A DNA stretch of 64,000 bases from Escherchia phage Stokescottia. This document shows positions 1 through 64,000 of the stretch, piece after piece. The notes beneath the pieces are model-generated. The model was not told where the DNA came from. It saw nothing but the letters and a program-made list of their open reading frames with translations, and searched no databases. The first letter of the stretch is position 1, and each line of letters opens with the position of its first letter. Made by a program: the position numbers and the translations under genes. The stretch is from the sequence record OR896820.1, one strand, 5' to 3'.

Positions 1-630
1 TTAGCAAAAAGATAGTCTTCTGCTTTAACTTCTCGCCAATTGCCTGTGGCTAAATCGCGATGAAATCCTGCATGACCTTGTAGGATTGAGAACACAACAA
101 TACTCCTGTGTTGGAAATGAAATAAGTTTTCTTTAGGACTATTCAGAAAGAATAGAACAACTGTTACTGTCAATTTCTCAACAAATTAATTGCAAATACT
201 GAAGTGGGGTGGCAACTTCCACTTTCACGCTGCGCTGCTGCTTTGCTATACCGCACAAATCCTTGAGGATGGCCGCTAAGCCAGATTTGCTCACCTAATG
301 CTTCATATACTAGCTCATACTAGATGCAATATAACTTACAGAATCACGTCTCGGAGTTTTTCACTCCTCCCGTCTCACTTCACAACCACCTCTATCTAGG
401 TTGCTTCGAGGCCTTACCAGGGTTCCTACGGGACGCAGATCGCTAAGTATTCTATTAACTATTTGTTTAAAAACCAACACGTAACAGTTAAAACAACCCT
501 TAATGGGGCAGCCTAACTGTTCCGTATCGCGGATTGTAAACAAGAAAAATTAGCAAAATCAATTTTTACTAATGTCTCTCATTTATGGGAATATTATACT
601 ATAAAATAATACTCCCTTGCAAATGAAATT

Positions 631-1146
631 TTACTGAATTGATTCCCTACCATATAATTGGCCCCTAAACATCTTGGCCATAGAACATGCAACTTCATAG
701 TTATCATATGTTCCTTTAACTACTCGTTTACGATTAATAGTAAATACTACTTGCCAGTTCTTACTACCAGAAGGGTAAACATGCATTCCTTTCTTATATT
801 TGGTATTTCTTAGATTACCAGTTACTGTCTGATCCCTAAGATTTTCAATACGATCATCGCCTTTTATAGTGTTCTCATGATCTACCAAATCAGGTAAGTA
901 TCCATGATGCATTAAGAAGATAGCTCTGTGTCGGAGCATAGTTCTACTCCCTAGAGAAATACGGTAATAACCATTCCCCGTTGAAACACAACATTCCTTG
1001 CCTGCATTTCTTCCTGTAGTTCTAAATAATTTTCCATCTTCATATCGGAAATTATCTAAAAGTTCTTGTTGTGTGAGCGACATCTTTACCTCCAATACAT
1101 ATATTATTACATAATCCATCCAATTTGTCAATGACAATTTATTCAT
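631..1146 (-). CDS. HNH homing endonuclease (HNH motif plus AP2-like C-terminal DNA-binding region)
   Basis: ORF track; motif LMHHGYLPDLVDHENT...N typical of HNH; C-terminal WQVVF..YDNYEVA resembles AP2 fold; likely true start at 1083 (MSLTQQ). Confidence 0.65.
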   Translation of the reverse strand: MNKLSLTNWMDYVIIYVLEVKMSLTQQELLDNFRYEDGKLFRTTGRNAGKECCVSTGNGYYRISLGSRTMLRHRAIFLMHHGYLPDLVDHENTIKGDDRIENLRDQTVTGNLRNTKYKKGMHVYPSGSKNWQVVFTINRKRVVKGTYDNYEVACSMAKMFRGQLYGRESIQ

Positions 1147-1225
1147 ACTGTCAATTAACTGGAAAGATTAGGTAATAATCCGAGCACTAATAGCCCGGAT
1201 TATAGAGTTCAGCTAATAAAAATCA

Positions 1226-1615
1226 TTAGTCACTTAACCCCGGAACATAGATCCCAACACGGTTTAATTGTTCTTTAGCTTCTTTGAGTATATCTGGAGT
1301 GTACTCCCAAATATCATCTTCCACCTGTAAAAGATGGGGCGAACAACCGTCATCAGGCACACGACATATGGCCAAACCACGTGGATGGAACAAAGAGAAA
1401 TTTAGGGCAACAATTAAACCCATAGCAGACAATTCATTCCAATCCAATTCCCATTCCCCGGCGTATCCAGACAGGAAAATGCCAATGCATGGATCATCTA
1501 TTTGCTGCTCCGGAAAAGTGAAGGAGGCTTGTCTTACCCCCAACCAACGTTGTAGCAGCTTCTCCGCACGTTTCACCAAACTAGGGTCAATCTGACGCCA
1601 ATATACTTGTTCCAT
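1226..1615 (-). CDS. hypothetical protein (paralog of 1625..2053)
   Basis: ORF track; shares ELD.NEL..MGL.ALN..LF.P and C-terminal G.Y.PGL with neighbouring ORF. Confidence 0.5.
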   Translation of the reverse strand: MEQVYWRQIDPSLVKRAEKLLQRWLGVRQASFTFPEQQIDDPCIGIFLSGYAGEWELDWNELSAMGLIVALNFSLFHPRGLAICRVPDDGCSPHLLQVEDDIWEYTPDILKEAKEQLNRVGIYVPGLSD

Positions 1616-1624
1616 CCTGCCTCC

Positions 1625-2053
1625 TTAAGCAGTTAAACCTGGGATCATATACCCGAAACGTCGAAGTTTCTGAATCCCATCATTTACTTCTTCCGGTGAG
1701 TAAGACCAACCATAACGTTCATTAACCTGAAAACCAGGAGATTCACTAGTTTTATAGTTAACAACGAGGCGATGCTTAGCAGGCATAAACAGCTTATAGT
1801 TTAACGCAAAAACTAAGCCCATTTCATCTAACTCTTTCCAGCCGACAATCTCTTCAAGACCCTCCTCTACCTGAACAATTAAACCAATACAGGGGGCCTC
1901 ATCAATATCATCTTTAAAAGCAAAGGAGATTTCGTTATTCTCACACCATATTTTCAAAGAGTTAATAGCCTTATTATACAGGCTAGCTGGGAGAGTACGC
2001 CAAAAGTTAACCAAAATTGGGTTAGCTTCTTTAGAGAATACATTATTAAACAT
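1625..2053 (-). CDS. hypothetical protein (paralog of 1226..1615)
   Basis: ORF track; tandem paralog, same conserved blocks. Confidence 0.5.
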   Translation of the reverse strand: MFNNVFSKEANPILVNFWRTLPASLYNKAINSLKIWCENNEISFAFKDDIDEAPCIGLIVQVEEGLEEIVGWKELDEMGLVFALNYKLFMPAKHRLVVNYKTSESPGFQVNERYGWSYSPEEVNDGIQKLRRFGYMIPGLTA

Positions 2054-2055
2054 AT

Positions 2056-2568
2056 TTACACCTTAAATTGTTGTAGGGCTTTACACATTTCAAGATCTGG
2101 ACTAAATTCTAACATATAGCTAACAGCTTTTAAATCTTGAAGATTTATTCCAGTCCTACCGTTGACTATAACCGTTGGATACTGATACATCATAGCACCC
2201 GCATCGTCAAGCACACACCAATGTTTGAGCCTATGCTTTTCAACGAAGCGAAGAACAGAATTACCCCTAGATAATCCACCCCCGGTAAAATCCGTTGTAC
2301 CAAGAAAACGATCGATAAGGCCTAATCCGGTCATAATCTGAACATTCTCCATCTCATTTCTGACAGAGAACCAAGATGATACTCCAACAATCATTATCGG
2401 GGAAGGACGAATAAAGTCCTGAAAAGCCTTGAGAAGCGGTTTGAAAACCCAGTCACTCCCAAAGAAAATCTTTTCATCATCAGGTGCATGATGGTGGGAG
2501 ATGCTCGAATTGAGCACCCCATCAATGTCTAGAAAAATAATTGGAGTATTACTTATTTCCTGATACAT
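2056..2568 (-). CDS. HAD-superfamily hydrolase/phosphatase-like protein
   Basis: N-terminal FLDIDGVL matches HAD motif I (DxDG[VT]); start overlaps upstream ORF stop. Confidence 0.55.
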   Translation of the reverse strand: MYQEISNTPIIFLDIDGVLNSSISHHHAPDDEKIFFGSDWVFKPLLKAFQDFIRPSPIMIVGVSSWFSVRNEMENVQIMTGLGLIDRFLGTTDFTGGGLSRGNSVLRFVEKHRLKHWCVLDDAGAMMYQYPTVIVNGRTGINLQDLKAVSYMLEFSPDLEMCKALQQFKV

Positions 2569-3364
2569 AAGGTCTATCCCCTAAATGAGCTTCTACACGA
2601 GCAATAAAATCAGGATCACTGAAAGCATCTACCGCACCTTTACTCCAGTAAGGGATACCGCGTTCTTCCAGCTGGTACATCTCACTACGAGTCATACCTT
2701 GATAGCCCGGTTCCACCGCTAGGGCACTATCATAGTAGTTAACAACCATTAGCTTGGCAGCAGTCAAATTAAGAACAGGAAATAATTCCCAGTAGAAATT
2801 AATTACTTGGTTAGAGCAACCAACCACAATGATCATATCTTGACTGGTAATACCATCAAAAATATTGTACATCTCCGCATATGCTGGAGCATGCTCTCCA
2901 AAGAAGATTACATTAGGTTTAACCCATTTATAATCATCTGGATCAATAGAATTGTATCCTACATCAATAATCCGTTTATTGCTACTATTGTAGCTATCAG
3001 CTACAACAACCTCTTTTAAATATCCGTGAATGTGCAGAATGTCACTATGTGAAACGCCAGCACGCTCAATAAGGTCATCAACGTTGGTAGTCAAGTTTAC
3101 TACTTGACCTGGATATTGTTTATACCATTCACCAATACGCAAATGCGCAAGATTGGGTTCAACAGTTTTTAGCTCTTCACGACGCTTGTTGTAAAACATA
3201 TGGGTTTTATGATAAAAATTACCACGAAAGGCATGAATATTACATACTTCTTCTAGATCATAATCATCCCACAGTGCTTTACCACTAGCAGTATCAGTAC
3301 GAAAAGCTCGTACACCACTTTCAACACTCAAACCTGCACCGCTAATAATAATTAATCTACGCAT
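2549..3364 (-). CDS. Sir2-family (sirtuin-like) NAD-dependent protein
   Basis: Motifs ISGAGLSVESGVRAFR, TTNVDDL, HIHG, VVGCS in the canonical Sir2 order. Confidence 0.7.
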   Translation of the reverse strand: MRRLIIISGAGLSVESGVRAFRTDTASGKALWDDYDLEEVCNIHAFRGNFYHKTHMFYNKRREELKTVEPNLAHLRIGEWYKQYPGQVVNLTTNVDDLIERAGVSHSDILHIHGYLKEVVVADSYNSSNKRIIDVGYNSIDPDDYKWVKPNVIFFGEHAPAYAEMYNIFDGITSQDMIIVVGCSNQVINFYWELFPVLNLTAAKLMVVNYYDSALAVEPGYQGMTRSEMYQLEERGIPYWSKGAVDAFSDPDFIARVEAHLGDRPYVSGNK

Positions 3365-3578
3365 TTTTCACCTGTTCTCTGAAGTTTTGCCCAATACTGT
3401 CTAATAGCTCAGCTAATTCTTTATTGCCTTTCTCCATTAAGGTATTAGCAATAACTTCTAGCATAGTAGCGCAGGATTCAACACCATCCTTATAGCCAGT
3501 TTCCCAGTGCTGCATTAATGCGTTTTCCAAAGCGGCGTTTAAACCCTTATCTGGTAGCATCGGCTTCGAGAATGCCAT
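3357..3578 (-). CDS. hypothetical protein
   Basis: ORF track; overlapping start/stop tiling with neighbours. Confidence 0.45.
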   Translation of the reverse strand: MAFSKPMLPDKGLNAALENALMQHWETGYKDGVESCATMLEVIANTLMEKGNKELAELLDSIGQNFREQVKNA

Positions 3579-3750
3579 AAAGTTTCTCCTCTAGTTCCAT
3601 AACACGATTTTCATAAGAGGCACGCAACTTTTCAATTGCCAGCGCACGCACTGTAACCTCATTAGAATTAATAGCTAATTGGGCCAGGTCTTCTGTTTCC
3701 ATACGTCCGTTGTAAATTAAGCGATATTTAAGATGTTTTACGTTTTTCAT
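3547..3750 (-). CDS. hypothetical protein
   Basis: ORF track; tiling with neighbours. Confidence 0.45.
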   Translation of the reverse strand: MKNVKHLKYRLIYNGRMETEDLAQLAINSNEVTVRALAIEKLRASYENRVMELEEKLYGILEADATR

Positions 3751-3959
3751 TCTTGTTCCTCAAACATTTCAATTTCTGCATTAGCAATAGAAAGGGCGGG
3801 CTCAGATAAGCACAATCCCATCCTAGGATCGATCTTCCCTTCGCCAATCCAAGTACTTACTAAACATAATTTAGTTATATCCTCACGGAGAATCGAACCA
3901 TATGCCCCAGAATCCATAATAAAATAGATACGTTCTTTATCTACCTTGTGAACTCTCAT
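3747..3959 (-). CDS. hypothetical protein
   Basis: ORF track; tiling with neighbours. Confidence 0.45.
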   Translation of the reverse strand: MRVHKVDKERIYFIMDSGAYGSILREDITKLCLVSTWIGEGKIDPRMGLCLSEPALSIANAEIEMFEEQE

Positions 3960-4058
3960 AGCTTTCTCCTCTCAAATTTATAAATCAATTATACATAAAT
4001 TTTTGGCTGAAAGCAAATAAAATAAAAGCCAGGTCGACTAGCAACCCGGCTGATTAGC

Positions 4059-5933
4059 TTACTTAGCTCGAATATCCTGATGCTTCACTCTGCCCATCAC
4101 CTCGTGCTGTTTGCCAGGGTTAAATGGACGAGCACCTGGATTTCCAAGATACCCACAAACTCGACGAGTTACTTCAAGAGTTTCGGGGTCATGATTACCA
4201 CAGATAGGGCACTTAAATCCATCTTCGGATGCTATTGTTTCACCTAAGAATCCACATTTACCACAAGAATCCACTGGAGTATTAATACCAAAGTAATGAA
4301 CCTTACTAGCCGCATAATTAATAACCCATTCCAGTGCATCTGGGAATCGTTTCATATCCGGTAGTTCTACATAGGAAATGCACCCACCAGAAGCAATCGG
4401 AGTAAAGTTAGACTCATAATCAAATTTCACGTTAGGAGCAACTTTACGTTCCACATCAAGGTGGTGAGAGTTAGTGTAGTATCCTTTGGACAGAATATCT
4501 TCATGCTCCGGGAAATATTCACGGTCTAGACGACAAAAACGGTCACATAGGGATTCTGATGGTGTAGCATACAGGCTATAGCCTAACTTAGTTTCTTCCT
4601 TCTTCTGATCGACTCTATCCCGCATGTACTGCAATACACGCTGAACAAACTTGATGCAGGTCTCGGACATTGTGTCCACATCTTTGCCAAACATGAACTG
4701 TAGCATTTCATGGCAACCAATATACCCTAGAGATACAGAAGCACGGTTATAGAAATGATCGAATACATATTCATCAGGCTCCAAGCGTAACCCAAAGGCT
4801 CCTGACATATAGAGGATGGGTGCAGCTTTAGCTTGGATGTATTTTAAGCGATCAACTCTCCACTCCAATGCTTTTAACGCTGTATCCACACGTAGCTCAA
4901 GCAAATCAAAGAATAGATCAATATTTCCTTCAGCTTCGATAGCAATTCTAGGCAAGTTTACAGAAACAACACCTAAGTTATTACGACCGGCAGTTTCACC
5001 GTCTTCTGTAGCAGCTAGGAATGAACGGCAGCCCATAGAAACTTTATAGTCTCCAGTAACTTCCACAACCTTATCATAGCTGATATAATCTGGATACATA
5101 CGTTCAGACGTACATTTCATAGCTAACTTCTTGATGTCATAATTAACATCTCCTGGTTTCATGTTAACACCATCACGAAGTACAAATACCAGTTTCGGGA
5201 AGATAGCTGTACGTTTATTGATACCTAAACCATCCATGCGTACTTTCAGTATTGCTTTCTGTACTAGACGTGCTTCCCAAGAAGTTCCTAGACCAAAACC
5301 AAAGGCAATAAAGGGACTCTGACCATTAGAGTTAAACATGGTATTGATTTCATATTCTAAACCCTGACAAGCGTCATAGACTTCTTTTTCAGTCATCTCC
5401 GTAGCCATTACGGATGCTTTGGCTTCATCCTTAGTCCAACGTTTTGCAAACGCATGATTTTTGTCATAGGATTTACGAACATAAGGAGCTAATACTTCAT
5501 CAAGGCGATCTACAGAGGTACCACCATACTGATGGGAGCTAACTTGAGTGATAATCTGAGCAGTAATAGCCGCCGCAGTAGTGATAGAGTTTGGAGTGCT
5601 AATTTCAGCATTACCAACCTTCATACCATTCTTCAACATATCTTCCAGGGCTACCAGACAACAGTTAGTCATGCCTAATGCAGCATAATCAGCATCATGG
5701 AAATGAATATCCCCAATCATATGAGCATTTCGAATCTGAATTGGCATTTCTTCTAGAATTAGATACTTACTCAATTCACCTGCAAGCATATCCCTTTGTG
5801 TAGGGAAACGTTCTGAGGGTTTATTGGCATTATTAAATAACAGTTCTTCATCTGCTGACCCTTCGATAATCTCTTTGCAGTTTCTAATTAATGCCTGCAT
5901 TTCTTTATATTTTAGTTCTTCATTACGATTCAT
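4059..5933 (-). CDS. nrdD: anaerobic ribonucleoside-triphosphate reductase (class III RNR)
   Basis: 624 aa; C-terminal glycyl-radical motif RVCGYLG and Cys-rich zinc ribbon CGKCGF...CPICG. Confidence 0.9.
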   Translation of the reverse strand: MNRNEELKYKEMQALIRNCKEIIEGSADEELLFNNANKPSERFPTQRDMLAGELSKYLILEEMPIQIRNAHMIGDIHFHDADYAALGMTNCCLVALEDMLKNGMKVGNAEISTPNSITTAAAITAQIITQVSSHQYGGTSVDRLDEVLAPYVRKSYDKNHAFAKRWTKDEAKASVMATEMTEKEVYDACQGLEYEINTMFNSNGQSPFIAFGFGLGTSWEARLVQKAILKVRMDGLGINKRTAIFPKLVFVLRDGVNMKPGDVNYDIKKLAMKCTSERMYPDYISYDKVVEVTGDYKVSMGCRSFLAATEDGETAGRNNLGVVSVNLPRIAIEAEGNIDLFFDLLELRVDTALKALEWRVDRLKYIQAKAAPILYMSGAFGLRLEPDEYVFDHFYNRASVSLGYIGCHEMLQFMFGKDVDTMSETCIKFVQRVLQYMRDRVDQKKEETKLGYSLYATPSESLCDRFCRLDREYFPEHEDILSKGYYTNSHHLDVERKVAPNVKFDYESNFTPIASGGCISYVELPDMKRFPDALEWVINYAASKVHYFGINTPVDSCGKCGFLGETIASEDGFKCPICGNHDPETLEVTRRVCGYLGNPGARPFNPGKQHEVMGRVKHQDIRAK

Positions 5934-6183
5934 TATACCCTCCTTCTCTAACTAAGACTACTATTATAACTCATTCGAGGGCGGATGTCAACAATATTTT
6001 ACTATAAAGTTCTGTAACATGATCTGAGTCAAAAAATTTTATTTGCCAACCTCTATTAAAAATTGTATAATCACGCACTCGTGTATGCGATATAAAATGA
6101 TTATCTAGTATCACACATCTCCCGTTAAAAGCAAGCAAATTTTTTATTTAAATGCAATATCATAGGCTTATTTAAAATTGTAG

Positions 6184-6212
6184 TTGCTTTTTACTGTATA
6201 TATTGGTATAAT
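6184..6212 (+). promoter_or_regulatory. sigma70-type early promoter (TTGCTT-N17-TATAAT)
   Basis: -35 6184-6189, -10 6207-6212; member of repeated promoter family. Confidence 0.6.
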
Positions 6213-6285
6213 ATATTTGTAAGTTGATAAACAAGATCTTTTTGTTGATCCTCTGTTAGCGAAGTACACTATAGGAGTGTTATTT

Positions 6286-7038
6286 ATGGGAAAAGCACGT
6301 CAAAAAAGAGAGAACCGCAATGGTTCAAGAAAGCGTGGCAACAAATATGAGAACAACGTAATTCAGGCTGATTTTTCTAATGATTACGCTAATCCAGTTG
6401 CTAAATCCCTAGTAGGTAAAAACCGCGAGCAAAAATCATATATCAATATGATCAAGAACAACACAGTGACTGTGGGTATCGGTGAGCCAGGTACTGGTAA
6501 AACCTTTATTCCGTCCGTTCTTGCAGCTCAGGAACTCGTAGACATTCACTCAGATATTGAGCAGGTGATTCTCGTACGTCCTAATGAACCTCTAGGTAAG
6601 TCTCTTGGTATGCTTCCTGGTGATCTAGCAGAAAAGCTAGAGCCTTGGTTAGAGCCAATAGCTGATGGTATGAAATGGGCCATCGGTGATCATGCCTATA
6701 AGGGATATGTCGAACGTCAGAAAATTAAATTTTTGGCTATCGAACATGCTCGTGGCAGAACTTTCAACAACTCCTATGTAATTGTCGATGAAGCTCAGAA
6801 TATTTCCGTTGAGGCAATGATTTGTCTCCTAACTCGTGTAGGACAAGACTGCCGTTTAATTATCTGCGGAGATATAGCTCAGAAAGACATTAAAGGTGAC
6901 TCAGGTCTAGCACTCCTTATGGAAGTCTATGAGAAATACGAAAATGCCCCATTCTCAATGATCGAATTGATTGATAACGTTCGTTCTGTTGAGTCTAAAG
7001 CATTCTATGATATTTTTAAAGACATGGGGAAGGTGTAA
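6286..7038 (+). CDS. phoH: PhoH-like ATPase
   Basis: Walker A GEPGTGKTF and PhoH-like layout; RBS taggag upstream of ATG at 6286. Confidence 0.85.
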   Translation: MGKARQKRENRNGSRKRGNKYENNVIQADFSNDYANPVAKSLVGKNREQKSYINMIKNNTVTVGIGEPGTGKTFIPSVLAAQELVDIHSDIEQVILVRPNEPLGKSLGMLPGDLAEKLEPWLEPIADGMKWAIGDHAYKGYVERQKIKFLAIEHARGRTFNNSYVIVDEAQNISVEAMICLLTRVGQDCRLIICGDIAQKDIKGDSGLALLMEVYEKYENAPFSMIELIDNVRSVESKAFYDIFKDMGKV

Positions 7039-7039
7039 T

Positions 7040-7282
7040 ATGGGAAACGTCGTTCATCTGAGCCGTAAAACTAAAATACATCGTACTTCACTGAGTGCTG
7101 CTAATATGATTACACGTAAGGAAGGGGAAGAAAGTCCTAAGACAGCCCTAGCGTGGAAAATTGTAACCTCAAATCCAAATAAACCATTCAATTATAACGA
7201 GCTGAGCACCTCCATAGATATTCTATTAAAAGAAGTTGCTAGAGCTAAAGTAATTGAACAAGCTAAAAAGCTAGACTGGTAA
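7040..7282 (+). CDS. hypothetical protein
   Basis: ATG overlaps phoH stop; internal start of ORF 6971..7282. Confidence 0.45.
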   Translation: MGNVVHLSRKTKIHRTSLSAANMITRKEGEESPKTALAWKIVTSNPNKPFNYNELSTSIDILLKEVARAKVIEQAKKLDW

Positions 7283-7402
7283 TATACAGGCCTGGGTATG
7301 AAAATACTCGGGCCTTTTCTATCAGAAAATTTTATTTGCCTAATGACCGATAATAAAGTAGAATATTCCTTAAATCCTGATAACTATAAAAAGGAAAGCC
7401 AA

Positions 7403-9733
7403 ATGAGCCATCGCATTGAAAAAGTAATTAAACGTGACGGTACTGTAGAAGACTTTGCTCCTGAAAAACTCAATGGTTGGGCGGAGTATGGTTGCAAAAC
7501 AGTTGATGTAAGTTGGTCAGCCATTACTATGGCTGCTCAAAAAACTCTGCCTAAAGGGGTTGTAGATTCCGACACTCTGATGGATGCATTAATTAAAGCT
7601 GCTGAAAGTCTTATTAAAGATAATCCAGCATATGATGTGCCAGCAAAGGAGTTACGTCTTGCGCAAATGCGTAAACGCCTTTATGATTCTTTCGAACCAC
7701 CTTCTCTACGCTTCTTCCATGACCATATGGTTAGCGTAGGTGCATGGGAAGACATGAGTGCATGGATTACCGATGAACAATTTGAAGCTCTGAATCAGGT
7801 TATCGACCATGATCGTGATCGTCTTTTTACTAGTGGTGGGCTGAAGCAGTTCTTTGATAAATATTCCCGTCGTAACATAGCCACTGGTGAAATTTATGAA
7901 ACTCCGCAGTTTGCCTACATGGGTATGGCAATGGCGATGCTATCTCAACCTAACTGGACAATTCTAGATGCAATCGACCTCTACAACGCAATGTCACTCC
8001 ACAAAATCAACGTTCCTACGCCGCCATTGGTTGGTCTGCGCTCTAGTGACCGTGGATTTGCTAGTTGCTGCCTCGTGGATTCCACTGACACGTTGGATTC
8101 AATTGACACCGCCGAGCACATCGTCTTCAAAATGGTCGCAGCCAGAGCGGGAATCGGGTATCATCTTGAAAGCCGATCAATTGCTGATCCGGTGCGAAAT
8201 GGGGCATTCCCGCATTCCGGAAAACTGCCATATTATCGACACATTGACCGCTCAGTAAAGGCCAATACTCAGCAAACTCGTGGTGGTTCTGCCACAGTGT
8301 CTTATCCATACTTCGACCCTGAAATCATTCAATTGATGCAGGTTAAGCAACAACGTGCTACAGATGAGAATAAAATCGATAAGATGGATTATTCCCTGAG
8401 CTTTAACAATCTTTTGTTAAAACGTTATCTTAAAAACGAAGATATTACGCTAATGTCATACTTCTATGCTCCAGAAGTTCATGAAGCGTTTTATAGTGAT
8501 GACGAGGCTAAATTTGAAGAAATCTACGTGGCAGCGGAGAAACGTGTGGCATCTCTTACAAAAATCGACCATGAAGGAAAAACAGTTCCTGCAGCTCCTA
8601 AAGTCTCCGCAAAAGAAATCCTAGATACTTGGCTACGTATTCGAATGGAAACAGGACGTATGTACGCTCATCACATCGGGGAATCTAACCGTCACGGTAA
8701 CTTCCTTGATCCGATCCGTATGACAAACCTTTGTGTTGAAATTACTCAGCCTACACGCCCGTTCCATCATATCACGGAACTGTATAAAACAAAAGAACAA
8801 CTCGATCAAATGAAGCCGGAGGATATTGGTGAAGTATCTCTGTGTAACTTAGGTGGTGTTGTACTTGGACGCATGGAATCTCTGGCCGAGTGGGAAAAAA
8901 CCTGCTACATCCTCCTGAAATTCGTTGATACAATTATTGAAATTCAGGATTATCCGTTCCCAACTATGGAATATACTGCTAAGAAACGTCGTAATGTTGG
9001 TATTGGCCTGATGAACGCAGCAGGTGCAATGGCAGCAGAAGGTCTGGCTTATGAAGGTATTGAAGCCCGTAACTGGATTCACCGTGAGGCTGAAAAACTG
9101 TCTTACTTCCTGCATAAAGCCTCTGTACGCCTAGCTAAAGAACAGGGTGCATGTGAGTGGTTTGATCGTACTAAACCATCTAAAGGAATTCTGGTAATCG
9201 ACACGTACAAGAAAACTGTTGATGAACTGGTATCCGTAGGTCTAGAAATGGATTGGGAGTCTCTGCGTGCAGATATTCTGAAATATGGTATGCGTAACTC
9301 TGTTCTGACTGCTCAGATGCCGGGAGAAAGTTCTTCTGTTCTGTTAGGTGTTACTAACTCTATTGAACCGCCTCGTAAGATTGTATCTATCAAAGGTAGT
9401 GCAGTAAATAAAGTAATTGCAATTGCTCCAGGTGCAACCGATTGGGAAACGTTAATGAGCTATAAACTGGCTTATGATGTAGATCGTATCGAGTGGATCA
9501 AGTGGGTAGCAACTATGCAGAAATTCTTCAGTCAGTCTATCAGTACGAATATGTACTATGACTACACCAAGTTTGAGAATGAAATCATTCCTGGCCCAGT
9601 AGTAGTTCGTGATTTCATGACTGCTGTTAAGTATGGGTGGAAAACTTGGTATTATGCTAACTTCAATACCGCAAATGGTGGAGGTGCTGGAGAAGAAGCA
9701 GCCGGTTGTGCATCCGGTGGTTGTACTATTTAA
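7403..9733 (+). CDS. nrdA: ribonucleoside-diphosphate reductase large subunit (class Ia)
   Basis: N-terminal ATP-cone (VIKRDG), catalytic core, C-terminal Cys pair (CASGGC); start at 7403 after RBS aaggaaag. Confidence 0.9.
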   Translation: MSHRIEKVIKRDGTVEDFAPEKLNGWAEYGCKTVDVSWSAITMAAQKTLPKGVVDSDTLMDALIKAAESLIKDNPAYDVPAKELRLAQMRKRLYDSFEPPSLRFFHDHMVSVGAWEDMSAWITDEQFEALNQVIDHDRDRLFTSGGLKQFFDKYSRRNIATGEIYETPQFAYMGMAMAMLSQPNWTILDAIDLYNAMSLHKINVPTPPLVGLRSSDRGFASCCLVDSTDTLDSIDTAEHIVFKMVAARAGIGYHLESRSIADPVRNGAFPHSGKLPYYRHIDRSVKANTQQTRGGSATVSYPYFDPEIIQLMQVKQQRATDENKIDKMDYSLSFNNLLLKRYLKNEDITLMSYFYAPEVHEAFYSDDEAKFEEIYVAAEKRVASLTKIDHEGKTVPAAPKVSAKEILDTWLRIRMETGRMYAHHIGESNRHGNFLDPIRMTNLCVEITQPTRPFHHITELYKTKEQLDQMKPEDIGEVSLCNLGGVVLGRMESLAEWEKTCYILLKFVDTIIEIQDYPFPTMEYTAKKRRNVGIGLMNAAGAMAAEGLAYEGIEARNWIHREAEKLSYFLHKASVRLAKEQGACEWFDRTKPSKGILVIDTYKKTVDELVSVGLEMDWESLRADILKYGMRNSVLTAQMPGESSSVLLGVTNSIEPPRKIVSIKGSAVNKVIAIAPGATDWETLMSYKLAYDVDRIEWIKWVATMQKFFSQSISTNMYYDYTKFENEIIPGPVVVRDFMTAVKYGWKTWYYANFNTANGGGAGEEAAGCASGGCTI

Positions 9734-9742
9734 TAAAAACAA

Positions 9743-9770
9743 GGAGATCTTCGGGTCTCCTTTTTCTTTG
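9743..9770 (+). terminator. rho-independent terminator after nrdA
   Basis: Hairpin GGAGATC-TTCG-GGTCTCC followed by T-run. Confidence 0.65.
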
Positions 9771-9779
9771 AAATTTTAC

Positions 9780-9809
9780 TTGCTAATCGCTACCAGATTT
9801 GCTATAATA
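9780..9809 (+). promoter_or_regulatory. sigma70-type early promoter
   Basis: TTGCTA 9780-9785, TATAAT 9804-9809. Confidence 0.55.
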
Positions 9810-9839
9810 TTCCTGAAATAGTGAGAAAGAGGAAAATCA

Positions 9840-10985
9840 ATGACTACTTTACTAAACCTGAATTGGGATCATACTAACGCTGACCTTTTCCTGGGAGATT
9901 CTCTCGGTATCGCAGATTATGTACGTGTAGCACATCCAGAACTAGAACGTCTGGCACTTCTGCAACGCTCTCAATTTTGGACTGAAACTGAAATCAGTCT
10001 GGAAGCAGATAAGAAACAATGGCCTAATCTCCCGCGTGAAATTCAGGAAATTACACTCCTGAACTTAGCATGGCAGACTCAAACTGATTCCTTTATCAGT
10101 CGTGCTCCTGAAGCAGCTATTATGCCGCTTGTAAGTCGTCCAGAATTGGAAGGTATGCTCAAGCAGTGGAGCTACTTCGAAGATCTGCATAGTCGTGCTT
10201 ATAGTAATATTATTCGTAATGTACTGACTGATCCAGCAGAATTTATTGATTCTGTAACCAAAAACCAGGAAGCATTCGCACGAATCGCTGATTCTGTTGA
10301 GCTATTTGATGAGCTATATCAGTTAGGTCAGTATTTCATCGCAGTACGTGATCATCGTGGTGACAATACATATCCAGAAACTGAGTTCCCTGAAGTTAAA
10401 CGTGAAACTCAGGCTAAACTATTAGACGCTTACTTTGCGATCTATGGTCTGGAAGCAATGCAGTTCTACGCATCCTTTGCATGTACCTTTGCATTAGCAG
10501 AGAACGATATTCTGCAAGGTATTGCTAAAAATCTGCAATTAATCGCTAAAGATGAAGCTCTGCACACTCAGATGTCCAAAGCAATCATCCAGATTATGTT
10601 CCAGCAGTTTGACAAAGATCTGGTGGATGAAGCAGTGGCTAAAGCACCAGCACAGCTCCTGAAAACTCTGAAAACTGAAATTGAATGGGGTCATTTCATC
10701 TTCAAAGGTCGTAGTCTGATTGGCTTGAATGCAGAACTTCTAGAAGAATATCTGTACTTTGTGGGGCGTAATGCATTTATGCACATCGGTGTAGAATGGC
10801 CTAGTCATTTACCAGTAATCACCAAAAACCCTATTCCGTGGATCATGAACTGGTTGGATACCACTTCTTTACAGCCTGCTCCACAAGAAATCCAGATTGG
10901 TGCAGCATATCGTGTAGGTCAGGTAACTGAGACCTCTACTGATACTCTGAAAGATCTGGGTAATGAATTTGGAGATTTCTTATGA
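9840..10985 (+). CDS. nrdB: ribonucleoside-diphosphate reductase small subunit
   Basis: 381 aa; R2-like acidic/His iron-ligand pattern; immediately downstream of nrdA. Confidence 0.85.
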   Translation: MTTLLNLNWDHTNADLFLGDSLGIADYVRVAHPELERLALLQRSQFWTETEISLEADKKQWPNLPREIQEITLLNLAWQTQTDSFISRAPEAAIMPLVSRPELEGMLKQWSYFEDLHSRAYSNIIRNVLTDPAEFIDSVTKNQEAFARIADSVELFDELYQLGQYFIAVRDHRGDNTYPETEFPEVKRETQAKLLDAYFAIYGLEAMQFYASFACTFALAENDILQGIAKNLQLIAKDEALHTQMSKAIIQIMFQQFDKDLVDEAVAKAPAQLLKTLKTEIEWGHFIFKGRSLIGLNAELLEEYLYFVGRNAFMHIGVEWPSHLPVITKNPIPWIMNWLDTTSLQPAPQEIQIGAAYRVGQVTETSTDTLKDLGNEFGDFL

Positions 10986-11515
10986 TTACAGCAATGTATG
11001 CAGTTGGGCCGAATGGGGAGTTCGGCCTCCGCGGTAAACTTCCATGGGGTTCCTTCAAAGAAGAACTAGATGCTTTCTATTCTCAATTGGACGTGTTGAA
11101 TCCAGATAACATCATCATTGGTGCTGGTACTTATTTAGCTCTCCCATACGCCGTTAGGGAACGTATGATTGGAGCTTCCGACCTATTTATTCGTGCTGAT
11201 CGTCCACTGCCAGACGATATTACACATGATATTTACACCCCAATTTCTAAGATCGGGGATACATTGCCTACGTTCTTAAAAGATCAACAGACAGTGGTTT
11301 TAGGTGGTGCAACATTACTGTACGAAATGTATATTCATGGTCATATTGAAAGTGCTTTCGTATCCACAATCTTTAGTAATCAAAAACTAGAGGCAGATGT
11401 ACATCTGGATAATACGATTCTAGATTACAACTATGAATCTACTCGTTTAGTTTACGCAACCGGCGCAAACAGTGATAACAGCCTGCGATTTGTACAGGAA
11501 TTGGTTACTTATTAA
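10982..11515 (+). CDS. dihydrofolate reductase-like protein
   Basis: N-terminal M.AV...G.G..G.LPW resembles DHFR; sits between nrdB and the thyA homolog; start overlaps nrdB stop (ATGA). Confidence 0.6.
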
Positions 11516-12369
11516 TGGATCAGTATATCGAAGTTGGAAAACGTATTCTATCAGAGGGTCAGTGGGTAACGAATCCTAGAACAGGGGTTCGTTGCCTCAC
11601 TATTATTGATGCAGACTTTACTTTTAACGTAGGTGCAGGTGAATTTCCACTTATTACTACTCGTAAGGCGTTTGCAAAACAAGCAATAATGGAAATGATT
11701 GGGTATCTACGTGGGTATGATTCAGCAGCACAATTCCGCGCTATTGGTGTTAACACATGGAATGCTAATGCAAATGAAAACTTAGCTTGGCTAGACAATC
11801 CATACCGTAAAGGTGAGGATGATATGGGACGAGTCTATGGTGTTCAAGGACGTCAGTGGACTAATTCCGATGGTCTTATGTTTGACCAACTAGCCAAGAT
11901 TTATCATAATCTGAAAAATGGCATTGATGATCGTGGGGAAATTCTAACATTCTGGAATCCGGGAGAGTTCTCAAAGGGTTGCTTACGTCCATGTATGCAC
12001 ACTCATCAGTTCTCTATTTTGGGAGATACATTATATCTGAACTCTTTCCAGAGATCTAATGACTTCCTGTTAGGCCAAGTATTTAACATGGTTCAGTGCT
12101 ATACGCTTCTAGCATTAATGGCACAGATTACAGGCCTTAAACCAGGAATTGCACGCCAGAAGATTATCAATCTTCATATCTATGAGGATCAGTATAACGT
12201 TCTTATGGAGCATAAGCAATTCGATCGTGAACCTTTTGCACCTCCTACTCTAGAAATCAATCCAAATATCCGAACTCTGGAGGATGTATTGACCTGGGTA
12301 AATAAGGATGATTTTACTGTTCGTGGTTACAAACACCATCCTGCTATTGCATACCCCTTTACGGTATAA
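11515..12369 (+). CDS. thymidylate synthase homolog (ThyA fold, atypical active-site neighbourhood)
   Basis: RTG near N-terminus, Cys in [15 protein letters not shown] and FNMV blocks align with ThyA; His after the catalytic Cys is replaced and the GGDxH block is not evident. Confidence 0.7.
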
Positions 12370-12372
12370 TAT

Positions 12373-12726
12373 ATGTTTACAATATTATTATTTGTTATAT
12401 TCTTCCTGAAACATTTTATGGCTGATTATCCCCTCCAAACTCCATACATGTTAAGGAAGACTCACAAAATAGGATGGAAACTTCCATTACTAACCCATTC
12501 TCTAGTACATGCTGGACTAACCTTTATAATTCTTACTATGTTCACATCACTAGGAATGGCTATAACTTTAGCTATAATGGAATTAATCCTACACTTTATC
12601 ATAGATTACTGGAAAGCACAACGCTGTAAATACGATATAAGTGATTCCAAGTTTTGGATAGCTTTAGGATTTGATCAGTTACTCCATTACTTAACCTATG
12701 CTCTCATAATCTTGATTATAATTTAA
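12373..12726 (+). CDS. small integral membrane protein
   Basis: Three or four hydrophobic segments. Confidence 0.5.
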   Translation: MFTILLFVIFFLKHFMADYPLQTPYMLRKTHKIGWKLPLLTHSLVHAGLTFIILTMFTSLGMAITLAIMELILHFIIDYWKAQRCKYDISDSKFWIALGFDQLLHYLTYALIILIII

Positions 12727-12733
12727 CTCAAAT

Positions 12734-12756
12734 AGCCCTTCGGGGCTATTATATTT
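12734..12756 (+). terminator. rho-independent terminator
   Basis: AGCCC-TTCG-GGGCT hairpin followed by T-rich tract. Confidence 0.55.
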
Positions 12757-12765
12757 AAATTTCAT

Positions 12766-12794
12766 TTGCTTATTTAGTGAAATTTAAATATAAT
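12766..12794 (+). promoter_or_regulatory. sigma70-type early promoter
   Basis: TTGCTT 12766-12771, TATAAT 12789-12794. Confidence 0.55.
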
Positions 12795-12819
12795 ATATTT
12801 TATAAATTGGAGGTATATA

Positions 12820-13101
12820 ATGATTTCAGCCAAAGAAGCTCAAGAACTCGCAGGATTAACAGAAGTACCCGCATTTCTAAAGTTTATAGAAGAAAAGATT
12901 GTAGAAGCTGCTAAGTCTGGAAATACAGAAGTAATTATTCGAGATAATCCTTACGCTAGGTGGCTATATAATCCTAGAGAAATGCCAGGAGCAGCTAAAT
13001 CAGTACTAAAAACCTTATCGGATAAGGGGTATCATCTCTCACAATACTACCGAGAAGCCGCCTTTGTAGACATGGGTCTTAAAATTAGTTGGGAGGTATA
13101 A
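12820..13101 (+). CDS. hypothetical protein
   Basis: ORF track; RBS ggaggt upstream. Confidence 0.5.
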   Translation: MISAKEAQELAGLTEVPAFLKFIEEKIVEAAKSGNTEVIIRDNPYARWLYNPREMPGAAKSVLKTLSDKGYHLSQYYREAAFVDMGLKISWEV

Positions 13102-13577
13102 TGTCGGTTTTCCACATTTACACAGATGGTGCTTGTAAGTCTAACCCAGGTCCAGGTGCTTGGGGTTTTATTGTCTATGATGATAACGACGATCGTTTAG
13201 GTTCTAAATCTGGTTATAATCCTAAAACTACAAATAATGAGATGGAACTCACAGCTATTGTAGAAGCTCTACGTTGGTCCGTTAAAAAAGATAATAGACC
13301 AATTGCTATCTATACTGACTCTGCTTATTGCAAAAACGGCATGGAAAGTTGGATGTTTTCTTGGCAAAGGAAAGGCTGGAAGAAAGCAGATGGTGAAGTT
13401 CCTCTTAATCTAGAACTTTGGCAGGAAGCATTTAAATTAACACAGCAGTATATCAACTTTCATAATACTAATCCTACCTTTATTAAGGTTAAAGGACATT
13501 CTGGTATTAGTGGTAATGAAGCTGTAGATGCATTGTGTAATACTGTTATTACTGAGCAAGAACTTGCCGAGATGTGA
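13089..13577 (+). CDS. rnhA: ribonuclease HI
   Basis: IYTDGAC...PG.GAWG, TNNEMEL, YTDS, KGHSG..GNE.VD: RNase H catalytic D/E/D/D pattern. Confidence 0.85.
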   Translation: MGGIMSVFHIYTDGACKSNPGPGAWGFIVYDDNDDRLGSKSGYNPKTTNNEMELTAIVEALRWSVKKDNRPIAIYTDSAYCKNGMESWMFSWQRKGWKKADGEVPLNLELWQEAFKLTQQYINFHNTNPTFIKVKGHSGISGNEAVDALCNTVITEQELAEM

Positions 13578-13597
13578 TAAATAAATTAAAAATTTTC

Positions 13598-13626
13598 TTG
13601 CTTAAAGCCCTCTAATTTAGTATAAT
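13598..13626 (+). promoter_or_regulatory. sigma70-type early promoter
   Basis: TTGCTT 13598-13603, TATAAT 13621-13626. Confidence 0.55.
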
Positions 13627-13653
13627 ATTCATATTGAAAGTGAGGAGGGCTTT

Positions 13654-13938
13654 ATGCGGATTTATAACTCAAATTCATTAGGATTTAAACCATTGAGAAA
13701 ACGTGCACAATCACCTCGTCAAATAAGAAAGGCTAATATTGGTGAGCCAGAGACACGACTTCCACCTCCTCCAGAACAACGTTTAGTTTATCTGGACGAA
13801 GAATTAGCGGAATGCGAAAGAAAAGCTCAAGAAGAGATTGAGCGTAAGAAAATGTGTACTGCTCCAGCCTACTCCAAAGGGGCTTATCAGTATATCTATA
13901 CAGCCGAGGAGGCTAAAGATGCGGGGCGTAAAAAATGA
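13654..13938 (+). CDS. hypothetical protein
   Basis: ORF track; RBS gaggag. Confidence 0.5.
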   Translation: MRIYNSNSLGFKPLRKRAQSPRQIRKANIGEPETRLPPPPEQRLVYLDEELAECERKAQEEIERKKMCTAPAYSKGAYQYIYTAEEAKDAGRKK

Positions 13939-14384
13939 AGATTACTGAATTTAAAGGTACTTATAGTTTCTTATCAAACTTTTATTTATCACCAATTACT
14001 TTCGAATATCTAAATGAAATATGGCATGCTGATACTGTAGAACATGCTTTTCAGGCTATGAAATCCGACCAAAAAGATGATGTAGCTCATGTACTGCGCT
14101 CCCTAAATGCAGGAGTTGCCAAACGTAGAGGACGTAAATTAACTCTACGCTCTGACTGGGATAAGGTAAAAGATGATGTAATGCTAGAGCTTTTACGGTT
14201 AAAGTTTGCAATCCCTGATTTGAGAGACAAACTGTTAGCAACAAAAAATGCAACTTTGATCGAAGGAAATACCTGGGGAGATACATATTGGGGTGTTTGC
14301 CGAGGCATTGGGGATAATACTCTAGGTGTTCTTTTGATGCAGGTAAGGTCTGAAATTAAAAGAAGCTTACAGTTAATAAATTAA
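13935..14384 (+). CDS. NADAR (YbiA-like) domain protein
   Basis: FLSNFY and EHAFQA.K motifs typical of the NADAR/DUF1768 family. Confidence 0.7.
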   Translation: MKITEFKGTYSFLSNFYLSPITFEYLNEIWHADTVEHAFQAMKSDQKDDVAHVLRSLNAGVAKRRGRKLTLRSDWDKVKDDVMLELLRLKFAIPDLRDKLLATKNATLIEGNTWGDTYWGVCRGIGDNTLGVLLMQVRSEIKRSLQLIN

Positions 14385-14392
14385 AAATTCAT

Positions 14393-14421
14393 TTGCTAAA
14401 CGCTTCAAATTCTCGTATAAT
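14393..14421 (+). promoter_or_regulatory. sigma70-type early promoter
   Basis: TTGCTA 14393-14398, TATAAT 14416-14421, then ATAAATTGAT. Confidence 0.6.
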
Positions 14422-14459
14422 ATACTTCATAAATTGATAAACAAAAAGGAAAACAAATA

Positions 14460-14975
14460 ATGGCTAAGCAGAAAAACGCAAAAACTCAAGCAGCTCCGGC
14501 AGTTAAAACTTTCCCGCAGACCGAGGCTAATCGCAAAGATCGCCTGGAACGTCACCTGCGTAAGCATCCTACCGATACCCAGGCTGCGCAAGCACTGAAT
14601 AATCCGGCTCCGATTCGTCAGAAGCCTAAAGCTAAAAATGCCACCCGTAAATCCTACAAAATGGTTATGTATGTAGAAAATTACGGCCACAAATCTGTCC
14701 CAGTTTCCCTGAGCTTTAACGCTGGGGCTGAATTGTTCTCTCGTAATGGTATGTCTATGAAAGACTATGAGAAGGCAGTTAACCAGAAGCGTAAACCAAC
14801 AGCAGATGTATTGCGTGATACTCGTGGACAGTTTGGTTCTGTTAAGCCAAATATCTTTGGCGTAGAGTATAGTAAAGATAATGTTCGTGCTCTGTGTTAC
14901 GGTGTAGGCATTAAGTTCACGGGTGATTCTGCTCGTAAATCTGCTAAACCAGCTCGTAAGCGTAAAGCGAAGTAA
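14460..14975 (+). CDS. hypothetical basic protein
   Basis: 171 aa, Lys/Arg-rich termini. Confidence 0.55.
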   Translation: MAKQKNAKTQAAPAVKTFPQTEANRKDRLERHLRKHPTDTQAAQALNNPAPIRQKPKAKNATRKSYKMVMYVENYGHKSVPVSLSFNAGAELFSRNGMSMKDYEKAVNQKRKPTADVLRDTRGQFGSVKPNIFGVEYSKDNVRALCYGVGIKFTGDSARKSAKPARKRKAK

Positions 14976-15039
14976 TAGATAAATAGGGGCGAAAGCCCCT
15001 ACAATCGATTAATTCTCTAACTAATCAAGGATATTTTTT

Positions 15040-15255
15040 ATGTTCTCTAAGAAACCACGTTCTGTTACTGAAATTGTTGCTTCCTTTACCACTATCACTG
15101 ATGAACTTCAAGCTCGTATTGAGGCTGATCAAAAAATCGCAGCTGATATTCAGAAACAGCAGGAAGAACTCGCTTTAAAGTTGGCTGAAACTAACAAGAG
15201 TGAAAAATCTGCCCAAACTATTATGGAAAATATCCTTAAACTGCTGGGCAAGTGA
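15040..15255 (+). CDS. hypothetical protein
   Basis: ORF track. Confidence 0.45.
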   Translation: MFSKKPRSVTEIVASFTTITDELQARIEADQKIAADIQKQQEELALKLAETNKSEKSAQTIMENILKLLGK

Positions 15256-15263
15256 TTTAAATC

Positions 15264-15290
15264 AGGGGGCAAAAGCCCCTCTTATTTGGA
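15264..15290 (+). terminator. putative terminator hairpin
   Basis: AGGGGGC-AAAA-GCCCCT hairpin followed by CTTATTT. Confidence 0.45.
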
Positions 15291-15296
15291 GAAACT

Positions 15297-15518
15297 ATGC
15301 GTAATTTTGTAGCAAAGAATGATTTTAACCGTGCTAGCACCCATAAGTCAGCTAGGGATTATACACGACTTTCTAGTCATGAGGTAATGGATTTAGCAGT
15401 GGATGAGTTAGACTTAGATGACCCCTATATGGAAGAGAACTGGGATGTCAGTGAGGATATGCTTCCTGGTTTTAAAGACCCCAAGAAGTGGGAGTCTATT
15501 AAAGAGACAGCTCTTTAA
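15297..15518 (+). CDS. hypothetical protein
   Basis: ORF track. Confidence 0.45.
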   Translation: MRNFVAKNDFNRASTHKSARDYTRLSSHEVMDLAVDELDLDDPYMEENWDVSEDMLPGFKDPKKWESIKETAL

Positions 15519-15546
15519 TAGTTTTCTACACAATAAAGGATAAGTT

Positions 15547-16248
15547 ATGAAAGTAAAACCATTTGGTATGCTAGATATTGAATCTCTAGGAACTCCAGGA
15601 GATTGTGGTACTACTCATATCGCAATGCCTTCTTTCGCTTTTGTGGCTATGCATGGAATTGATAAAGACCCTGATCTAGTATTTGTTACTTTGGATGTGC
15701 AAGATCAACTTAATTCTGGTGCCAAAGTCACAGCATCTACTCTAGCATTCTGGATGGATCAAGCTAAAAATAGTCCGTCTGCTATCCACATTATGGAAGC
15801 TATGAAGGAACGTAATCCAAAACTGATTGCCTTCCAAAATGGTAAACATCATTGCACTAATAAATTAGGCTCAAACTATGCTGCCTTCTCTATGGCTCAA
15901 AATATTATGGAGTTGGCTCTAGGCGAAAATGCTTTGTATTATGGCAATGGCCCAGAGTTTGATATGACTATCTACTCTGCAAATACGTTCCATGCTGGAA
16001 CCAATGAAGAGGTAGTTCCGTGGAAATTCTGGAATTTGGGCAATGTTCGATCTCTTCGTAATCTCTGGATGCAAGCTGGATACAGTTATAAAGCTCTAGA
16101 GACCGAAGGTATTAGCTGGGCAATAGCTAAAATGGAGAAGATGGACACTATTCGTTATGGGATCTATCCAGTTAAGCACGACCCAGCATTCGATGCCTTA
16201 GTTGAGAGCTATTGTGTTGCAGCTATGATCGAAAAAATGAAAATTTGA
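15547..16248 (+). CDS. DEDDh-type 3'-5' exonuclease
   Basis: Exo I LDIESLG, Exo II NGPEFD, Exo III H-x4-D (KHDPAFD). Confidence 0.65.
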   Translation: MKVKPFGMLDIESLGTPGDCGTTHIAMPSFAFVAMHGIDKDPDLVFVTLDVQDQLNSGAKVTASTLAFWMDQAKNSPSAIHIMEAMKERNPKLIAFQNGKHHCTNKLGSNYAAFSMAQNIMELALGENALYYGNGPEFDMTIYSANTFHAGTNEEVVPWKFWNLGNVRSLRNLWMQAGYSYKALETEGISWAIAKMEKMDTIRYGIYPVKHDPAFDALVESYCVAAMIEKMKI

Positions 16249-16249
16249 T

Positions 16250-16278
16250 TTGCTTCCGGCTCCAAAATTCTGTATAAT
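16250..16278 (+). promoter_or_regulatory. sigma70-type early promoter
   Basis: TTGCTT 16250-16255, TATAAT 16273-16278. Confidence 0.6.
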
Positions 16279-16318
16279 ATATTCATAAATTTGAGAAAAC
16301 AATAAAAGGAAAACAAAT

Positions 16319-16501
16319 ATGCCAGTATCTAAAAATGTTCGTAAAAATGGTAAGAAAGCTACTCGTGATCTGGGTATCCGTCGTATGGCTGAACGTCAAT
16401 CAGGTATCCAGAAAATCTTTAATCTACTAAATCGTGCTAATCCTAAAATTGATAACAGTAACGATACTGTTCTGCGCACTCTGCTGGCAATTGGTCTGTA
16501 A
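16319..16501 (+). CDS. small basic protein
   Basis: ORF track. Confidence 0.45.
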   Translation: MPVSKNVRKNGKKATRDLGIRRMAERQSGIQKIFNLLNRANPKIDNSNDTVLRTLLAIGL

Positions 16502-16554
16502 TAGACCAAATTTAAACAAATTCAAATCTCAAACTTCGTATAAGGAAGCAAATA

Positions 16555-17193
16555 ATGACTACTCGTATTTCTAAAACTCGCGCTCTGGCAACTATCAAAT
16601 CTCTGGAAGCTAAAATCCGTAAAGCTACTGAACAGCAGCTTCTGATTGCTGTTGGTGAAGGTAAGGATAAAAACCAGGTTGTAGTTGGCGCTGCAATCGA
16701 AGTAGCTGATCTGTCTACCCGTATTAAGACTGATTTCCAATCTCTGCTGGATATGATGTCTCAGCGTGATCGTATCAAATCTGCTCTGATTAAGAGCAAT
16801 GCAGAAACAATCGTTGAGATCGGTTCTCGTAAAATGACTGTTGCGGAAGCAATTGAAGCTAAGCGCTCTATGGAGCTTAAAGCTCAACTGCTGGCTAACA
16901 TGCGTAAGCAGTTCCATGCCGCTACGGTTAAATTTAATACGCAGAAAGCACAATTTGATGCTAAATATGAGCGTTTACAGGATAGTATGGCTACTCGCGA
17001 TAAGAAAACTTCCGAAGATGAAGTTAAAATGCAGCTCAACCTGCTGGAACTCAAGAATACTCCATTCTTGATTGACCCGCTGGAACTGGAAAAGCTGATT
17101 AAGCAGCATGACGAGGAATATCAGGACTTTGCAACAAATGTTGACTTTGTTCTGTCCGAGTCTAACGCCTCTACCTTCATTGAAGTAGAGTAA
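16555..17193 (+). CDS. hypothetical protein
   Basis: 212 aa, coiled-coil-like. Confidence 0.5.
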   Translation: MTTRISKTRALATIKSLEAKIRKATEQQLLIAVGEGKDKNQVVVGAAIEVADLSTRIKTDFQSLLDMMSQRDRIKSALIKSNAETIVEIGSRKMTVAEAIEAKRSMELKAQLLANMRKQFHAATVKFNTQKAQFDAKYERLQDSMATRDKKTSEDEVKMQLNLLELKNTPFLIDPLELEKLIKQHDEEYQDFATNVDFVLSESNASTFIEVE

Positions 17194-17576
17194 TAATTTA
17201 AAAGCTAGTAAATCGGTAGACGAAAGCCCAAGCATCTTACCTCGCAGCAGCGGTTGAAATACGAGGTTAAATAAGACCGCTGACCATACTATAAAGTATA
17301 ATCTATTGGAGATTATGTTTATTACACCAGCCTTTTAAGCTGACACGTAAGAACAAAGCGTCGTTGATATTACCGACACAACTTCAAAGATCAACATTTA
17401 AGTATGAAAGCTGAAAAGTTTAAAGAACTCAAACTTCTAAACTTCTAAAGCTAAAAGATGCAAAGTATTCGTTGATGATTCAAACCCTAGATCAAAGGTA
17501 CATGGCTCATAAGATATGGCCTGTGGCGCCTCTAGGCTGTTTATCGGTTTACTAGTTTCACAATTTAAAAATGTAT

Positions 17577-17605
17577 TTGCTAATTTACTAAGTTATCTGT
17601 ATAAT
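17577..17605 (+). promoter_or_regulatory. sigma70-type early promoter
   Basis: TTGCTA 17577-17582, TATAAT 17600-17605. Confidence 0.6.
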
Positions 17606-17635
17606 ATATTTTTAAATTGATGAAACGAGGCTATT

Positions 17636-17953
17636 ATGACTTTTCATATTTTGATTGATGATGTGCGTAATCTTCACGGAATGGACATTATCATTCGAAC
17701 CCCAGAAGCCGCTGTAGAGTTTCTGAATAAAACTGATACCACAGGCCATTTCGTTTATATGGATAATGACTTGGCTGTAGATGGTATGGAGGGTTATCAA
17801 ATTCTTCGTTTACTCTTAGAATTTGGGCAGAGACCAAAGAAAGTGGTACTAGTAACCTCGAACCCAGTAGCTAAGCAAAATATGCGTAATGATTTGCTTG
17901 ACTTAGGGTATAAAGAAAATCCCAATCGTGTTGAATATGATTGGCAGGAGTAA
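17636..17953 (+). CDS. hypothetical protein (possible receiver-like fold)
   Basis: ORF track; ILIDD...D pattern. Confidence 0.45.
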   Translation: MTFHILIDDVRNLHGMDIIIRTPEAAVEFLNKTDTTGHFVYMDNDLAVDGMEGYQILRLLLEFGQRPKKVVLVTSNPVAKQNMRNDLLDLGYKENPNRVEYDWQE

Positions 17954-18408
17954 AAAGAATGAAGGCAGCTTTGCTTTTAGTAGCTGCCCTTACCTTCAGC
18001 TTTAGTAGTCAGGCATCGCACGATGCAAGAGAAATAGATTGCATTGCTAAAAATATCTATTTCGAAAGTCGTGGTGAGGGCATAAAGGGAATGACGGCGA
18101 TTGCACATGTTACTAAAAACCGTGTAAACTCCGGTAAATTCCCAGATTCCTACTGTAAAGTAGTATATCAGTCTAACCAGTTCTCTTGGGTATCTAAGAG
18201 ACCAAAAGTTGATAAAACTGATGAGGCTTGGCAAACCGCTAAGAATTTAGCTAGAGTGATATACTACGTTGATTTACCACAAGATCCTACACATGGAGCA
18301 CTATACTTCCACAGTGGTAAAGATAAACCTTACTGGACAAAGAAGTTTAAGAAAACAACTAAGATTAAGGGACATACGTTTTATAAACCTGTTGTCACTA
18401 AAACTTAA
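17941..18408 (+). CDS. SleB/CwlJ-family cell wall hydrolase, secreted
   Basis: Signal peptide; CIAKNIYFESRGE...HVTKNRV...YCKVVYQ..QFSW...GALYFH. Confidence 0.75.
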   Translation: MAGVKRMKAALLLVAALTFSFSSQASHDAREIDCIAKNIYFESRGEGIKGMTAIAHVTKNRVNSGKFPDSYCKVVYQSNQFSWVSKRPKVDKTDEAWQTAKNLARVIYYVDLPQDPTHGALYFHSGKDKPYWTKKFKKTTKIKGHTFYKPVVTKT

Positions 18409-18416
18409 AAATTTAC

Positions 18417-18445
18417 TTGCTTAAATACTTAAATTTCCGTATAAT
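18417..18445 (+). promoter_or_regulatory. sigma70-type early promoter
   Basis: TTGCTT 18417-18422, TATAAT 18440-18445. Confidence 0.6.
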
Positions 18446-18646
18446 ACTTCCATAAATTAATGAGAGGAAGCGAAATATGAAATCAGTTGTAATTATTGGT
18501 GTTAACACTCGCGGTATTCGTACTACGAAAACTGTTAAAACTTCTAACGTTGCTGAAATCACTACGAACCCTAAAAAGTTTGATTTCGCCAAAGTCTCAG
18601 CAGTTATGACAGAACAATCTTTTAACCAAGCGTTAGGAATGAAATA

Positions 18647-19090
18647 ATGGAAGAGAATATTTTAGATGTTTTGCGTAGAGCTTTGCAGGATTCTAAGTTT
18701 AATGGTTCTGATAAAGAAGTCGCCAAAAGCTATCAGACCATAATTGGGGATCTTCAGCGTATTGATAAAGATTTCATCACTTCTGAACAATTTGTGTCTT
18801 ATCTCAAAGCTCAACTAAAAAGCATTAACCAGATGAAAGCTAAACTTCATGGTCAAGATCTCGATAGTTATAGCCTACAGTCTGCTCAGTATGAATACAT
18901 TCTAAATAAGTGGTTGCAGGAGTATCTGCCCCCTCAGTTATCTGATACTGAGATTCGTAAATACTTTGCAGAATTAGTTAAGCTAAACCCTGGAATTACA
19001 AAGGGTATGCTGATGAAAGCGATTAAGGAAGAATTTCCTGGGCGTTATGATGGTGGTACTGCTGCTCAGATTGCTGGCGAATTTAATTAA
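18647..19090 (+). CDS. GatB/YqeY domain protein
   Basis: C-terminal KGMLMKAIKEEFPGRYDGGTAAQIAGE matches YqeY-like domain. Confidence 0.65.
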   Translation: MEENILDVLRRALQDSKFNGSDKEVAKSYQTIIGDLQRIDKDFITSEQFVSYLKAQLKSINQMKAKLHGQDLDSYSLQSAQYEYILNKWLQEYLPPQLSDTEIRKYFAELVKLNPGITKGMLMKAIKEEFPGRYDGGTAAQIAGEFN

Positions 19091-19098
19091 AAATTCAT

Positions 19099-19127
19099 TT
19101 GCTAAATGCTTATAAATTCTGTATAAT
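19099..19127 (+). promoter_or_regulatory. sigma70-type early promoter driving non-coding region
   Basis: TTGCTA 19099-19104, TATAAT 19122-19127; no ORF downstream. Confidence 0.6.
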
Positions 19128-19140
19128 ATATTCATAAATT

Positions 19141-19545
19141 AGGGAACAGCGAGCCGATTACGCTGAGTGCAGAATCCCAACCGGAGCGCATTGAATAGAG
19201 TCGGTGGGTTAGTTGTAAAACTAGTACACAGGGGGCGGCAATTCCGGTTAGTGGCTAGAACGTGTAAAATGAGGCGTCTGAAACCTCTCCCCTAAACTCT
19301 TCTCTAATTTATAAATAGTGGGGTGTGGAAATCACTTATGTAGTAACACTGCCGTCCTAGTATAATTGGTATTATCAAGCCGTAACTGGTGGAAGATGTA
19401 GGTTCGAATCCTACGGTCGGTAAGAACTGGATAACTGGTGCTTTTAACGTAAAAGCTTCCGAGGTTAGTTGCGCACTGCCTAAACCACGCGGTAGTTGGT
19501 TCCAGACTAACCAACCAGTCTGCTGAATAGTTTTATTACGATTTA
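19141..19545 (+). ncRNA. candidate structured non-coding RNA(s), unassigned
   Basis: Promoter-driven ~400 nt without ORF; contains T-arm-like GTAGGTTCGAATCCTAC and a terminal hairpin GTTGGTT-CCAGACT-AACCAAC followed by T-rich tract. Confidence 0.3.
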
Positions 19546-19924
19546 ACTATGTCCAGGCTAAAGAAGAACTTTAGAAGGTATTCTAGGATAGTGAAGTTCT
19601 TTCTCCATATCGGAGTAGTTTTTCAAGCTATCCACAAAGTGGGAAATGCTGACATGAGAGATGTCACTAATGGTGCACAATAGCACAGGTAATTCGCGAT
19701 AATTCCTGTTGAGTAGCAGCAAAAGGCGGGAAGTCATGACCCCAAGCCTAACCGAGTCCTCAATATACCGCAGGACATAACCACTAAGTCACCCTGACTT
19801 AAACTGGAAAATAATAGACGTTACCGTATTTTGTCTTGAAATACTTAATGAGTGGGACTTATGACTCTCCCGGTATCGTCTGTATTTTTAAGAGTTTTTA
19901 CGAGAGTTCTTAAAAATACTTAAA

Positions 19925-19999
19925 CGGGGTGTAGTCTAAGGGAGAGGCAGGAGTCTTCTAAATTCCTTTATGCAGGTTCGAATCCTGTCACCTCGGCCA
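19925..19999 (+). tRNA. tRNA-Arg (anticodon TCT)
   Basis: Manual cloverleaf: acceptor CGGGGTG/CACCTCG, anticodon loop CTTCTAA, T-loop TTCGAAT, discriminator G, CCA encoded. Confidence 0.75.
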
Positions 20000-20033
20000 A
20001 TTTTATTAACTGTAACTAAAACAAAGGAAATAT

Positions 20034-20981
20034 ATGTTTGCTACTAAAAACACTAAAGAACTGACTTATGAGCAAAAATTAATGCGTAATATCAAACGTT
20101 GGGGTATTGGGGCTGCAGTTGGTTTGGTAGGTTTAGTTCTGGCTCTTAACTCTTACACTGTTGTTCAAGACGGTACTGTTAAAACCCAGACTTTCCTGGG
20201 TAAAGTTGACCCTAGCCCAGTATTACCCGGCTTTCATATTGTAAATCCTTTTGCTTCTTTCGATACTTTTAGTACTAAAGATATTGCTCTAAAATTAGAT
20301 AAACTTCAGGTTCCTAGTCAGGATAAGTTTAAATCCACTGTTGACCTGACTGTTATGTTGCAGTTTGATGGTTCTAAGGCACCGATTAACCGTATTAATG
20401 CAGGTACTCAGGATCAAGCATTAGACAAATATGTAACTGAAAAATTACTGTCTACTATTCGTGAGTTTGGTAAGTCTGTACCTAAAGCACAAGATTTATT
20501 TGATGCTAAAATTCAGGCTCAATTGCAAACTGCAATTCAACAGGAAGTTGAAGAGTATGCACGCCCATATGGTTACACAGTTAAGCAGGTGTTTCTTCAG
20601 GATATTACTTTGCCACCGGTAATCATGGAACAGGTACAGAATACCAAAGTTCGTGAAGAGCAAGTTAATGCTGCGAAAGCTGAGCTTGCTCGTGTTGAAC
20701 AGGAAGCACAGCAAAAAGTTAAACAAGCAGAAGCAGATCGTGAAGCTCGCAATAACCAAGCTATTGCTAATGAACGTGACGCAGATGCTAAACTGTACGC
20801 AGCTAAGAAAGAAGCTGAAGCTAACGCCGCACTGCAACGTACCATTACTCCTGAGATGATTCGTTGGAAACAACTGGAAGTTGAGATGATTCGTGCTCAG
20901 AAATATCAAGGTGGTGTACCTCAGACTGTAGTTGGCACTGGCTATGATGGTCAAATGATCATGGATATGCGTAACAAGTAA
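20034..20981 (+). CDS. SPFH/band-7 (prohibitin/HflC-like) membrane protein
   Basis: N-terminal TM helix, SPFH-like core, long Ala/Glu/Gln-rich coiled coil. Confidence 0.65.
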   Translation: MFATKNTKELTYEQKLMRNIKRWGIGAAVGLVGLVLALNSYTVVQDGTVKTQTFLGKVDPSPVLPGFHIVNPFASFDTFSTKDIALKLDKLQVPSQDKFKSTVDLTVMLQFDGSKAPINRINAGTQDQALDKYVTEKLLSTIREFGKSVPKAQDLFDAKIQAQLQTAIQQEVEEYARPYGYTVKQVFLQDITLPPVIMEQVQNTKVREEQVNAAKAELARVEQEAQQKVKQAEADREARNNQAIANERDADAKLYAAKKEAEANAALQRTITPEMIRWKQLEVEMIRAQKYQGGVPQTVVGTGYDGQMIMDMRNK

Positions 20982-21004
20982 TAGTTACACGTAATCTTCG
21001 AACT

Positions 21005-21040
21005 AAGCCCGCGTTTTCTCCGAGAGCGCGGGCTTTTCTG
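21005..21040. terminator. bidirectional terminator hairpin 1
   Basis: AAGCCCGCG...CGCGGGCTT followed by TTTTCTG; between convergent genes. Confidence 0.6.
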
Positions 21041-21057
21041 TATTTAAGGAAAAAGAA

Positions 21058-21095
21058 AAAGCCCCTTACCTTTCGGCAGGGGCTTTTGTTTTTTG
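21058..21095. terminator. bidirectional terminator hairpin 2
   Basis: A-run, GCCCCT...AGGGGC, then T-run. Confidence 0.65.
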
Positions 21096-21301
21096 GTTTA
21101 GAACCACACTCTCGGTGTACAGCAACCACCTATATGGGAGGCCAACCTTGACTGAAAATCTACTCTAGGGGGCAGGATAAGAGTAGGCTTAAAGGCAAAC
21201 GGATTGAACGCCGGTATTTGCGTAAACATTGCTGGAGAGCAACAACGTGCTACAGGCATTGGGCAGCACGAAACAGATTTTCTGCAACACATAATTCCTC
21301 C

Positions 21302-21718
21302 TTAGGAGTTATTACCACCATTTTGAGCTTTTGCAACTTGGCTTTGGCAGAAGCTATTAAACTTACCCATAAGTGATACAAGCTGCTTCCCGTCCTCTGT
21401 CTTTGCGAAGTCTTCGAAAAGGGCTAGTACTGCCTGTCCTTCCGCAGAAACCTGCGGTTGTTGGGTTTGTTGCTGAACTTGCTGCTGCGGCATCTGTTGC
21501 TGCATTTGTTGAGGCATTTGCGACTGCCCGCTCATTTGCTGCATCATTTGCATAGGACTCACACTTCCAGGGTTTTGCTGGAGTTGTTGCTGCATCTGTT
21601 GCGCTTCTGCTAAACGCTGTTGCAACTGTTGTAAGTAGGGGTTATCCAGACCCGGCATGGGCTGCTGGGAGCCCATACTTTGATTAAGTCCGTTATTTAC
21701 AAAACCATATTTACTCAT
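21302..21718 (-). CDS. Gln/Met-rich low-complexity protein
   Basis: 138 aa with QQLQQ/MQQQ repeats; clean start with RBS. Confidence 0.55.
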   Translation of the reverse strand: MSKYGFVNNGLNQSMGSQQPMPGLDNPYLQQLQQRLAEAQQMQQQLQQNPGSVSPMQMMQQMSGQSQMPQQMQQQMPQQQVQQQTQQPQVSAEGQAVLALFEDFAKTEDGKQLVSLMGKFNSFCQSQVAKAQNGGNNS

Positions 21719-21739
21719 AATGGGCTCCTCCCCTTAATA

Positions 21740-22732
21740 TTAAGCCGGCAGTTTAGCCTGCAGACCAGCCAGAGTCTGAGTGATAGCACCAAGACTTAAA
21801 GCGATTTGATTAATTACCTGACCGTTAGCACCGCTACCCGCAGCGATTGCTTCACGTAGGCGACATGCATCTAACTCATCCTGGATACGCGCAGTAGTTA
21901 CACCAGCGATCGCAGTCTGAAGCTCACAGCAGCACTCAGCAAGCTGGCGTTCGATAGAGTTCTGGTTAGCACACATCTGAGCCTGAACAGCGGCAAACTG
22001 GTTATTAGTTTGTAAAGTCTGCTGGAAAGCGATCTGTGCAGAATCAAACTTATCTTGTGCACGAGCTATCTGGTTAGCTGCGAAAGATTGATCAATCTGG
22101 CGAGAAAGATCGAACTGACCCTGAATAACGTTGCGAGTTTCCTGGCAGATCTGATTAGACAGATTAGCACCTGTACCATAGATCGTAGTTAGTACAGACT
22201 GAGTATCACGGCTCTGGTTTTGGGATGTCTGGCTAAAACCATTGTTAACTGCGCTTAAAACAGCTCCAGTACCCTGGTTAGCTTCTGTACGAGTAGTGTT
22301 AATAGCTGCTAGAATACTAGCGGTATCTTGGTTCTGAAGTACTGCATCAACTGCGGTACCTTCACCAACTATACCACGTCCACCGAATCCACCGAAACCA
22401 CCGAATCCGCCTGTTAATAGAGCACCGATTAGGATAGCTCCGAATAGTCCCATACCTTCACCACCGAAAGCGCCTGCGTTTGCTGGGTAACCACCCATTA
22501 GGCCAGGGAAGCCACTAGTGAATACGTTTACTGGTTCTTGCATTTTACGTTTTCCATATTTATGACAATACTCATCATCGTCATCTTCTTCATCATCTTC
22601 ATCGTGTTCACGATGTTTCTCTTCGTAGGCTCTGACCTTCTCCCACTTTTTCTTATCTGATTCCTCGTGACGGTGCAGTTCTGCTGCAACGCTAGCGACG
22701 GTCTCAGGACTCTTAGCTACTTCTTCTGTCAT
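21740..22732 (-). CDS. Gly/Gln/Ala-rich low-complexity protein with acidic N-terminus and Cys cluster
   Basis: Start at 22732 (MTEEV) after RBS AGGAGGTG; DEDDEEDDDDE stretch, GGFGGFGGFGG repeats, CCCELQ. Confidence 0.55.
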   Translation of the reverse strand: MTEEVAKSPETVASVAAELHRHEESDKKKWEKVRAYEEKHREHDEDDEEDDDDEYCHKYGKRKMQEPVNVFTSGFPGLMGGYPANAGAFGGEGMGLFGAILIGALLTGGFGGFGGFGGRGIVGEGTAVDAVLQNQDTASILAAINTTRTEANQGTGAVLSAVNNGFSQTSQNQSRDTQSVLTTIYGTGANLSNQICQETRNVIQGQFDLSRQIDQSFAANQIARAQDKFDSAQIAFQQTLQTNNQFAAVQAQMCANQNSIERQLAECCCELQTAIAGVTTARIQDELDACRLREAIAAGSGANGQVINQIALSLGAITQTLAGLQAKLPA

Positions 22733-22939
22733 TTTTTGACACCTCCTAGTATATAGAAAATGTGTGTCTCTTTGATCACTCATCCATAACATATACTTTA
22801 CACTACCCCAGCGAAAATGTCAAGGGGTCTTTAAAAATTGCCCCTGGATTTTTAGTGGGGTCACAAATTTTGGTCCTCACCACTTATCTGCTACCCTTAA
22901 GTGCCCTATGATTTTCCTCTAAAAAGTTAAAAAATTTGA

Positions 22940-22968
22940 TTGCTTGAATGCTAAATTCTCTGTATAAT
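22940..22968 (+). promoter_or_regulatory. sigma70-type early promoter
   Basis: TTGCTT 22940-22945, TATAAT 22963-22968. Confidence 0.6.
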
Positions 22969-22995
22969 ATATCTATAAATTTGAGAGAGGAACCA

Positions 22996-23517
22996 AATAT
23001 GAATGTTGATGAGCTAACACAGCACCTCTTATCTAGAGGATTTGATACAGATAAATATCATTGCTGGTTAAGTCCGGAAGGGTGGCTAACAGTCCCGTTG
23101 TATGATTTCTCTGGAATGTTGAGGGGCTATCAAACTTATAATCCTTCTGCTCCAAAAGGTCATGGTAAGTGCCCCTTTGAAGCTAAATACTTTACTTATT
23201 CTACTACACAGTGTGTATGGGGACTAGAAACTCTCAATGGGGATGAAAAAGTAGTATTGATTGCTGAATCTGTATTTAAGGCAGTTGCATTACATAATGC
23301 TGGTTATCCAGCCCTAGCAATGTTAGGTTCTTCTCCAGGAAAAGCGTTATTAAAGCAACTGAAATTACTACCCTTTAAATTGGTAGCTGTCGGGGATAAT
23401 GATCCTGCGGGTGAAAAATTTGCTAGAAAATTAAACGGCTTTGTTTCTCCCGTAGATGTGGATGAGATGTCTACCGAAAACTTGAAAAATTTTCTTGCTA
23501 TGAAGCTAAATTTCTAA
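22996..23517 (+). CDS. hypothetical protein (possible Toprim-like fold)
   Basis: Start at 22996 after promoter/RBS; VVLIAES....VGDNDPAG resembles Toprim E...DxD. Confidence 0.45.
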   Translation, partial: NMNVDELTQHLLSRGFDTDKYHCWLSPEGWLTVPLYDFSGMLRGYQTYNPSAPKGHGKCPFEAKYFTYSTTQCVWGLETLNGDEKVVLIAESVFKAVALHNAGYPALAMLGSSPGKALLKQLKLLPFKLVAVGDNDPAGEKFARKLNGFVSPVDVDEMSTENLKNFLAMKLNF

Positions 23518-23523
23518 TATAAT
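23495..23523 (+). promoter_or_regulatory. sigma70-type promoter inside the 3' end of the upstream CDS, driving tRNAs
   Basis: TTGCTA 23495-23500, TATAAT 23518-23523. Confidence 0.5.
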
Positions 23524-23538
23524 ATATCTTATAAATTC

Positions 23539-23627
23539 GGAAGAATAGCATAACGGTATTGCAGCAGATTGCTAATCTGTCGGTTTGAAATATAGCCTTG
23601 TGGGTTCGATTCCCACTTCTTCCGCCA
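23539..23627 (+). tRNA. tRNA-Ser (anticodon GCT), long variable arm
   Basis: Acceptor GGAAGAA/TTCTTCC, loop TTGCTAA, long variable arm, discriminator G, CCA. Confidence 0.75.
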
Positions 23628-23632
23628 AATTT

Positions 23633-23710
23633 GGTTCTCAAGCTCATATGGTATGAGCACCCGGCTCATAACCGGAAGGTACGTAGGTTCGAATCCTCGG
23701 GGAGCCACCA
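23633..23710 (+). tRNA. tRNA with CAT anticodon (Met or Ile-lysidine type)
   Basis: Acceptor GGTTCTC/GGGAGCC, loop CTCATAA; T-stem only 3 clean pairs; discriminator A, CCA. Confidence 0.55.
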
Positions 23711-23728
23711 ATTAAATAGAGGTCACAA

Positions 23729-23917
23729 ATGGATCTATATATAGTTTATGTTGTGTTTATTCAAGATAGAGAATACCCGGATGAATATAAAAAAGGATAT
23801 AGGTTAGCCAGAGCTACATCTGAAGCCCAAGCTATGGATAAAGTGGCGGATTATATGATTACGGTAGAAAACGTACACTATATCGACTACCTTGAAGCCT
23901 CAAAAGTAATTGACTAA
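23729..23917 (+). CDS. hypothetical protein
   Basis: ORF track. Confidence 0.45.
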   Translation: MDLYIVYVVFIQDREYPDEYKKGYRLARATSEAQAMDKVADYMITVENVHYIDYLEASKVID

Positions 23918-23926
23918 GGAGACTAT

Positions 23927-24112
23927 ATGTCTAAGTTTCAAGAACTCAAGCAAGAGCTAGAAGAATGTGCCTGCCCTGAGTGTAGGGGAATTGGTGAAAG
24001 TTCTGATGCAGAAGCAGGAGATACTTTTTGCAATATCTGGGTTTGCCCAAATTGCAAGGGTACAGGTATTAATCCTAACTGCGGTATTTCCCTAGATATT
24101 GAACGAGGATAA
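23927..24112 (+). CDS. Cys-rich small protein (possible zinc ribbon)
   Basis: CPEC...CPNC pattern. Confidence 0.45.
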   Translation: MSKFQELKQELEECACPECRGIGESSDAEAGDTFCNIWVCPNCKGTGINPNCGISLDIERG

Positions 24113-24213
24113 TACCTGTGAAACTAAAAGATTATTATATTGGTTGGTTTGTAGGACTAGTAGTAGGATTTTCACTAGGCTATAATATGTATCAACTAAT
24201 AAACTGATTACAC

Positions 24214-24290
24214 GGGGGTGTAATCGAATTGGCATAGGTACTGGACTTAAAATTCAGGTTTTGTGGGTTCGAATCCCACCACCACTACCA
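24214..24290 (+). tRNA. tRNA-Leu (anticodon TAA), type-I-like scaffold
   Basis: Acceptor GGGGGTG/CACCACT (one mismatch), 3-bp D-stem with 11-nt loop GAATTGGCATA, loop CTTAAAA, discriminator A, CCA; paralog of 28714..28790 with covarying pair 12:24. Confidence 0.6.
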
Positions 24291-24465
24291 AATTAAGGAA
24301 ATAAGATGTATAGACATCCACCTCCGCCAACACGTCGTTCTAGAGAAGTTATTCTCATGGAATTGACTAAAAACTTCAAGGCAACCCTTGAAGATAGAGA
24401 TCTAGGCACGGATGAAGACATTGATTTTATTTGTAGACTATTAAAGATGAAACTGGAGAAACAAC

Positions 24466-24672
24466 ATGGCTAATCCTGAAATTACCGCACAACGTTTCAT
24501 GCTTAAAGGTATGATTGCTGAGGCGGGTATAACTCAAGAGGTTGCAGATTTTCATAAGCAATTTCTTGATATTATAACTCTAGCTAAAGAGACTGGAGAA
24601 AAAGAGCACGGAGCAGCAATTATGGCTATATCTCTTATTAGTCTAGACTTGGCTGAAGAATCTGGAGTTTAG
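24466..24672 (+). CDS. hypothetical protein
   Basis: ORF track. Confidence 0.45.
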   Translation: MANPEITAQRFMLKGMIAEAGITQEVADFHKQFLDIITLAKETGEKEHGAAIMAISLISLDLAEESGV

Positions 24673-24702
24673 CTCCTCCAAACAGAATTTTTAAAAATGT
24701 AC

Positions 24703-24732
24703 TTGCCTTTTGCTTTAAATTTCTGGTATAAT
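24703..24732 (+). promoter_or_regulatory. sigma70-type early promoter
   Basis: TTGCCT 24703-24708, TATAAT 24727-24732. Confidence 0.5.
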
Positions 24733-24762
24733 AATTATATAAATTGATGAAGGAGTTAACTA

Positions 24763-25038
24763 ATGCAAAATCGTGTTATAGCTGCTGGTATTGAAAGTGC
24801 AATCTGTAAATCCTGGGAAGGCTGGGAAGGTGAGATTGAATGGCTTTATTTCTACGATGTAGAACTTCTGCCGGAAATTAAAGCTAAATGTATTGAAGCT
24901 GGCATGGCTCCAGATGCAAAAGCTGATATTGATATTTCAATGTCTGAACTTAAAGGTCGTGTAATCACTGTTAGTGATGAGGGCGAAGAAGTTTTTGAAC
25001 TTCCGTTCTCCTTAACTGTCACTCCTAAGTTCGACTAA
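24763..25038 (+). CDS. hypothetical protein
   Basis: ORF track. Confidence 0.5.
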   Translation: MQNRVIAAGIESAICKSWEGWEGEIEWLYFYDVELLPEIKAKCIEAGMAPDAKADIDISMSELKGRVITVSDEGEEVFELPFSLTVTPKFD

Positions 25039-25074
25039 CTAATACAGCATTGGGCAAGTTCTTTAAAATTTGAC

Positions 25075-25103
25075 TTGCCCAATACTATAAAACTTGATAT
25101 AAT
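25075..25103 (+). promoter_or_regulatory. sigma70-type promoter upstream of tRNA block
   Basis: TTGCCC 25075-25080, TATAAT 25098-25103. Confidence 0.5.
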
Positions 25104-25169
25104 ATTTATCTAATTTGGAAACATATTTAAAAGTGTTTAAATGAGAATTTTTTGAATACTTCTAAATAT

Positions 25170-25257
25170 GGGGAAATATTCTGTAAGTGGTAGCAGAGCT
25201 GACTGTAAATCAGTTGTCATTGCGACTCGGGTGGTTCGACTCCATCTTTCCCCACCA
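25170..25257 (+). tRNA. tRNA-Tyr (anticodon GTA), long variable arm
   Basis: Acceptor GGGGAAA/TTTCCCC, loop CTGTAAA, discriminator A, CCA. Confidence 0.75.
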
Positions 25258-25264
25258 ATTTAAT

Positions 25265-25339
25265 GCACCTATCGTCTAGCGGTTAGGACACCACTCTTTC
25301 ACAGTGGGAACACGAGTTCGATCCTCGTTGGGTGTGCCA
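25265..25339 (+). tRNA. tRNA-Glu (anticodon TTC)
   Basis: Acceptor GCACCTA/TGGGTGT, loop CTTTCAC, discriminator G, CCA. Confidence 0.75.
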
Positions 25340-25348
25340 ATTAATAAT

Positions 25349-25419
25349 TGGGGTACGCATAGGTTGCAAATGGGCCTCCAAAACCCATGAAAAGGTTTCG
25401 AATACCTTTACCCCTGCCA
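25349..25419 (+). tRNA. tRNA-Trp-like (anticodon CCA), compact D-arm
   Basis: 71 nt; T-arm AAGGT-TTCGAAT-ACCTT, CCA-containing anticodon loop (7 or 9 nt depending on register), 1:72 mismatch, discriminator G, CCA. Confidence 0.45.
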
Positions 25420-25425
25420 AAATTT

Positions 25426-25500
25426 GCACCTTTAGCTGAGATGGATTAGCGCTTGCCTGAAGAGCTTGAGAGGTTCGTTCGATACGAACAGGGTGCACCA
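25426..25500 (+). tRNA. tRNA-Phe-like (anticodon GAA)
   Basis: Acceptor GCACCTT/AGGGTGC, loop CTGAAGA, two U-U mismatches in anticodon stem, discriminator A, CCA. Confidence 0.5.
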
Positions 25501-25782
25501 AATTGAAGGAGCTGCTGATGCATCCTGAAAACTTCTTTATTTACTGCGCGGATAAGTCGCTGAAACGTAGAATTAACAAAGTCTATCATTATCGTGCTAG
25601 TCAACAGCCTTATGTATATGCTTTTGACGGTGATCACATTCCCCTAGAACAATTATCTTGTGATTACATGATATTGAAGAACTTTGACGAGACGAAGATC
25701 TCAAGCGTTCATAATCGACAGAATCCATTAACGTGGAAATATAAGAAGAAAAAGAAAGGCATCAAATTCTTAAAAAATGTAG

Positions 25783-25811
25783 TTGCTTAGTTTCCAAAAG
25801 TTCTGTATAAT
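25783..25811 (+). promoter_or_regulatory. sigma70-type early promoter
   Basis: TTGCTT 25783-25788, TATAAT 25806-25811. Confidence 0.6.
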
Positions 25812-25840
25812 AATTACATAAATTGAACTGGAGAAGCAAC

Positions 25841-26065
25841 ATGACAGAACAAGAATTGAATGAACGTAAGCTGGTAATGCTTCGCTTACTAAATATTTTC
25901 TCTGGTATGGACGGTGGAATTGACTTTGTTCTTCTACGTTCTTTCGTAGAAGAAGCCGAAGGCGAATCTATCACTAAAATCCTTAAACACATGGGATTAC
26001 TTTTAGATGCTGCTAATGTGGCTACTGAATATAAACTAGAAGATCTACCGGAGCGTGTTAAATGA
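25841..26065 (+). CDS. hypothetical protein
   Basis: ATG at 25841 after promoter; ORF track 25823..26065. Confidence 0.5.
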   Translation: MTEQELNERKLVMLRLLNIFSGMDGGIDFVLLRSFVEEAEGESITKILKHMGLLLDAANVATEYKLEDLPERVK

Positions 26066-26253
26066 AACGATTAGTTAGATTTAAGTGTTGTGGTTCTGAA
26101 CATACTTTCACACATCTTCGTGAATTTAAAATGTGTGATTGTGGTAAATCAGGCTATGACTCAGGAGATGGGTTCTACACCCGTACTCTAGGGAACTTCA
26201 ATGATCTAGAATTTGAAGATCTCGAAAAACAAGATAAATCGACCGTTGGCTGA
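26062..26253 (+). CDS. Cys-rich small protein
   Basis: CCGSEH...CDCG; 3' end overlaps tRNA-Cys by 14 nt. Confidence 0.45.
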   Translation: MKRLVRFKCCGSEHTFTHLREFKMCDCGKSGYDSGDGFYTRTLGNFNDLEFEDLEKQDKSTVG

Positions 26254-26315
26254 ATGGCTTAGGCGAAGGATTGCAAATCCTTTTTATGTGAGTTCAAATC
26301 TCATGCGGTCGTCCA
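26240..26315 (+). tRNA. tRNA-Cys (anticodon GCA)
   Basis: Acceptor CGACCGT/GCGGTCG, loop TTGCAAA, discriminator T, CCA. Confidence 0.75.
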
Positions 26316-26467
26316 ATTTGCTGAAAGAATTGTTAAATCAATTCAGGCACGCGTAGGAACACTGTCTCCGTAATTGAAAGATGGGGCACGGTTTGGAGAG
26401 GTATGCCGCTACACGCTACGGTGCTAACTCCGTCTAGGTGAAAATCCTAGTCAGCAATGTAAATTTA

Positions 26468-26550
26468 GGGTCGTTAGCCAAGCGGTTTGGCGGCGGATTG
26501 TTAATCCGTGTCGAAAGACAACGTAGGTTCGAATCCTACACGGCCCGCCA
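26468..26550 (+). tRNA. tRNA-Asn (anticodon GTT) with 13-nt variable arm
   Basis: Acceptor GGGTCGT/ACGGCCC, D-stem GCCA/TGGC, loop TTGTTAA, variable stem-loop GTC-GAAA-GAC, discriminator G, CCA. Confidence 0.6.
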
Positions 26551-26652
26551 AATTCTGTGTAGAGTTAAGTAAACCGGTAGCCAATCAGCTATCATTGCTG
26601 ACATCGAATTCAGCCACAGATACCATTTTCATTAATAACTGAGGAAACAAGC

Positions 26653-26838
26653 ATGTCCAAGAATGTAATTGCACAGTTAGAAGTTCATCGTGATAGCACT
26701 ATCAACAATATTGAAGTTGAGAAGAAATACATCGAAGAACTTAAACATGATATACTAGTAAGTCTTAATCGTCTTAATGTACGAAAAGAGTTTCTTAAAG
26801 AACTTAATGCAGCTATTGAAAAACTCAAAGCTGAGTAA
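26653..26838 (+). CDS. hypothetical protein
   Basis: ORF track; coiled-coil-like. Confidence 0.45.
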   Translation: MSKNVIAQLEVHRDSTINNIEVEKKYIEELKHDILVSLNRLNVRKEFLKELNAAIEKLKAE

Positions 26839-26847
26839 ATGAATTAT

Positions 26848-26924
26848 GCGACCGGGGCTGGCTTGGTAATGGTACTCCCCTGTCACGGGAGGGAATGTGG
26901 GTTCAAATCCCATCGGTCGCGCCA
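26848..26924 (+). tRNA. tRNA-Asp (anticodon GTC)
   Basis: Acceptor GCGACCG/CGGTCGC, loop CTGTCAC, discriminator G, CCA. Confidence 0.75.
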
Positions 26925-26950
26925 AACTAAACTAGCACGAGAAAAATGCT

Positions 26951-27298
26951 ATGATTAATGCTAAAGAAGAATTGTTACTTGCCCTAAAGAATACTAATTC
27001 TGAAGTTAAGTGTATTAAGATAGAATTCGGTTATTATGGGGACAAAGAAGTTTGGGTATTACCCGTAGGTTATACAGAAAAAGATATTGAAGATTTTCTA
27101 AATAATCTAGACTTTAAATATGATTCTGGTTTCGGTGGACAATTGCTTTATGGTAACGTATGGTTTACTGATGGAACTTGGTTAGAACGTGGTGAATATG
27201 ATGGTTCTGAATGGTGGGAGTATAAGACTACACCAGCAATCCCTGAGGAATGCCGAACAATTAATGGTGAGGTAGATAATACTTTACGGTTAAACTAA
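26951..27298 (+). CDS. hypothetical protein
   Basis: ORF track. Confidence 0.5.
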   Translation: MINAKEELLLALKNTNSEVKCIKIEFGYYGDKEVWVLPVGYTEKDIEDFLNNLDFKYDSGFGGQLLYGNVWFTDGTWLERGEYDGSEWWEYKTTPAIPEECRTINGEVDNTLRLN

Positions 27299-27420
27299 TA
27301 AAATTTCAGTGCAGAACACGGAGCTAGCAATTCGGAAGTGCTGACTCATGATAAGCTGCCTATGTACTTGCGAAGCGGTCGTGTCCAAGACTCGGACTCT
27401 TGCACTGAAAACAATCAAAC

Positions 27421-27540
27421 ATTCTAGCGTGGTTGATGGGGAAACCAGCTTGGCGAGGGCAGAAGCTCGTTCGATTCGAGTGAAAGAATGGTTCTCGTAA
27501 GTCCGCACAAGTGATAACAGGTTCGAGTCCTGTCTAGAAT
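27421..27540 (+). ncRNA. tRNA-like element with ~45-nt internal insertion (no encoded CCA)
   Basis: Perfect 7-bp acceptor ATTCTAG/CTAGAAT, D-arm TGGT...ACCA, T-arm ACAGG-TTCGAGT-CCTGT, 120 nt with internal hairpins. Confidence 0.35.
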
Positions 27541-27690
27541 GACACTATAAAGTTTACTTATTATGTAGGTTCCGGTAGATCGGCGGGTCTATTCTGGCAT
27601 TTAAGAGAGGTCTCGCAAACTTCTTTGTCAGCCGTGGGGTTGGTAGCCTCCAGGCGGCCTACACAATAAGTAAATTTATTAAAAATTCAT

Positions 27691-27719
27691 TTGCTATTCT
27701 GCTTAATTCTCTGTATAAT
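27691..27719 (+). promoter_or_regulatory. sigma70-type early promoter
   Basis: TTGCTA 27691-27696, TATAAT 27714-27719. Confidence 0.6.
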
Positions 27720-27904
27720 ATATTTTATAAAGTGAAGAGAAGGAAAGCAAAATGAAACACAAGATAGCTCAAGTTTTTATGGCATTATGGTGTATGCCAA
27801 TAGCTGTAACAGCTTTTAATCTAGATACTTTTACTATAGAAGAAAAATATATCGGATTAGTTAGCGGCTTTAGTATACTTGGCTTATCTTTGTTGTGGTT
27901 GAAG

Positions 27905-27982
27905 AAATAATATTCTCCGTGTAGCTCAGTTTGGCCAGAGCGTTTCGTTTGGGGCGATAGGGTCGGGGGTTCAAATCCTCCC
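27905..27982 (+). tRNA. tRNA-Pro (anticodon TGG)
   Basis: Acceptor CTCCGTG/CACGGAG, D-stem GCTC/GAGC, loop TTTGGGG, discriminator A, CCA. Confidence 0.7.
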
Positions 27983-27988
27983 ACGGAG

Positions 27989-28066
27989 ACCAAACAATTG
28001 CGGGTTAGATCTCTGGTAGAGATCGCTAGTCTCATAAGCTAGAAAGAGGTAGGTTCGATTCCTGCA
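27989..28066 (+). tRNA. tRNA with CAT anticodon (Met or Ile-lysidine type)
   Basis: Acceptor TGCGGGT/ACCCGCT (1:72 U-U), D-stem ATCT/AGAT, loop CTCATAA, discriminator T, CCA. Confidence 0.55.
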
Positions 28067-28265
28067 CCCGCTTCCATTTTAATAGGGGATTTCGAAATGA
28101 AAGTATTTCGATTAGTAGTAAGTGACAAACGTTTAGGTAAGAATACCTCAAAATCATTACTTGCTCATTATGGTAAAAATTGGGATGAAGTAATGGTAGA
28201 GTTTAATACTAATCACCCTTACTTGAAAGTTCACTCTATTAAAGAAGTATACAATGGTTACTAAT

Positions 28266-28344
28266 AGATCGCTAGCTCAATAGGTTTAGTAGCATCCGAC
28301 TTTTAATCGGAAGGTTCTGGGTTCGAGTCCCAGGCGATCTACCA
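28266..28344 (+). tRNA. tRNA-Lys (anticodon TTT)
   Basis: Acceptor AGATCGC/GCGATCT, loop CTTTTAA, discriminator A, CCA. Confidence 0.75.
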
Positions 28345-28363
28345 ATTTCAAGAAAAAACGCAG

Positions 28364-28392
28364 TTGCTTGATGCTTAATTTCTTGTTATAAT
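28364..28392 (+). promoter_or_regulatory. sigma70-type promoter driving leader RNA and tRNA block
   Basis: TTGCTT 28364-28369, TATAAT 28387-28392. Confidence 0.6.
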
Positions 28393-28629
28393 ATTTATAT
28401 AAATTGATGAGGAGAAATCCTCATCATAGTTCACTAAGGTATTAGCTCGACCTAGGACTGGCTGCCAAAAAGCACGATCCCCATGATTCGGGAGAAGTTC
28501 TAGATTGGTCCACTAGATTCAGCGGCAACTGAATAGTGTATTGGGTTTGCGAGATGACGCAGTTCCTTCCGCTCGAAGCGAAGGTGCTGTAGTTACGCCG
28601 AGCTAATAGCCTTAGTAAACTAAAGAATT

Positions 28630-28708
28630 TGGGGAATGGGTCTGCATGGAGTGGACACCTCGCTTGCACCGAGGACATCAGAACGGTTCGATTCCGTTAT
28701 TCTCCACC
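28630..28708 (+). tRNA. tRNA-Ala (anticodon TGC)
   Basis: Acceptor GGGGAAT/ATTCTCC with G3-U70, loop CTTGCAC, discriminator A, CCA. Confidence 0.7.
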
Positions 28709-28713
28709 AAATA

Positions 28714-28790
28714 CGCGTGATTGATGGAATTGGCATACATACCGTCCTTAGAAGTCGGGTTTTGAGGGTTCGAATCCCTTGTCACGCACC
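28714..28790 (+). tRNA. tRNA-Leu (anticodon TAG), type-I-like scaffold
   Basis: Acceptor GCGTGAT/GTCACGC, same scaffold as 24214..24290, loop CTTAGAA, discriminator A, CCA. Confidence 0.6.
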
Positions 28791-28902
28791 AAATTTGATG
28801 GTCAGAGTAAATTAAACCTACTATCTCGGTTGAGCTGTTTTAATGGGTTCGAATCCCAGCGAGGCGTAACTGCCTGGTGTGATAGAGGCATCATCTTATT
28901 AT
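28791..28902 (+). ncRNA. unassigned RNA element with T-arm-like hairpin
   Basis: ATGGG-TTCGAAT-CCCA motif with no pairing acceptor stem or CCA; adjacent hairpin AGGC-GTAACT-GCCT. Confidence 0.25.
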
Positions 28903-28993
28903 TGGAAGAGCAAATCGAATTGGCGACGAAAACCGCTTGGAAAGTGGCTGACTGGTAAAACGGCTTGAGAGTTCAAATCTCTCCTCTTCCGCC
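28903..28993 (+). tRNA. tRNA-Ser (anticodon GGA), long variable arm
   Basis: Acceptor GGAAGAG/CTCTTCC, loop TTGGAAA, 19-nt variable arm, discriminator G, CCA. Confidence 0.7.
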
Positions 28994-29013
28994 AAACACT
29001 TGAGGTAATAATA

Positions 29014-29361
29014 ATGCTAGCAAAAGATAAAGCTCTAGAGTTTTTAGCATCTTTAGATGAAGATAAGATTATAGATGCTGCTGAAAAAGCTGGAATGCCA
29101 GATTTAACATATCTGGAACGTGCTATTATTGCTCGTGATAAACTACAGAAAGAGTTTGCTATTGCTCAGGAGGAGTTTTATACTCGCTATAACGCTCTTA
29201 CTAAGCAAATTGAAAATGAGTGTTCTCATACTTGGGGAGTAACAGAAAACCTAGGTAATGATCACGATGGCTGGTCTAAAGTAAAAATTACCTACTACCA
29301 TCGTAGGACTTGTAAAATTTGTGGAAAAGTAGAAAACTTCACTAGTACGAGTGACTATTAG
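29014..29361 (+). CDS. hypothetical protein with C-terminal Cys pair
   Basis: ORF track; CSH...CKICG. Confidence 0.5.
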   Translation: MLAKDKALEFLASLDEDKIIDAAEKAGMPDLTYLERAIIARDKLQKEFAIAQEEFYTRYNALTKQIENECSHTWGVTENLGNDHDGWSKVKITYYHRRTCKICGKVENFTSTSDY

Positions 29362-29374
29362 TATAATAAATACT

Positions 29375-29464
29375 AGAAGATAGGACGTAGTGGTACGTAA
29401 CTGGTCTTGAAAACTAGCCCGCTGTAGTGATACGGTGATGGTTCGACTCCATTATCTTCTGCCA
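29375..29464 (+). tRNA. tRNA-Ser (anticodon TGA), long variable arm
   Basis: Acceptor AGAAGAT/ATCTTCT, loop CTTGAAA, long variable arm, discriminator G, CCA. Confidence 0.75.
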
Positions 29465-29665
29465 ATTAACTATAAGGAAATCTTATGAGCAAAACAGTTA
29501 CTGTAACAATGAAGGATGGTAAAAAATTTAAAGCATGTCTTCATGAAACAGATAAGGGATGGATGGCTTATTTGCCACACCTAGATTCCACCAGGTACGG
29601 AATGACCCAACGTGAAGCTATTGTTGATGCTTTAAATGAGGCTTCTGCTGGTTTATAAAAATTCT

Positions 29666-29796
29666 TGAAGTATGCCGGAATTGGTAGACGGGGCTGCCTA
29701 AAAGGTTTATAGAGAACATCCACTCTCTACAACATACCTCATAAAGCGGCTGAGATAAATGGTCTATCTCGTGAAGGTTCAAGTCCTTCTGCTTCT
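29666..29796 (+). ncRNA. tRNA-like element with ~40-nt insertion in the anticodon region (no encoded CCA)
   Basis: Acceptor TGAAGTA/TGCTTCT (6 pairs), D-arm CCG-GAATTGGTAGA-CGG, helix GCTGC/GCGGC enclosing 48 nt, hairpin GAGATA-AATGGTC-TATCTC, T-arm GAAGG-TTCAAGT-CCTTC. Confidence 0.35.
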
Positions 29797-30026
29797 TGAT
29801 ACATCTATGGCTCAAAGTGTAACGGTGCTATTTGATGCTCTTAGTAAGACTTCCCCGACATGCGTTCGGGAGTAAGCTGCTAAGGCTAGAGTAGAAGAGT
29901 TTCTGAGAGCCGCCACAATTGAAAATTCGTACTCGTCTTGAGCTGCGTGCAATAGGAGATAACTTGATTAGTATTCTAGAACATGCTAATTGAGGAAGGT
30001 TTCGCTAACCCTGCGAGTTTTCAATT

Positions 30027-30103
30027 GTGGCTATATCATAATTGGTTAATGATCCTGATTGTGAATCAGGCCTATGTGGATTCGAGTTCCACTAGCCACC
30101 CCA
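30027..30103 (+). tRNA. tRNA-His (anticodon GTG)
   Basis: Acceptor GTGGCTA/TAGCCAC, loop TTGTGAA, discriminator C, CCA; the 5' acceptor strand can also pair with 29910-29923. Confidence 0.7.
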
Positions 30104-30128
30104 AATTAACTTAAATAGGAAATAATAT

Positions 30129-30329
30129 ATGGCTGATTTCTGCAAACAATGCTCCATTGATATGTGGGGCAGAGATACTGGTGATCTTTCTGGTTTGATT
30201 ACAGAAGCCGAAGTTAAAGAAGGCTACGGTGCTGTTGTAATCTGTGAAGGTTGTGGTGTTATTCGTGTAGATCATGAAGGCAAACGTCTAGAAGAACCAG
30301 AACCAATAGCCACGGTTCCTGTAGAGTAA
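30129..30329 (+). CDS. Cys-rich small protein
   Basis: CKQC...CEGC pattern. Confidence 0.5.
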   Translation: MADFCKQCSIDMWGRDTGDLSGLITEAEVKEGYGAVVICEGCGVIRVDHEGKRLEEPEPIATVPVE

Positions 30330-30337
30330 AGAATTAT

Positions 30338-30413
30338 TGGAGTGTAGATCAATTGGCAGATCGTCGGCCTCTGACTTCGAAGGTTCCTGGTTCGATCCCA
30401 GGCACTCCAGCCA
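30338..30413 (+). tRNA. tRNA-Gln (anticodon CTG)
   Basis: Acceptor TGGAGTG/CACTCCA with U1-A72, D-stem GATC/GATC, loop CTCTGAC, discriminator G, CCA. Confidence 0.6.
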
Positions 30414-30419
30414 AATAAT

Positions 30420-30495
30420 TGGAGAGTAGTGTAACGGTTAGCACAACGGCCTTTGACTCCGTTAATGGTAGGTTCGATTCCTCCTTCTCCAGCCA
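30420..30495 (+). tRNA. tRNA-Gln (anticodon TTG)
   Basis: Acceptor TGGAGAG/TTCTCCA with U1-A72, loop CTTTGAC, discriminator G, CCA. Confidence 0.6.
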
Positions 30496-30503
30496 AACAA
30501 TAA

Positions 30504-30579
30504 GCGGTTAAGCACACGGGTTGTGTCGCAGGCCTTCCAAGCCTCGCTGAGTAGGGTTCGATTCCCTCTAGCCGCTCCA
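30504..30579 (+). tRNA. tRNA-Gly (anticodon TCC)
   Basis: Acceptor GCGGTTA/TAGCCGC, loop CTTCCAA, discriminator T, CCA. Confidence 0.65.
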
Positions 30580-30595
30580 ACTTTAAGGAAACGTT

Positions 30596-30817
30596 ATGCA
30601 CGTTTTTGAGTTTCGTAATAAAAGTACCGATAAACGAGTTATTGTTATTGGAGAAACATACCGAGCATATGAACAAACTGACGGCTCTGTTATCCTGAAT
30701 GATGAGAAAGGGGGTTTTAGCTTTTATCCCAAAGAAACTTACGAAGAATTTCGTACAAAGTTTCTTCTACCAGACTGGCTAGAAGTAGCGCAGCAACGAG
30801 AACCCGAAGATGGCTGA
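30596..30817 (+). CDS. hypothetical protein
   Basis: ORF track. Confidence 0.5.
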   Translation: MHVFEFRNKSTDKRVIVIGETYRAYEQTDGSVILNDEKGGFSFYPKETYEEFRTKFLLPDWLEVAQQREPEDG

Positions 30818-30982
30818 TAACCTAAAAGTCAAGATCGATAAACAAAAGAAACGTGTAGAAGTAGAGATTGGTGAAGAACGTGTAGCCTTCACCTTTGAAT
30901 TTCTACAACAAATGGCAATGACAGTCATGACTGATAAGTCTCCTGTTATTGAAAAAGAAATCCCGTTGAAATAACGGGTTCT

Positions 30983-31069
30983 GCTGGGTTGGCAGAATGG
31001 TTGAATGCACCTGATTTGTAATCAGGAGGAGTAATCCCATTGCAGGTTCGAATCCTGTGCCCAGCACCA
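30983..31069 (+). tRNA. tRNA-Thr (anticodon TGT) with 15-nt variable region
   Basis: Acceptor GCTGGGT/GCCCAGC, 3-bp D-stem with 11-nt loop, anticodon stem CCTGA/TCAGG, loop TTTGTAA, discriminator A, CCA. Confidence 0.6.
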
Positions 31070-31251
31070 ATTTAAGGACTAGTATGTTTAAACTGTTAGT
31101 AGTTATCTGGTATAGTCAATCAAATAGAGCGAATACCTCCCACGTTATAGACTTTAATACTAAAAATGAAGCTGAAAAAGCATATGCTAATTTAATAGAA
31201 CGTAATAAAGAATCTCGTAGTATAGTTTATGAAGTGACTAAACTTTATTAA
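31057..31251 (+). CDS. hypothetical protein
   Basis: ORF track; 5' end overlaps tRNA-Thr, so the true start is probably downstream. Confidence 0.4.
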   Translation: MPSTNLRTSMFKLLVVIWYSQSNRANTSHVIDFNTKNEAEKAYANLIERNKESRSIVYEVTKLY

Positions 31252-31259
31252 AAATTCAT

Positions 31260-31288
31260 TTGCTTTCTCTCTTATTTCTTGTTATAAT
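31260..31288 (+). promoter_or_regulatory. sigma70-type early promoter
   Basis: TTGCTT 31260-31265, TATAAT 31283-31288. Confidence 0.6.
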
Positions 31289-31318
31289 ACTTGTATAAAT
31301 TAATGAGAGGGAAACCAA

Positions 31319-31612
31319 ATGAAACGTTATCTTTCTGTTATGTTCCAAACTGGTGGTCAACGCTATACCTATGAATTTCCATCTTCTTGGAAAATCAAAG
31401 AAGGTGATCAAGTAGTTGTACTAACACCGCGTGATGGGTACAAGGTAGTAACGGTTAAGCAAGTCTTTCCAAAAGATTATACACCATCTAAGTCTATTAA
31501 TTATAAGATGATTCATGGTGTAGTTCGTCAAGTACCCCGAGTGGACATCGAGGTCAAAGTAGATAAAGATGGTAAACTTAAATATACCTCTTGCTTAGAA
31601 GAGTTGCTATAA
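31319..31612 (+). CDS. hypothetical protein
   Basis: ORF track. Confidence 0.5.
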   Translation: MKRYLSVMFQTGGQRYTYEFPSSWKIKEGDQVVVLTPRDGYKVVTVKQVFPKDYTPSKSINYKMIHGVVRQVPRVDIEVKVDKDGKLKYTSCLEELL

Positions 31613-31818
31613 TGAGGATTACTTTTACAGAAAAGATCATGAGTAATGGTGTTATGATCATTACTGCATGGGATGGTAATCAGTGGTGTAGTGTTTCAGG
31701 TATTAAGCCTGAAGAACAAACACTAGAAAATATCTCAAAGATTAAGCGAAGAATGGCAGAACGTGCACGACTTCCAGGTGCACCTAGAAATGGCAAACGT
31801 TCTGCAATTAAATGTTAA
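31591..31818 (+). CDS. hypothetical protein
   Basis: ORF track. Confidence 0.45.
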   Translation: MLRRVAIMRITFTEKIMSNGVMIITAWDGNQWCSVSGIKPEEQTLENISKIKRRMAERARLPGAPRNGKRSAIKC

Positions 31819-31819
31819 T

Positions 31820-31896
31820 GCTTCGGTAGCTTAGCGATCTAAAGCACTCGGCTGATAACCGAGAGATCGGGGGTTTAAATCCCTCCCGGAGTACCA
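31820..31896 (+). tRNA. tRNA-Ile (anticodon GAT)
   Basis: Acceptor GCTTCGG/CCGGAGT, D-stem GCTT/AAGC, loop CTGATAA, T-loop TTTAAAT, discriminator A, CCA. Confidence 0.7.
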
Positions 31897-31992
31897 AATT
31901 TAGGAATTAAGACTATGCGTCCAGGAAAGTTTAAAAAAGCTAATTGGTCTAAAGAGTATAAAGAATACTTACTTAGTCTAGTAAAACATAAC

Positions 31993-32068
31993 AGTTAGTT
32001 GGCAGAGTGGTTATGCACCTCCTTCATACGGAGCGACTACAGTGGTTCAAATCCACTACTAACTACCA
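31993..32068 (+). tRNA. tRNA with CAT anticodon (Met or Ile-lysidine type)
   Basis: Acceptor AGTTAGT/ACTAACT, loop TTCATAC, T-arm AGTGG-TTCAAAT-CCACT, discriminator A, CCA. Confidence 0.6.
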
Positions 32069-32105
32069 TTAAAATAGCTAGAGATAGCTAAATTTAGGAG
32101 CAGCT

Positions 32106-32300
32106 ATGTTAACAATTAAAATAATGTCAGCCAAGAATGGGGAACAGATTCACACAGGCAAAAGTGTAAGCTTTAATCCTAGAAATAAAAGATTGGCTAT
32201 AGTTAGAGTAGACCAAGCCATCTTTTTAAAAGAAGATGAAGTAGCATATGTCATGAACCAAACTGGTAAGACAGTTTCCGTATACTATGGAAAAGTATAA
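32106..32300 (+). CDS. hypothetical protein
   Basis: ORF track. Confidence 0.45.
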   Translation: MLTIKIMSAKNGEQIHTGKSVSFNPRNKRLAIVRVDQAIFLKEDEVAYVMNQTGKTVSVYYGKV

Positions 32301-32342
32301 AGAATAAAGAGCTGAGCCAAATTCTAACATCGGGGAGATCTA

Positions 32343-32711
32343 ATGAAAGCATATCAAAATCTTAAATCTGGCGTAATTAACCTTGTTCATGAAAATCAGA
32401 TTATTCAGCTATACTCCGACAACGGTGAACTTAAACAGAAAGTTCTAGTTGAAGATCTAGAAGGTATCACACCACAATTCGATCCTGAAGCCTTCCGTGA
32501 AGTTAAGGTGGAAGTCGCACCTCAAATCGAAGGTGGTCAGCACCTAAATGTCAATGTGTTAAGTCGTGATCAGCTTTTGGATGCACAGAAACACCCTGAA
32601 AAATACCCTCAATTAACTATCCGTGTATCTGGCTACGCTGTTCGATTTAACGCGCTGACTCGTGAACAACAGAACGACGTTATTAGTCGTACATTTACTC
32701 AGGCGATGTAA
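32343..32711 (+). CDS. grcA: autonomous glycyl radical cofactor (YfiD/GrcA-like)
   Basis: C-terminal [11 protein letters not shown]...[33 protein letters not shown] closely matches the GrcA glycyl-radical domain. Confidence 0.85.
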
Positions 32712-32792
32712 TGGGGTTTGGATACGATTTCTCCCAGCTACGCAAGGTAGTCGAGCAAACTCCATTTATCTCCCAAGTTTTAGGAGAAATGT

Positions 32793-33107
32793 GTGGATCG
32801 AGCATTGAGACGCCATCACCGGCAACGTGTGAAGAACAACCGCAAGAAGTATTGGACAGTCTTCCCACATGAAGAAAGCCCTAAGCGGTTAGGTATTATC
32901 ACTACTACTCCTTGCATCTGTTCTTGTTGGATGTGTGGGAACCCTCGCAAATATTATAAGAATAGTAAAGCAGGCATGAAAATCTCGGAGATTAGGAAAA
33001 TGGAAGCAATGATTATGGGCATCTCAAATGATGAATTTGATGGCTTTGTAGGATTCGGAGAAGGAATCAGCTCAGGCTGTTTCGAAGATGAACGCCCCGA
33101 TCTGTAA
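32793..33107 (+). CDS. hypothetical protein
   Basis: ORF track. Confidence 0.4.
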   Translation: MDRALRRHHRQRVKNNRKKYWTVFPHEESPKRLGIITTTPCICSCWMCGNPRKYYKNSKAGMKISEIRKMEAMIMGISNDEFDGFVGFGEGISSGCFEDERPDL

Positions 33108-33116
33108 TTAATAACA

Positions 33117-33151
33117 AACCCCAGCTATTGAATAAGTAGTCTGGGGTTTTT
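33117..33151 (+). terminator. rho-independent terminator
   Basis: AACCCCAG...CTGGGGTT hairpin followed by T-run. Confidence 0.65.
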
Positions 33152-33228
33152 CTGTATACAGGAAAATAGTTTATGTATAATAAAATTCATCCACATTAGG
33201 TTAATTTAAAAGACTTAATGGAGGTAAT

Positions 33229-33576
33229 ATGAGCCGTACTTATCGTAGACAATCTGGTGATCAGTGGTGGAAATCTAAAGAACAATTCTCTCAAGAATAT
33301 TCTTTCCTCAAAGAAAATGGCTACTGGATTCGCGTTATTTATGCCAAATCCTGGGACGACATCAAAAAAGAAATGAAGGAAGCAACCATTCGTAATGAGA
33401 AAAAGGATGGTTATAACTGGAATTCTATTAGTAAGAATGTTAAGTGGCATTCTAATAAAATGGTTCGTCAAGGGAATCGTCAAGAACTCCACCGCGTGAT
33501 GAAAGATCCAGAAAATTATGACTATAATCGCGATCATGACATGCGTAAGCGTGGATTATGGTGGTGCTATGACTAA
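33229..33576 (+). CDS. hypothetical protein
   Basis: ORF track; RBS ggaggt. Confidence 0.5.
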   Translation: MSRTYRRQSGDQWWKSKEQFSQEYSFLKENGYWIRVIYAKSWDDIKKEMKEATIRNEKKDGYNWNSISKNVKWHSNKMVRQGNRQELHRVMKDPENYDYNRDHDMRKRGLWWCYD

Positions 33577-33593
33577 ATTCTGAAATAATTCAT

Positions 33594-33622
33594 TTGCTAA
33601 ACCTCTCTTTTCTTGCTATAAT
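33594..33622 (+). promoter_or_regulatory. sigma70-type early promoter
   Basis: TTGCTA 33594-33599, TATAAT 33617-33622. Confidence 0.6.
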
Positions 33623-33652
33623 ATGTTTATAAATTGATGAGAGAGGTTTGAA

Positions 33653-33934
33653 ATGAAAACTCGTCTAGACTGTGCTGTTCATGTTCTTGAACATGATGTT
33701 GCGGGAACCTGTATGTCTTACCACGAAGCAGGTCGTTTAATTAAAGAACGTGTGGCAGATGTGTGCGGATTGAAGATTACTGCTGAGGAAGCTGATGATC
33801 TTTTAGGCCAAGCACTGGAGAAAACCGAAATGTTTCTCTGCGATTCTTGTTCTTGGTGGTGTGAAGCTCACGAACGTTCTTTCAACGATTATGATGTATG
33901 TCGTGATTGTAGTGGGGAGGATGAAGATGAGTAA
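33653..33934 (+). CDS. Cys-rich small protein
   Basis: CDSCSWWC and CRDCSG motifs. Confidence 0.5.
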   Translation: MKTRLDCAVHVLEHDVAGTCMSYHEAGRLIKERVADVCGLKITAEEADDLLGQALEKTEMFLCDSCSWWCEAHERSFNDYDVCRDCSGEDEDE

Positions 33935-34226
33935 GCTTATTATTGCACTGATGATCTCCGCAGTTAGTTTCGGTTCTCTGGCATCTACCAAAGTTTCTAT
34001 GAAAAATGGTAATGTTAAAGTCCAACAGAACGGCATTATTACCGAGTATGGTAAAGTTCGTGATGTTAAGGAACGTAATGGTAAAGTAGAAATATATACT
34101 AATAAAAACTTCTCTACTCCAGCCGTTACTATTAGCAAACGCGGTGAAATAACCACTCAACGTACTAATAGTTCTGATTCTTTTACTTGTCGTTATGATT
34201 GCGACTTTGAAGGTGAAGATGAATAA
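33927..34226 (+). CDS. secreted/periplasmic small protein
   Basis: ATGA overlap with upstream stop; signal-peptide-like N-terminus. Confidence 0.5.
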   Translation: MSKLIIALMISAVSFGSLASTKVSMKNGNVKVQQNGIITEYGKVRDVKERNGKVEIYTNKNFSTPAVTISKRGEITTQRTNSSDSFTCRYDCDFEGEDE

Positions 34227-34638
34227 TTTAGACCCTAGAATTAAATTTGCAATTACAGAAATCCAAGATCAAATTGATGAGGACTTCACTGTTTGGTCAA
34301 GGTCTGGTAATGGAGAATATTGCCAGCTTTATAGCATGAAAATGGGTATCTCAATTGAGCTTAATATCAACTCTGAAGGTAGAGTAGAAGCCCAACCCAT
34401 GTTCAGTGTTCCAGGCTTCTCTGGATTTGTTGCAGGTATAAAATTGTGTCTACCAAATAACCATCTTCATCGAGTTATTTGTCAGCTAGTGACTATTAAG
34501 CATTTCTTGCCAGAAGGTAACATTAATGACTACTACCATGAAGTTGTAGCAGCTCATATGATGAAAGAACGCAAACGTCGGAGAGAAGAACGTGAAAAGA
34601 CTAAACATCAACAGCACAGTGCAGATTCCAGCAACTAA
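34195..34638 (+). CDS. hypothetical protein
   Basis: ORF track. Confidence 0.5.
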   Translation: MIATLKVKMNNLDPRIKFAITEIQDQIDEDFTVWSRSGNGEYCQLYSMKMGISIELNINSEGRVEAQPMFSVPGFSGFVAGIKLCLPNNHLHRVICQLVTIKHFLPEGNINDYYHEVVAAHMMKERKRRREEREKTKHQQHSADSSN

Positions 34639-34888
34639 GGATGTTTTAACATTCCTACGTAGTGAGAATACCCAATTTTGGCATGACTATATTCAGGAAA
34701 ATAAAAATAATCCAGGTATAGTTGCTTTTGCCAAGAAACGTATCGAAGAATATAAAGATCCAGAGATTAAAGATGGGATGATCACAATGCAATTGTGGGT
34801 AGCCATGAATACGTTTGGACCCACTATGAGTCTAGGAGTTACTCCACTGTTTACTAATATTCTAATTAATGAAAAGGATCTGAAATGA
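34592..34888 (+). CDS. hypothetical protein
   Basis: ORF track. Confidence 0.45.
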   Translation: MKRLNINSTVQIPATKDVLTFLRSENTQFWHDYIQENKNNPGIVAFAKKRIEEYKDPEIKDGMITMQLWVAMNTFGPTMSLGVTPLFTNILINEKDLK

Positions 34889-35169
34889 TTGTTTCTCCGT
34901 TTGCTCTTTGGTTCGTCATTGGGTCTGTGGTTGCTATTTACAGCTTGGTTGATGATCTGTATATTTCTAAGAATAAAGATGTAATATTATACGTTATACG
35001 TAAAACTCGACCGTTAGATCTGCCACCTCTTGATGATAAAACATTACTCAGATGTGCTAGATCTGTGATATTTATTGTGGATATTCTTCTAGGCCCAACA
35101 TCTGTGTTTTTCTTTTATAGAAAAACTCGTAATATGAAAAAATTTAAAGCTGAAATGCAGAATACTTAA
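34885..35169 (+). CDS. membrane protein
   Basis: Two hydrophobic segments. Confidence 0.45.
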   Translation: MIVSPFALWFVIGSVVAIYSLVDDLYISKNKDVILYVIRKTRPLDLPPLDDKTLLRCARSVIFIVDILLGPTSVFFFYRKTRNMKKFKAEMQNT

Positions 35170-35243
35170 AGAACTCGCGTAGGACCGAGTTGCGTCACCT
35201 GCAACTGTTACGGATAAGGGAGTCGTGCCCCTTAGTGCGGTAA

Positions 35244-35624
35244 GTGGTGAGGTGGCTGCTAGCCCTAACTGGAGATAATATGACTATATTACTAATTCTT
35301 GTTACAACTTGGTTTTTAATCGGTGCTGGATATGCGATAGCTATTATTAGACATTTGGACGAATATTCTGCTGAATGGTTTATTAAGTATCTACGTATTG
35401 ATGATCAAGAACAGAAGTTTAAAGATGAAAAGCAGAAAAAAGCAGTAAATAATATGACAGCCAAAGAATGCTTGTTCTACATGCGTATTGTAGGGTTCTT
35501 TGGACTATTAGTTGCTGGCCCAATTGGTTCTACCATTGCTCCGTATAAAGAAACAGTTGCTGACATCAAATTGTGGAGAAATGCAGGGGTACTGCGTAAA
35601 GCTAGAGAAACTAATATTACATAA
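35244..35624 (+). CDS. membrane protein
   Basis: Hydrophobic N- and C-terminal segments. Confidence 0.45.
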   Translation: MVRWLLALTGDNMTILLILVTTWFLIGAGYAIAIIRHLDEYSAEWFIKYLRIDDQEQKFKDEKQKKAVNNMTAKECLFYMRIVGFFGLLVAGPIGSTIAPYKETVADIKLWRNAGVLRKARETNIT

Positions 35625-35718
35625 GATTGATACTAAATCAACTTACTAGCAAAAGCAAATAATGACAAAGCCCAGCTTGCACTTTTGCGACTGGGCTATT
35701 TTTATAATAAAATTTTAG

Positions 35719-35747
35719 TTGCTTAGATGCCCAAACTTTTGTATAAT
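35719..35747 (+). promoter_or_regulatory. sigma70-type early promoter
   Basis: TTGCTT 35719-35724, TATAAT 35742-35747. Confidence 0.6.
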
Positions 35748-35778
35748 ATGTTTATAGATTGAGGCAAGAGGATTAAAT

Positions 35779-36477
35779 ATGAGGATTATTTCTAAGTTCG
35801 CCGATGTGTATGATTTGCAGAACAGTTTGTTCGACCCAGATCGTGTGTGGGAACGTAAAACTGAGGAGTTACTGGTTAAAGTAACCGATGATGCAGAAAA
35901 GAACATTGTGCATACTCGCCAGGTATTTCGTGATGGTTCGCTATCTTTCCGTGGTGATTTCGAATACTTCGTAAACCCCCTATTTGTTGCAGGTGAAGTT
36001 TACTGGTTACACGAGCTGTACTGCTGGCATCCAGCATTTAGCTTCAAAACGTTTAATCTCGACACTATGTTTGATAAAATGGAAGAGATGGGATTACATG
36101 CTCGCTCTTACTTAATGGATAAGAGTCGTGGAGATGTTCGTGAAACAATGCGTGATCTACTAGCTGAAGCAAAACCTAAAGCAGAACGTATCTTATCCGA
36201 ACTGCGTGTACCGATTGCATATGTGAAAGGTATTAAAAAGAACGATAACGATGATGTTCGTAACTTCGTAATTCAGACTAACATTCGTTTCCATCAGTCC
36301 GGTATTCCGTGGCAGGAAATTGAAAGCAACTTATACCGTTTACACCAAGTTCTCGAACAGTATATCTTCGGTGTACTAGGAACTGGTGAGCCTGATATGA
36401 TTAAAGTATCAGATAAAGACAGGTTAGCAGCGCATGGATTTGATACAAAAACTTCTTTCAGGAATATGGCGCGGTAA
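35779..36477 (+). CDS. hypothetical protein
   Basis: 232 aa; ORF track. Confidence 0.55.
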   Translation: MRIISKFADVYDLQNSLFDPDRVWERKTEELLVKVTDDAEKNIVHTRQVFRDGSLSFRGDFEYFVNPLFVAGEVYWLHELYCWHPAFSFKTFNLDTMFDKMEEMGLHARSYLMDKSRGDVRETMRDLLAEAKPKAERILSELRVPIAYVKGIKKNDNDDVRNFVIQTNIRFHQSGIPWQEIESNLYRLHQVLEQYIFGVLGTGEPDMIKVSDKDRLAAHGFDTKTSFRNMAR

Positions 36478-36883
36478 GTGGTATATCCTGGGAGCAGGTC
36501 TAGCGATAGGCATCGGGTTCGGTGCTTATCACCTAATAAATAAAGTGGAGACTTTGGCAGGAGATCTTGCGGTAGCTACTAAAAAGATCTCTTCTCTAGA
36601 GACTTCCCTTAACAAGGTGAAAGCTGAGAGTGAACTTCGTGAGACTCGTATGAATCAGTATTTCACAATGAATAATGTTTCCCAAGCAGATCTAGATAAG
36701 AAAATTAGTCAGCTTGATAAAGCACTTAGTCGTCAAGACATTATAGCTGCAAAGCCTAGATTGGTAACATTAATTGCTAAAAAGCAGAGTAAGGAGTTCG
36801 AGGAAAGATTAGCATGTTTAACTGGAAACTTGGAATACTGCTCGCAGCCGCAATCACAATCACAGGCTGTGCACAAGAAATAA
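36434..36883 (+). CDS. membrane-anchored coiled-coil protein (possible i-spanin)
   Basis: N-terminal TM helix then coiled coil; overlaps downstream lipoprotein gene. Confidence 0.4.
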   Translation: MDLIQKLLSGIWRGKWYILGAGLAIGIGFGAYHLINKVETLAGDLAVATKKISSLETSLNKVKAESELRETRMNQYFTMNNVSQADLDKKISQLDKALSRQDIIAAKPRLVTLIAKKQSKEFEERLACLTGNLEYCSQPQSQSQAVHKK

Positions 36884-37167
36884 AGACAGAATCTACACAT
36901 GAGCTACCAACAGCTCATGTAGACTGGCCCAAAGGACTTCAACCTTGTAGCTTTGACTTTAAGTTTGAAAAGAAATTAGCTACAAATGGAGAAGATGGCG
37001 TAGTAGTTGTTGTACCATATAAAGACTGGAATATGTTGGCAAAATGCCGTGAGGCAGAATATTCCTATATTTCACGACTGACTGGTATGGTTTGCTTCTA
37101 TCGCCAAGATTTACAAGAAAAACGTTGCTTAGTTTACTATCCACCAATTAACAATAGGAAAGATTAA
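36814..37167 (+). CDS. lipoprotein (possible o-spanin)
   Basis: Signal peptide with lipobox ITGC; overlapping arrangement with upstream TM protein. Confidence 0.4.
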   Translation: MFNWKLGILLAAAITITGCAQEIKTESTHELPTAHVDWPKGLQPCSFDFKFEKKLATNGEDGVVVVVPYKDWNMLAKCREAEYSYISRLTGMVCFYRQDLQEKRCLVYYPPINNRKD

Positions 37168-37919
37168 TGTCAGTATTAGTCGGTTTACATGGTGAAGCTG
37201 GTTCGGGAAAAGATACTGTTGCAAAATTAATTATCGATTGGTGTAATGACACGTATCCAACGTGTTTACCCCGTCGTTACAGTTTTGCTAAGCCCGTTTA
37301 TGAACTTGCATCCGTAATCCTCGGTGTAACTCCAGAGTTTCTAGGAGAGCGCAGGGGAAAAGAGGTTGACCAATGGTTTACAGTCACACAATCTCAATTG
37401 GAGCGAGCCAGAGATGTGTGGTTTAAGTACGGTATCGATAAGTTTGAAGACTTCTCGTACGTTTGGCCTATTTTTGAGGAAAAATATCTTAATCCTCAAC
37501 AACTTATCTCAGAGAATAAAGAAGACGGACTTTATAGTTTATTTATTTCTCCGAGAAAAATGTTACAGCTCGTAGGGACAGAGCTAGGAAGGCAGCTGGT
37601 GCATGAACGCATTTGGCTCATAATTCTGGAGCAATCCATCGCTAAAGACGACCCAGATGTCGCCGTAATAACAGATGTTAGATTCCCCAATGAAGGAGAG
37701 CTACTCAGAGAAACAAACCATTTAGATATGGATTCTTTGATAGTAAATGTAGTACCCGCTGAGCAGAAGTTCACTATTAAATCAGATCATCCATCTGAAA
37801 GTGGTATTCCTGCAAAATATATTACTCACGAATTAGTTAATAAATTCGATGGTATCAATAACCTTAAACTAGAAGTTTATAACTTCTGTGACTTAGAGCT
37901 AGAACCACTAGTTGGATAA
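37167..37919 (+). CDS. deoxynucleoside monophosphate kinase
   Basis: P-loop LHGEAGSGKDT at N-terminus; 250 aa. Confidence 0.65.
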   Translation: MSVLVGLHGEAGSGKDTVAKLIIDWCNDTYPTCLPRRYSFAKPVYELASVILGVTPEFLGERRGKEVDQWFTVTQSQLERARDVWFKYGIDKFEDFSYVWPIFEEKYLNPQQLISENKEDGLYSLFISPRKMLQLVGTELGRQLVHERIWLIILEQSIAKDDPDVAVITDVRFPNEGELLRETNHLDMDSLIVNVVPAEQKFTIKSDHPSESGIPAKYITHELVNKFDGINNLKLEVYNFCDLELEPLVG

Positions 37920-37931
37920 TCAAGGATCGCT

Positions 37932-38531
37932 ATGACTAATAAAAAAGAAGAAAAGACTAACCTGTTTCACTCCATTCGCCAATCTAACGAGTATACCTTT
38001 TTCTTTGATGAAGAATTAGGGCCGCCGGATGAATACCGTGATTTATCAATGGTACTTATGCAGGCAAATGAGGACGACGAAATTAATTTGATGATTAATG
38101 GCCCGGGTGGTTATGTTGATACTGCTGCACAGTTATCTAACTTAATTGCTAATTGCCGTGGAACAGTTATAGGACATCTGATTGGTCCTAGTGCTTCTGC
38201 TTACTGCACAATTTTCCTATCCTGTCATGGATGGGTAGTACATCCACATGCTACGCTAATGGGACACACGTTCTCTGGCGGGTTCTGTGAGAAAGGTCAA
38301 GAAATCAAGAAAGCCTATGAATCTTACAACAAGTTCGTAGAAGATATGATGCTAGATGTCTACTATCCATTCTTCTCAATAGATGAAATCGACGAGATGG
38401 TAAAAGACAACAAAAATATCTATCTAGATAGCAAAGAAATCCATAAGCGTATTGAAATCTTGGCAAAATATCGATCTGAGCAATATAATAAAGCCCAGTT
38501 ACCTCAATTCGAGGAGCACAACGAAGAGTAA
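37932..38531 (+). CDS. ClpP-like serine protease
   Basis: INGPGGYV and GPSASAY blocks resemble ClpP motifs. Confidence 0.5.
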   Translation: MTNKKEEKTNLFHSIRQSNEYTFFFDEELGPPDEYRDLSMVLMQANEDDEINLMINGPGGYVDTAAQLSNLIANCRGTVIGHLIGPSASAYCTIFLSCHGWVVHPHATLMGHTFSGGFCEKGQEIKKAYESYNKFVEDMMLDVYYPFFSIDEIDEMVKDNKNIYLDSKEIHKRIEILAKYRSEQYNKAQLPQFEEHNEE

Positions 38532-38540
38532 GTAGTTTTA

Positions 38541-38573
38541 AGCCAGGGTTTAACGACCCTGGCTTTTCTTTTA
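38541..38573 (+). terminator. rho-independent terminator
   Basis: AGCCAGGGT...ACCCTGGCT hairpin followed by T-run. Confidence 0.7.
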
Positions 38574-38634
38574 TCTAAAATTCTTCTTGACAACGACAAA
38601 ATTTTATGCTCCAGAAGTGATCTTTAAAAACACA

Positions 38635-38663
38635 TTGTAATTTTCCTCCAAAATTAGTATAAT
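38635..38663 (+). promoter_or_regulatory. sigma70-type promoter
   Basis: TTGTAA 38635-38640, TATAAT 38658-38663. Confidence 0.45.
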
Positions 38664-38687
38664 GGTACTGGTTAGAGGAGGTTACAA

Positions 38688-39344
38688 TTGGAAAAGTTCT
38701 TACAATTATTAACGGTACTGCTCCAAGAAGCGAAAGATCCAGCATCGCTTCTTAAACGTCTGCTAACTATCTTAGTTGCTGTCATTATTTTCTTATTTGT
38801 TAGTAATACTAGCGAGGTGATGTCATTCTTAAAGACTTTCTCCACGTCTGCGGTTCTACAGGATGTTCAAACTCAAAGGATAGATAACTTTCCTAATGTA
38901 GCTAGAGAGAAGAGCATGGTACTCTTTTCTCAAACGGGTGCGGATGCTGTTTTTGTCGTCAAGTATAAACCCGATGCCATTAATGATTATTCTAACATTA
39001 TTGCATGGGAAAGCAATGCGCAATTAGATAGGGCTGACTTGGCCGATAAAGCGGTAAATAAAACGTCTGAGCTATATAGACGTCACTTGGAAGGCTTTAA
39101 CTACGCATCGGATTTAAGTGTAAAAGTAAATAAATACATGGGGTTAAATATACCTGCGTTTAAGAACGTTACTTTTAATTACATATACACTTGTCCGTAT
39201 TTCAATCTAAACAATATCTATGCTGGATATATTGGTATTGCTTGGAAAGATAATCCTGTAGATGCAGCCGATTCTGAGAAATTTAACGAGTATTTAACAA
39301 AGCTCTGTTCCCCACAACAGAGATCTTTAGGTAGATCAATATGA
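38688..39344 (+). CDS. putative holin (membrane protein upstream of endolysin)
   Basis: N-terminal TM segment; start of the endolysin gene overlaps its stop. Confidence 0.45.
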   Translation: MEKFLQLLTVLLQEAKDPASLLKRLLTILVAVIIFLFVSNTSEVMSFLKTFSTSAVLQDVQTQRIDNFPNVAREKSMVLFSQTGADAVFVVKYKPDAINDYSNIIAWESNAQLDRADLADKAVNKTSELYRRHLEGFNYASDLSVKVNKYMGLNIPAFKNVTFNYIYTCPYFNLNNIYAGYIGIAWKDNPVDAADSEKFNEYLTKLCSPQQRSLGRSI

Positions 39345-39754
39345 GTTTTAAATTTGGTAAAAATAGCGAAAAACAATTAGCTACCGTTAAGCCAGAGCTA
39401 CAAAAAGTAGCTCGTAGAGCTTTAGAATTATCTCCGTATGATTTCACGATCGTACAGGGTATTCGTACAGTAGCACAAAGTGCCCAGAATATTGCTAATG
39501 GTACTTCATTTTTAAAAGATCCTAGTAAAAGCAAGCATATTACTGGGGATGCCCTTGATTTTGCTCCATACATTAATGGCAAAATTGATTGGAATGATTT
39601 AGAAGCATTTTGGGCAGTTAAAAAGGCTTTTGAACAAGCTGGTAAAGAACTGGGCATTAAACTTCGCTTTGGTGCTGATTGGAATGCTTCGGGAGATTAT
39701 CACGATGAAATAAAACGTGGTACCTATGATGGCGGTCATGTCGAACTAGTTTAA
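39341..39754 (+). CDS. endolysin, L-alanyl-D-glutamate peptidase (peptidase M15)
   Basis: 137 aa; H-x-x-G-x-A-x-D (SKHITGDALDF) and C-terminal GGHVE zinc-ligand pattern. Confidence 0.75.
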   Translation: MSFKFGKNSEKQLATVKPELQKVARRALELSPYDFTIVQGIRTVAQSAQNIANGTSFLKDPSKSKHITGDALDFAPYINGKIDWNDLEAFWAVKKAFEQAGKELGIKLRFGADWNASGDYHDEIKRGTYDGGHVELV

Positions 39755-39764
39755 TTAATAACTG

Positions 39765-39788
39765 AGGCGGGAATATTCCCGCCTTTTT
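39765..39788 (+). terminator. rho-independent terminator
   Basis: AGGCGGGA-ATAT-TCCCGCCT followed by T-run. Confidence 0.7.
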
Positions 39789-39831
39789 AGGCAAAGGGGG
39801 CTTTAATAATTTTTGAAGATAGGAGAAAGCC

Positions 39832-40221
39832 ATGTTTGCAGAACTATTCACTATGATGCTGCTAGGTATCTGGAAAATAAGTCTAGTAGTATTCGTTTTA
39901 ATGATAGTCTTTACTATCCTTGCATTAACTACCCGAAATAGCTTATTAATAAAGGTTATTCACGGACTAGAGTATATAATTATGGGTTCATTCGGCGTTT
40001 GTAAATGCAATTGCCATAGAGATACGAAATATTGTTGGTTATGGATGGAACTAGAGAATCCTATATCCATAGCTTTGGCTGTTTCATTCGGTATGATTCT
40101 TATGGCCCTTACTCTAGCATTAATACCTTTGATGTTAGCTGGGGGAGTTACAGCGTATTTCACCCCTTTTCTCCCCGATACTTATGTACTCAATTTACCC
40201 AATAACTATGTATCTAGTTAG
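39832..40221 (+). CDS. integral membrane protein
   Basis: Multiple hydrophobic helices. Confidence 0.5.
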   Translation: MFAELFTMMLLGIWKISLVVFVLMIVFTILALTTRNSLLIKVIHGLEYIIMGSFGVCKCNCHRDTKYCWLWMELENPISIALAVSFGMILMALTLALIPLMLAGGVTAYFTPFLPDTYVLNLPNNYVSS

Positions 40222-40263
40222 GAAAAGATTTATACATGTAGTAGATTAAGATAAAAAAGTAGT

Positions 40264-40292
40264 TGACTTTTAGTCCTAGTTATTATATAATA
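40264..40292 (+). promoter_or_regulatory. sigma70-type early promoter
   Basis: TTGACT 40264-40269, TATAAT 40287-40292. Confidence 0.55.
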
Positions 40293-40324
40293 TATACATA
40301 AATTAGTTAAGAGAGGTATATATT

Positions 40325-40756
40325 ATGTCTGATCGTTTCTATACTCAAATGGCGGAACATTTTCGTATACCACATTACGAGCTAAACATTGCACTCCGTG
40401 ATCATGACTCTCCTGAGTACAAAAAGCTCGAAAAGAAAGCGGAAAAATCTATTGATACAAAGGTAGGTGCATCTATGTCTAAGGGCAAAAAGTTAACTCG
40501 TCTTGATCTTAATAAAATTTTAACTGAACTTTTGGGTACTGATATTGAAGGTGCTAAATTACCACTTCTTGTACTAGAGACTATGATTAAAAAGGTCAAA
40601 AATAAAGAGTATAAAAAGGTAGAAGTCCCAGAAGGCAGATTAAAAGCTCCTTATCAGGAAGCATTAACCGAGTGTTTGGGTGTAAATCTTGATCTAAGCA
40701 CTGCAACCGTAAAAACTATGAGAAACTTCTTAGAGGCCATTAATAACTATGAGTAA
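40325..40756 (+). CDS. hypothetical protein
   Basis: ORF track. Confidence 0.5.
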   Translation: MSDRFYTQMAEHFRIPHYELNIALRDHDSPEYKKLEKKAEKSIDTKVGASMSKGKKLTRLDLNKILTELLGTDIEGAKLPLLVLETMIKKVKNKEYKKVEVPEGRLKAPYQEALTECLGVNLDLSTATVKTMRNFLEAINNYE

Positions 40757-41039
40757 ATTAGTATATCTATTGAAAGGTTCCACTTGCAATCCTTGCAAAA
40801 TGTTTGAGCCAGTATTTGATAAAGTAGTCAATGACTATAATTTGGAAATCCATAAAGAGACTGATAATACAGAATTAATGCAGAAATTTGGTGTGCGCCA
40901 AGTTCCTGTAGTAGTTCTGGCGGATCGCTTACCTAATGGTCGAGTAGAAGCTAATCATATTCTGATTGGACGTCAGCTTCGTAAAGAAACTATGCACGAA
41001 GCTATTAAAAATTTCCTGGATGATAATCCAGAGGACTAA
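40749..41039 (+). CDS. thioredoxin/glutaredoxin-like protein
   Basis: CxxC redox motif (CNPC) near N-terminus; 96 aa. Confidence 0.6.
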   Translation: MSKLVYLLKGSTCNPCKMFEPVFDKVVNDYNLEIHKETDNTELMQKFGVRQVPVVVLADRLPNGRVEANHILIGRQLRKETMHEAIKNFLDDNPED

Positions 41040-41045
41040 TAAACA

Positions 41046-41078
41046 AAGCCTGATCTTAGCTGATCAGGCTTTTATTTT
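41046..41078 (+). terminator. rho-independent terminator
   Basis: AAGCCTGATC...GATCAGGCTT hairpin followed by T-run. Confidence 0.7.
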
Positions 41079-41080
41079 AC

Positions 41081-41109
41081 TTGCTTTTTGCTAAAAATTT
41101 TGGTATAAT
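41081..41109 (+). promoter_or_regulatory. sigma70-type early promoter
   Basis: TTGCTT 41081-41086, TATAAT 41104-41109. Confidence 0.6.
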
Positions 41110-41218
41110 ACTTATATAAATTGATGAGAGACATTAATATGATTATGTCACATATCTTTGTATGGATTTTAGTCATATTAATGGCTTTCTTTGTCCTTCA
41201 AGAAATAGGAGTATTACG

Positions 41219-41596
41219 ATGAACTATGCATATCTTATTATTAATAATAATGTAGTTTGTGGTACTCGCGCCGTTGAGATGGGTATTACAGAAGAAAAGT
41301 ATAAGTCACTTCCAGAAAAGGAACAACAATATTATGTTGAAGAAGCTGCTTGGGAATATGCTGATGTTTATCCCGAACAACGTGAAGATCGCATTACTAT
41401 TGTTGTTTCTTTGGGGTTGGTTGGCTGTGATACCGAAGTTGATACAGACCTAGAGACTTTAGAAGAATGGGGAGAATTAGACATTTTAGCTAAAAACTCT
41501 TTAATCCGTGAGGCTTTTTGGGAAGCAGTTGACTGCCATGTTGTCTTTGAGCCTAACGATGAGGAAGCTGAGAAGCATACTAATCACTGGAGATAA
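41219..41596 (+). CDS. acidic hypothetical protein
   Basis: ATG at 41219 inside ORF 41162..41596. Confidence 0.5.
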   Translation: MNYAYLIINNNVVCGTRAVEMGITEEKYKSLPEKEQQYYVEEAAWEYADVYPEQREDRITIVVSLGLVGCDTEVDTDLETLEEWGELDILAKNSLIREAFWEAVDCHVVFEPNDEEAEKHTNHWR

Positions 41597-41600
41597 TTAA

Positions 41601-41846
41601 ATGTTAGCAGAACAAGCAAAACGTTTAACCAGAATAAATAGAGCTGCACTTCTTAAGAGCAGAAAGAAATCATATAAGTATGTTAAAAAGAGAATAGTTT
41701 CTTCTGTGGAGATTGGGGGTTCTTTTGTACAGTTTAATCGTGATGAAATTAGTTATGAAGCTATAAAAGCCCTCTATAAAGAGGGTTATACTCTCCAACT
41801 ATCTAATGATTATGGCACAACTATTTTAACTGTTATTTGGGAATAA
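41601..41846 (+). CDS. hypothetical protein
   Basis: ORF track. Confidence 0.45.
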   Translation: MLAEQAKRLTRINRAALLKSRKKSYKYVKKRIVSSVEIGGSFVQFNRDEISYEAIKALYKEGYTLQLSNDYGTTILTVIWE

Positions 41847-41848
41847 TT

Positions 41849-42712
41849 ATGAAAAAAGAATTTAATGTACATAAAACTCTAGTAGTGCCTGATGACGCCA
41901 ACTTATTTTTCGTTGGTGATATTCATGGATGCAATGATTTGCTAGAAGATGCGTTGAAATTAGCGGGGTATAATGGCAAAAAAGATTGCTTAGTATGTGT
42001 TGGTGACTTAATTGACCGAGGCACACAAAACCTACAAGTTTTAGCCAAATTCCTGTATAATCCACATTTTATCAGTGTCCGTGGTAATCATGACCAATTT
42101 ATGATTGCAGGAGATTGGGCTAATTGGATGTATAACGGTGGTATGTGGGCTATGGATGAGCTGGATGCAGACACCATTAAAAATATTGCCGAAGATATGG
42201 CTGAAAAAATGCCAGTATTCCTAACTGTTAGACATCGTGGTAAGAAGTATGGTGTTGTTCACGGTGGCGTACCTTTTACGTACAAAGAATGTGGTAATGA
42301 AGTAGAAACCCCCATATGGGATAATCTTATTGCACAAGTAGAAGCAGCTAAGGAAGACCCACATGACCATCCTGGATACCATATTGAACCATATTTATGG
42401 GATCGAGATGTAATCCAAGAAATAGGCTTCTACTTGTCCAAAAATGGTGAAGAACACCCGTATTTCCAGCGTTACGCAGGATTTAAAGAAAAATACACGG
42501 TAGAAGTACCAGAAGTTAAAGGTGTAGATTTCGTGTTTCACGGACATACTGGAGTTCCTTACCCACTTCTTTATAAAAACCGTGTTTATCTGGATACTGG
42601 CGGTGTTTTCAACGGGCAGTTGACGGTTGCGCAAGTTAATGATGAAACGGGTAAAATCACCACATTTACTACACTCCGGGAAGATAGCTGTGGTGTACAG
42701 AGGGTTCTTTAA
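41849..42712 (+). CDS. Ser/Thr protein phosphatase-like metallophosphoesterase
   Basis: GDIHG, GDLIDRG, GNHD and HGH blocks of calcineurin-like phosphoesterases. Confidence 0.7.
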   Translation: MKKEFNVHKTLVVPDDANLFFVGDIHGCNDLLEDALKLAGYNGKKDCLVCVGDLIDRGTQNLQVLAKFLYNPHFISVRGNHDQFMIAGDWANWMYNGGMWAMDELDADTIKNIAEDMAEKMPVFLTVRHRGKKYGVVHGGVPFTYKECGNEVETPIWDNLIAQVEAAKEDPHDHPGYHIEPYLWDRDVIQEIGFYLSKNGEEHPYFQRYAGFKEKYTVEVPEVKGVDFVFHGHTGVPYPLLYKNRVYLDTGGVFNGQLTVAQVNDETGKITTFTTLREDSCGVQRVL

Positions 42713-43233
42713 TGAAAGTTCGCTTTTGGAGTGATCTCCACTTGGGGCATGCAAATATTACTAAATTCAGACCAATCTTCTCTACTATGGAAGAGCATGA
42801 CGAATTTATTATGGATACTATTACATCCGTGAAAGATAAGCGTACAGTATTCTATATTTTAGGAGACGCATTTGTATCTAGAAATGGTTTGGAGAAGTTC
42901 GAAAAACTCTTTGGCAATGTTAGAACTACGTTAGTTTTGGGAAACCACGACTTAGAACGAGAAGGATTATCTTTCAAAGACTTAATAGGGATTGTAGATA
43001 ATGTACAATCACTAGTTAAGTATAAAAACTTCTGGCTTTCCCATGCTCCAATACACCATGGGGAGCTGAGAGGTAAGAAGAACTTACATGGGCATACTCA
43101 CTTTGAGCTAATGGGGGATCCTCGTTATATTAACGTTTGTGTCGAGTATGCAAAATCACCAGTACGTCTGGAAGACATCATGAGTGGTAAGTATATCTCA
43201 CATGATAAAACTAGCTGGATGTTAAATGTCTGA
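42712..43233 (+). CDS. metallophosphoesterase
   Basis: SDLHLGH, GDAF, LGNHD, HGHTH motifs. Confidence 0.6.
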   Translation: MKVRFWSDLHLGHANITKFRPIFSTMEEHDEFIMDTITSVKDKRTVFYILGDAFVSRNGLEKFEKLFGNVRTTLVLGNHDLEREGLSFKDLIGIVDNVQSLVKYKNFWLSHAPIHHGELRGKKNLHGHTHFELMGDPRYINVCVEYAKSPVRLEDIMSGKYISHDKTSWMLNV

Positions 43234-43341
43234 GTATATAGCTGAGGCTATTATTAAACGAATCATACAAGCGATAGCAATACTTACAATCATTTGTATT
43301 GCTATTGGCACAGGATTAGGCATTTTAATTAAAAGTTTTAT

Positions 43342-43370
43342 TTGCTAAAATGCTTAAGTTTCTGTATAAT
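43342..43370 (+). promoter_or_regulatory. sigma70-type early promoter
   Basis: TTGCTA 43342-43347, TATAAT 43365-43370. Confidence 0.6.
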
Positions 43371-43400
43371 TACTTTATAAATTGATGAGAAGGAATCAAA

Positions 43401-43832
43401 ATGAACAAAGTTGATAAAGCTCTAGTTTTCGCAGCAGCAGATAAGTTTGAACAAGTTAAGGCAACTTTCCGAACCTTGTTCCAGTCTTACGTTCAAGATA
43501 AGTCTAATCCTATCTCTGAACGTTTGATGGTCTGGGAGTGTCATGCTTGCAATGCCCTATTAATTGCGGATTATCGTAGTGATATAGATAAAGATCTGTG
43601 CGAAATTCTTATCGCTGAGGAGGCAGAACGTTATCAGTTAATCTCTTTCCAAGATTTGGCGGAGCATATCATTCCTGATGATCTTTGGGATAAATACTAT
43701 GGTGATCCTGAAGATGAAGGAATGACTCCAGAAGCCTGTATTGAGCTAATCTGCAAAAATCATCCTGAAATTGCAGAGAAATTTGAAAAAGTTTTTGCTT
43801 CTGAGTTCTCCGGAGTTGTTAACGATTGGTAA
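43401..43832 (+). CDS. hypothetical protein
   Basis: ORF track. Confidence 0.5.
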   Translation: MNKVDKALVFAAADKFEQVKATFRTLFQSYVQDKSNPISERLMVWECHACNALLIADYRSDIDKDLCEILIAEEAERYQLISFQDLAEHIIPDDLWDKYYGDPEDEGMTPEACIELICKNHPEIAEKFEKVFASEFSGVVNDW

Positions 43833-43850
43833 GTAATTAAAAAAATTCAG

Positions 43851-43879
43851 TTGCTTTAAGCCTTAAAATTCTGTATAAT
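43851..43879 (+). promoter_or_regulatory. sigma70-type early promoter
   Basis: TTGCTT 43851-43856, TATAAT 43874-43879. Confidence 0.6.
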
Positions 43880-43911
43880 AAGTTCATAAATTAATGAGAG
43901 AGGAAATTCTA

Positions 43912-44163
43912 ATGGAAAACATGACTAAAAACGAAATGGCTAACGTTCTGGCAATTCTCCTCGACATGCAGGGTTTTGAGGGTCAGCTCATGAAGATGTC
44001 TATTCCGGCGATGAAAAAGATGTATGATTCTCTGAATAAGAATGCTATGGCGTTCAACCTTGCAAAACAGGAAGCACGTTTTGCTAAAGAGCATCAAGCG
44101 ACTGCCGAACGTCGTGCAGCATCTTTTGAGCGTGAAGTTAAGCAACTGAAAGGTAAGAAATAA
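43912..44163 (+). CDS. hypothetical protein
   Basis: ATG at 43912 after promoter. Confidence 0.5.
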   Translation: MENMTKNEMANVLAILLDMQGFEGQLMKMSIPAMKKMYDSLNKNAMAFNLAKQEARFAKEHQATAERRAASFEREVKQLKGKK

Positions 44164-44326
44164 TGGAAAGGGTATCAATTTCAATACTGTCATTCCTTAT
44201 AGGAATACTAATATATAATATAGTTGCTCTTAATGTACACTTAACTGAGGTAGACAAATCTCTCCATGAGTTAAATGTAGAAATGTGTAAATTAGTCCCG
44301 GATAACGAAAAATGTAGGGGTATTTA

Positions 44327-44608
44327 ATGTTAATTGAAATTCTTATTGGATTGTTAGTGCTTATGACACTAGCAGCGATTGGCGGGGTTATTGGTATTGT
44401 AAGCATGCGAAAAAATATAGAGAGTATGCTTACTACTAATAGTGGACTTCACTGCCGCTTAATAGAACAAGAACAAGATATTGAGCTAGCACAAAGACGT
44501 TCAGATATTCTAAAAGAAAAACTAAACAATATTGAAGCAATAGCTGGGAATACAAAATTACCTAATAAAGTAATGCGTGCACAGATAATTACGGAGATTA
44601 AAAAATGA
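44327..44608 (+). CDS. membrane-anchored protein
   Basis: N-terminal TM helix. Confidence 0.45.
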   Translation: MLIEILIGLLVLMTLAAIGGVIGIVSMRKNIESMLTTNSGLHCRLIEQEQDIELAQRRSDILKEKLNNIEAIAGNTKLPNKVMRAQIITEIKK

Positions 44609-44850
44609 TGATGTTTATTCTAGCGTTTTATCTAATTGTGGTTGGTGTACTGGTTACTAAGTATCACACATGGGCACCAAAGAATGTTGTTAAGGTAGCT
44701 TTATTTGTTATTCCAGTTCCACTTATTATCTTTTCTATGCTACTGGTGATGTTAGTTGGTAAAGTAACAAAAACCGATATTAAACGTATTGCTGATGAAT
44801 TGCAACAGTCTTGTGATATGGTAGAGGATATTCTTAAAGATGAAGCTTAA
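44605..44850 (+). CDS. membrane protein
   Basis: Two hydrophobic segments. Confidence 0.45.
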   Translation: MMMFILAFYLIVVGVLVTKYHTWAPKNVVKVALFVIPVPLIIFSMLLVMLVGKVTKTDIKRIADELQQSCDMVEDILKDEA

Positions 44851-45166
44851 TTTTAATGAATTAAATACCTTACATGAGATATTACAGTTTGTGAATAATA
44901 ATATTAGTATTCCAGATGATACATTAGAAGTTCTCATGTTAATCGAGAAAAAGGTAGGGATTGAAATTGAGGATTCCTGGAAACCACTTTCTGTATTAAC
45001 ACCTCTTAATATGAAAGTGATAGTTAAAAATATCGATACTGGTGAAGAATGTAAGATGATTCGTAAAGAACTAGCGGATAGTTATTCACCAAAGTCTGTA
45101 GTAATGTATCATAATGACACACCTAAGATCCTACAGACAGCTAATTACGTATGGCGTCTCCCATGA
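44840..45166 (+). CDS. hypothetical protein
   Basis: ORF track. Confidence 0.45.
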   Translation: MKLNFNELNTLHEILQFVNNNISIPDDTLEVLMLIEKKVGIEIEDSWKPLSVLTPLNMKVIVKNIDTGEECKMIRKELADSYSPKSVVMYHNDTPKILQTANYVWRLP

Positions 45167-45265
45167 TTGATTTAGTACCAATTACTGCGGGGCTAGTAGC
45201 ACTATTAGTGCTTGCAGTTTTTATTATTGTGGAGCAGGCCAAAGTAATAAGGAGACTTAAAAACA

Positions 45266-45466
45266 ATGATAAAACGTCTTGTTTATCAGGCACCAAAGAT
45301 TGTAACTGAGTATTTTGTATTACTGCCTCAGATTGTATTTCTAACAGCATTATTTAATATACTTTTTCGACATCTAGGAATAACGGAAAATATCTTCTAC
45401 ACTTCTGGACTACTTCCTTTTATGTACGAAGGCATCATCGTGGCAATTAACGGAGTTCGTAAATGA
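45266..45466 (+). CDS. membrane protein
   Basis: ORF track. Confidence 0.4.
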   Translation: MIKRLVYQAPKIVTEYFVLLPQIVFLTALFNILFRHLGITENIFYTSGLLPFMYEGIIVAINGVRK

Positions 45467-45924
45467 CAGCACTACAACAACTACAGAATTACTGGTTTGA
45501 TAACCAATTTAACGATCTCTTCATCCAGTTGTTTGTCGAAACGAACGGACGCTTCAACTACCGATTCTTTAATAAGTTTCACGAAACAAAATTCTCGCAT
45601 ACAGAAATTAACGCAGCGATCCAAGACCTAACTGGTTCTAAAGTAGTTCAATATCGTGAAGTAGACTTTACACCAGATTGTTTTGGGTTTGAATTGTTTA
45701 AGAAAGCATATAAATTTGGTAAGTTTGAGGATGCTCGTCAATGGGTTCATGATTTCTGGTACAACACTGATATTGTTCCTAGTCGTGTACTGATTCTTAA
45801 CTGGATTGCTAAACAACATCCACCTAAAGCTCAATCGTCCTTCTTACCAACTGACACAGGAAACCTCTACCATGACAGAAAAGAAAAATCCATTGCTGGA
45901 GCAGATGAAGGAATGGGAGAGTAA
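45463..45924 (+). CDS. hypothetical protein
   Basis: ORF track. Confidence 0.5.
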   Translation: MTALQQLQNYWFDNQFNDLFIQLFVETNGRFNYRFFNKFHETKFSHTEINAAIQDLTGSKVVQYREVDFTPDCFGFELFKKAYKFGKFEDARQWVHDFWYNTDIVPSRVLILNWIAKQHPPKAQSSFLPTDTGNLYHDRKEKSIAGADEGMGE

Positions 45925-46243
45925 TATTGAATCTGGTCTAGTAGACGGAGAAGATATTGTTAACTCCATGTTAGAAGTAACAATAGATAATATTGATCCC
46001 ATCTTAGCTAGTGAAACCTCAGATCTTATAGGACTTTCTATTGCGTTCGATTCTTTGGCTAAATTAGCTTTAGATGATGAAGAGATAACCAAAGAAGATC
46101 TCGCCTCAGCTATGAATATGGCTATTAACGCTTACATTGGCAAACGTACCGATGAACTCGACAAACAAATCAAAAAGCGTGATACAACGTTAAATCTTAT
46201 GGAAACGGCCACTATGTTAAGAAGTGGTAAACAACTTCATTAA
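45872..46243 (+). CDS. hypothetical protein
   Basis: ATG at 45872 within ORF 45806..46243 (which begins at a TTG). Confidence 0.45.
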   Translation: MTEKKNPLLEQMKEWESNIESGLVDGEDIVNSMLEVTIDNIDPILASETSDLIGLSIAFDSLAKLALDDEEITKEDLASAMNMAINAYIGKRTDELDKQIKKRDTTLNLMETATMLRSGKQLH

Positions 46244-46249
46244 TTCTAG

Positions 46250-46283
46250 AGGCCAGGGCTTAATTGTTCTGGCCTTTTGTGTT
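46250..46283 (+). terminator. rho-independent terminator
   Basis: AGGCCAG...CTGGCCT hairpin followed by TTTT. Confidence 0.6.
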
Positions 46284-46495
46284 TCAAGGAATATAATATG
46301 AAAGCACTAGATAATTACTTAAAGGCTAAATATAGTCCTACAGAAGATCAATCTGCTGTAACTTGTGAAATAAGTCGAAATAATACAGTACGATTGGCTC
46401 AAAAAGGCGGAGGAACATCTGCCAGTATTATTTGGCTATCAGAAGAACAAGCAAAAGACTTGTACCATAAACTAGACAAGTTATTTAACAAGTAG
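46277..46495 (+). CDS. hypothetical protein
   Basis: ORF track. Confidence 0.45.
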   Translation: MCFKEYNMKALDNYLKAKYSPTEDQSAVTCEISRNNTVRLAQKGGGTSASIIWLSEEQAKDLYHKLDKLFNK

Positions 46496-46496
46496 T

Positions 46497-46943
46497 ATGA
46501 GAGAAAAAGTAAATGAATTACTAATCGAGGAAGCTAATAACTTCCCAATAAATAGGTTTGTCAAATCGGATGGATCTATTAATAGAACTAAGATTAAGCA
46601 GCTACATCCCGACTTTCAGCAAGAAGCACTAAATCTTATATTTATCAAGAAAGCTGTTGCAGTTCATGGAGCTTTCTTTGGGTATGAGCGTGTAAATTAT
46701 AAAACAATGCAACAGCAAGTCGAGATCTATTGTCCAGATCATGAAGGGTATTATTGGCAAACTGCTAGATCTCATTTAGAAGGGCATGGTTGTCGACTGT
46801 GTGCACACAAGGTTGTGCAGCGTGTCACGGATTATGGAACTTATACCGTACCAGCATGTTATCATAAATTTGTAATTGACGATAATCATATAGTTTGGTA
46901 TAATAAGTTTTCAAAGTTAAGAATGGAGATAAATAGTGAGTAG
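46497..46943 (+). CDS. hypothetical protein
   Basis: ORF track. Confidence 0.5.
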   Translation: MREKVNELLIEEANNFPINRFVKSDGSINRTKIKQLHPDFQQEALNLIFIKKAVAVHGAFFGYERVNYKTMQQQVEIYCPDHEGYYWQTARSHLEGHGCRLCAHKVVQRVTDYGTYTVPACYHKFVIDDNHIVWYNKFSKLRMEINSE

Positions 46944-47226
46944 CTATATTATATGGTCAAACCCATTAGCAGCACTTAGTAACAAACTATTTAAAACAAC
47001 GTGGGGCTATAATGAAATAGACTTAGGCAGTCGCCCCGTACCAAATACATGCTCACTAGTCCCAGATCTGTATAAAGTAATAATAAATGATGTAGAGTAT
47101 TTAGTTGACGAATTTGACAGAAGGTATATACTAGAGTGCATTTACGATAACAACACATCAATGAATGAACTGATAGATCATGCCCAAATGTGTGATAAAA
47201 GCTGGATGTTAATATGGAAATCATAG
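46936..47226 (+). CDS. hypothetical protein
   Basis: ORF track. Confidence 0.45.
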   Translation: MSSYIIWSNPLAALSNKLFKTTWGYNEIDLGSRPVPNTCSLVPDLYKVIINDVEYLVDEFDRRYILECIYDNNTSMNELIDHAQMCDKSWMLIWKS

Positions 47227-47447
47227 CAATTATTTTAGTAGTTATGTTATTCATCGTAGTACTTGTATCTTTTGCTATTATGCGTAGAGCTAGAGAACTA
47301 GCAGAAGATCTAATAAAATTACGTGGTGAGGTAGCGGGTCTCAAACTACAACGTGAAGCTCTCAAGCTATTCGTAGCTCAAGGTAGTGTAGAGCATACAG
47401 CGGAAGACTTCATCGTATATCTTAAACGTTACATGGGAGTTAAATAA
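47214..47447 (+). CDS. membrane protein
   Basis: N-terminal TM helix. Confidence 0.45.
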   Translation: MEIIAIILVVMLFIVVLVSFAIMRRARELAEDLIKLRGEVAGLKLQREALKLFVAQGSVEHTAEDFIVYLKRYMGVK

Positions 47448-47632
47448 TGGAAACACTTTTTCTTTTAATGCTCGTAGGTTCTCTGTTACTAATACTAGCA
47501 CTTCTACTAATCTGCAACATTCTTAATAATAAGAATCTAGAGCTAAAGTGGGAGAATCAAATCCTTAACCGTGAACTTAAACAATATAACATTGCAGCCC
47601 ATAAACTGTTAGACAAACTGGAGAATATATAA
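47447..47632 (+). CDS. membrane protein
   Basis: N-terminal TM helix. Confidence 0.45.
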   Translation: METLFLLMLVGSLLLILALLLICNILNNKNLELKWENQILNRELKQYNIAAHKLLDKLENI

Positions 47633-48246
47633 TGTTTACACAACAACCTATTCAAGTAGTACCGGATCATGAACTGAATACGTGGGATTATAGCTTTAAA
47701 GATTTAACCGCTACTGTACAATTTAAGTCTATGAAGCTAACATTTGCACACAATGACCTTAGAGCATGTAAAGATCTTGAGGATAAGCTCGAAGATGCTC
47801 GTAAGATTTTTGGCAAGGCTCGCATCCCAGCTGATAATCTAATTAACGCATTAATCGATGCAGGGTACAAACTTGTGAAGACTGAGGTGAACCGCCCTAG
47901 TACTCCAGTGACTATTAGAGATCCGTGGCAGTCCGGGACAATCTCAATGCTGAATAACTCCGATAAAAGATTAATGTCGGATATGCACAATGTTCCTTGT
48001 GGGGGTGTGGTAAGTAGTACGCAGTCATATAAGTTTGTGGAAGATTACGGCCCTTCTGTACAGTTGAAACATACTCAAGAAGCTTTTGAATCTGATATGC
48101 GAAGCGTAGCACCTGCGGATGCTGGAGTTTCTAGGAGTTCTGTTTGTACTATTCATTTTAATAATCCTAATAAACATGGAAGTTTAGAAGATGCTATTAT
48201 GGAGGCGTTGGGAGCTGCTATTAATGAAGATAAGAGGGGTAATTAA
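47632..48246 (+). CDS. hypothetical protein
   Basis: ORF track. Confidence 0.5.
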   Translation: MFTQQPIQVVPDHELNTWDYSFKDLTATVQFKSMKLTFAHNDLRACKDLEDKLEDARKIFGKARIPADNLINALIDAGYKLVKTEVNRPSTPVTIRDPWQSGTISMLNNSDKRLMSDMHNVPCGGVVSSTQSYKFVEDYGPSVQLKHTQEAFESDMRSVAPADAGVSRSSVCTIHFNNPNKHGSLEDAIMEALGAAINEDKRGN

Positions 48247-49136
48247 TGGGATTTTATAGTAATAGAAAACCAAAAGGTGTAACTGGTAAATTCGCAGTTG
48301 AAGAAAGACCTTTTCCACCAGTCGATGTAGAGAAACTACGTAAACTTCTAGAAATGCTAGAAGGTTGCCATGAACGTTGTTATTCTGAACTCTCTTTAAA
48401 TGAAAAACGTGTTGTTGAGATGTTCTGTATTCGTTCAGCTAGAACAGCTAAAGGTACTTCTCCAAAAGATGAAGTAAAAGAATACAGAGTTCTAGTGATG
48501 CATGCTTGGGCACAACGTTTTGCAGTTCATTCGCTTCAGGAATGGTTTAATCTTCCTGCATATAAAGATTTCCATGTTTACGAAGATGAAGTTATGAATT
48601 ATAATGAGTTATATGGTTTGTCCTTCAAAAAGACAGGCTCACCGATGCATGATGCACTCAATTCATTCCCTGATCATTACCTTCCAGTTCGTGAATACAG
48701 AGATCGTGAAGGAAATAAACCCTGCTTCACTATTTGGAATAAGTCTAAGACGATATCTGATCTAGATAATTATTGGTTCCGCACAAAAGAAGGATTCCTA
48801 GGAACAGAACCTTTACCTAAGGATCTCAAACCTATCCTTCCTCCTGCGAAACCTAAGCATGAAGTAACGATTGCTATTAATAGAATAATTCTAGGAGCAG
48901 ATGATCTTACTAAACAAATCGCCGCAGTTATCGCAGTTCTGTTTGATGGTACAAATTCTTCTACACGTTATGAGAAGCTAACGGATAACAAATTGCAGAT
49001 ACCTAACGAGTTGTATGAGAGTTCGTGCAAGATCTATGATAACTTTAGTAAAGTAGATTACCCCGTGAGATCCATCAAAGAACTCATGGAGTATGCGGAG
49101 ATGGGGATGAAAGGAAATCTCATGTTCGATGAATAA
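48246..49136 (+). CDS. hypothetical protein
   Basis: 296 aa; last plus-strand gene before the repeat region. Confidence 0.5.
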   Translation: MGFYSNRKPKGVTGKFAVEERPFPPVDVEKLRKLLEMLEGCHERCYSELSLNEKRVVEMFCIRSARTAKGTSPKDEVKEYRVLVMHAWAQRFAVHSLQEWFNLPAYKDFHVYEDEVMNYNELYGLSFKKTGSPMHDALNSFPDHYLPVREYRDREGNKPCFTIWNKSKTISDLDNYWFRTKEGFLGTEPLPKDLKPILPPAKPKHEVTIAINRIILGADDLTKQIAAVIAVLFDGTNSSTRYEKLTDNKLQIPNELYESSCKIYDNFSKVDYPVRSIKELMEYAEMGMKGNLMFDE

Positions 49137-49143
49137 ACTCTAC

Positions 49144-49172
49144 TTGACGTTATGATTTCTGCATGTTATAAT
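49144..49172 (+). promoter_or_regulatory. sigma70-type promoter reading into the repeat region
   Basis: TTGACG 49144-49149, TATAAT 49167-49172. Confidence 0.45.
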
Positions 49173-49508
49173 AACTCTATGAAATAACATAGAATAAAGA
49201 GATCCACCCGGATACGGATGGTGGATGGGAAACTTCTATTTCCCCCGTAGCTTGTCGGAGGGCTAGGGAAATCTTAAGAAGTTTTGTACCATCTCACGCA
49301 ATTCGTATCCCAGGGGTGGAGCATCTCTTCCAATCTTTGGGGATCTTATACTTAAATTAAAGGTAAAACTTTTGACCACATAATTTACATTTAAGATGAT
49401 ACACCGGTTGCCGCCATTCTTCCTAGGATGGCACAACACTTTCTAGTAGACTCCTAAGTTTCTAGGAATAGTTGAACACTAACTCTAGAGTTTACACTAA
49501 ACTTTAAA

Positions 49509-50230
49509 TCGGATTTGCACATGTTCTAGGGCAGTTTTTCACCTACTATAAATACCCTAGGCCGGTTTTCCTATACAGGGCGGTTATTTCTAGGAGACAT
49601 TTTTTGAAAACACATTTCCAGAAATTACTGTCGGATTTGCACATTGTGTTTCTAGAAATTTATGGTCGGATTTGCACAATTGCCTAAGTTTTCATGGACA
49701 CATAATCTCCTGAAAATGGCAGCATTATTTCGGGCCGAAGGCCCATGATTGCCTGAGTTTTTAGAGCCACAGAAATTTTCACTTGTCAAGCTATTTTGCC
49801 CCATTTTGCTAATAAAATTTTACTTTATCTCGCCCCAAGCCCAATTAACCCAAATTATCTCAACTCTTCCCCAAAAACGCAGCAAATCAGGTGCCCCGCA
49901 CCAAATATGCTGCCCCTCTAGCTTCTCCCTCTATTTTCTCTCGCTCTCTCATCTTCTCCCCAAACTCACACAATCACACGCCCTCTCATCGAAGTCACAA
50001 AAATCTTGTCGGATTCGCACATCTTAATCCTAGAAAAACCATGTCGGATTTGCACATACCCCACAGGATTCGAACGCAGTTCGAGATTGCTGGAGTTTTT
50101 GGGAAAATTCATTGTCGGATTTGCACACTATAAAAATTTTTCGGGTCGGATTTGCACACTACCAAAAATTGTCGGATTCGCACATACACGCCCGCACGTA
50201 ACACCCGTGGAGCAATGTCGGATTTGCACA
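49509..50230 (+). repeat. array of nine direct repeats GTCGGATT(T/C)GCACA with irregular spacing
   Basis: Copies at 49509, 49630, 49665, 50008, 50043, 50114, 50145, 50171, 50217; all same orientation. Confidence 0.85.
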
Positions 50231-50233
50231 AAA

Positions 50234-50255
50234 GCGCAGGGCAATTGCCCTGCGC
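50234..50255. repeat. perfect 22-bp palindrome GCGCAGGGCAATTGCCCTGCGC
   Basis: Read directly; immediately follows the last direct repeat. Confidence 0.85.
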
Positions 50256-50470
50256 TAAATACGAATGATAATAAGAATCATTCTCATTTAAAAAGCGGAA
50301 TGAGAATGATAATAATTCGCATTTAGAAAGTGAAACGAGAATCAATCTCATTTAAAAAGTGAAATGATTCTCGTTTAAAAAGCGGAATGAAAATTATTCA
50401 GGAAGTGAAACGATTCTCATTTAGAAAGTGAAATACAAATGAGAATGATTCGCATTTAAGAACGGAAGTG
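50256..50470 (+). repeat. degenerate tandem repeats (~25-30 bp unit, TC[TG]CATTTA[AG]AAAG[CT]G[AG]AA[CT]GA)
   Basis: About seven imperfect units read directly. Confidence 0.75.
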
Positions 50471-50600
50471 AGAAACACTGTTATTTAAGTTATCCACAGA
50501 CTTATTAACAGCACGATTTGACTTGACAAAATTCTAGCCATTTTGAAGCGTTATCAACAGACTTATCCACAACTTATCCTACTGTATAAATATACAGTAT
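50471..50600. repeat. left copy of ~130-bp imperfect inverted repeat with DnaA-box-like motifs and a LexA-box-like palindrome
   Basis: Aligns with the reverse complement of 54490-54620; contains TTATCCACA at 50490 and 50563 and CTGTATAAATATACAG at 50582. Confidence 0.75.
50582..50597. promoter_or_regulatory. LexA-box-like palindrome CTGT-N8-ACAG (also contains TATAAATA)
   Basis: ACTGTATAAATATACAGTA matches the gammaproteobacterial SOS-box consensus TACTGTATATATATACAGTA at 18 of 20 positions. Confidence 0.5.
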
Positions 50601-50965
50601 TCCTACGCAGTGAATAATTCTAATATAGCGTTAAAACGCTCTCAAACGCATTCTAACGCGTTTAATTTTGTTGGGGATACTAAAACAAGGGCAAAATTGG
50701 AGGAGGCTTGAAAATTAGTTAGCCCGCTAACGATCACACAAGGCGACACGTAACACCCTAACCATTAGCAGGCTAACCATCGCGGACGCGGTCAAATGAG
50801 AATGATTATCCTTTGAAAATTGGGGGCACTTCCTGATAGTTGCGCCCCGTGATTATTATAGTAGTGGGCAACCGTTACGCTTTGCCCACTCCCGCCACTC
50901 ATCTTGATGCCTAGACTTGCGACGGCGTACTAAAAACCGCTTGTACCAGTGATTAAACCATCGTT

Positions 50966-51169
50966 TCATAAATCCTCCTCCGGTAGTCGATGCGTGATCT
51001 TCTCCTCTTCCCTGTAGGAGTCTGCCAAATGCTGATAATAACCATCGTGATCATAAATCACTTTATCATACTCGCCACGCTCGACCGCTTGCCGGTTCTC
51101 CGGCGTATCGGGCACGTAAAAAACATCAACCATTGTACTGATTTTGGTTACAACAATTTTATTGCTCAT
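50966..51169 (-). CDS. hypothetical protein
   Basis: ORF track; last gene of the minus-strand cassette. Confidence 0.45.
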   Translation of the reverse strand: MSNKIVVTKISTMVDVFYVPDTPENRQAVERGEYDKVIYDHDGYYQHLADSYREEEKITHRLPEEDL

Positions 51170-51221
51170 AATAACGCTCCGTTACTATATAATCTCATTG
51201 CAATACACCAAAATTATATAG

Positions 51222-51437
51222 TTACTCATATTCTAGCTCGAAAATATCCTCACCATATAATTTGATTAAATCAATTAAATAAAACGCTGTGCCAGTATTA
51301 TTATTTCTTCTTATAAATCTATGATGAGCGTCTTTAAATACATTGAATACATCCCCTATTTTACCTACTCCCCATAAATCCTGTGTTAATTTTACCCGTT
51401 TAACCTTTAGCAACATATTCCAAGTAATTTCACTCAT
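51222..51437 (-). CDS. hypothetical protein
   Basis: ORF track; ATGA overlap with upstream gene. Confidence 0.45.
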   Translation of the reverse strand: MSEITWNMLLKVKRVKLTQDLWGVGKIGDVFNVFKDAHHRFIRRNNNTGTAFYLIDLIKLYGEDIFELEYE

Positions 51438-51778
51438 TGCGCCACCTTTCGAAACGCTGTTTCAATACTATCCGCAGTGGATTGAATATACGCGCCTTTC
51501 ATTATCAGGCGCTCAGTGCATACTTTGCGGAAAATATTAATAAAATCATCTTCATTTTCTGCAATTAATGCTTCACCCATAACTTGAACGTCACAAGATG
51601 CAAAAGTTAAAAATTGAAATGCTAGTTCACGGGCAACGACCGCATTGATTTTATAATGCGCCTTGCCCTCATAAATATTAATAACGCCCTTATAAGCTGG
51701 TGAAAGCTGATTCAAATAGTTTGCTAATAATGCTGGGCGGCAATTAGCAACAAAACGATTGCCCTCATAAATAACCAT
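51434..51778 (-). CDS. hypothetical protein
   Basis: Start at 51778 (MVIYEG). Confidence 0.5.
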   Translation of the reverse strand: MVIYEGNRFVANCRPALLANYLNQLSPAYKGVINIYEGKAHYKINAVVARELAFQFLTFASCDVQVMGEALIAENEDDFINIFRKVCTERLIMKGAYIQSTADSIETAFRKVAQ

Positions 51779-51901
51779 TTGACAGCCTCCCAATTAGATA
51801 GCCAGATAATAACATAAAGATCCCCAACGAAATGGGGTCATTTTTGAATAAGGTGGCGGTAAAACCGCCAACCATTGCAAGGGCAATAACGATAACGCTT
51901 T

Positions 51902-52114
51902 TCATAGTACCCCACGAAACGCAGCGTAAAAGGTGGCAAAGTGTTTAACCGTTTCAGCGATCACGTTGCCGCGCTTATCAAATTTTTTCTCGGTAACACG
52001 AAAGGCATTTTTGTTACGTGCTACATATTCGATTTTACAATCTTCCCGCTCGAACGTGTTAACATCCACCAGCTTAAAGCCTTTCGAACGTGCAAGAGAA
52101 ACGTTGCGGATCAT
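51902..52114 (-). CDS. hypothetical protein
   Basis: ORF track. Confidence 0.45.
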   Translation of the reverse strand: MIRNVSLARSKGFKLVDVNTFEREDCKIEYVARNKNAFRVTEKKFDKRGNVIAETVKHFATFYAAFRGVL

Positions 52115-52116
52115 TT

Positions 52117-52299
52117 TTATTCTCCTTTACTAGTCATGCAGCCCAGCAGATAAGAAAATACAGCAATGCCAGCACCAATAGTAACCATTGGTTTTGTATT
52201 TACTAGACCGCAGTAGGAATCCTGAATACCATAAGCGGTGGCGAAAAGAGTCAAAATAGCGCCCAAGATACCCGCCAGAATAGCTCGAAAAATAACCAT
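52117..52299 (-). CDS. small membrane protein
   Basis: Two hydrophobic helices. Confidence 0.45.
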   Translation of the reverse strand: MVIFRAILAGILGAILTLFATAYGIQDSYCGLVNTKPMVTIGAGIAVFSYLLGCMTSKGE

Positions 52300-52348
52300 T
52301 TGTAATACTCCCCTAGTTAGTGGGGCGAAAGTAACGCCCCGTTATTAA

Positions 52349-52579
52349 TTACATTAAAACAATTTTTGCCGCTTGTTTTTTGGTACAGTGTTCCGCTTTC
52401 AGGGTATCCAGCAAAAAGCCAGCCGTTTGCTGATCGATTTTATCGGCGTTGTATAGTTCTTGGATGGTGTTATAAGTTTTAGCAATGCCGAACTCCTGCA
52501 CCATGTCATGAATGATGACGCGGTTAGACACCCAGCCTTGAGCGGTAAACAGATGACTAGCAGAAGAATAAGCAACCAT
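52349..52579 (-). CDS. hypothetical protein
   Basis: Start at 52579 after RBS GGAGG. Confidence 0.5.
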   Translation of the reverse strand: MVAYSSASHLFTAQGWVSNRVIIHDMVQEFGIAKTYNTIQELYNADKIDQQTAGFLLDTLKAEHCTKKQAAKIVLM

Positions 52580-52684
52580 TTTAAGCCTCCAAATTTTTGG
52601 GAAAATTTTCAATCCACCGTTTTGGTGTAAAGGCATTATAACAAAAAAGGCCGCCATAAAAGGCGACCTTTACAAAACTTTACA

Positions 52685-53179
52685 CTAAACTACCTGTAAG
52701 GATTCAACATTGAAACATCGTTTCAGTTCGTCATGCAAGATAGCATATTCATCCCATCGGGTACTATCAGGAATATAAACAAGCTGTTTTAATCGGTTTG
52801 CGTATATTACCGCTTTATTGCCAATTATTTCCGCGCCACCATGTTTAATAATTAATTTCATGACGGAATTAATAGGATCGCCGCCGTTTACATATGCGCC
52901 GGATTTACTCAATTGATAATGATAAAGGCTTGCATATACGTTTTCATTTTCATACCATTCGCCCGATTCCTCGTCTTCGTAACCATCGCTACCAAAACGA
53001 GAAGCGTTATCAATAGCCATTTCATGAGCGAAAGCGTCCAGATCACAACCAGCGGGAACAAAGTGTTCCTCCGTCCAACCTTCCCCGCAATAGCCAGTAT
53101 GACAATCGACCAAAATGATCATATCATGTTTTGCCGTGCTCACTTCTCCCAGTGAGAAGCCATATTTTTCTTCTGACAT
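52685..53179 (-). CDS. acidic hypothetical protein
   Basis: Start at 53179 after RBS AGGAGG; Cys/His cluster VDCHTGYCGEGW. Confidence 0.55.
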   Translation of the reverse strand: MSEEKYGFSLGEVSTAKHDMIILVDCHTGYCGEGWTEEHFVPAGCDLDAFAHEMAIDNASRFGSDGYEDEESGEWYENENVYASLYHYQLSKSGAYVNGGDPINSVMKLIIKHGGAEIIGNKAVIYANRLKQLVYIPDSTRWDEYAILHDELKRCFNVESLQVV

Positions 53180-53243
53180 AATTAGCCTCCTATTAATTAA
53201 CAAGGGAATAGTAAAGCGGGGAAACAATCCCCGCTAAATATTA

Positions 53244-54230
53244 TTACTCGCTTTCGGTGTTAGTAGTAAAAGTAGAAATATCAATACCTTTCACCATTTC
53301 ATCAATCATTTCAGCAATATTGAAACTCTGTACCATTTCCAACATTGCCGCTTCCATTGCCGCCCCTGCTACCGCTTTCGCCTTTTGGTTAGTCGGGGCG
53401 TACTGGTCAACCGCTACACTCAGCAGGTTAGCGATCACTACACGACCAATCGGCGTATCAATATAACCTTTAATCATAAACGGTGCTTTTTTAGCCGCTA
53501 CTTTCGTGATTTGAGTTAGTGCAATTTTACCCGCTTCCAGTTTTGCAGCGTTTACAACAGCGGATTTATTAGCGGCAACGATGTTAGCAATCTTGGTCAT
53601 GGTGTTTTTTCCTTTGTTTTCAGTAGTTTGAGTGTTAGAATTTACAGCCTGATTTTCAACGTAAATACTTTCTTCTCTTTCGAAAGAGAATCCCGCACTT
53701 TCGACGTCGCCATCATATACATACGGGTATAATTCCGAGGGTAACAAAAAATTACCGTCGCCATCAAAAGCCATTATAGCGGTATATTGAGATCCGTCAT
53801 TATCCGGCTTATACCATCCAGCAGGTAAATACTTCCAGATAACATCTAAAAATCCCTCAATGCTAGAAAGTCCATTTATCAGATCAAGTCCAATAAGCTC
53901 AAAACCATTTATATTAAATGATTGACGGCCTGAATTGCTATGATACGCAACAATATTATTACCCTGCGCAACAATAAAATCGGTATCCGGCCCCGCTCCC
54001 CTGCCTGTAAAGATATGGCAATCCCGATTATATAAAACTAGCGTTGCCCCTTGCTTATATAACGGTAGAAAACTATCCATATCATAGGCGTCATACTCAT
54101 CAAAAAAGTTTTGATGAATAGTTTCAACCTTGTTAATAAAATGTTTAATGCTGGTTGACTTGCTACCGTCCAGCAGGTTGCGCAATGCACCTTTTAAAAC
54201 GGTGGCATTATCAGGTTTAAAAAGCCTCAT
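53244..54230 (-). CDS. hypothetical protein (first gene of cassette)
   Basis: Start at 54230 after RBS GAGGGAGG; ~330 aa with globular N-terminal half and Ala/Lys-rich helical C-terminal half. Confidence 0.55.
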   Translation of the reverse strand: MRLFKPDNATVLKGALRNLLDGSKSTSIKHFINKVETIHQNFFDEYDAYDMDSFLPLYKQGATLVLYNRDCHIFTGRGAGPDTDFIVAQGNNIVAYHSNSGRQSFNINGFELIGLDLINGLSSIEGFLDVIWKYLPAGWYKPDNDGSQYTAIMAFDGDGNFLLPSELYPYVYDGDVESAGFSFEREESIYVENQAVNSNTQTTENKGKNTMTKIANIVAANKSAVVNAAKLEAGKIALTQITKVAAKKAPFMIKGYIDTPIGRVVIANLLSVAVDQYAPTNQKAKAVAGAAMEAAMLEMVQSFNIAEMIDEMVKGIDISTFTTNTESE

Positions 54231-54489
54231 TTGTTCGGCCTCCCTCGTTAATCGGTGAGTGAATGATATAGATATTTGTTCACTAGGGGCAAGAAAAAAG
54301 AAAATGTTTTTTATTCCTTGCCTAGCGCCTAATTTTATGCTAACCGCGCAGCGGTGTAGTAAAGAGCAAAACACGGTGAAGCCACCAGGCCGACGCATTG
54401 AGGCTTTGCTTTAATATTACCTTGCAGCGTTTAGCTCGTTAGAATGCGATTTAGGCCGCTTAAAATTGATTGCAGTCGTTAACACTACC

Positions 54490-54620
54490 TTTTTACCCTG
54501 TATATTTATACAGTAGAATAACCTGTGGATAAGTCTGTGCAAAAGTCCTTATATCGCCGCCTATCGTGTCAAATCTTTTTGTGCTGTGGATAACATTGTG
54601 GATAACTTAAATGATAGTGG
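54490..54620. repeat. right copy of ~130-bp imperfect inverted repeat
   Basis: Reverse complement aligns with 50471-50600; DnaA-box-like 9-mers at 54524, 54585, 54597 and palindrome CTGTATATTTATACAG at 54498. Confidence 0.75.
54498..54513. promoter_or_regulatory. LexA-box-like palindrome upstream of the minus-strand cassette
   Basis: CTGTATATTTATACAGTA; on the minus strand reads CTGTATAAATATACAG about 285 bp upstream of the cassette start. Confidence 0.5.
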
Positions 54621-54639
54621 TTCTCACTTAGGCCGATGG

Positions 54640-54880
54640 TTTCTTATAGTTATTATTTACTGTAGTTATTATTTATTATAATTATTATTTCTCATTAATT
54701 TATATGTATATTATATATTATGTAATAGTTAGTTGGCTAATGAGATTTTCCGTGATTAATAGTCTGCTAATAATTTAATCCGTTACAATCCACCAGCATG
54801 ATTATCATCCTAGCAATTATTAGTCTGCTATTCTTCCAATACACACTAGCAAATAAAAGTCAATTAATTTATTTCATAAA
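54640..54880. other. strongly AT-rich block (possible DNA-unwinding element)
   Basis: Runs of TTATT/ATTAT with almost no G or C; flanked by DnaA-box-like motifs. Confidence 0.5.
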
Positions 54881-54886
54881 ATAAGT

Positions 54887-54923
54887 AGTTATCCACTGGA
54901 AAATAAAAGTCAAGTGGATAACT
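54887..54923. promoter_or_regulatory. palindromic pair of DnaA-box-like motifs (GTTATCCAC-N18-GTGGATAAC)
   Basis: Read directly; operator-like inverted repeat. Confidence 0.55.
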
Positions 54924-55368
54924 AGGAAAATTTCATTTTTGCTTTTGGGGATAAGTTATCAACAAGGCTAGAATGCGCCTAAAACGCTCCAGAACGCAAT
55001 AAAGTTTTTAGCCATCCCATCATAAGGGGATAGGCCGTTTATCGCTACCACGAGCTTTTTAGATTTTGTCAAGTAGGGCAAAGCAAATATAAATGAAAAA
55101 ATTACTTGCCTATCTGCTCTGTTTTGTGGTATTCGCGCGCCCGTTTCTTTTAATTTTAGGCCGTCGCCGGACGTGGTGCGGTGAATTTTGTCTTTACGTT
55201 TCTTTACAAAAATAGGGTTGCGCCATTTTCGGGAATCCCCTATTATTTATCACGTAGGGCGGCAATGACGAACTACACGGCGGGAAGTTTACCGCCGCGC
55301 TCTTTAAAAATTGGGTACATCTTAAAGCCTATCGGCGGTAAACTTATTCATTATAAGGAATCGACGAT

Positions 55369-55572
55369 ATGAAACAAACTTTATTGATCACTGGCAAGCC
55401 TAGCAAGGCACTAGATAGCAAAACAAAAAATTTGTTGACAGTAGCGCAAAGATCGGTAAAATATCGATTCACGCAGTACAAGAAAGGTCGCCAGCAAGGT
55501 TTAGAAATGATCTGGCGAAATATTATGATTGACCTGAAAGAAAATCATAAAAAATCTCAAAAAATTGTTTGA
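55369..55572 (+). CDS. small basic protein
   Basis: ORF track; RBS aggaa. Confidence 0.4.
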   Translation: MKQTLLITGKPSKALDSKTKNLLTVAQRSVKYRFTQYKKGRQQGLEMIWRNIMIDLKENHKKSQKIV

Positions 55573-55800
55573 CACCCTAGCCGATAGGCTTTAAGATGTA
55601 CCCAGTTCGACAAGAGCGATAACTTGATAAAATTTGACGGTCGGCACTTACCATAATGTGTCCCGCCCCCTAACTGGGATATAGCGGCCTACGTGGAGTT
55701 CTTTAAATTGATTATATTGGCGAGCGGATTGTTACTTATTACCTGCTACTTTCTAGCAGGTAATGCGGAACAATCCCCTAAATAACTTGGAGTTTATACT

Positions 55801-56052
55801 ATGCAAAACGTTATTACCGCGCCTAAAATTGGTCAATCCGTCTTCATTCCTTTCGTTACTAAAACGGATGAATTAACCGGAAAAGCCGAACGTATTAAAG
55901 GCGCGGCGCTTATGCCGTTTGATACAATCGACGCGGTATACGCTGAAACGGAACGTAGTAACAACGGCAAACCCGTTTTTAGCGTTCGCGTTAAATCCGG
56001 CGACGTTGTAAAGGTTGTTCAACGTAACGAAAAATGGGAAGCTGTTTTATAA
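55801..56052 (+). CDS. hypothetical protein
   Basis: ORF track; conserved upstream motif and GGAG RBS. Confidence 0.5.
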   Translation: MQNVITAPKIGQSVFIPFVTKTDELTGKAERIKGAALMPFDTIDAVYAETERSNNGKPVFSVRVKSGDVVKVVQRNEKWEAVL

Positions 56053-56150
56053 TCTAGTGTTAACTTTATATCCCCCTTATTTCAGGGGGATATAACGATT
56101 AACATTAAGTTAATCTAATCCCTTAAATTAAACAAACAGGAGTTTATATC

Positions 56151-56558
56151 ATGACTAACGCTAAAACCGCAAAATTTGCATGGAATGAAGAAAACACTCA
56201 AAAAGCTGTTTCCATGTATCAGCAATTAATCAACGAAAACGGTTTAGATTTTGCAAATAGCGACGGCCTGAAAGAGATTGCAAAAGCAGTAGGCGCGGCC
56301 TCCCCCGTATCCGTTCGGTCAAAATTGACCAGTGCAAAAGCCTATCAAAAAAGCGACAAGCCGCGCAAAGTTGGCGGCGGTAGTTCAATCCGCAAGGCTC
56401 ACTATGTGCGCGTTATTGCAAAACACGCTATCGATTCCGGCATTATCAAAGACGCCGACGATCTGGCAAGCCTTGAAAGTGCAAAATTGGAAACACTGGA
56501 CGCTGTAGCGCAATTGTTAGGCGTTGCCGATGAAGTGAAACAGGCCGCAGGGGAATAA
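56151..56558 (+). CDS. pre-early-type small protein (A2-like by size and position)
   Basis: 135 aa directly upstream of the A1-like gene; assignment by synteny and size only. Confidence 0.4.
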   Translation: MTNAKTAKFAWNEENTQKAVSMYQQLINENGLDFANSDGLKEIAKAVGAASPVSVRSKLTSAKAYQKSDKPRKVGGGSSIRKAHYVRVIAKHAIDSGIIKDADDLASLESAKLETLDAVAQLLGVADEVKQAAGE

Positions 56559-56648
56559 TAGTTATATCTTGCCCCCTTCTAGTGAGGGGGCAATAATATA
56601 ACTGTTTAGCGATAGTTATTTTCTTCCCTTAAATCAGGAGTTTTAAAA

Positions 56649-56846
56649 ATGATTTTCTTTCCTACTGAATCCTTAATTCTAGGCTTGTTTATTATGGCGG
56701 CCTCGTTATTGTTCGCTTATTTTCAAAATGATTTAGATTCGTATTATTTTAAACGCAAATCTAAATTGGCAAAGCGTTTAGGTCTGATTTGTTTTATTGC
56801 CGCCGTTGCTTGTGGTGTTAGTTCTAGCCTAGTGCCTTTAAATTAA
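56649..56846 (+). CDS. small membrane protein
   Basis: Two hydrophobic helices. Confidence 0.45.
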   Translation: MIFFPTESLILGLFIMAASLLFAYFQNDLDSYYFKRKSKLAKRLGLICFIAAVACGVSSSLVPLN

Positions 56847-56937
56847 TGTTGCAAATTATAACGCCTATTATTGGAGGCGTTATATTTGGCAATATTGCCA
56901 AAATTGAATTTAATCCCTTTAATGGAGTTTTATTACT

Positions 56938-58608
56938 ATGATTATTTCCGCAGAAAAACAAACCGTTATCCTGAAAATGGCCGCTGATTTCAATTTCTAC
57001 GGTAAACGCCTGCGCGCCACTAAATTGGAAGTTTGTGACGATATTTCGAAAGCGGTATACGATACTACTAAACACTCCACCACTATCTGCGACTGGCTGG
57101 AAGCAAATAAACCAGCGAAACCGAAAGCGGCAAAAGTAGCAAAAGCCATTAAAAACGATGAGCGCCCCGAAGCGGCTGGGATTGTTTCTAGTACCGTGGA
57201 ACAGTGGGAAGTAAAACAAGGTAAACGTTTTATTATTACGTCGATTCAAAATAATACTTTCCCGCATAAAAACTTTTTAGCCGCGCTGGAGCAATATGCT
57301 AAATTTATCGGCGCTGATTTGCTTGTTTCTAAGTATATTTATAATAAAAACGGATTCCAAAATGGGGAAGGTGCTGATGGGATCAAATATGATCCCGCTT
57401 TCGATAAATATATTTGCAGCAAAAACGTGTTTTTAAATAACCGCCGTTTCGCTTTCATGGCTGAAATTAATGTTTTGCCAACCGCAGATTATCCGCTTTC
57501 TGGATTTGCAGAAACTGCAACGGCTTTAAATATCGAGGGTCTGGCAATTGGTCACGCTAAAATCACCGCCGAAAGCGTGCCAGCTTTAAAAGGTGAAGTA
57601 GTGCGCCGTATGTATTCAACCGGAACGGCAACGCTCAAAAACTACATTCAGCAGAAAGCAGGACAGAAAGCGGAAGCACTTCATAATTTTGGCGCGCTTA
57701 TTGTTGAGTTCGACGACGACGGGGAGTTTTTTGTTCGCCAGCTTGAAACAATGGACGAAAGCGGCATGTTTTACGATTTGAATATTTGCGCCACTCCTTC
57801 GGGATGTTTTGAAACGTCGGGGCATGTTTTAGGCTTGCAGTATGGCGATATTCATGCAGAAAAACTAGATGAGGCTTGCGCTCAAGCGTCTTGGGGTCAT
57901 GGTGATACTTATGGGCTTGTGGATATTCTCAAACCGAAATATCAGTTTGTACATGATGTGCATGATTTTACATCCCGCAATCATCATAACCGCGCTTCTG
58001 GTGTATTCCTAGCGAAACAGTACGCCGCCGGACGTGATAAGGTTATTGATGATCTTATCGATACGGGGCGCGTGCTGGAATCAATGGAGCGTGATTTTTC
58101 TCAAACAATCATTGTTGAATCAAATCACGATTTGGCGTTATCCCGTTGGCTGGATGATCGAAATGCTAACATCAAAGACGATCCAGCAAACGCCGAACTA
58201 TATCACAGCCTAAACGCTGCAATCTATGCGGCTATTGCAAAGCAGGACGATACTTTCAACGTGCTAGATTATGCCTTGCGTAAGGTAGCAGGTTGTGAAT
58301 TTAACGCCATTTTCCTGACCACTGACCAATCGTTTAAAATTGCAGGCATTGAATGCGGCGTACACGGTCACAACGGCATAAACGGCAGCCGTGGCAATCC
58401 TAAGCAGTTTAAGAAATTGGGCAAGTTAAACACTGGTCATACTCATACGGCAAGCATTTACGGCGGCGTATATACCGCTGGCGTAGCAGGTAGTCTGGAT
58501 ATGGGTTACAACGTTGGCGCGTCAAGCTGGACGCAAACCCATTTAATTACATACGCAAACGGTCAGCGCACTTTGATTGACTTTAAGAATGGTAAATTCT
58601 TTGCGTAA
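56938..58608 (+). CDS. A1: A1-like pre-early protein with C-terminal metallophosphoesterase domain
   Basis: 556 aa; C-terminal half has GDIHAE, HDVHD, SNHD, GVHGHNG, TGHTHT blocks in calcineurin-like order; size matches what I recall for T5 A1. Confidence 0.55.
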   Translation: MIISAEKQTVILKMAADFNFYGKRLRATKLEVCDDISKAVYDTTKHSTTICDWLEANKPAKPKAAKVAKAIKNDERPEAAGIVSSTVEQWEVKQGKRFIITSIQNNTFPHKNFLAALEQYAKFIGADLLVSKYIYNKNGFQNGEGADGIKYDPAFDKYICSKNVFLNNRRFAFMAEINVLPTADYPLSGFAETATALNIEGLAIGHAKITAESVPALKGEVVRRMYSTGTATLKNYIQQKAGQKAEALHNFGALIVEFDDDGEFFVRQLETMDESGMFYDLNICATPSGCFETSGHVLGLQYGDIHAEKLDEACAQASWGHGDTYGLVDILKPKYQFVHDVHDFTSRNHHNRASGVFLAKQYAAGRDKVIDDLIDTGRVLESMERDFSQTIIVESNHDLALSRWLDDRNANIKDDPANAELYHSLNAAIYAAIAKQDDTFNVLDYALRKVAGCEFNAIFLTTDQSFKIAGIECGVHGHNGINGSRGNPKQFKKLGKLNTGHTHTASIYGGVYTAGVAGSLDMGYNVGASSWTQTHLITYANGQRTLIDFKNGKFFA

Positions 58609-58664
58609 TTAAATTATTACCCTAGCGGCTTGAAATATAGCCGCTATTACAGGAGCTAAATTAA

Positions 58665-58943
58665 ATGGCTATTAAAATTAATCTTCCCAACGTTAAAAAC
58701 ACCGCCGATACATGGTCGATTGATACTATATTGCGCGGCACTGTATACCGCAATTTAAAAGATAATAATTGTTATATTTATCAAAATGAATTAAACGGCC
58801 ACACTTATATAATTGAGTCCGATGGTTTTTGTTCTTTTGAGACTGATTATGAAGCGAAAGATCATATACAGGCAAATGATATTCCTGACGTATGGAAAGA
58901 AACAAATCTCGCTTTTGTTGTAAGTCTTGAAGCTAACAAATAA
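58665..58943 (+). CDS. hypothetical protein
   Basis: ORF track. Confidence 0.45.
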   Translation: MAIKINLPNVKNTADTWSIDTILRGTVYRNLKDNNCYIYQNELNGHTYIIESDGFCSFETDYEAKDHIQANDIPDVWKETNLAFVVSLEANK

Positions 58944-58981
58944 ATTAAATCCCTTATTAAATTAATTGGAGTTTTATAAAT

Positions 58982-59374
58982 ATGAAAAAGCAAAATATTC
59001 CTTTCGATCGCGCTCAATCCTCAATTGTTCTGGTTTATTCTAATGGCGAGCGTTATCACGTCGAGGCAGGGCACGTTATTGATGAATTATTAGACTTCAA
59101 TGACGCTTTACAGGTTACTACCTTTGCCTATACGCAAGGCCGCGCAAGTAGTTACATTAAGGCCGCAGGTGTTTATGTTGATACGGTGAAACAAGAAACG
59201 ATTATCATCGACGCCGTAAAATCCGGCCTTGCCTTTGCAGTTGTCGCGCCTTGCCCCGCTTGCCTCGATGATCACCTAGCGAGCGCAAAGGTATATACCT
59301 GCGCGGGTATTCGTTCCCATGTATCCGGCGAAGATATTAGTTTTATTGCTGATGCATTGGCTTATGGTCTTTAA
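58982..59374 (+). CDS. hypothetical protein
   Basis: ORF track. Confidence 0.5.
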   Translation: MKKQNIPFDRAQSSIVLVYSNGERYHVEAGHVIDELLDFNDALQVTTFAYTQGRASSYIKAAGVYVDTVKQETIIIDAVKSGLAFAVVAPCPACLDDHLASAKVYTCAGIRSHVSGEDISFIADALAYGL

Positions 59375-59453
59375 TAGTTGATTTATTATTGCCCGCTGAT
59401 AAATAGCGGGCAATGCTGAATTAATCTAATCCCTTTAATGGAGAACGTAACAA

Positions 59454-60188
59454 ATGAATAAAGCTATTATTAATTCTTTCCGTAATTTCCCGCATATTTC
59501 CCGCGTCATGATTTGGGATTTAGACGGCACTATCATTAATTCTTTCCATCGTGTAGCGCCTTGCTTTGATAGTGAGGGCAATTTAGATTTAAATAAGTAT
59601 AAAAATGAAGCCTGCAAACATCATTTAATAATGCAAGATACTTTATTGCCATTGGTTGAATATATGCGCCAGTGCATGAATGACGCAAATACTTTAAACA
59701 TTATTTGCACCGCTCGATTGATGAGCAAGTCGGATTACTATTTCTTGCGCAAACAAGGATTGCGAGGGCGTGGAAATAGCAATATCCGCGTGTTTTCCCG
59801 CGATACACTGCACAAATATTTTGAGGCTGATAAAGTTAGCGAAATATACCACAGCAAAGACGCAGTTTATAAATCTTATTACTTTGAGCTATTTAAACAG
59901 CTATATCCGAATGCTGATTTTACAATGATTGACGATCATAAAGGCGTGCTATCAGCGGCGGCATCATACGGGTTTAAAACGCTGGACGCGCAAGCCGTTA
60001 ACGATATTCTATCAATCGGCGTGGCATTGATAGGTGAAACCTTTATCGATGAATCTCTCGACGATGATAATGATTATCAGTTCCTAGCTGATCGCTTGAA
60101 ATTATGTTGGGAAAGTATGACCGAAGAAGAACGCGCAGAATATAGTTGCAGCCCGCAACAATATATTGAGAAATTAAAAGTTGCGTAA
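59454..60188 (+). CDS. dmp: HAD-family phosphatase (5'-deoxyribonucleotidase Dmp-like)
   Basis: N-terminal MIWDLDGTIINS matches HAD motif I; 244 aa in a pre-early-like context; symbol by analogy only. Confidence 0.45.
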   Translation: MNKAIINSFRNFPHISRVMIWDLDGTIINSFHRVAPCFDSEGNLDLNKYKNEACKHHLIMQDTLLPLVEYMRQCMNDANTLNIICTARLMSKSDYYFLRKQGLRGRGNSNIRVFSRDTLHKYFEADKVSEIYHSKDAVYKSYYFELFKQLYPNADFTMIDDHKGVLSAAASYGFKTLDAQAVNDILSIGVALIGETFIDESLDDDNDYQFLADRLKLCWESMTEEERAEYSCSPQQYIEKLKVA

Positions 60189-60201
60189 TAATTAAAGTTG
60201 A

Positions 60202-60239
60202 AATAGTCACGGTGTGTAACGATAACATGCCGTGACTAT
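60202..60239. terminator. palindromic hairpin between convergent genes
   Basis: ATAGTCACGG...CCGTGACTAT inverted repeat. Confidence 0.5.
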
Positions 60240-60345
60240 TAGCTTGCTAAGTACCGGGCGGTAATGAGACTCATTCTCATCTGGGAGGCCACTGGACACA
60301 CCTCCATGTGTAATCTTATGAAATTTGGCAAAAGTCAAATTAGCG

Positions 60346-60561
60346 CTATTTACGGGCTGACTGCCTGAGAATGGACTGCCATAGATGGTCAGTCTTAACA
60401 AGATTATTGATGTACTCAATAGCTTCACCAAATCTCATAAATCCTTCTGGAATTTCCGAAGACTTAGGAAAAACTTGTAGCATCCCTTGGGTGATACCCA
60501 TCTTTTCAAGTTCTTCTTGAGTTATCTCAAACTCCCCGAAAAACCGCCCGAATTCTTTCAT
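60346..60561 (-). CDS. hypothetical protein
   Basis: Start at 60561 (MKEFGRFF). Confidence 0.4.
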   Translation of the reverse strand: MKEFGRFFGEFEITQEELEKMGITQGMLQVFPKSSEIPEGFMRFGEAIEYINNLVKTDHLWQSILRQSARK

Positions 60562-60803
60562 GAGCTTCTCCTGTCTACTGGCTTGTCTCCTGATTCTGAC
60601 ATACGAAATCTCTTCCGCGACGCCCGAGATCCATCCGACCACTCCCGTTCAAACTCCGCACGTTTCTCGTCAAACTTCCGCTCCCTTTCCGCAATCTCCC
60701 GCGACACTTCCGCAATATATTTACGATGCTTGTTGATTGCCGCAGTCGTCCCGAAAACTCCCGCGAGTATCCCGATAATAAAAGCAATTATAATACTAAA
60801 CAT
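60558..60803 (-). CDS. membrane-anchored basic protein
   Basis: N-terminal TM helix then Arg/Glu-rich tail. Confidence 0.45.
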   Translation of the reverse strand: MFSIIIAFIIGILAGVFGTTAAINKHRKYIAEVSREIAERERKFDEKRAEFEREWSDGSRASRKRFRMSESGDKPVDRRSS

Positions 60804-60990
60804 CTAATTCCCTCTCAATTTGCAGAATACGGGTGCTATCACAACGTTGCAGTAGTACTAGCTTTTCTAGAGCAACCTGTTGTTGTTTTACCTGGGCTTC
60901 TAGAGTTTTTAGGCGGAGATACACGATACGAGAGACAATGAGGATTACCCAGACTAATATTACTATTAGTGTAACTGTCACTTCCACCAT
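60796..60990 (-). CDS. membrane-anchored coiled-coil protein
   Basis: N-terminal TM helix then coiled coil. Confidence 0.45.
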   Translation of the reverse strand: MVEVTVTLIVILVWVILIVSRIVYLRLKTLEAQVKQQQVALEKLVLLQRCDSTRILQIERELDV

Positions 60991-61398
60991 TTACGCTTCT
61001 CCAATAGTAAGGTTTCAATTCTAGCTAAGTGATTATCTAAAATACACTGCCCAATAATCACAATCCCTAGTAGCGCAATAATTACCCATTCCATTAAATC
61101 CACCCCGCCATAGCTGCTAGCCAAAAACCTACGAAAATAAAGAATAAGATAGTTCCGAATCCGAAACTATTTACCCAGCTATCATATACCTCTCCACGTC
61201 TGCTCTTTCTTTTATTTGACATATCTTTCATGCTCCAGTAAATATGATATTTTAAAATATTTTATAGTTTGTGCATAACCAACCATGCTCGTGACTTCCT
61301 AGAGGGCTTTTCACTTTCTTGCATAGTGTTTTCTGCCAATATACCATCCAAAAAATAAAAAATTTAGTTTACTTGGATGTCTTTTTGTTTTATACTAA

Positions 61399-61665
61399 TT
61401 ACAAGTAATTAGATTGTTCTAGTTTAAATTTACAATCACCATATTTAAGATCAAACTGACTGAGATCCCACCACCCAAACTTAGTACGGAGCTGTACTAC
61501 TGGAAAGCGATCTCCCTTAATACGAACTTTTTGAACCTTGAGGCCGTAATGTTCTTCTCCCGCACCACCAAAAGATTTTACAAATCCCGTACAAAATGGT
61601 TTAGGAGCAGGTGCACAACCAGATAACATAACTGCGGCAACTAGTGCAATCACAAACTTTTTCAT
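61399..61665 (-). CDS. llp: small lipoprotein (Llp-like lytic-conversion/superinfection-exclusion candidate)
   Basis: Signal peptide with lipobox LSGC; 88 aa; divergent from the adjacent receptor-binding gene. Confidence 0.5.
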   Translation of the reverse strand: MKKFVIALVAAVMLSGCAPAPKPFCTGFVKSFGGAGEEHYGLKVQKVRIKGDRFPVVQLRTKFGWWDLSQFDLKYGDCKFKLEQSNYL

Positions 61666-61750
61666 ATTTATCTCTCCATTTCTAATTTATGAATCTATTA
61701 TAGCAAAATAGAGGGATGAAAGCAAATACATTTTTATAATAGGAGATTAT

Positions 61751-63508
61751 ATGGGTTTTTTCGCTGGAAAATATAGCGATGGTAAGACCGTACTATCTTT
61801 AAATACTGAATCTGGTGGTGACATTAATCGTCACTATAGTCCAAATAATAATAGTATTTTTCATAGTGATATGCCATTTGTCCTAGTTGATGGTACCTAT
61901 GAGGCTCCATTAGGCAATGCTGGAAATGGGTTTTTTGTATGTCAGATGCCCTCTGACATAATAAATATTAAATCTAATGACCCAGGTAGAGTTATACTAA
62001 CTGCTATTGAGATTAATGGTACTCATAGGGCTTTTCTTAACGGTACTCAGAGTAAGGTGGGTCAAACTATAGTTGCTACTCAGGCAGACCCTTTTAGGTC
62101 TTTTGCTAGTGTTTCCCAGACCAGTGGATTTGCCTTTGGTAATAGCCTGGCATCTGGTACATATAACTATAACCCATCTATAGGTCATGAAGAATCTATT
62201 TCTAGGAATGGTACTGGGGGAACCACCCTACATAGTACTTATCACGGTATAGTTAGGCCAGGTGGAGGAGCTCCCGTAGGGGTTACTGTTGCAGAAGCTT
62301 TTTCACAGCTGGGTTTTCCTACTAATAGTAGTACAGTACCTATAGATGGTAATAATCCATACTACTGGGATCCAGGATGGATGTCTCCTTTAGGGTCAGC
62401 ACACAGAGGACACGATTGGTTCTATGTTTGTAACTCCAATATACGTGGGTATGGTGGGGTAAGACAAGGTCTTCCTGGCAATGTAAATACTATGTACCAC
62501 GATGGGGGTAACAGATTTGTTTGTAGGGGTTCTACAACTAATTTAGCTAATCAATCTGGTAATGCTACAATATTACAGGATTGGTATAACATAACTCCTA
62601 CTAAGGTTATTTGGTATGTACTTAATCTGAGATATTCTAATGGTAATATGGGTATCTCTGGTAATCCTTTTACTGGTTCAGATATTCTTATCTCTCCCTC
62701 TAACTTCATAATTAAAGGAGTAAGTCTTCCTAATACTGGATATAAGTTTATTAACCAGAATGCTTTCGGTAACTTAGGCTATAGGCCAGATATGGAATAC
62801 GTCGGAAATAACGCAGCGTACACTGGAGCCTTCGGGGATACCACTGCAAGGTGTGAACTTGTAGGCTCTAGTAATGGAAGTTTATGGTCTCCTGTAGACT
62901 ATGGAGGGGCTAAGTCTCAAATTAGTATTTACAAATTCGGAGCGGGTAAGCAATGGTACGTAAACTCAAGTAATAATACTATTGGTAATGAACATGGTGT
63001 TGTTTGGGGGCCTTCTTCAGTTCCTCTGAGACTTTTTAGTGGAAATGTTGGTAGTTCTTACATGGGGGATGATATTACCCCTTACTACCCAGGAACTGGA
63101 GATAGATATGTGGCTTTATCTACTATTGGACTAGGTATTCCAGGAGGTAATGCTACTGTTATTCTTACTACTGAAGTTATATCTGGTAATCTTAATTGTG
63201 CTGGTGTTCCAGCTAATACATGGAATAATGGTGTATTTCAGGTGCAAGGTAGAAGGGCTTATAGTTATAGTAATGGAGATGCAGTATTCCACCAGATTTT
63301 AACATTACCTGTAGGTTACTTAGTACCATTTCATACTACATCTGCATTTAGATATACACCTAATAACGCACTGAGTAGAAATAGTTTCATATATACAGTT
63401 AAAAATCTAGGAAATGGAAATGTAGAGTTAGGGGTAGTTATGCACGTAAGTTTAGGTAGTGCAGTTTTCCTACCTAGATTAAGAGTAACAGTTCAACGCC
63501 TTACCTAA
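61751..63508 (+). CDS. putative receptor-binding tail protein
   Basis: 585 aa, Gly/Asn/Ser/Thr-rich with no catalytic motifs; paired with the divergent lipoprotein gene. Confidence 0.5.
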
Positions 63509-63518
63509 AGGAGGAAAT

Positions 63519-64000
63519 ATGGCAAATGATGTATTAGTACCGGATCTTATGTCCCCTGAAGGGATGGATGTAATTGAAGCTTATTTACAGTGTGGCAGTG
63601 ATGTGCCTTCTGCCGCACGTAGTCTTGGGATGTCCGAAATTGCTTTTCGAGATATTATGAATCGTAGTGAAGTTAAGAACTACTTAAACGATATTTTTAT
63701 GGAGAGTGGTTTCCGTAACAGAGATCGTTTATTTGGTGTTCTAGATGAAGTTATCAAGCGTAAACTAGAGGAACTAGAAGAGACCGGCATGGGTTCTGAC
63801 CAAGATATTATGGATATTCTCTGGAAGGCACATAAAATGAAAATGGAAGAGATGAAGATGATGGTAGAATTGGAGAAAGTGAAGGCAGCAGCCCGTACTC
63901 CAGCTAACCAGACCAACATCCAGAATAATATTATTGCTGGAGCTGGGGATCAAAACTACATGGACTTAATTACTTCCCTAGCTACTGGAGGTAAGAAGTA
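63519..64000 (+). CDS. HTH-containing protein, possible terminase small subunit (3' end beyond window)
   Basis: Open to window end; N-terminal helix-turn-helix-like [17 protein letters not shown] then coiled coil. Confidence 0.35.

What the first reader, a model, noticed from the sequence alone, without database searches (positions are those of the whole stretch)
28393..28629. Long structured leader between a promoter and tRNA-Ala
About 220 nt separate the promoter at 28364-28392 from tRNA-Ala (28630-28708), with no plausible ORF on the plus strand. The leader begins GAGGAGAAATCCTC, which weakly resembles a tRNA acceptor start and made me test a tmRNA-like fold. It may be a processed small RNA released with the tRNA.
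Basis: seen in the sequence. Interest (0 to 1): 0.45.

Follow-up and report, generated by a model that had tools for sequence, protein, structure and literature searches.

The report
T5 phage stable RNA "RNA2H"
The "leader" is the T5-family small stable RNA called RNA2H, a conserved, tightly folded non-coding RNA that sits in the phage's tRNA cluster; it was catalogued long ago, but its fold had not been described and its function is still unknown.

Summary
About 238 nt separate a T5-type early promoter from tRNA-Ala, they contain no credible ORF, and they fold far better than shuffled sequence (z = -5.3).

The window comes from a T5-like phage. The stretch is the ortholog (95-97% identical) of "rna2H / RNA 2H, stable RNA with unknown functions", annotated in the T5, BF23 and DT57C GenBank records between promoter P13b and tRNA-Ala. 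The annotated mature RNA maps to 28440-28611.

It is not tmRNA-like or tRNA-like, and no Rfam family matches it.

Homologs occur in five clades of enterobacterial Demerecviridae: Tequintavirus/Epseptimavirus, Sugarlandvirus, Enterobacter phage KKP_3711, one metagenomic relative and Pectobacterium phage My1. Across them, covariation supports:
- a 22-bp terminal stem;
- two variable hairpins;
- a pseudoknot that is 100% paired, with 4 of 5 pairs compensated;
- a second long-range loop contact;
- invariant unpaired strands (CAAAA..CAC and AGUGUA).

The element is an independent module, because it is not always next to tRNA-Ala. It is dispensable in the laboratory.

The likely route is excision from the tRNA precursor by a cut in the terminal stem, followed by action in trans. 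The annotated ends fit RNase III. An anti-defence role is plausible because the region is T5's "anti-defence island", but it is unproven.

The parts
28354..28418 (+). Early promoter cassette, ortholog of T5/BF23 'promoter P13b'. -35 TTGCTT is at 28364-28369 and -10 TATAAT at 28387-28392. The probable +1 is near A28399, inferred from homology with other T5 promoters.
   Evidence: 97% identical to the BF23 P13b feature. Aligned with at least 10 paralogous cassettes in the window that share AAAAA..TTGCTT-17-TATAAT..ATAAATTGATGAG(A)GGAG. Annotated as P13b in T5 and BF23.
28405..28426 (+). 5' leader hairpin: 9 bp (28405-28413 with 28418-28426) and a GAAA loop. It sequesters the Shine-Dalgarno-like GAGGAG (28409-28414) of the promoter cassette. 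It belongs to the promoter module, not to RNA2H.
   Evidence: MFE fold. Absent where a CDS precedes the element directly (GRNsp8, 1-23, Kp150049, STP-SP9, S132). KKP_3711 has a hairpin of different sequence (GAUGGUA...UACCAUC) at the same place. No ATG follows the SD-like sequence, unlike the paralogous cassettes.
28428..28621 (+). The whole RNA2H element including its full terminal stem P1 (the precursor form), 194 nt.
   Evidence: Covariance model R1 scores it 212 bits, E = 4.5e-65. It is alignable end to end with homologs from five clades.
28440..28611 (+). Mature RNA2H (172 nt), with ends as annotated in BF23 and T5. The 5' end is U28440 and the 3' end is ...A-G-C-C28611.
   Evidence: The BF23 rna2H feature maps to 28440-28611 at 95.3% identity. 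Annotation text. The ends come from the database records and were not tested here.
28428..28449 (+). P1, 5' strand (AGUUCACUAAGGUAUUAGCUCG).
   Evidence: 21 pairs, 99.7% of cells paired, 10 pairs with changes on both sides.
28599..28621 (+). P1, 3' strand (CGAGCUAAUA-G-CCUUAGUAAACU). G28609 is an invariant bulge, and G-C-C-U (28609-28612) is invariant in all clades.
28455..28459 (+). Pseudoknot PK1, 5' strand 'a' (GGACU).
   Evidence: Pairs with 28507-28511. 100% paired in 34 sequences and 4 of 5 pairs compensated (GGACU:AGUCC, GAGUC:GACUC, GAGCC:GGCUC, GAACC:GGUUC, GAGUC:GGCUC).
28507..28511 (+). Pseudoknot PK1, 3' strand 'c' (GGUCC). It lies in the loop of hairpin b:b'.
   Evidence: The window has the U:G variant of the last pair.
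28463..28466 (+). Long-range contact K, 5' strand (UGCC).
   Evidence: Pairs with GGCA in the P4 loop. Three fully complementary versions exist: UGCC:GGCA (24 sequences), UACC:GGUA (KKP_3711) and UUGC:GCAA (My1), when the loop is anchored at its 3' end. Overall 26 of 34 sequences have 4/4 pairs and 8 of 34 have 3/4.
28467..28475 (+). A-rich unpaired strand AAAAAGCAC. C28466-AAAA and CAC (28473-28475) are invariant in all five clades.
28476..28494 (+). P3, a variable hairpin. It is 19 nt here and 37-45 nt with an extra helix in Epseptimavirus, Sugarlandvirus and KKP_3711.
   Evidence: Base of the stem: 94.9% paired, 3 of 4 pairs compensated. Alignments.
28499..28517 (+). Hairpin b:b' (UCUAG 28499-28503 with CUAGA 28513-28517). 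Its 9-nt loop carries strand c.
   Evidence: 91% paired, 5 of 5 pairs with changes on both sides. Versions are UCUAG:CUAGA, UCUGAU:AUCAGA (SB13), CGGAG:CUCCG (Sugarlandvirus, KKP_3711) and CUGGA:UCCAG (My1).
28518..28533 (+). P4 hairpin (UUCAG / CUGAA) with loop CGGCAA (28523-28528). GGCA (28524-28527) is the 3' strand of contact K, and the final AA is invariant.
   Evidence: Stems differ between clades (CGC:GCG, GGU:ACC, CA-GGG:CCCUG), read by eye. The model alignment is one base out of register for Sugarlandvirus.
28535..28540 (+). Invariant unpaired AGUGUA, the start of the joining strand between P4 and P5 (28534-28548).
   Evidence: Invariant in all clade representatives.
28549..28598 (+). 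P5, a long variable hairpin with a conserved asymmetric internal loop near its base. Its last base directly abuts the P1 3' strand.
   Evidence: 15 pairs, 94-100% paired, 12 with changes on both sides. Tequintavirus and Epseptimavirus carry different sequences on the same scaffold.
28631..28709 (+). tRNA-Ala(UGC), followed by tRNA-Leu(UAG) at 28715-28791. These are downstream members of the same transcription unit (context).

Best explanation
The region encodes RNA2H, a small stable non-coding RNA of T5-like phages.

Shown here:
- The window is a T5-like genome, and 28440-28611 is the ortholog of the annotated rna2H gene.
- It lies downstream of a member of the T5 early-promoter family.
- It is an independently conserved RNA module. 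A 22-bp terminal stem (P1) closes a compact core.
- In the core, strand a (GGACU) pairs with the loop of hairpin b:b' to form a pseudoknot.
- The P4 loop (GGCA) pairs with UGCC just upstream of an invariant A-rich strand.
- AGUGUA and CAAAA..CAC stay unpaired and invariant.
- Two peripheral hairpins (P3 and P5) vary freely.

Inferred:
- E. coli RNA polymerase starts near A28399 and transcribes the leader hairpin, RNA2H, tRNA-Ala and tRNA-Leu as one precursor.
- RNA2H is cut out within P1. The annotated ends (5' U28440, 3' C28611) are offset by two base pairs across a roughly two-turn duplex. That is the signature of RNase III.
- The part of P1 outside the mature ends also covaries, which makes sense only if the duplex itself is needed.
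- The remaining 19-nt stub upstream of tRNA-Ala would then be removed by RNase P.
- The released RNA acts in trans through its folded core, most likely by binding a protein. It behaves as an accessory factor rather than an essential one.
- Because it sits in the tRNA-rich 'anti-defence island' of T5, a counter-defence or host-takeover role is the leading guess.

The confidence given (0.8) applies to identity, structure and modularity. I put the RNase III step at about 0.55 and the trans-acting counter-defence role at about 0.3.
For: Identity:
- The region is present in 426 phage records. The best matches are Tequintavirus, with 100% identity over 28393-28630 in phage BUCT632.
- It is 97% identical to T5 st0 across the region.
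- rna2H is annotated as 'stable RNA with unknown functions' in T5, BF23 and DT57C, and maps to 28440-28611.

Promoter family.

Structure:
- Fold z-score -5.3.
- On 34 sequences, 95.8% of cells are paired against 31-45% in slid controls. The covariation score is 0.414 against at most 0.125. 40 of 59 pairs have changes on both sides (similar figures on a MAFFT alignment not fitted to the structure).
- PK1 is 100% paired with 4 of 5 pairs compensated.
- Contact K exists in three complementary versions.
- The nested alternative to PK1 fails outside the T5/Epseptimavirus clade.

Family breadth:
- Sugarlandvirus, KKP_3711 and metagenomic L081.
- My1 at 56 bits, E about 1e-16.

Independent module:
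- It is followed by a CDS in GreteKellenberger, STP-SP9, 26175III, KKP_3711 and My1, and by tRNA-Leu in L081.

Dispensable:
- The T5 deletion mutants delta29191-32442 and delta30661-38625 are described as viable; that their intervals cover the rna2H position is my coordinate inference (PMC11464382; coordinates).
- Phage FFH1 has a natural 120-nt internal deletion.

Context:
- The tRNA-rich region of T5 carries several counter-defence determinants (bioRxiv 10.1101/2023.03.15.532788; PMC11464382).
Against: - The mature ends and the label 'stable RNA' come from GenBank annotation. I could not read the primary experiments, and no paper in the library mentions rna2H.
- RNase III cleavage is inferred from geometry alone. 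RNase P plus 3' trimming could produce the same ends, because U28440:A28608 followed by G-C-C looks like a tRNA acceptor end lacking A76.
- No binding partner, target or phenotype is known. Neighbouring ORFs give no functional hint.
- The anti-defence idea rests on genomic neighbourhood only. The fragments tested in the cited papers pointed to tRNAs and proteins, not to this RNA.
- Much of the core is nearly invariant within the largest clade, so the covariation rests on a handful of deep lineages. Counts are cells, not independent events.
- Alignment A6 was fitted to the nested part of the model.
Confidence: 0.8

Rival explanations
1. It is only a cis-acting leader. On this reading it is a processing or folding platform, or a regulator, for the downstream tRNA-Ala/tRNA-Leu transcript, with no life of its own after cleavage.
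For: - It lies directly between the promoter and tRNA-Ala in Tequintavirus, many Epseptimavirus and Sugarlandvirus, with only 9 nt between P1 and the tRNA.
- A long stem next to tRNAs resembles the processing stems of rRNA operons (established knowledge).
Against: - In GreteKellenberger, STP-SP9, 26175III, KKP_3711 and My1 a CDS follows it. In L081 tRNA-Leu follows.
- No terminator-like hairpin or other expression platform lies between it and the tRNA on the plus strand.
- A processing stem alone does not explain the two pseudoknot contacts and the invariant unpaired strands.
- The database records call it a stable RNA.
Confidence: 0.1
2. It is a tRNA-like mimic that is matured like a tRNA rather than by RNase III. 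The inner 10 bp of P1 stacked on P5 would imitate an acceptor/T-arm helix. RNase P would cut 5' of U28440, exonucleases would trim to ...G-C-C, and the CCA-adding enzyme would add A.
For: - The annotated ends place U28440 opposite A28608, followed by G-C-C, which matches positions 73-75 of a tRNA.
- G-C-C-U and the opposing A-G-G are invariant in all clades, while the rest of P1 covaries freely.
- P5 abuts the P1 3' strand with no linker, as the T stem abuts the acceptor stem (by eye).
- Three other T5/BF23 small RNAs are annotated as 'tRNA-like'.
Against: - By eye there is no T-loop, D-arm or anticodon arm. ARAGORN and the Rfam tRNA and tmRNA models do not match.
- The 5' leader is paired with the 3' trailer for 12 more covarying base pairs, a context that normally hinders RNase P (established knowledge) and favours a double-strand-specific nuclease.
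- A76 is not encoded.
Confidence: 0.2
3. The folded core is catalytic or ligand-sensing, that is, a self-cleaving ribozyme or an orphan aptamer, rather than a protein-binding RNA.
For: A double-pseudoknotted core with short invariant unpaired strands and freely variable peripheral stems is the usual conservation pattern of small ribozymes and riboswitch aptamers (comparison from general knowledge).
Against: - No ribozyme or riboswitch family of Rfam 15 matches any clade, even at E up to 5-10.
- There is no expression platform.
- The annotated ends lie inside a regular duplex, which is not where known self-cleaving motifs cut.
Confidence: 0.1
4. It is protein-coding on the minus strand. The 78-aa ORF at 28442-28678 is called 'hypothetical protein' in a few phage records.
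For: The ORF exists. Several automatic annotations place a hypothetical protein over the region.
Against: - The ORF overlaps tRNA-Ala.
- Homologs differ by 1, 23 and 26 nt (lengths 193-220), which shifts the frame.
- Substitutions follow base-pairing, not codons.
- All surrounding genes are on the plus strand.
Confidence: 0.01
5. It is a decaying relic, for example of tRNA genes or an intron, with no present function.
For: - It is dispensable in the laboratory, and FFH1 has lost its middle.
- The tRNA region of T5-like phages is full of rearrangements and pseudo-tRNAs.
Against: - It is conserved across five clades whose flanks are rearranged, with compensatory changes in every helix and invariant unpaired strands.
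- It is present in about 500 sequenced phages.
Confidence: 0.03

Closest known systems
rna2H / 'RNA 2H' of bacteriophages T5, BF23 and DT57C (GenBank AY692264, NC_042564, KM979354)
   Same: Same gene. It has the same position (promoter P13b, then rna2H, then tRNA-Ala and tRNA-Leu), 95-97% identity and the same predicted fold.
   Different: Nothing of substance. Unlike T5 and BF23, the window phage lacks the tRNA-Val just upstream of P13b. The records give no structure or function.
T4 species 1 and species 2 RNAs (rnaC, rnaD)
   Same: They are small stable RNAs of unknown function encoded inside a phage tRNA cluster and co-transcribed with tRNAs. From memory, species 1 RNA is cleaved by RNase III in vitro.
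   Different: They are not homologous: model R1 finds nothing there beyond short hairpins. rnaC carries a canonical T-arm sequence, whereas RNA2H has none.
RNase III processing stems of rRNA operons and the T7 early transcript (R1.1-type sites)
   Same: A duplex of about two turns formed by sequences flanking the mature RNA, with tRNAs nearby in the same transcript. The annotated ends are staggered by 2 bp.
   Different: Cleavage was not tested here. P1 carries an invariant bulged G and invariant AGG/CCU at the presumed cut site, which is not a general feature of RNase III sites.
tmRNA
   Same: It lies in a tRNA context and is a structured RNA with pseudoknots and paired 5' and 3' ends.
   Different: ARAGORN and Rfam (tmRNA, permuted tmRNA) do not detect it. 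By eye it has no T-arm, no alanine-type acceptor, no encoded CCA and no tag reading frame.
Double-pseudoknotted small ribozymes and aptamers (HDV-like, glmS, twister)
   Same: The general architecture is a compact core held by two long-range pairings, with short invariant unpaired strands and variable peripheral stems.
   Different: There is no sequence or structure match to any such Rfam family. No cleavage site or ligand is known. This is a resemblance of style only.

Membership tests
T5-family stable RNA RNA2H | Sequence orthology to the annotated rna2H feature | tested here: met
   95.3% identity over all 172 nt of BF23 rna2H, mapping to 28440-28611. 97% identity to T5 st0 across the region.
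T5-family stable RNA RNA2H | Position downstream of promoter P13b and upstream of tRNA-Ala and tRNA-Leu in the tRNA gene region | tested here: met
   P13b ortholog at 28354-28418, tRNA-Ala at 28631 and tRNA-Leu at 28715. This is the same order as in T5 and BF23.
T5-family stable RNA RNA2H | Accumulates as a discrete stable RNA in infected cells | not testable with these tools
   Stated only in the notes of the GenBank records. No paper in the library mentions it.
tmRNA | tRNA-like domain (acceptor stem with 3' CCA, T-arm) plus a tag-peptide reading frame | tested here: not met
   ARAGORN reports no tmRNA in the window. Rfam tmRNA hits are 15-17-nt fragments outside the element at 10-11 bits, against a 47-bit threshold.
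tRNA / tRNA-like RNA | Cloverleaf with D, anticodon and T arms | tested here: not met
   No ARAGORN or Rfam tRNA-clan hit within 28393-28630. Only the acceptor-like end (U:A, then G-C-C) resembles a tRNA (by eye).
RNase III substrate | Roughly 20 bp or more of near-continuous duplex | tested here: met
   P1 has 21 pairs over 22-23 positions, with one mismatch and one bulge. It is 99.7% paired across homologs, including the part outside the mature ends.
RNase III substrate | Cleavage by RNase III leaving 2-nt 3' overhangs | not testable with these tools
   The annotated ends (28440 and 28611) are staggered by two base pairs plus the bulged G. This is consistent but not a test.
Riboswitch / attenuator leader | Aptamer coupled to an expression platform (terminator or SD-sequestering helix) upstream of the regulated gene | tested here: not met
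   There is no plus-strand terminator-like site in 28393-28630. No Rfam riboswitch matches. The downstream gene is a tRNA, or varies between phages.
Any Rfam 15 family | Score at or near a family's gathering threshold | tested here: not met
   The window and three other clades were searched at E up to 5-10. Only weak hits far below each family's gathering score overlap the region, and none recurs between clades.

The most novel reading that the evidence does not exclude
RNA2H is the founding member of an undescribed class of phage structured RNAs. On this reading, a double-pseudoknotted effector is excised from the tRNA operon and acts in trans on a host factor. It might work as a decoy or inhibitor of a defence or RNA-metabolism protein, or as a small ribozyme. 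That would make it the first RNA-only, non-tRNA determinant of the T5 anti-defence island.
Probability: 0.25. Interest if true: 0.8.

Novelty: already known. Interest (0 to 1): 0.45.

Why it matters
The element itself is not a discovery, because T5-family GenBank records have long listed it as a stable RNA. It is, however, an orphan. It has no Rfam family, no papers in the searchable library, no published structure that I could find and no function.

This analysis gives it a covariation-supported fold with two long-range contacts and a defined set of invariant unpaired nucleotides. It also shows a distribution across at least five clades and about 500 genomes of enterobacterial Demerecviridae, and none in bacterial genomes or in a Vibrio relative.

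T5's tRNA region is now known to be a hotspot of counter-defence functions, including tRNA-Lys against PARIS, tRNA-Tyr and Rad against retrons, and unassigned activities. A strongly conserved yet dispensable structured RNA there is an obvious untested candidate. The model provides exact mutations to test it.

Tried and rejected
- tmRNA or tRNA identity: ARAGORN and Rfam are negative.
- Any Rfam family, for the window and for Sugarlandvirus, KKP_3711, L081 and My1 homologs at permissive E-values: nothing consistent.
- Coding potential on either strand: rejected.
- Homology to T5 RNA2, which the name suggests: the local alignment score of 14 is below the shuffle mean of 15.3.
- Homology to T4 rnaC and rnaD: none.
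- Paralogs in the window: the extra BLAST 'places' are promoter cassettes only. The model finds no second copy.
- Host mimicry: no match in 5,426 E. coli genomes at E up to 10.
- Bacterial genomes: a motif scan gave 20 hits, about my rough chance expectation of roughly 18 (not a tool result). None was confirmed by the model at the matched site.
- Metagenomes: 46 motif hits, of which 12 are true homologs (all T5-like, Sugarland-like or L081). The rest are chance, including a repetitive, plant-like sequence (judged by eye) at 14.5 bits.
- IMG/VR: only close relatives plus chance coding hits.
- Vibrio T5-like phage pVp-1: no homolog even with filters off.
- Nested helix CUAGGACU:AGUUCUAG, chosen by single-sequence folding: not conserved outside the T5/Epseptimavirus clade, so replaced by the pseudoknot.
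- Small hairpin GCU..AGC in the A-rich strand, present in the MFE fold: by eye it cannot form in Sugarlandvirus.
- Neighbouring ORFs as functional clues: they match only PHROG families of unknown function.

Full report
**1. What is at the coordinates**

- TTGCTT (28364-28369), 17 nt and TATAAT (28387-28392) are followed by about 238 nt without a gene call.
- tRNA-Ala(UGC) then begins at 28631 and runs to 28709 (ARAGORN). Rfam scores it at 36 bits when the region is searched on its own.
- The longest plus-strand ORF inside is 21 aa with a TTG start.
- The RNA folds to -85.7 kcal/mol, against -58.4 +/- 5.1 for 200 dinucleotide shuffles. That is z = -5.3, and no shuffle does as well.

**2. Where the window comes from and what the element is called**

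BLAST against phage genomes finds the region in 426 records.
- The hits are almost all Salmonella and Escherichia T5-like phages, at identities from 100% down to about 73%.
- In T5 st0 (AY692264) the homologous stretch is annotated misc_RNA 'rna2H / RNA2H'. It lies between 'promoter P13b' and tRNA-Ala, and the alignment is about 97% identical.
DT57C carries the same feature.
- Mapping the BF23 features onto the window gives P13b at 28354-28418 and rna2H at 28440-28611.
- The thing is therefore already catalogued. However, a full-text search for 'rna2H' found no relevant paper, and Rfam 15 has no family for it.

**3. The promoter and the 'GAGGAGAAATCCTC' start**

The extra BLAST 'places' per genome are not copies of the RNA.
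- They are paralogous T5 early-promoter cassettes.
- At least ten in this window share AAAAA..TTGCTT-17-TATAAT..ATAAATTGATGAG(A)GGAG, normally followed by an ATG.
- Here the same cassette is followed by no start codon.
- Instead, the Shine-Dalgarno-like GAGGAG is paired into a 9-bp hairpin with a GAAA loop (28405-28426).
- The hairpin travels with the promoter. It is missing in Epseptimavirus genomes where a CDS runs straight into the element.
- In KKP_3711 it is replaced by a hairpin of different sequence at the same place.
- It is not an acceptor-like start, and nothing supports a tmRNA-like fold.

**4. The family**

I collected unique variants from annotated phage records, IMG/VR and metagenomes.
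- The T5/Epseptimavirus group shows a telling pattern. The core is almost invariant, while two hairpins (P3 and P5) are replaced wholesale by different sequences that still form hairpins.
- Looking upstream of tRNA-Ala in Klebsiella Sugarlandvirus phages revealed a diverged homolog behind a similar promoter.
- Enterobacter phage KKP_3711 and one metagenomic contig (L081) form another branch.
- A covariance model built from these (R1) scores them at 176-236 bits.
- It also finds a distant member in Pectobacterium phage My1, of a different subfamily, at 56 bits and E about 1e-16.
- It finds nothing in Vibrio phage pVp-1, in the T4 tRNA cluster or in the chance hits of motif scans of metagenomes and bacterial genomes.
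- E. coli genomes hold no match.
- The family therefore appears restricted to Demerecviridae of Enterobacterales.

**5. The structure**

Pair counts on an unfitted MAFFT alignment of 28 sequences and on the model alignment of 34 sequences agree.

Overall figures on the 34 sequences:
- 95.8% of cells are paired, against 31-45% when partners are slid.
- The covariation score is 0.414, against at most 0.125.
- 40 of 59 pairs have changes on both sides.

Individual elements:
- P1, the 22-bp terminal stem, is 99.7% paired with 10 compensated pairs. For example, UAUUAGCUCG/CGAGCUAAUA in T5 becomes AAUUAAUCUG/CGGAUUAAUU in Sugarlandvirus and UCUCUUAUC/GAUAAGAGA in My1.
- Single-sequence folding pairs CUAGGACU with AGUUCUAG. 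That helix does not exist outside the T5/Epseptimavirus clade.
- What is conserved instead is GGACU (28455-28459) pairing with GGUCC (28507-28511). It is 100% paired with 4 of 5 positions compensated.
- That 3' strand lies in the loop of a hairpin b:b' (28499-28503 with 28513-28517) which itself covaries. The versions are UCUAG:CUAGA, UCUGAU:AUCAGA in SB13, CGGAG:CUCCG and CUGGA:UCCAG. The two helices therefore form a pseudoknot.
- A second long-range contact joins UGCC (28463-28466) to GGCA in the P4 loop (28524-28527).
- With the loop anchored at its 3' end, this contact appears as UGCC:GGCA, UACC:GGUA and UUGC:GCAA. 26 of 34 sequences have all four pairs. The My1 register was set by hand.
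- Nucleotides invariant in all clade representatives cluster in unpaired strands: GG, CAAAA, CAC and AGUGUA. They also occur at the base of P1: AGUU, AGG and the bulged G followed by CCU.

**6. How it probably works**

Shown:
- It is a conserved, independently folding RNA module behind an early promoter. Its neighbours vary between phages.
- A CDS follows it in GreteKellenberger, STP-SP9, 26175III, KKP_3711 and My1. tRNA-Leu follows it in L081.

Inferred:
- It is excised from the tRNA precursor within P1. The annotated ends are offset by two base pairs on a two-turn duplex.
- The 12 bp outside the mature ends still covary. Together these point to RNase III.
- A tRNA-style maturation (RNase P, trimming to G-C-C, then addition of A) is the main alternative. 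It would explain why AGG/G-CCU is invariant.

Function:
- The function is unknown.
- The element is dispensable. The viable T5 deletion mutants delta29191-32442 and delta30661-38625 span the rna2H coordinates (PMC11464382; coordinates). Phage FFH1 has lost 120 nt of it.
- The surrounding tRNA-rich region has been called an anti-defence island, and some of its activities are still unassigned (bioRxiv 10.1101/2023.03.15.532788).
- My best guess, at roughly 30%, is therefore a trans-acting, protein-binding accessory RNA with a counter-defence or host-takeover role. A purely cis role, catalysis and ligand sensing are less likely but not excluded.

**7. Comparison with what is known, and verdict**

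- It is a member, in fact an ortholog, of T5 RNA2H.
- It is analogous, but not homologous, to the T4 species 1 and 2 RNAs.
- It shows no significant similarity to T5 RNA2 despite the name.
- It is not a tmRNA, a tRNA, a riboswitch or a member of any Rfam family.
- As a finding it is 'already known' but uncharacterised.
- The value added here is the fold, the family limits and precise targets for experiments.

Noticed in passing
window 28904-28994 (+): This stretch is 100% identical to BF23 'tRNA-Ser 2' (tRNAS2), a long-variable-arm tRNA-like gene ending in CCA. Neither ARAGORN nor Rfam reported it in the window, so the tRNA count of 21 is an underestimate.
   Followed up: partly
window 26553-26625, 27420-27543, 27563-27665, 29664-29808, 29809-29915, 29920-30025 (+): These are orthologs of the six other small RNAs annotated in BF23 and T5: rna3, rna2, rnaIV, rna1, rnaI and rnaIII. 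The records label them 'tRNA-like' or 'stable RNA with unknown functions'. All are orphan RNAs like RNA2H, and none was analysed here.
   Followed up: no
window ~19080-19140 (+), then up to 19351-19422: Another T5-type early-promoter cassette has a leader with no Shine-Dalgarno sequence and no ATG. About 200 nt of non-coding sequence follow it, then a tRNA seen only by Rfam (19351-19422, 35.5 bits). This may be a second promoter-driven non-coding RNA.
   Followed up: no
window 19351-19422 and 23633-23707 (+): These tRNA-model hits are found by Rfam but not by ARAGORN. Conversely, tRNA-Ala at 28631 is missed by the default whole-window Rfam scan.
   Followed up: no
window 28345-28353 (junction after tRNA-Lys): T5, BF23 and most relatives have tRNA-Val between tRNA-Lys and P13b. 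This phage goes straight from tRNA-Lys to the promoter, so tRNA-Val has been lost here.
   Followed up: partly
L014 (phage FFH1) 601-712: RNA2H carries a natural internal deletion of about 120 nt, running from the end of the P1 5' strand to inside P5. The promoter, both P1 strands and tRNA-Ala remain intact.
   Followed up: partly
window 28453-28459, 28499-28503, 28513-28517: In the T5/Epseptimavirus clade three copies of the palindrome CUAG can pair with one another. A nested alternative fold therefore competes with the pseudoknot. Whether this reflects a conformational switch or coincidence is unexplained.
   Followed up: partly
window 28405-28426 (-): The leader hairpin followed by a T-rich run scores as a terminator-like site on the minus strand, where no genes are known nearby.
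   Followed up: no

What the first reader, a model, noticed from the sequence alone, without database searches (positions are those of the whole stretch)
29666..29796. Second tRNA-like gene with ~40-nt insertion in the anticodon region
A scaffold shared with several neighbouring tRNAs (3-bp D-stem with GAATTGG-containing 11-nt loop, variable-arm hairpin GAGATA/TATCTC, T-arm GAAGG-TTCAAGT-CCTTC) is interrupted: a 5-bp helix GCTGC/GCGGC encloses 48 nt where a 7-nt anticodon loop is expected. No CCA is encoded. Two such elements in one cluster argues against a chance fold.
Basis: seen in the sequence. Interest (0 to 1): 0.7.

Follow-up and report, generated by a model that had tools for sequence, protein, structure and literature searches.

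The report
Phage T5 "RNA1" tRNA-like gene
This is the already-annotated but never explained "RNA1" of T5-like phages: a leucine-tRNA look-alike whose anticodon loop is replaced by a conserved, folded 48-base extension, so it almost certainly cannot decode and is not an intron-containing tRNA.

Summary
Window 29666-29797 (+) folds as a class-II cloverleaf in which a 5-bp anticodon stem encloses 48 nt, and no CCA is encoded. The window is a T5-like phage (Tequintavirus). The element is the ortholog of the misc_RNA "rna1 / RNA1, tRNA-like stable RNA with unknown functions" in the T5 and BF23 GenBank records, at the same position: tRNA-Ser, small ORF, RNA1, RNAI, RNAIII, tRNA-His.

About 490 phage records carry it, in Tequintavirus, Epseptimavirus, Sugarlandvirus and Hongcheonvirus. 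Across 33 distinct copies every helix covaries, including both helices inside the "insertion". The 8-nt apical loop ACAUCCAC is essentially invariant.

The bases next to the anticodon stem differ between lineages and restore no common anticodon. There is no group I core and no bulge-helix-bulge motif. So the extra RNA reads as a selected structural extension, not an intron or pseudogene decay.

The D-arm and T-loop are those of E. coli tRNA-Leu. The discriminator is U, not the A73 that LeuRS needs.

My best reading is a non-decoding tRNA-Leu mimic, excised from the tRNA operon by the tRNA-processing enzymes. Its target is unknown. Published T5 deletion mutants show it is dispensable in the laboratory.

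The feature is already known but functionally open. Similar anticodon-arm-expanded tRNA-Leu-like genes turned up in unrelated metagenomic phage contigs.

The parts
29338..29367 (+). Promoter-like site (TTCACT-18-TATAAT) in front of tRNA-Ser(UGA). It is a candidate start of the transcription unit that contains RNA1.
   Evidence: Consensus scan only, 10 of 12 matches. The region holds no more promoter-like sites than its shuffles do, so this evidence is weak.
29375..29464 (+). tRNA-Ser(UGA), the upstream member of the same gene string.
   Evidence: ARAGORN. The T5 record has the same order.
29485..29658 (+). 57-aa ORF, by position the homolog of T5.063. Its stop codon lies 7 nt before the tRNA-like core.
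   Evidence: ORF list. Synteny with T5.063 in AY543070 and ORF trn 2.14 in BF23.
29664..29808 (+). Span equivalent to the annotated T5 misc_RNA rna1 (144 nt in T5, 145 nt here). It is the tRNA-like core plus 2 nt on the 5' side and an 11-nt AU-rich 3' trailer that abuts RNAI.
   Evidence: Alignment of the window with AY543070 30501-30644. 87.6% identity over 129 nt.
29666..29797 (+). tRNA-like core. It comprises a 7-position acceptor stem (U1.U72 mismatch plus 6 bp), the D-arm, the extended anticodon arm, a class-II variable arm, the T-arm, and discriminator U at 29797. No CCA is encoded.
   Evidence: Rfam RF00005 25 bits, full length. MFE cloverleaf. Covariation. My covariance model R1 scores 159 bits here; the next best hits in the window are the two Leu tRNAs at about 30 bits.
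29675..29691 (+). D-arm CCG-GAATTGGTAGA-CGG. It is near-identical to the E. coli tRNA-Leu D-arm and includes A14, A15 and G18G19.
   Evidence: Alignment with E. coli leuV and leuZ. Invariant in 33 homologs apart from 3 loop positions.
29693..29750 (+). Extended anticodon arm. It consists of the 5-bp stem GCUGC/GCGGC (29693-29697 with 29746-29750) and the 48 nt that stem encloses.
   Evidence: 3 of 5 stem pairs show compensatory changes, and 99.4% of cells are paired.
29703..29739 (+). Inner part of the extension. Lower helix AGGU/ACCU (29703-29706 with 29736-29739); apical helix UAGAGA/UCUCUA (29710-29715 with 29724-29729). A-rich internal loops lie on both sides of the lower helix.
   Evidence: Compensatory changes in 2 of 4 pairs of the lower helix and 3 of 6 pairs of the apical helix. 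The same architecture appears in the MFE folds of the T5 and Pectobacterium-phage copies.
29716..29723 (+). Apical 8-nt loop ACAUCCAC, with the invariant closing pairs G-C and A-U. It is the most conserved part of the extension and is the presumed effector or recognition site.
   Evidence: Invariant in 32 of 33 distinct homologs from four phage genera; T5 itself has ACAUCCGC.
29752..29770 (+). Class-II variable arm: 6-bp stem GAGAUA/UAUCUC with the conserved loop AAUGGUC.
   Evidence: 100% of cells paired; 2 pairs show compensatory changes.
29773..29789 (+). T-arm GAAGG-UUCAAGU-CCUUC. The T-loop is identical to that of E. coli tRNA-Leu.
29809..29915 (+). RNAI homolog, directly downstream. It ends in ...GAGAGCC-G-CCA.
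   Evidence: 91.6% identical to T5 rnaI. Fold.
29920..30025 (+). RNAIII homolog. It abuts tRNA-His (30027-30103).
   Evidence: 99% identical to T5 rnaIII. Rod-like fold.

Best explanation
The element is the ortholog of bacteriophage T5 'RNA1', a tRNA-Leu-derived, non-decoding tRNA mimic.

Shown:
- It sits in the string tRNA-Ser(UGA), small ORF, RNA1, RNAI, RNAIII, tRNA-His.
- It keeps a complete tRNA body. The acceptor stem carries a conserved U1.U72 mismatch. The D-arm and T-loop are the host tRNA-Leu type, so the elbow is intact. The variable arm is class II.
- In place of the 7-nt anticodon loop, the anticodon stem continues into a covarying two-helix extension. That extension is capped by an invariant 8-nt loop, ACAUCCAC.

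Inferred from established E. coli tRNA processing:
- The RNA is made by host RNA polymerase as part of a polycistronic tRNA/mRNA transcript.
- It is cut out by RNase P at the 5' side and by RNase E plus exonucleases in the AU-rich 3' trailer.
- It is stable because it folds like a tRNA. The 48 nt stay in the mature RNA.

Proposed, the least certain step: it cannot present an anticodon and has U73 and no CCA, so it does not take part in decoding. Instead it acts as a decoy or adapter. The tRNA-Leu-like body is bound by a protein that recognises tRNA shape (a host tRNA-targeting factor, LeuRS, or a processing or modification enzyme). The invariant apical loop supplies a second, specific contact. 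The function is accessory, advantageous in natural hosts but dispensable in laboratory E. coli.
For: Identity:
- The window is 95-99% identical to Tequintavirus genomes.
- AY543070 annotates the syntenic locus as rna1, 'RNA1, tRNA-like stable RNA with unknown functions', followed by rnaI, rnaIII and tRNA-His. BF23 does the same.
- The window copy is 87.6% identical to the T5 copy.

Selection on structure:
- 33 distinct copies give 95.5% of cells paired and 14 pairs with changes on both sides, including both helices of the extension. 0 of 500 shuffles reach these values, and slid controls give 40-50%.
- The apical loop is invariant.
- BLAST similarity to Klebsiella and Pectobacterium phages stops at the RNA1 borders.
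- RNA1 persists where RNAI and RNAIII are not detectable.

Not a decoder:
- 48 nt lie where 7 are expected.
- The flanking loop residues vary and give no common anticodon.
- The Rfam score is below gathering, and standard ARAGORN does not call it.

Leu-type body:
- The D-arm matches E. coli tRNA-Leu(CAG) at 18 of 20 positions, and the T-loop UUCAAGU is identical.
- The phage's own Leu tRNAs differ from it and have 5-nt variable loops.

Accessory role:
- The T5 mutant T5-123 (deletion 29191-32442) removes RNA1 and is viable.
- The tRNA region is a known hotspot of non-essential deletions (PMC11464382, PMC12483538).

Precedent:
- T5 tRNAs neutralise tRNA-targeting defences (PMC11464382).
- T4 also makes stable tRNA-like RNAs of unknown role from its tRNA cluster (PMC3014915).
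Against: - No expression, end-mapping or binding data could be examined here. 'Stable RNA' rests on the wording of the GenBank annotation, and the primary papers from the 1980s are not in the searchable library.
- The decoy or adapter step has no direct support.
- In the PARIS study, the fragments of the T5-123 deletion other than the one carrying tRNA-Pro/fMet/Lys/Val had no effect (PMC11464382). So RNA1 is not the PARIS suppressor.
- No complementary target for the apical loop was found on the transcribed strand of the window.
- U73 and the absence of CCA argue against productive LeuRS charging, but they say nothing about binding.
- In the Klebsiella-phage copies the acceptor helix has a G.G mismatch, and the MFE fold does not recover the cloverleaf.
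Confidence: 0.6

Rival explanations
1. It is an intron-containing tRNA gene, for example tRNA-Leu(UAA). The ~41-48-nt segment would be removed to give a decoding tRNA.
For: - With the intron option, ARAGORN returns a 91-nt tRNA plus a 41-nt intron.
- In T5 itself the 7 nt immediately 5' of the 3' anticodon-stem strand read CUUAAAA, a perfect Leu(UAA) loop.
- The body is Leu-type.
- An unrelated metagenomic element (L113) has flanks that could also rebuild CUUAAAA, and it has A73.
Against: - The ARAGORN call is a class-II 'tRNA-Phe(AAA)', which is not a sensible tRNA.
- The loop-flanking residues differ among lineages (CAUAAA, UAAAA, GAAAAC, UAAAAA, GACG), so no common anticodon is restored.
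- The 'intron' helices covary and its loop is invariant. That pattern is typical of a functional mature structure.
- 48 nt is far too short for a group I intron, and no Rfam intron model matches.
- The internal loops (5-6 nt against 6 nt, and 3 nt against 6 nt) are not a bulge-helix-bulge motif. By established knowledge E. coli has no tRNA-splicing endonuclease.
- U73 is wrong for LeuRS.
- The T5 record describes a 144-nt stable RNA.
Confidence: 0.05
2. It is a decaying tRNA-Leu pseudogene that picked up an insertion and has no function.
For: - No CCA is encoded, positions 1-72 are a U.U mismatch, and the Rfam score is sub-threshold.
- The tRNA region tolerates deletions (PMC11464382).
- T5 has at least one annotated tRNA pseudogene.
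Against: - The element is retained in about 490 phage records from four genera.
- It shows compensatory substitutions in all variable helices and an invariant apical loop.
- Conservation ends at its borders.
Confidence: 0.03
3. It is a cis-acting processing or folding module. Its tRNA shape would recruit RNase P or RNase E to mature the neighbouring RNAI, RNAIII and tRNA-His, or the upstream ORF mRNA. The excised RNA itself would have no role in trans.
For: - RNA1, RNAI, RNAIII and tRNA-His abut with 0-4-nt spacers.
- A 13-nt perfect inverted repeat links the 3' end of RNAI to the 5' end of tRNA-His. This suggests a tightly coupled processing pathway.
Against: - RNA1 is kept in Sugarlandvirus, and in a Salmonella phage (L016), where RNAI and RNAIII are absent or undetectable.
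- A mere RNase P handle would not need an invariant 8-nt loop on a covarying 48-nt extension.
Confidence: 0.12
4. It is a chargeable, non-ribosomal aminoacyl carrier. After 3' trimming and CCA addition it would be aminoacylated, since LeuRS ignores the anticodon. It would then donate the amino acid to a transferase, or sequester a synthetase or EF-Tu.
For: - The tertiary elements that E. coli LeuRS is known to use are present: U8-A14, A15-U48, G18G19, and the Leu-type D-loop.
- The host CCA-adding enzyme can complete tRNAs that lack CCA. This is established for T4 tRNAs.
Against: - The discriminator is U in the Tequintavirus, Epseptimavirus and Hongcheonvirus copies and A in the Sugarlandvirus copies. 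By established knowledge A73 is the major LeuRS determinant.
- The U1.U72 mismatch is present.
- The annotated T5 RNA keeps a 10-nt 3' tail rather than CCA.
Confidence: 0.05
5. The region is protein-coding, as some records annotate 'hypothetical protein' across it.
For: - Mechanical ORFs overlap it: 29568-29723 (-), 29618-29815 (-) and 29759-29875 (+).
- Several GenBank records call a CDS here.
Against: - Substitutions are paired across helices rather than codon-patterned.
- The curated T5 and BF23 records annotate an RNA.
- The ORFs are short and overlap an element that scores as tRNA.
Confidence: 0.01

Closest known systems
Bacteriophage T5 / BF23 RNA1 (misc_RNA rna1, AY543070 30501-30644; AJ604530 3237-3380)
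   Same: It is orthologous. The flanking genes are the same, identity is 87-88%, and the cloverleaf with extended anticodon arm and the apical loop are the same.
   Different: The differences are lineage-level substitutions, many of them compensatory. There is a 1-nt indel in the 3' internal loop: window CAUAAA, T5 UAAAA.
E. coli tRNA-Leu (class II; leuV CAG, leuZ UAA)
   Same: The D-arm GGAAUUGGUAGAC, the G-U before the T-stem, the T-loop UUCAAGU, and a long variable arm.
   Different: - 48 nt instead of a 7-nt anticodon loop.
- U73 instead of A73.
- A U1.U72 mismatch.
- No encoded CCA.
- Unrelated acceptor, anticodon-stem and variable-arm sequences.
- No BLAST-level match in 5,426 E. coli genomes.
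Phage T4 rnaC / rnaD (species 1 and 2 RNAs)
   Same: They are small stable RNAs encoded at the end of a phage tRNA cluster. rnaC has a tRNA-like T-arm and acceptor end. Their function is unknown (PMC3014915).
   Different: - There is no sequence or model similarity; my covariance model R1 finds nothing in the T4 locus.
- The T4 RNAs lack the Leu-type D-arm and the RNA1 extension.
T5 RNA2 (window 27420-27545)
   Same: It is the second tRNA-like stable RNA of the same cluster, and it too has an oversized anticodon arm.
   Different: - It is not a paralog by sequence: there is no R1 hit.
- It has a different D-arm, a short variable region and a branched arm.
- It has no Rfam tRNA hit at E<=1.
Other tRNA mimics: the tmRNA tRNA-like domain, YrlA (Y RNA-like), and viral 3' tRNA-like structures
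   Same: They share the principle of a tRNA-shaped module fused to a non-tRNA module, used for something other than ordinary decoding.
   Different: - ARAGORN finds no tmRNA.
- No YrlA or other Rfam family matches here.
- In YrlA and tmRNA the acceptor or anticodon topology is different, and the D-arm is reduced.

Membership tests
Canonical bacterial tRNA (Rfam RF00005 / ARAGORN) | Acceptor, D and T arms in cloverleaf register, with an elbow (G18G19 and a T-loop UUC) | tested here: met
   Full-length alignment to RF00005. MFE cloverleaf. Covariation in the acceptor and other stems.
Canonical bacterial tRNA (Rfam RF00005 / ARAGORN) | 7-nt anticodon loop with U33 and a defined anticodon on a 5-bp stem | tested here: not met
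   The stem encloses 48 nt. Orthologs share no anticodon-loop remnant.
Canonical bacterial tRNA (Rfam RF00005 / ARAGORN) | Score at or above the curated threshold; called by a standard tRNA finder | tested here: not met
   25.0 bits against a gathering score of 29. ARAGORN in default mode does not report it.
Canonical bacterial tRNA (Rfam RF00005 / ARAGORN) | 3' CCA end and aminoacylation | not testable with these tools
   CCA is not encoded, unlike nearly all neighbouring tRNAs. Post-transcriptional addition and charging need experiments.
tRNA gene with group I intron | Intron of about 200 nt or more with a P3-P9 catalytic core, inserted in the anticodon loop | tested here: not met
   Only 41-48 extra nt. 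No intron family matches at E<=10 over 29600-30030.
tRNA gene with group I intron | Exon junction that restores the same 7-nt loop and anticodon in orthologs | tested here: not met
   The flanks differ among lineages. ARAGORN's intron search (-i) gives Phe(AAA) here and arbitrary anticodons across the unrelated IMG/VR tRNA-Leu-like elements.
tRNA gene with archaeal/eukaryal-type (BHB) intron | Bulge-helix-bulge motif: two 3-nt bulges separated by a 4-bp helix | tested here: not met
   The 4-bp helix AGGU/ACCU is flanked by two-sided internal loops (5-6 nt against 6 nt, and 3 nt against 6 nt), not by single-strand 3-nt bulges (by inspection).
tRNA gene with archaeal/eukaryal-type (BHB) intron | Splicing endonuclease and ligase available in the host or phage | not tested
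   By established knowledge E. coli lacks an EndA-type endonuclease. The phage proteome was not screened here.
T5 RNA1 (tRNA-like stable RNA of Tequintavirus) | Sequence homology to T5/BF23 rna1 at the syntenic position (after the T5.063 ORF, before RNAI/RNAIII/tRNA-His) | tested here: met
T5 RNA1 (tRNA-like stable RNA of Tequintavirus) | Accumulates as a stable ~144-nt RNA in infected cells | not testable with these tools
   Only the wording of the GenBank annotation is available. No primary data were found in the library.
tmRNA | tRNA-Ala-like domain plus a tag reading frame | tested here: not met
   ARAGORN tmRNA search is negative. No Rfam tmRNA hit.

The most novel reading that the evidence does not exclude
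RNA1 is one representative of a widespread, undescribed class of phage RNAs. These are class-II (tRNA-Leu-type) tRNA bodies whose anticodon arm has been rebuilt into a long hairpin. They would not decode. They would serve as molecular decoys or adapters, for example against host tRNA-targeting immunity or for capturing a tRNA-binding host enzyme. The apical loop would be the specificity element.

In support, a pattern scan plus covariance-model scan of IMG/VR found 115-160-nt tRNA-Leu-like genes inside the tRNA clusters of many unrelated metagenomic phage contigs. Several show the same 'extended anticodon arm' architecture: L113, L132, L135, L048 and L121.
Probability: 0.2. Interest if true: 0.7.

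Novelty: already known. Interest (0 to 1): 0.35.

Why it matters
T5-like phages are workhorses of current anti-defence research, and their tRNA cluster has already yielded suppressors of PARIS and of a retron toxin. RNA1 has sat in that cluster, annotated but unexplained, for decades, and most modern genome records omit it or call a spurious ORF over it.

This analysis shows that the 'insertion' is a selected structure with an invariant loop, and that the body copies the host tRNA-Leu. That turns a vague annotation into testable predictions: loop mutants, end mapping, partner pull-down, and fitness on hosts armed with tRNA-targeting systems.

If the analogous elements in unrelated phages prove functional, they would define a general strategy of non-decoding tRNA mimicry in phages.

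Tried and rejected
- **Intron reading.** I tested it with ARAGORN's intron search (-i), an Rfam scan and comparison of loop flanks among orthologs. I rejected it.
- **Host origin by BLAST.** The element with the extension replaced by CTTAAAA gave no match in E. coli genomes at E<=10. The similarity to E. coli tRNA-Leu is visible only in a direct alignment.
- **Antisense target of the apical loop.** The complement GTGGATGT, or the 12-mer with 2 mismatches, does not occur on the transcribed strand of the window. The four other ACATCCAC copies are on the + strand; the one inspected, at 24314, lies inside an ORF. The host genome and the rest of the phage genome were not searched.
- **Remote homologs.** The covariance model R1 scores unrelated IMG/VR elements no higher than ordinary tRNA-Leu genes (about 45-53 bits, against 159 for the window). 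They are therefore analogs, not demonstrable homologs.
- **Similarity to T4 rnaC/rnaD.** None found.
- **Literature.** Seven full-text searches found no functional or transcriptomic study of T5 RNA1.
- **'tRNA-Ser' labels.** In some hit rows this label belongs to the adjacent upstream tRNA, not to RNA1.

Full report
**What is in the sequence.** The stem GCUGC/GCGGC encloses exactly 48 nt, and the 3' end continues UUGAUA with no CCA. ARAGORN in standard mode reports 21 tRNAs in the cluster but not this element. The Rfam tRNA model aligns end to end with a 45-nt insert in the anticodon loop. It scores 25.0 bits, under the gathering score of 29. Unconstrained folding returns exactly the cloverleaf with an extended anticodon arm: -36.5 kcal/mol, z = -2.13.

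**Where the window comes from, and what the locus is called.** The region is 95-99% identical to Tequintavirus (T5-like) phage genomes. In the curated T5 record AY543070 the syntenic locus is annotated misc_RNA rna1, "RNA1, tRNA-like stable RNA with unknown functions" (30501-30644). It is preceded by tRNA-Ser1 and ORF T5.063 and followed without spacers by rnaI, rnaIII and tRNA-His. The BF23 record has the same annotation. The window copy aligns to the T5 copy over its whole length, with 87.6% identity. The same T5 record lists rna2, also a "tRNA-like stable RNA". Most other records leave RNA1 unannotated or place a hypothetical ORF over it.

**Conservation and covariation.** BLAST finds the element in about 490 phage records, mainly phages of Salmonella, Escherichia and Klebsiella, with a few of Citrobacter, Yersinia, Shigella and Pectobacterium. 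In the more distant genera the match begins and ends at the RNA1 core. I collected 33 distinct copies from Tequintavirus, Epseptimavirus, Sugarlandvirus and Hongcheonvirus.

On the proposed structure, 95.5% of 1,188 pair cells are standard pairs. When the 3' partners are slid by 1-3 columns the figure is 40-50%. 14 of 36 pairs show changes on both sides, against 1-3 when slid. No column shuffle out of 500 reaches the observed values. Both helices inside the "insertion" covary:
- AGGU/ACCU has 2 of 4 pairs with double changes.
- The 6-bp apical helix has 3 of 6.

The 8-nt apical loop ACAUCCAC and its two closing pairs are invariant in 32 of 33 sequences; T5 itself has ACAUCCGC. The acceptor, anticodon and variable stems also carry compensatory changes. 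This rules out a chance fold and a decaying pseudogene. It also shows that selection acts on the extra 48 nt as RNA structure.

**Not an intron.**
- The residues between the anticodon stem and the first inner helix differ between lineages. The 5' side reads CUAAA(A/G), CGAAUA or CCAAUA. The 3' side reads CAUAAA, UAAAA, GAAAAC, UAAAAA or GACG. Removing the inner part therefore never restores a common 7-nt loop or anticodon. The T5 copy happens to read CUUAAAA next to the 3' strand, a Leu-UAA-like loop, but the window and the other lineages do not.
- Run in its intron-search mode (-i), ARAGORN places a 41-nt intron that yields a class-II "tRNA-Phe(AAA)". That is an artefact of forcing a loop.
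- 48 nt is far below group I intron size, and no intron family matches.
- The inner 4-bp helix is flanked by two-sided internal loops, not by the staggered 3-nt bulges of a bulge-helix-bulge site.
- The T5 annotation describes a 144-nt stable species, which is the unspliced length. I could not reach the primary data.

**What the body resembles.** No tRNA of the window is a close relative. Only the D-loop motif GAAUUGG recurs, in the two Leu tRNAs and at 28917, inside the tRNA-like hit at 28904-28991. The variable-arm and T-arm sequences are unique. Aligned with E. coli tRNA-Leu, positions 8-26 match at 18 of 20 (UGCCGGAAUUGGUAGACGGG against UGGCGGAAUUGGUAGACGCG), and the T-loop UUCAAGU is identical. 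The phage's own decoding Leu tRNAs are 77 nt long with 5-nt variable loops and a different D-loop and T-loop.

RNA1 is therefore a host-type class-II tRNA-Leu body. It keeps the tertiary features that, by established knowledge, E. coli LeuRS uses: U8-A14, A15-U48, G18G19 and the D-loop geometry. It lacks the major determinant A73, since the discriminator here is U. It also has a conserved U1.U72 mismatch (29 of 33 copies; G.U in the Klebsiella phages) and no CCA.

**Context and processing (inferred).** A promoter-like site lies just upstream of tRNA-Ser(UGA) (weak evidence). The order is tRNA-Ser, a 57-aa ORF, RNA1, an 11-nt AU-rich trailer, RNAI, RNAIII, tRNA-His. From established E. coli tRNA maturation, I infer excision by RNase P at the 5' side and by RNase E plus exonucleases in the trailer. 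RNA1 is retained in Sugarlandvirus, and in one Salmonella phage, where RNAI and RNAIII are not detectable. So it is not merely a processing handle for those neighbours.

**Dispensability and known roles of the neighbours.** The T5 tRNA region is a hotspot of non-essential deletions (PMC12483538). The mutant T5-123 (deletion 29191-32442 of AY543070) removes RNA1 and is viable. In the PARIS study only the fragment with tRNA-Pro/fMet/Lys/Val rescued infection, so RNA1 is not the PARIS suppressor (PMC11464382). The same work, and the retron work it cites, show that T5 tRNAs counter tRNA-targeting defences. That makes an accessory, host-specific role plausible for RNA1, but nothing proves it.

**Best explanation.** I read RNA1 as a non-decoding tRNA-Leu mimic. 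The tRNA body gives it processing, stability and recognition by tRNA-shape-binding proteins. The rebuilt anticodon arm prevents decoding and presents an invariant loop as a specific contact.
- Identity with T5 RNA1 and the architecture are well supported; my confidence is about 0.9.
- That the 48 nt are retained and functional is likely, at about 0.8.
- The decoy or adapter mechanism is a hypothesis, at about 0.3.

A search for an antisense target of the loop in the window was negative.

**Wider observation.** A scan of IMG/VR for a Leu-type D-arm followed 70-100 nt later by GGTTCRA returned more than 120 loci. The RNA1 covariance model then found full-length hits of 115-160 nt in many contigs unrelated to T5.
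- Several pass the Rfam tRNA threshold and sit in tRNA clusters.
- Some have the same architecture as RNA1: a class-II cloverleaf whose anticodon stem continues into a long hairpin. Examples are L113, L132, L135, L048 and L121.
- Others carry the extra RNA in the variable region, for example L142, L093 and L066.
- Their scores equal those of ordinary tRNA-Leu genes, so they are analogs rather than demonstrable homologs.
- ARAGORN's intron search (-i) gives them arbitrary anticodons.

I did not test these families for covariation.

**Verdict.** The finding is real and correctly recognised as tRNA-like. It is the already-annotated T5 RNA1, so the feature is known. The intron or splicing reading is not supported. 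The function remains open and is now sharply testable.

Noticed in passing
window 27420-27545 (+): Homolog of T5 rna2 ('RNA2, tRNA-like stable RNA'). Its fold is cloverleaf-like, with an 8-bp acceptor, T-arm ACAGG-UUCGAGU-CCUGU and a long branched anticodon arm. Rfam tRNA (E<=1), ARAGORN's intron search (-i) and the RNA1 covariance model all miss it. It is followed by the RNAIV homolog.
   Followed up: partly
window 29809-29915 and 29920-30025 (+): Homologs of T5 RNAI and RNAIII (stable RNAs of unknown function). RNAI starts GGCUC... and ends ...GAGCC-G-CCA, an acceptor-like helix with an encoded CCA. RNAIII folds as a rod closed by its 5' and 3' ends. No Rfam family matches either.
   Followed up: partly
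window 29913-29925 and 30018-30030 (+): A perfect 13-nt inverted repeat, CCACAATTGAAAA / TTTTCAATTGTGG. It would pair the 3' end of RNAI with the first four bases of tRNA-His across RNAIII. This could be an alternative precursor structure or a processing site.
   Followed up: no
window 24214-24290 and 28715-28791 (+): The phage's two decoding Leu tRNAs (UAA and UAG) are only 77 nt long, with a 5-nt variable loop (class-I-like), unlike bacterial class-II tRNA-Leu. The UAG one has a U.U mismatch in the anticodon stem. They contrast with the host-type class-II body of RNA1.
   Followed up: partly
window 19351-19422, 23633-23707, 30503-30576, 28904-28991 (+): tRNA or tRNA-like genes found by Rfam or by the RNA1 covariance model but not by ARAGORN in default mode. 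By synteny with T5, 23633 is tRNA-Ile2(CAU), 30503 is tRNA-Gly(UCC) and 28904 is tRNA-Ser2(GGA). One GenBank record annotates the last two on the opposite strand.
   Followed up: no
window 25340-25425 (+): An 86-nt gap between tRNA-Glu and tRNA-Phe, where T5 has a 71-nt tRNA-Trp. Neither ARAGORN nor Rfam reports a tRNA there in this phage.
   Followed up: no
IMG/VR loci, e.g. L113:118-235(-), L132:9278-9410(-), L135:1408-1546(+), L048:5454-5569(+), L121:615-736(-); also L142:2782-2927(-), L093:2678-2821(+): Unrelated metagenomic phage contigs carry tRNA-Leu-type genes of 115-160 nt in their tRNA clusters. The extra 30-70 nt form either an extended anticodon arm (as in RNA1) or a giant variable region. 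Several exceed the Rfam tRNA threshold. L113 and L135 have A73, and their flanks could rebuild Leu anticodon loops.
   Followed up: partly
L094:896-1016 (-): A sub-threshold Rfam YrlA (Y RNA-like) match at 34 bits (gathering score 69). It lies next to one of the long tRNA-Leu-like genes in a 132-kb metagenomic phage contig.
   Followed up: no

What the first reader, a model, noticed from the sequence alone, without database searches (positions are those of the whole stretch)
29909..30033. Long-range helix pairs the 5' acceptor strand of tRNA-His with upstream sequence
GCCACAATTGAAAA at 29910-29923 is the exact reverse complement of TTTTCAATTGTGGC at 30017-30030, and the downstream arm overlaps the first nucleotides of tRNA-His (30027-30103). 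A 14-bp perfect helix enclosing ~90 nt just upstream of a tRNA suggests an alternative precursor structure that could gate processing, or a separate ncRNA.
Basis: seen in the sequence. Interest (0 to 1): 0.5.

Follow-up and report, generated by a model that had tools for sequence, protein, structure and literature searches.

The report
Processing stem flanking phage T5 RNA III
The inverted repeat is real, but it is the roughly 20-base-pair base stem of "RNA III", a small stable RNA of T5-like phages annotated for decades with no known function; in the uncut transcript this stem also ties the end of the preceding RNA to the first bases of tRNA-His, and it is most likely a cutting site for the host's double-strand RNase.

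Summary
The exact 14-mer arms are 29912-29925 and 30018-30031. With two G.U pairs they extend to an uninterrupted 20-bp helix, 29912-29931 / 30012-30031, which covers G1-C5 of tRNA-His.

The window is a T5-like phage tRNA cluster. The helix brackets the stable "RNA III" (29920-30025), which is annotated in the T5, BF23 and phage 5 GenBank records and is 105/106 identical to T5's copy. The outer 8 bp pair the 3' GCCA of "RNA I" plus a CAAU spacer with U-1 and G1-C5 of tRNA-His.

Relatives carry at least five different inserts at this position, including one with almost no cargo. All keep a 19-21 bp helix. Nine of 20 pairs show changes on both sides, and every non-Watson-Crick pair is G.U on the + strand. 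Klebsiella phage Sugarland keeps a 19-bp helix in a different register.

The annotated RNA III ends sit inside the helix with a 2-nt 3' overhang, and so do those of a second stable RNA, RNA 2H. The best explanation is an RNase III-type processing stalk (inferred, not shown). A specific gate on tRNA-His maturation is only weakly supported. The gene is known; the conserved stalk with swappable cargo appears not to have been described.

The parts
29912..29931 (+). 5' arm of the 20-bp helix (GCCACAAUUGAAAAUUCGUA). It comprises the discriminator G and CCA of RNA I (29912-29915), the spacer CAAU (29916-29919) and the first 12 nt of RNA III.
30012..30031 (+). 3' arm of the 20-bp helix (UGCGAGUUUUCAAUUGUGGC). 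It comprises the last 14 nt of RNA III, U-1 (30026) and G1-C5 of tRNA-His (30027-30031).
29920..30025 (+). RNA III, a 106-nt stable RNA of unknown function, mapped from the annotation of AJ604531 and AY692264. Predicted fold: 12-bp terminal stem, a weak hairpin, a 12-bp hairpin (29963-29974 / 29983-29994), a small hairpin (29998-30001 / 30007-30010), and a 2-nt 3' overhang.
   Evidence: 105/106 identical to T5 rnaIII
29809..29915 (+). RNA I, a 107-nt annotated stable RNA. It has the terminal stem GGCUC/GAGCC followed by G and CCA, a tRNA-like 3' end. Its GCCA end is inside the helix.
29916..29919 (+). Spacer CAAU between the annotated RNA I 3' end and the RNA III 5' end. It is paired with 30024-30027 in the precursor. 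The proposed 5'-strand cut lies between 29919 and 29920.
30027..30103 (+). tRNA-His (GUG) with CCA encoded, C73 and U at -1 (30026). The GenBank records annotate it as 78 nt starting at 30026. The proposed 3'-strand cut lies between 30025 and 30026.
29664..29808 (+). RNA1, an annotated tRNA-like RNA directly upstream, in the same proposed precursor. It resembles a tRNA cloverleaf with a 45-nt insertion in the anticodon loop.
   Evidence: (tRNA model 25 bits, below the cut-off of 29)

Best explanation
The inverted repeat forms an approx. 20-bp double-stranded processing stalk in the polycistronic precursor RNA1 - RNA I - RNA III - tRNA-His of a T5-like phage. It closes the known stable RNA III. 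In the uncut transcript it also pairs the 3' GCCA of RNA I and a CAAU spacer with U-1 and G1-C5 of tRNA-His. I infer that host RNase III makes a staggered double cut in this stalk, between 29919|29920 and between 30025|30026. That cut would release RNA III with a 12-bp stem and a 2-nt 3' overhang. It would leave RNA I with a 4-nt trailer that exonucleases trim back to CCA, and it would free the 5' acceptor strand of tRNA-His so that the cloverleaf can form. Shown here: the helix, its conservation and covariation, its length constancy, its strand specificity, and its predicted dominance over the acceptor stem. Taken from annotation: the RNA ends. Inferred: the enzyme and the order of events.
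For: (1) Identity of the parts. There is a gap-free alignment to AJ604531, where RNA1, RNA I, RNA III and tRNA-His are annotated. The T5 record has the same layout, and RNA III is 105/106 identical to T5's.
(2) The annotated ends fit RNase III geometry. The 5' U29920 pairs with A30023 and the 3' end is U30025, giving a 2-nt 3' overhang inside a 20-bp helix. This matches the in vivo rule of double cleavage in a stem of about 22 bp leaving 2-nt 3' overhangs (PMC6212723).
(3) There is an independent second case in the same cluster. The annotated RNA 2H (L001 914-1085; window homolog 28440-28611) has both ends inside an approx. 27-bp helix. They are staggered by two base pairs, and both pairs between the cuts are G-C.
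(4) The helix itself is under selection. Six insert types in T5/Epseptimavirus phages, with 42 to 147 nt between the outer ends, all keep 19-21 pairing positions. 97.5% of cells are paired and 9 of 20 pairs have changes on both sides, while slid controls reach at most 44%. Point compensations occur within insert types: L009 vs TrudiGerster G-C to A-U, S124 vs STG2 G-C to A-U, and L028 G.U to A-U.
(5) The cargo-less S124 allele is just the stalk capped by a GCAA loop.
(6) Sugarlandvirus has a different tRNA-His and a different RNA I but keeps a 19-bp helix running from the CCA of RNA I to U-1, G1 and G2. A U-A to C-G compensation occurs within that genus.
(7) All non-Watson-Crick pairs are G.U on the + strand, so the helix is an RNA feature of the transcribed strand.
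(8) In the uncut precursor the helix outcompetes the acceptor stem (-101.8 vs -92.3 kcal/mol; P(acceptor) = 0.00), and this holds for all alleles. After the proposed cut only a 6-bp intermolecular duplex remains. It is worth about 6 kcal/mol at 1 M standard state and so would not hold at cellular concentrations.
(9) Precedent: E. coli RNase III takes part in maturation of T4-encoded tRNAs (review PMC4810235, citing McClain 1979).
Against: No cleavage data were available. I could not find the primary papers behind the annotated ends. The 3' end of RNA III is annotated flush with a 78-nt tRNA-His, so it may reflect a convention of including position -1 rather than a measurement. If RNase P cuts at 30026|30027, the overhang would be 3 nt. 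The two base pairs between the proposed cuts are A-U and U-A, whereas in vivo RNase III sites usually have at least one G-C there. The outer 9 pairs never vary within T5-like phages, because they are constrained by the CCA end and by the tRNA. Their pairing is therefore supported only by the Sugarland comparison. Much of the 'covariation' comes from replacement of whole inserts, not from stepwise substitutions. In Proteus phage 1 the hairpin abutting tRNA-His has arms of only 16 nt.
Confidence: 0.55

Rival explanations
1. The helix is simply the structural base stem of the RNA III family. Under this view the ends are made by RNase P at the tRNA-His 5' end and by RNase P, RNase E and exonucleases elsewhere. 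The 8-bp outer extension is then a by-product: any RNA ending in CCA placed in register before a tRNA that starts GUGG can pair.
For: Mature RNA III keeps a 12-bp stem, the length of a coaxial acceptor plus T stem. Each larger insert has a small hairpin next to the 3' strand of the stem, a tRNA-like layout that RNase P could recognise. RNA I and RNA1 look like RNase P substrates. The outermost pair is broken in some phages, where G29912 is A. CCA:UGG pairing needs little selection.
Against: The cargo-less S124 allele keeps a 19-position stalk with a compensatory change although there is no RNA III body to stabilise. Helix length is constant at 19-21 bp while cargo ranges from 4 to about 107 nt. 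Sugarland keeps the pairing up to the CCA in a different register, and it is retained through a duplicated ATTTGG when an insertion separates it from the tRNA. RNA 2H ends lie inside a long helix far from any tRNA end. RNase P does not cut inside a continuous 20-bp duplex (established knowledge).
Confidence: 0.25
2. The helix is a regulatory gate specific to tRNA-His. By sequestering G1-C5 it would delay or tune tRNA-His maturation relative to the other tRNAs.
For: Predicted P(acceptor) is 0.00 in the uncut precursor. tRNA-His is the extreme case among the 21 tRNAs of the window for 5' nucleotides paired upstream. A hairpin overlapping tRNA-His +1/+2 also occurs in Proteus phage 1.
Against: The overlap varies between 5, 2 and 0 nt. 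AmPh_EK80-type Sugarlandviruses have tRNA-His detached from the intact helix. No condition-dependent alternative structure or ligand site is evident. Sequestration follows automatically from any processing stalk that abuts a tRNA.
Confidence: 0.1
3. The repeat is a DNA-level element: an inverted repeat marking the borders of a recombination cassette, a homing-endonuclease target or a cruciform. This would explain why different inserts sit between the same flanks.
For: Insert types and RNA I types reassort among phages. L034 combines the window-type RNA I with a different insert. HNH endonuclease genes are scattered in T5 tRNA regions. The outer arms contain the palindrome CAATTG.
Against: The inner arm sequences differ between inserts yet stay complementary. 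Mismatches are always G.U on the + strand, which would be A.C on the other strand and in a cruciform. The S124 allele loses the CAATTG palindrome but keeps pairing. The arm sequence is single-copy in the window. Cassette exchange by recombination in the conserved RNA I and tRNA-His flanks needs no inverted repeat.
Confidence: 0.05

Closest known systems
Stable RNA III (rnaIII) of bacteriophages T5, BF23 and Salmonella phage 5 (GenBank AY692264, AJ604530, AJ604531: 'stable RNA with unknown functions')
   Same: Same gene: 105/106 identical to T5 rnaIII, with the same position between RNA I and tRNA-His.
   Different: Nothing differs at the gene level. What the annotation does not state is the 8-bp extension of the stem into RNA I and tRNA-His, its conservation across different inserts, and a processing role.
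RNase III processing stalks, such as the long stems formed by sequences flanking 16S and 23S rRNA in E. coli rRNA operons, and in vivo double-cleavage sites (PMC6212723)
   Same: An intramolecular helix of about 20-22 bp formed by sequences flanking a stable RNA. The ends are staggered with a 2-nt 3' overhang, and neighbouring tRNAs sit in the same precursor.
   Different: Cleavage has not been demonstrated here. The two pairs between the proposed cuts are A-U/U-A rather than containing a G-C. The stalk directly includes a CCA end and the first nucleotides of a tRNA.
RNase III involvement in maturation of the phage T4 tRNA cluster (McClain 1979, cited in PMC4810235), and the T4 stable RNAs 'species 1 and 2' (RNAs C and D) in that cluster (the latter from my own knowledge)
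   Same: A phage tRNA operon transcribed as a long precursor that contains extra stable RNAs of unknown function and depends partly on host RNase III as well as RNase P.
   Different: No sequence relationship was tested or found. Rfam has no family for the T5 RNAs. The T4 site details could not be read here.

Membership tests
T5-type stable RNA III (annotated rnaIII) | Sequence identity to the annotated rnaIII of T5, BF23 and phage 5 | tested here: met
   105/106 identical to T5. 282 phage records cover at least 80% of the 136-nt query spanning RNA III at 95% identity or more.
T5-type stable RNA III (annotated rnaIII) | Position between RNA I and tRNA-His on the tRNA strand | tested here: met
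   Gap-free alignment to AJ604531, and the same order in AY692264.
E. coli RNase III double-cleavage substrate | Intramolecular helix of about two turns (approx. 20-22 bp) | tested here: met
   20 uninterrupted pairs at 29912-29931 / 30012-30031. The helix has 19-21 pairing positions in all alleles. Criterion from PMC6212723.
E. coli RNase III double-cleavage substrate | Product ends opposite each other with a 2-nt 3' overhang | tested here: inconclusive
   This is met if the annotated ends (29920 and 30025) are real. The experimental basis of the annotation could not be verified, and the 3' end may be a convention tied to a 78-nt tRNA-His.
E. coli RNase III double-cleavage substrate | [quoted passage not shown] | tested here: not met
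   They are paired, but as A29918-U30025 and U29919-A30024 with no G-C (rule, stated as 'usually'). RNA 2H meets it with two G-C pairs.
E. coli RNase III double-cleavage substrate | rnc-dependent cleavage in vivo or cleavage by the purified enzyme | not testable with these tools
   No transcript-end data for T5-infected rnc mutants could be found.
tRNA (Rfam RF00005), considered for RNA III itself | Match to the tRNA covariance model | tested here: not met
   No hit on 29920-30025 even at E = 10. Only RNA1 gives a sub-threshold hit, at 25 bits.
Intrinsic terminator | G+C-rich hairpin followed directly by a U run | tested here: not met
   The 3' arm is followed by GUGGCUAUAUC, the start of the tRNA. 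The only terminator-like call inside (30001-30017) is a 5-bp stem using part of the arm.
Miniature inverted-repeat mobile element | Multiple dispersed copies with terminal inverted repeats and target duplications | tested here: not met
   The arm sequence occurs only at this locus in the window. The outer arms are parts of RNA I and tRNA-His.

The most novel reading that the evidence does not exclude
The approx. 20-bp stalk is a conserved RNase III excision module in which Demerecviridae swap unrelated structured small RNAs, possibly tRNA-like decoys against host defences. In T5-type phages the cut on its 3' strand would directly create the 5' end of tRNA-His with an extra U at -1, without RNase P. 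That would supply the additional 5' nucleotide that bacterial histidyl-tRNA synthetase normally needs and that these phage genes do not encode as G-1.
Probability: 0.1. Interest if true: 0.7.

Novelty: new member of a known kind. Interest (0 to 1): 0.33.

Why it matters
T5 RNA I, RNA III and RNA 2H have been annotated as "stable RNA with unknown functions" for decades. Showing that RNA III sits in a length-conserved, covarying double-stranded stalk gives a concrete and cheap experiment on how the T5 tRNA operon is matured: end mapping in rnc versus wild-type hosts. The stalk survives when its cargo is replaced or deleted, which separates two questions that had been merged: what the stalk does and what the cargo does. 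It also flags that tRNA-His of these phages lacks an encoded G-1, so the way its 5' end is produced may decide whether it is chargeable. If the stalk is merely structural, the finding is an ordinary base stem of a known RNA.

Tried and rejected
1. Rfam, at gathering and permissive thresholds, on the window and on five related loci found no family for RNA I, RNA III or the alternative inserts.
2. Literature searches for the primary T5 RNA I/RNA III papers or for T5 transcript-end data found nothing usable. The T4 genome review is not held.
3. Looking for distant relatives through the small ORF downstream of tRNA-His returned 66 loci. Only Sugarland (L063) had a tRNA-His nearby; the others were unrelated contexts.
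4. I guessed that the 139-nt insertion in AmPh_EK80 carries a promoter. The consensus scan did not support this, so I dropped it.
5. An apparent sequestration of the tRNA-Ala 5' end was an artefact of truncating the upstream RNA 2H. With the full context the tRNA-Ala cloverleaf forms.
6. The terminator, mobile-element and DNA-cruciform readings were rejected for the reasons given under rival explanations and membership tests.
7. Covariation inside the T5-type RNA III body could not be assessed. Nine distinct variants show only one-sided changes and one broken pair.

Full report
**1. The observation**

GCCACAATTGAAAA is at 29912-29925 and its exact reverse complement is at 30018-30031. The repeat finder extends the arms to 18 nt at 94%. 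With G.U allowed, the helix is 20 uninterrupted pairs, 29912-29931 / 30012-30031.

tRNA-His is at 30027-30103 (ARAGORN; Rfam 58.6 bits). The 3' arm therefore includes U-1 and tRNA positions 1-5.

A perfect 14-mer inverted repeat with a loop of 150 nt or less is expected 0.15 times per shuffled window. This is the only uninterrupted 20-bp helix with a span of 320 nt or less in the 64 kb.

**2. What the region is**

The window is the tRNA cluster of a T5-like phage (Demerecviridae). It has 21 ARAGORN tRNAs, and 501 phage records match 29400-30400, the best at 98%.

One record, AJ604531 (Salmonella phage 5 tRNA region), is annotated in detail and aligns to the window without gaps. Mapped onto the window, its features are:

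| Feature | Window coordinates | Annotation / note |
|---|---|---|
| RNA1 | 29664-29808 | tRNA-like RNA |
| RNA I | 29809-29915 | stable RNA; ends GCCGCCA |
| spacer CAAU | 29916-29919 | none |
| RNA III | 29920-30025 | stable RNA with unknown functions |
| tRNA-His | 30026-30103 | 78 nt |

The T5 genome record AY692264 has the same layout. The window's RNA III is 105/106 identical to T5's. The "approx. 90 nt enclosed" is therefore a gene known for decades, and the inverted repeat is its base stem.

What goes beyond the annotation is the following. The helix continues 8 bp past the annotated RNA III ends. There it pairs the discriminator G plus CCA of RNA I and the CAAU spacer with U-1 and G1-C5 of tRNA-His. 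Rfam has no family for RNA I or RNA III.

**3. Structure**

RNA III alone folds into a 12-bp terminal stem with a 2-nt 3' overhang and three inner hairpins (z = -2.9). With the flanks the closing helix is 20 bp (z = -6.0).

In the full RNA I-RNA III-tRNA-His precursor the minimum-energy structure keeps the 20-bp helix and leaves the tRNA-His acceptor strand unavailable:
- Energy is -101.8 kcal/mol, against -92.3 kcal/mol when the cloverleaf is enforced.
- Helix pair probabilities are above 0.97 for 19 of the 20 pairs (0.76 for the innermost).
- Acceptor pair probabilities are 0.00.

The helix already forms in partial transcripts that end before the tRNA 3' half is made. Among the 21 tRNAs of the window, tRNA-His is the extreme case for 5' nucleotides paired upstream. 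These are nearest-neighbour predictions and ignore tRNA tertiary structure.

**4. Comparative evidence**

RNA III itself is very conserved: 282 records cover at least 80% of the 136-nt query spanning it, at 95% identity or more. Nine distinct T5-type variants show only one-sided changes, including G.U to A-U in the closing helix.

The informative signal comes from phages that carry something else between RNA I and tRNA-His. Loci from IMG/VR, metagenomes and GenBank show at least five further insert types:

| Insert type | Example phages or loci | Length including arms |
|---|---|---|
| STG2/S114 type | STG2, S114 | 77 nt |
| L034 type | metagenome contig L034 (inferred for Seafire and saus132 from the 310-bp match span) | 135 nt |
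| LVR16A/TrudiGerster type | LVR16A, TrudiGerster | 147 nt |
| S124 type | S124 | 42 nt |

In a spread sample of 505 records these make up roughly 15%, 10%, 3% and 2%, against about 55% for the T5 type.

Every type keeps a helix of 19-21 pairing positions. Its outer nine pairs (GCCACAAUU/AAUUGUGGC) are invariant. Its inner part differs in sequence but stays complementary.

On eight distinct arm pairs, 97.5% of cells are paired and 9 of 20 pairs have changes on both sides. Sliding the partner by 1-3 columns gives at most 44% pairing.

There are also stepwise compensations within a type:
- G-C to A-U between LVR16A and TrudiGerster.
- G-C to A-U between STG2 and S124.

The S124 allele is essentially the stalk alone, capped by a GCAA loop, and is derived from the STG2 type by loss of the cargo.

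All non-Watson-Crick pairs are G.U on the + strand. This fits an RNA helix on the transcribed strand and does not fit a DNA cruciform.

**5. A more distant genus**

Klebsiella phage Sugarland (Sugarlandvirus; L063) has a different tRNA-His (GGGAUAU...) and a diverged RNA I ending GGGCC-A-CCA. It nevertheless has a 19-bp helix, CCAAAUUUGAGUAUCAUCG / CGAUGGUACUCAAAUUUGG. There the CCA of RNA I pairs with U-1, G1 and G2 of tRNA-His. The register differs from the window, where CCA pairs with U2, G3 and G4.

Within the genus one helix pair changes from U-A to C-G.

In AmPh_EK80-type phages a 139-nt insertion flanked by an ATTTGG repeat separates the 3' arm from tRNA-His. The helix, including the CCA:UGG pairs, stays intact through the duplicated copy. 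Overlap with the tRNA is thus not obligatory; the stalk belongs to the RNA I/cargo unit.

In Proteus phage 1 (Novosibvirus) a hairpin with 16-nt arms overlaps G1 and U2 of tRNA-His. It follows an unannotated tRNA that ends in CCA.

**6. Mechanism**

The annotated RNA III ends lie opposite each other in the helix with a 2-nt 3' overhang: U29920 pairs with A30023, and the 3' end is U30025.

A second annotated stable RNA in the same cluster is RNA 2H (L001 914-1085; window homolog 28440-28611). It is closed by an approx. 27-bp helix, and its annotated ends are likewise staggered by two pairs, both G-C. It is not adjacent to any tRNA end.

These features match host RNase III as mapped in vivo (PMC6212723):
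- double cleavage within a stem;
- a substrate of about 22 bp;
- 2-nt 3' overhangs.

RNase III is already known to take part in T4 tRNA maturation (PMC4810235).

I therefore propose a staggered RNase III cut at 29919|29920 and 30025|30026. It would have three consequences:
- RNA III is released.
- RNA I keeps a CAAU trailer that exonucleases trim back to CCA.
- The tRNA-His 5' strand is held only by a 6-bp intermolecular duplex, worth about 6 kcal/mol at 1 M, which would dissociate at cellular concentrations. The cloverleaf (-23.5 kcal/mol) can then form.

The steps that are inferred, not shown, are the enzyme, the exact cut sites and the order of events.

Weak points:
- The primary evidence for the annotated ends could not be read.
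- The RNA III 3' end may be a convention tied to a 78-nt tRNA-His.
- The two pairs between the proposed cuts are A-U/U-A, whereas in vivo sites usually contain a G-C.

**7. Rival explanations**

(a) The helix may be only a structural base stem, with ends made by RNase P, RNase E and exonucleases. Four observations argue against this: the cargo-less allele, the constant helix length, the retention of pairing up to the CCA in Sugarland, and the RNA 2H ends. It is not excluded (0.25).

(b) It may be a tRNA-His-specific gate. The variable overlap and the detached AmPh_EK80 configuration weaken this reading (0.1).

(c) It may be a DNA-level cassette border or nuclease site. The strand-specific G.U pairs argue against it, as does the loss of the CAATTG palindrome with pairing retained in S124 (0.05).

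(d) A terminator or a mobile element is not supported.

**8. Comparison and novelty**

RNA III is a known gene of unknown function. The helix works like the RNase III processing stalks of rRNA operons and like the RNase III step in T4 tRNA maturation. Membership as an RNase III substrate remains unproven: one usual feature is not met and the decisive one is not testable here.

New, as far as I could check, are these points:
- the precursor-level extension into the CCA end of RNA I and into tRNA-His;
- the conservation of an approx. 20-bp stalk across unrelated inserts and in a second genus;
- the cassette-like reassortment of inserts and RNA I types.

I rate it a new member of a known kind, of moderate interest.

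Noticed in passing
window 28427-28622 (RNA 28440-28611): This is the homolog of the annotated stable 'RNA 2H' (172 nt), located between tRNA-Lys and tRNA-Ala. It is closed by an approx. 27-bp helix (28427-28454 / 28594-28622). In AJ604531 its annotated ends lie inside that helix, staggered by two G-C pairs, which is RNase III-like.
   Followed up: partly
window 29664-29808: 'RNA1' is a tRNA-shaped RNA with a 45-nt insertion in the anticodon loop and no encoded CCA (Rfam tRNA model 25 bits, below the cut-off of 29). Its acceptor stem shows compensatory changes against T5 (GAAGUA/UGCUUC versus GGAAUA/UGUUCC).
   Followed up: partly
window 29809-29915: RNA I ends like a tRNA: stem GGCUC/GAGCC, then G, then CCA. 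It exists in at least two sequence types that reassort with the downstream insert types among phages. Sugarland has a diverged copy ending GGGCC-A-CCA.
   Followed up: partly
window 30026-30027; L063 1267-1268; L036 1493-1494; L105 701-702: The tRNA-His genes of T5-like phages, Sugarland, Proteus phage 1 and the Felix O1-like Pectobacterium phage Wc4-1 all have U rather than G at position -1. Position 73 is C, or U in Sugarland. The extra G-1 typical of bacterial tRNA-His is therefore not encoded.
   Followed up: partly
L107 approx. 400-540 (Klebsiella phage AmPh_EK80; also Torridgeon, PWKp9S and others): A 139-nt insertion of unknown nature lies between the stalk and tRNA-His, flanked by a 6-nt direct repeat ATTTGG. 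A promoter was suspected but the consensus scan did not support it.
   Followed up: partly
window 23633-23707 and 19351-19422: Rfam calls two further tRNAs above its cut-off (40.3 and 35.5 bits) that ARAGORN did not report. Conversely, at gathering threshold on the whole window Rfam missed the tRNA-Ala, tRNA-Ser(tga) and tRNA-His genes that ARAGORN found.
   Followed up: no
window 19882-19919: A 17-bp hairpin (GUAUUUUUAAGAGUUUU / AGAGUUCUUAAAAAUAC) ends 5 nt upstream of tRNA-Arg (19925). It is another strong stem directly in front of a tRNA.
   Followed up: no
window 28792-29374: Between tRNA-Leu and tRNA-Ser(tga) the window has 583 nt, including a 115-aa ORF (29014-29361). Phage 5 has tRNA-Ser2 there instead. 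A second GGGTTCGAATCC T-arm-like motif near 28844-28856 hints at an uncalled or degenerate tRNA-like sequence.
   Followed up: no
window 55309-55338 / 55578-55607; 50275-50289 / 50437-50451; 12747-12795; 31255-31323: There are other strong inverted repeats outside the tRNA cluster. The longest is a 29-of-30 match with arms 240 nt apart at 55309-55607.
   Followed up: no
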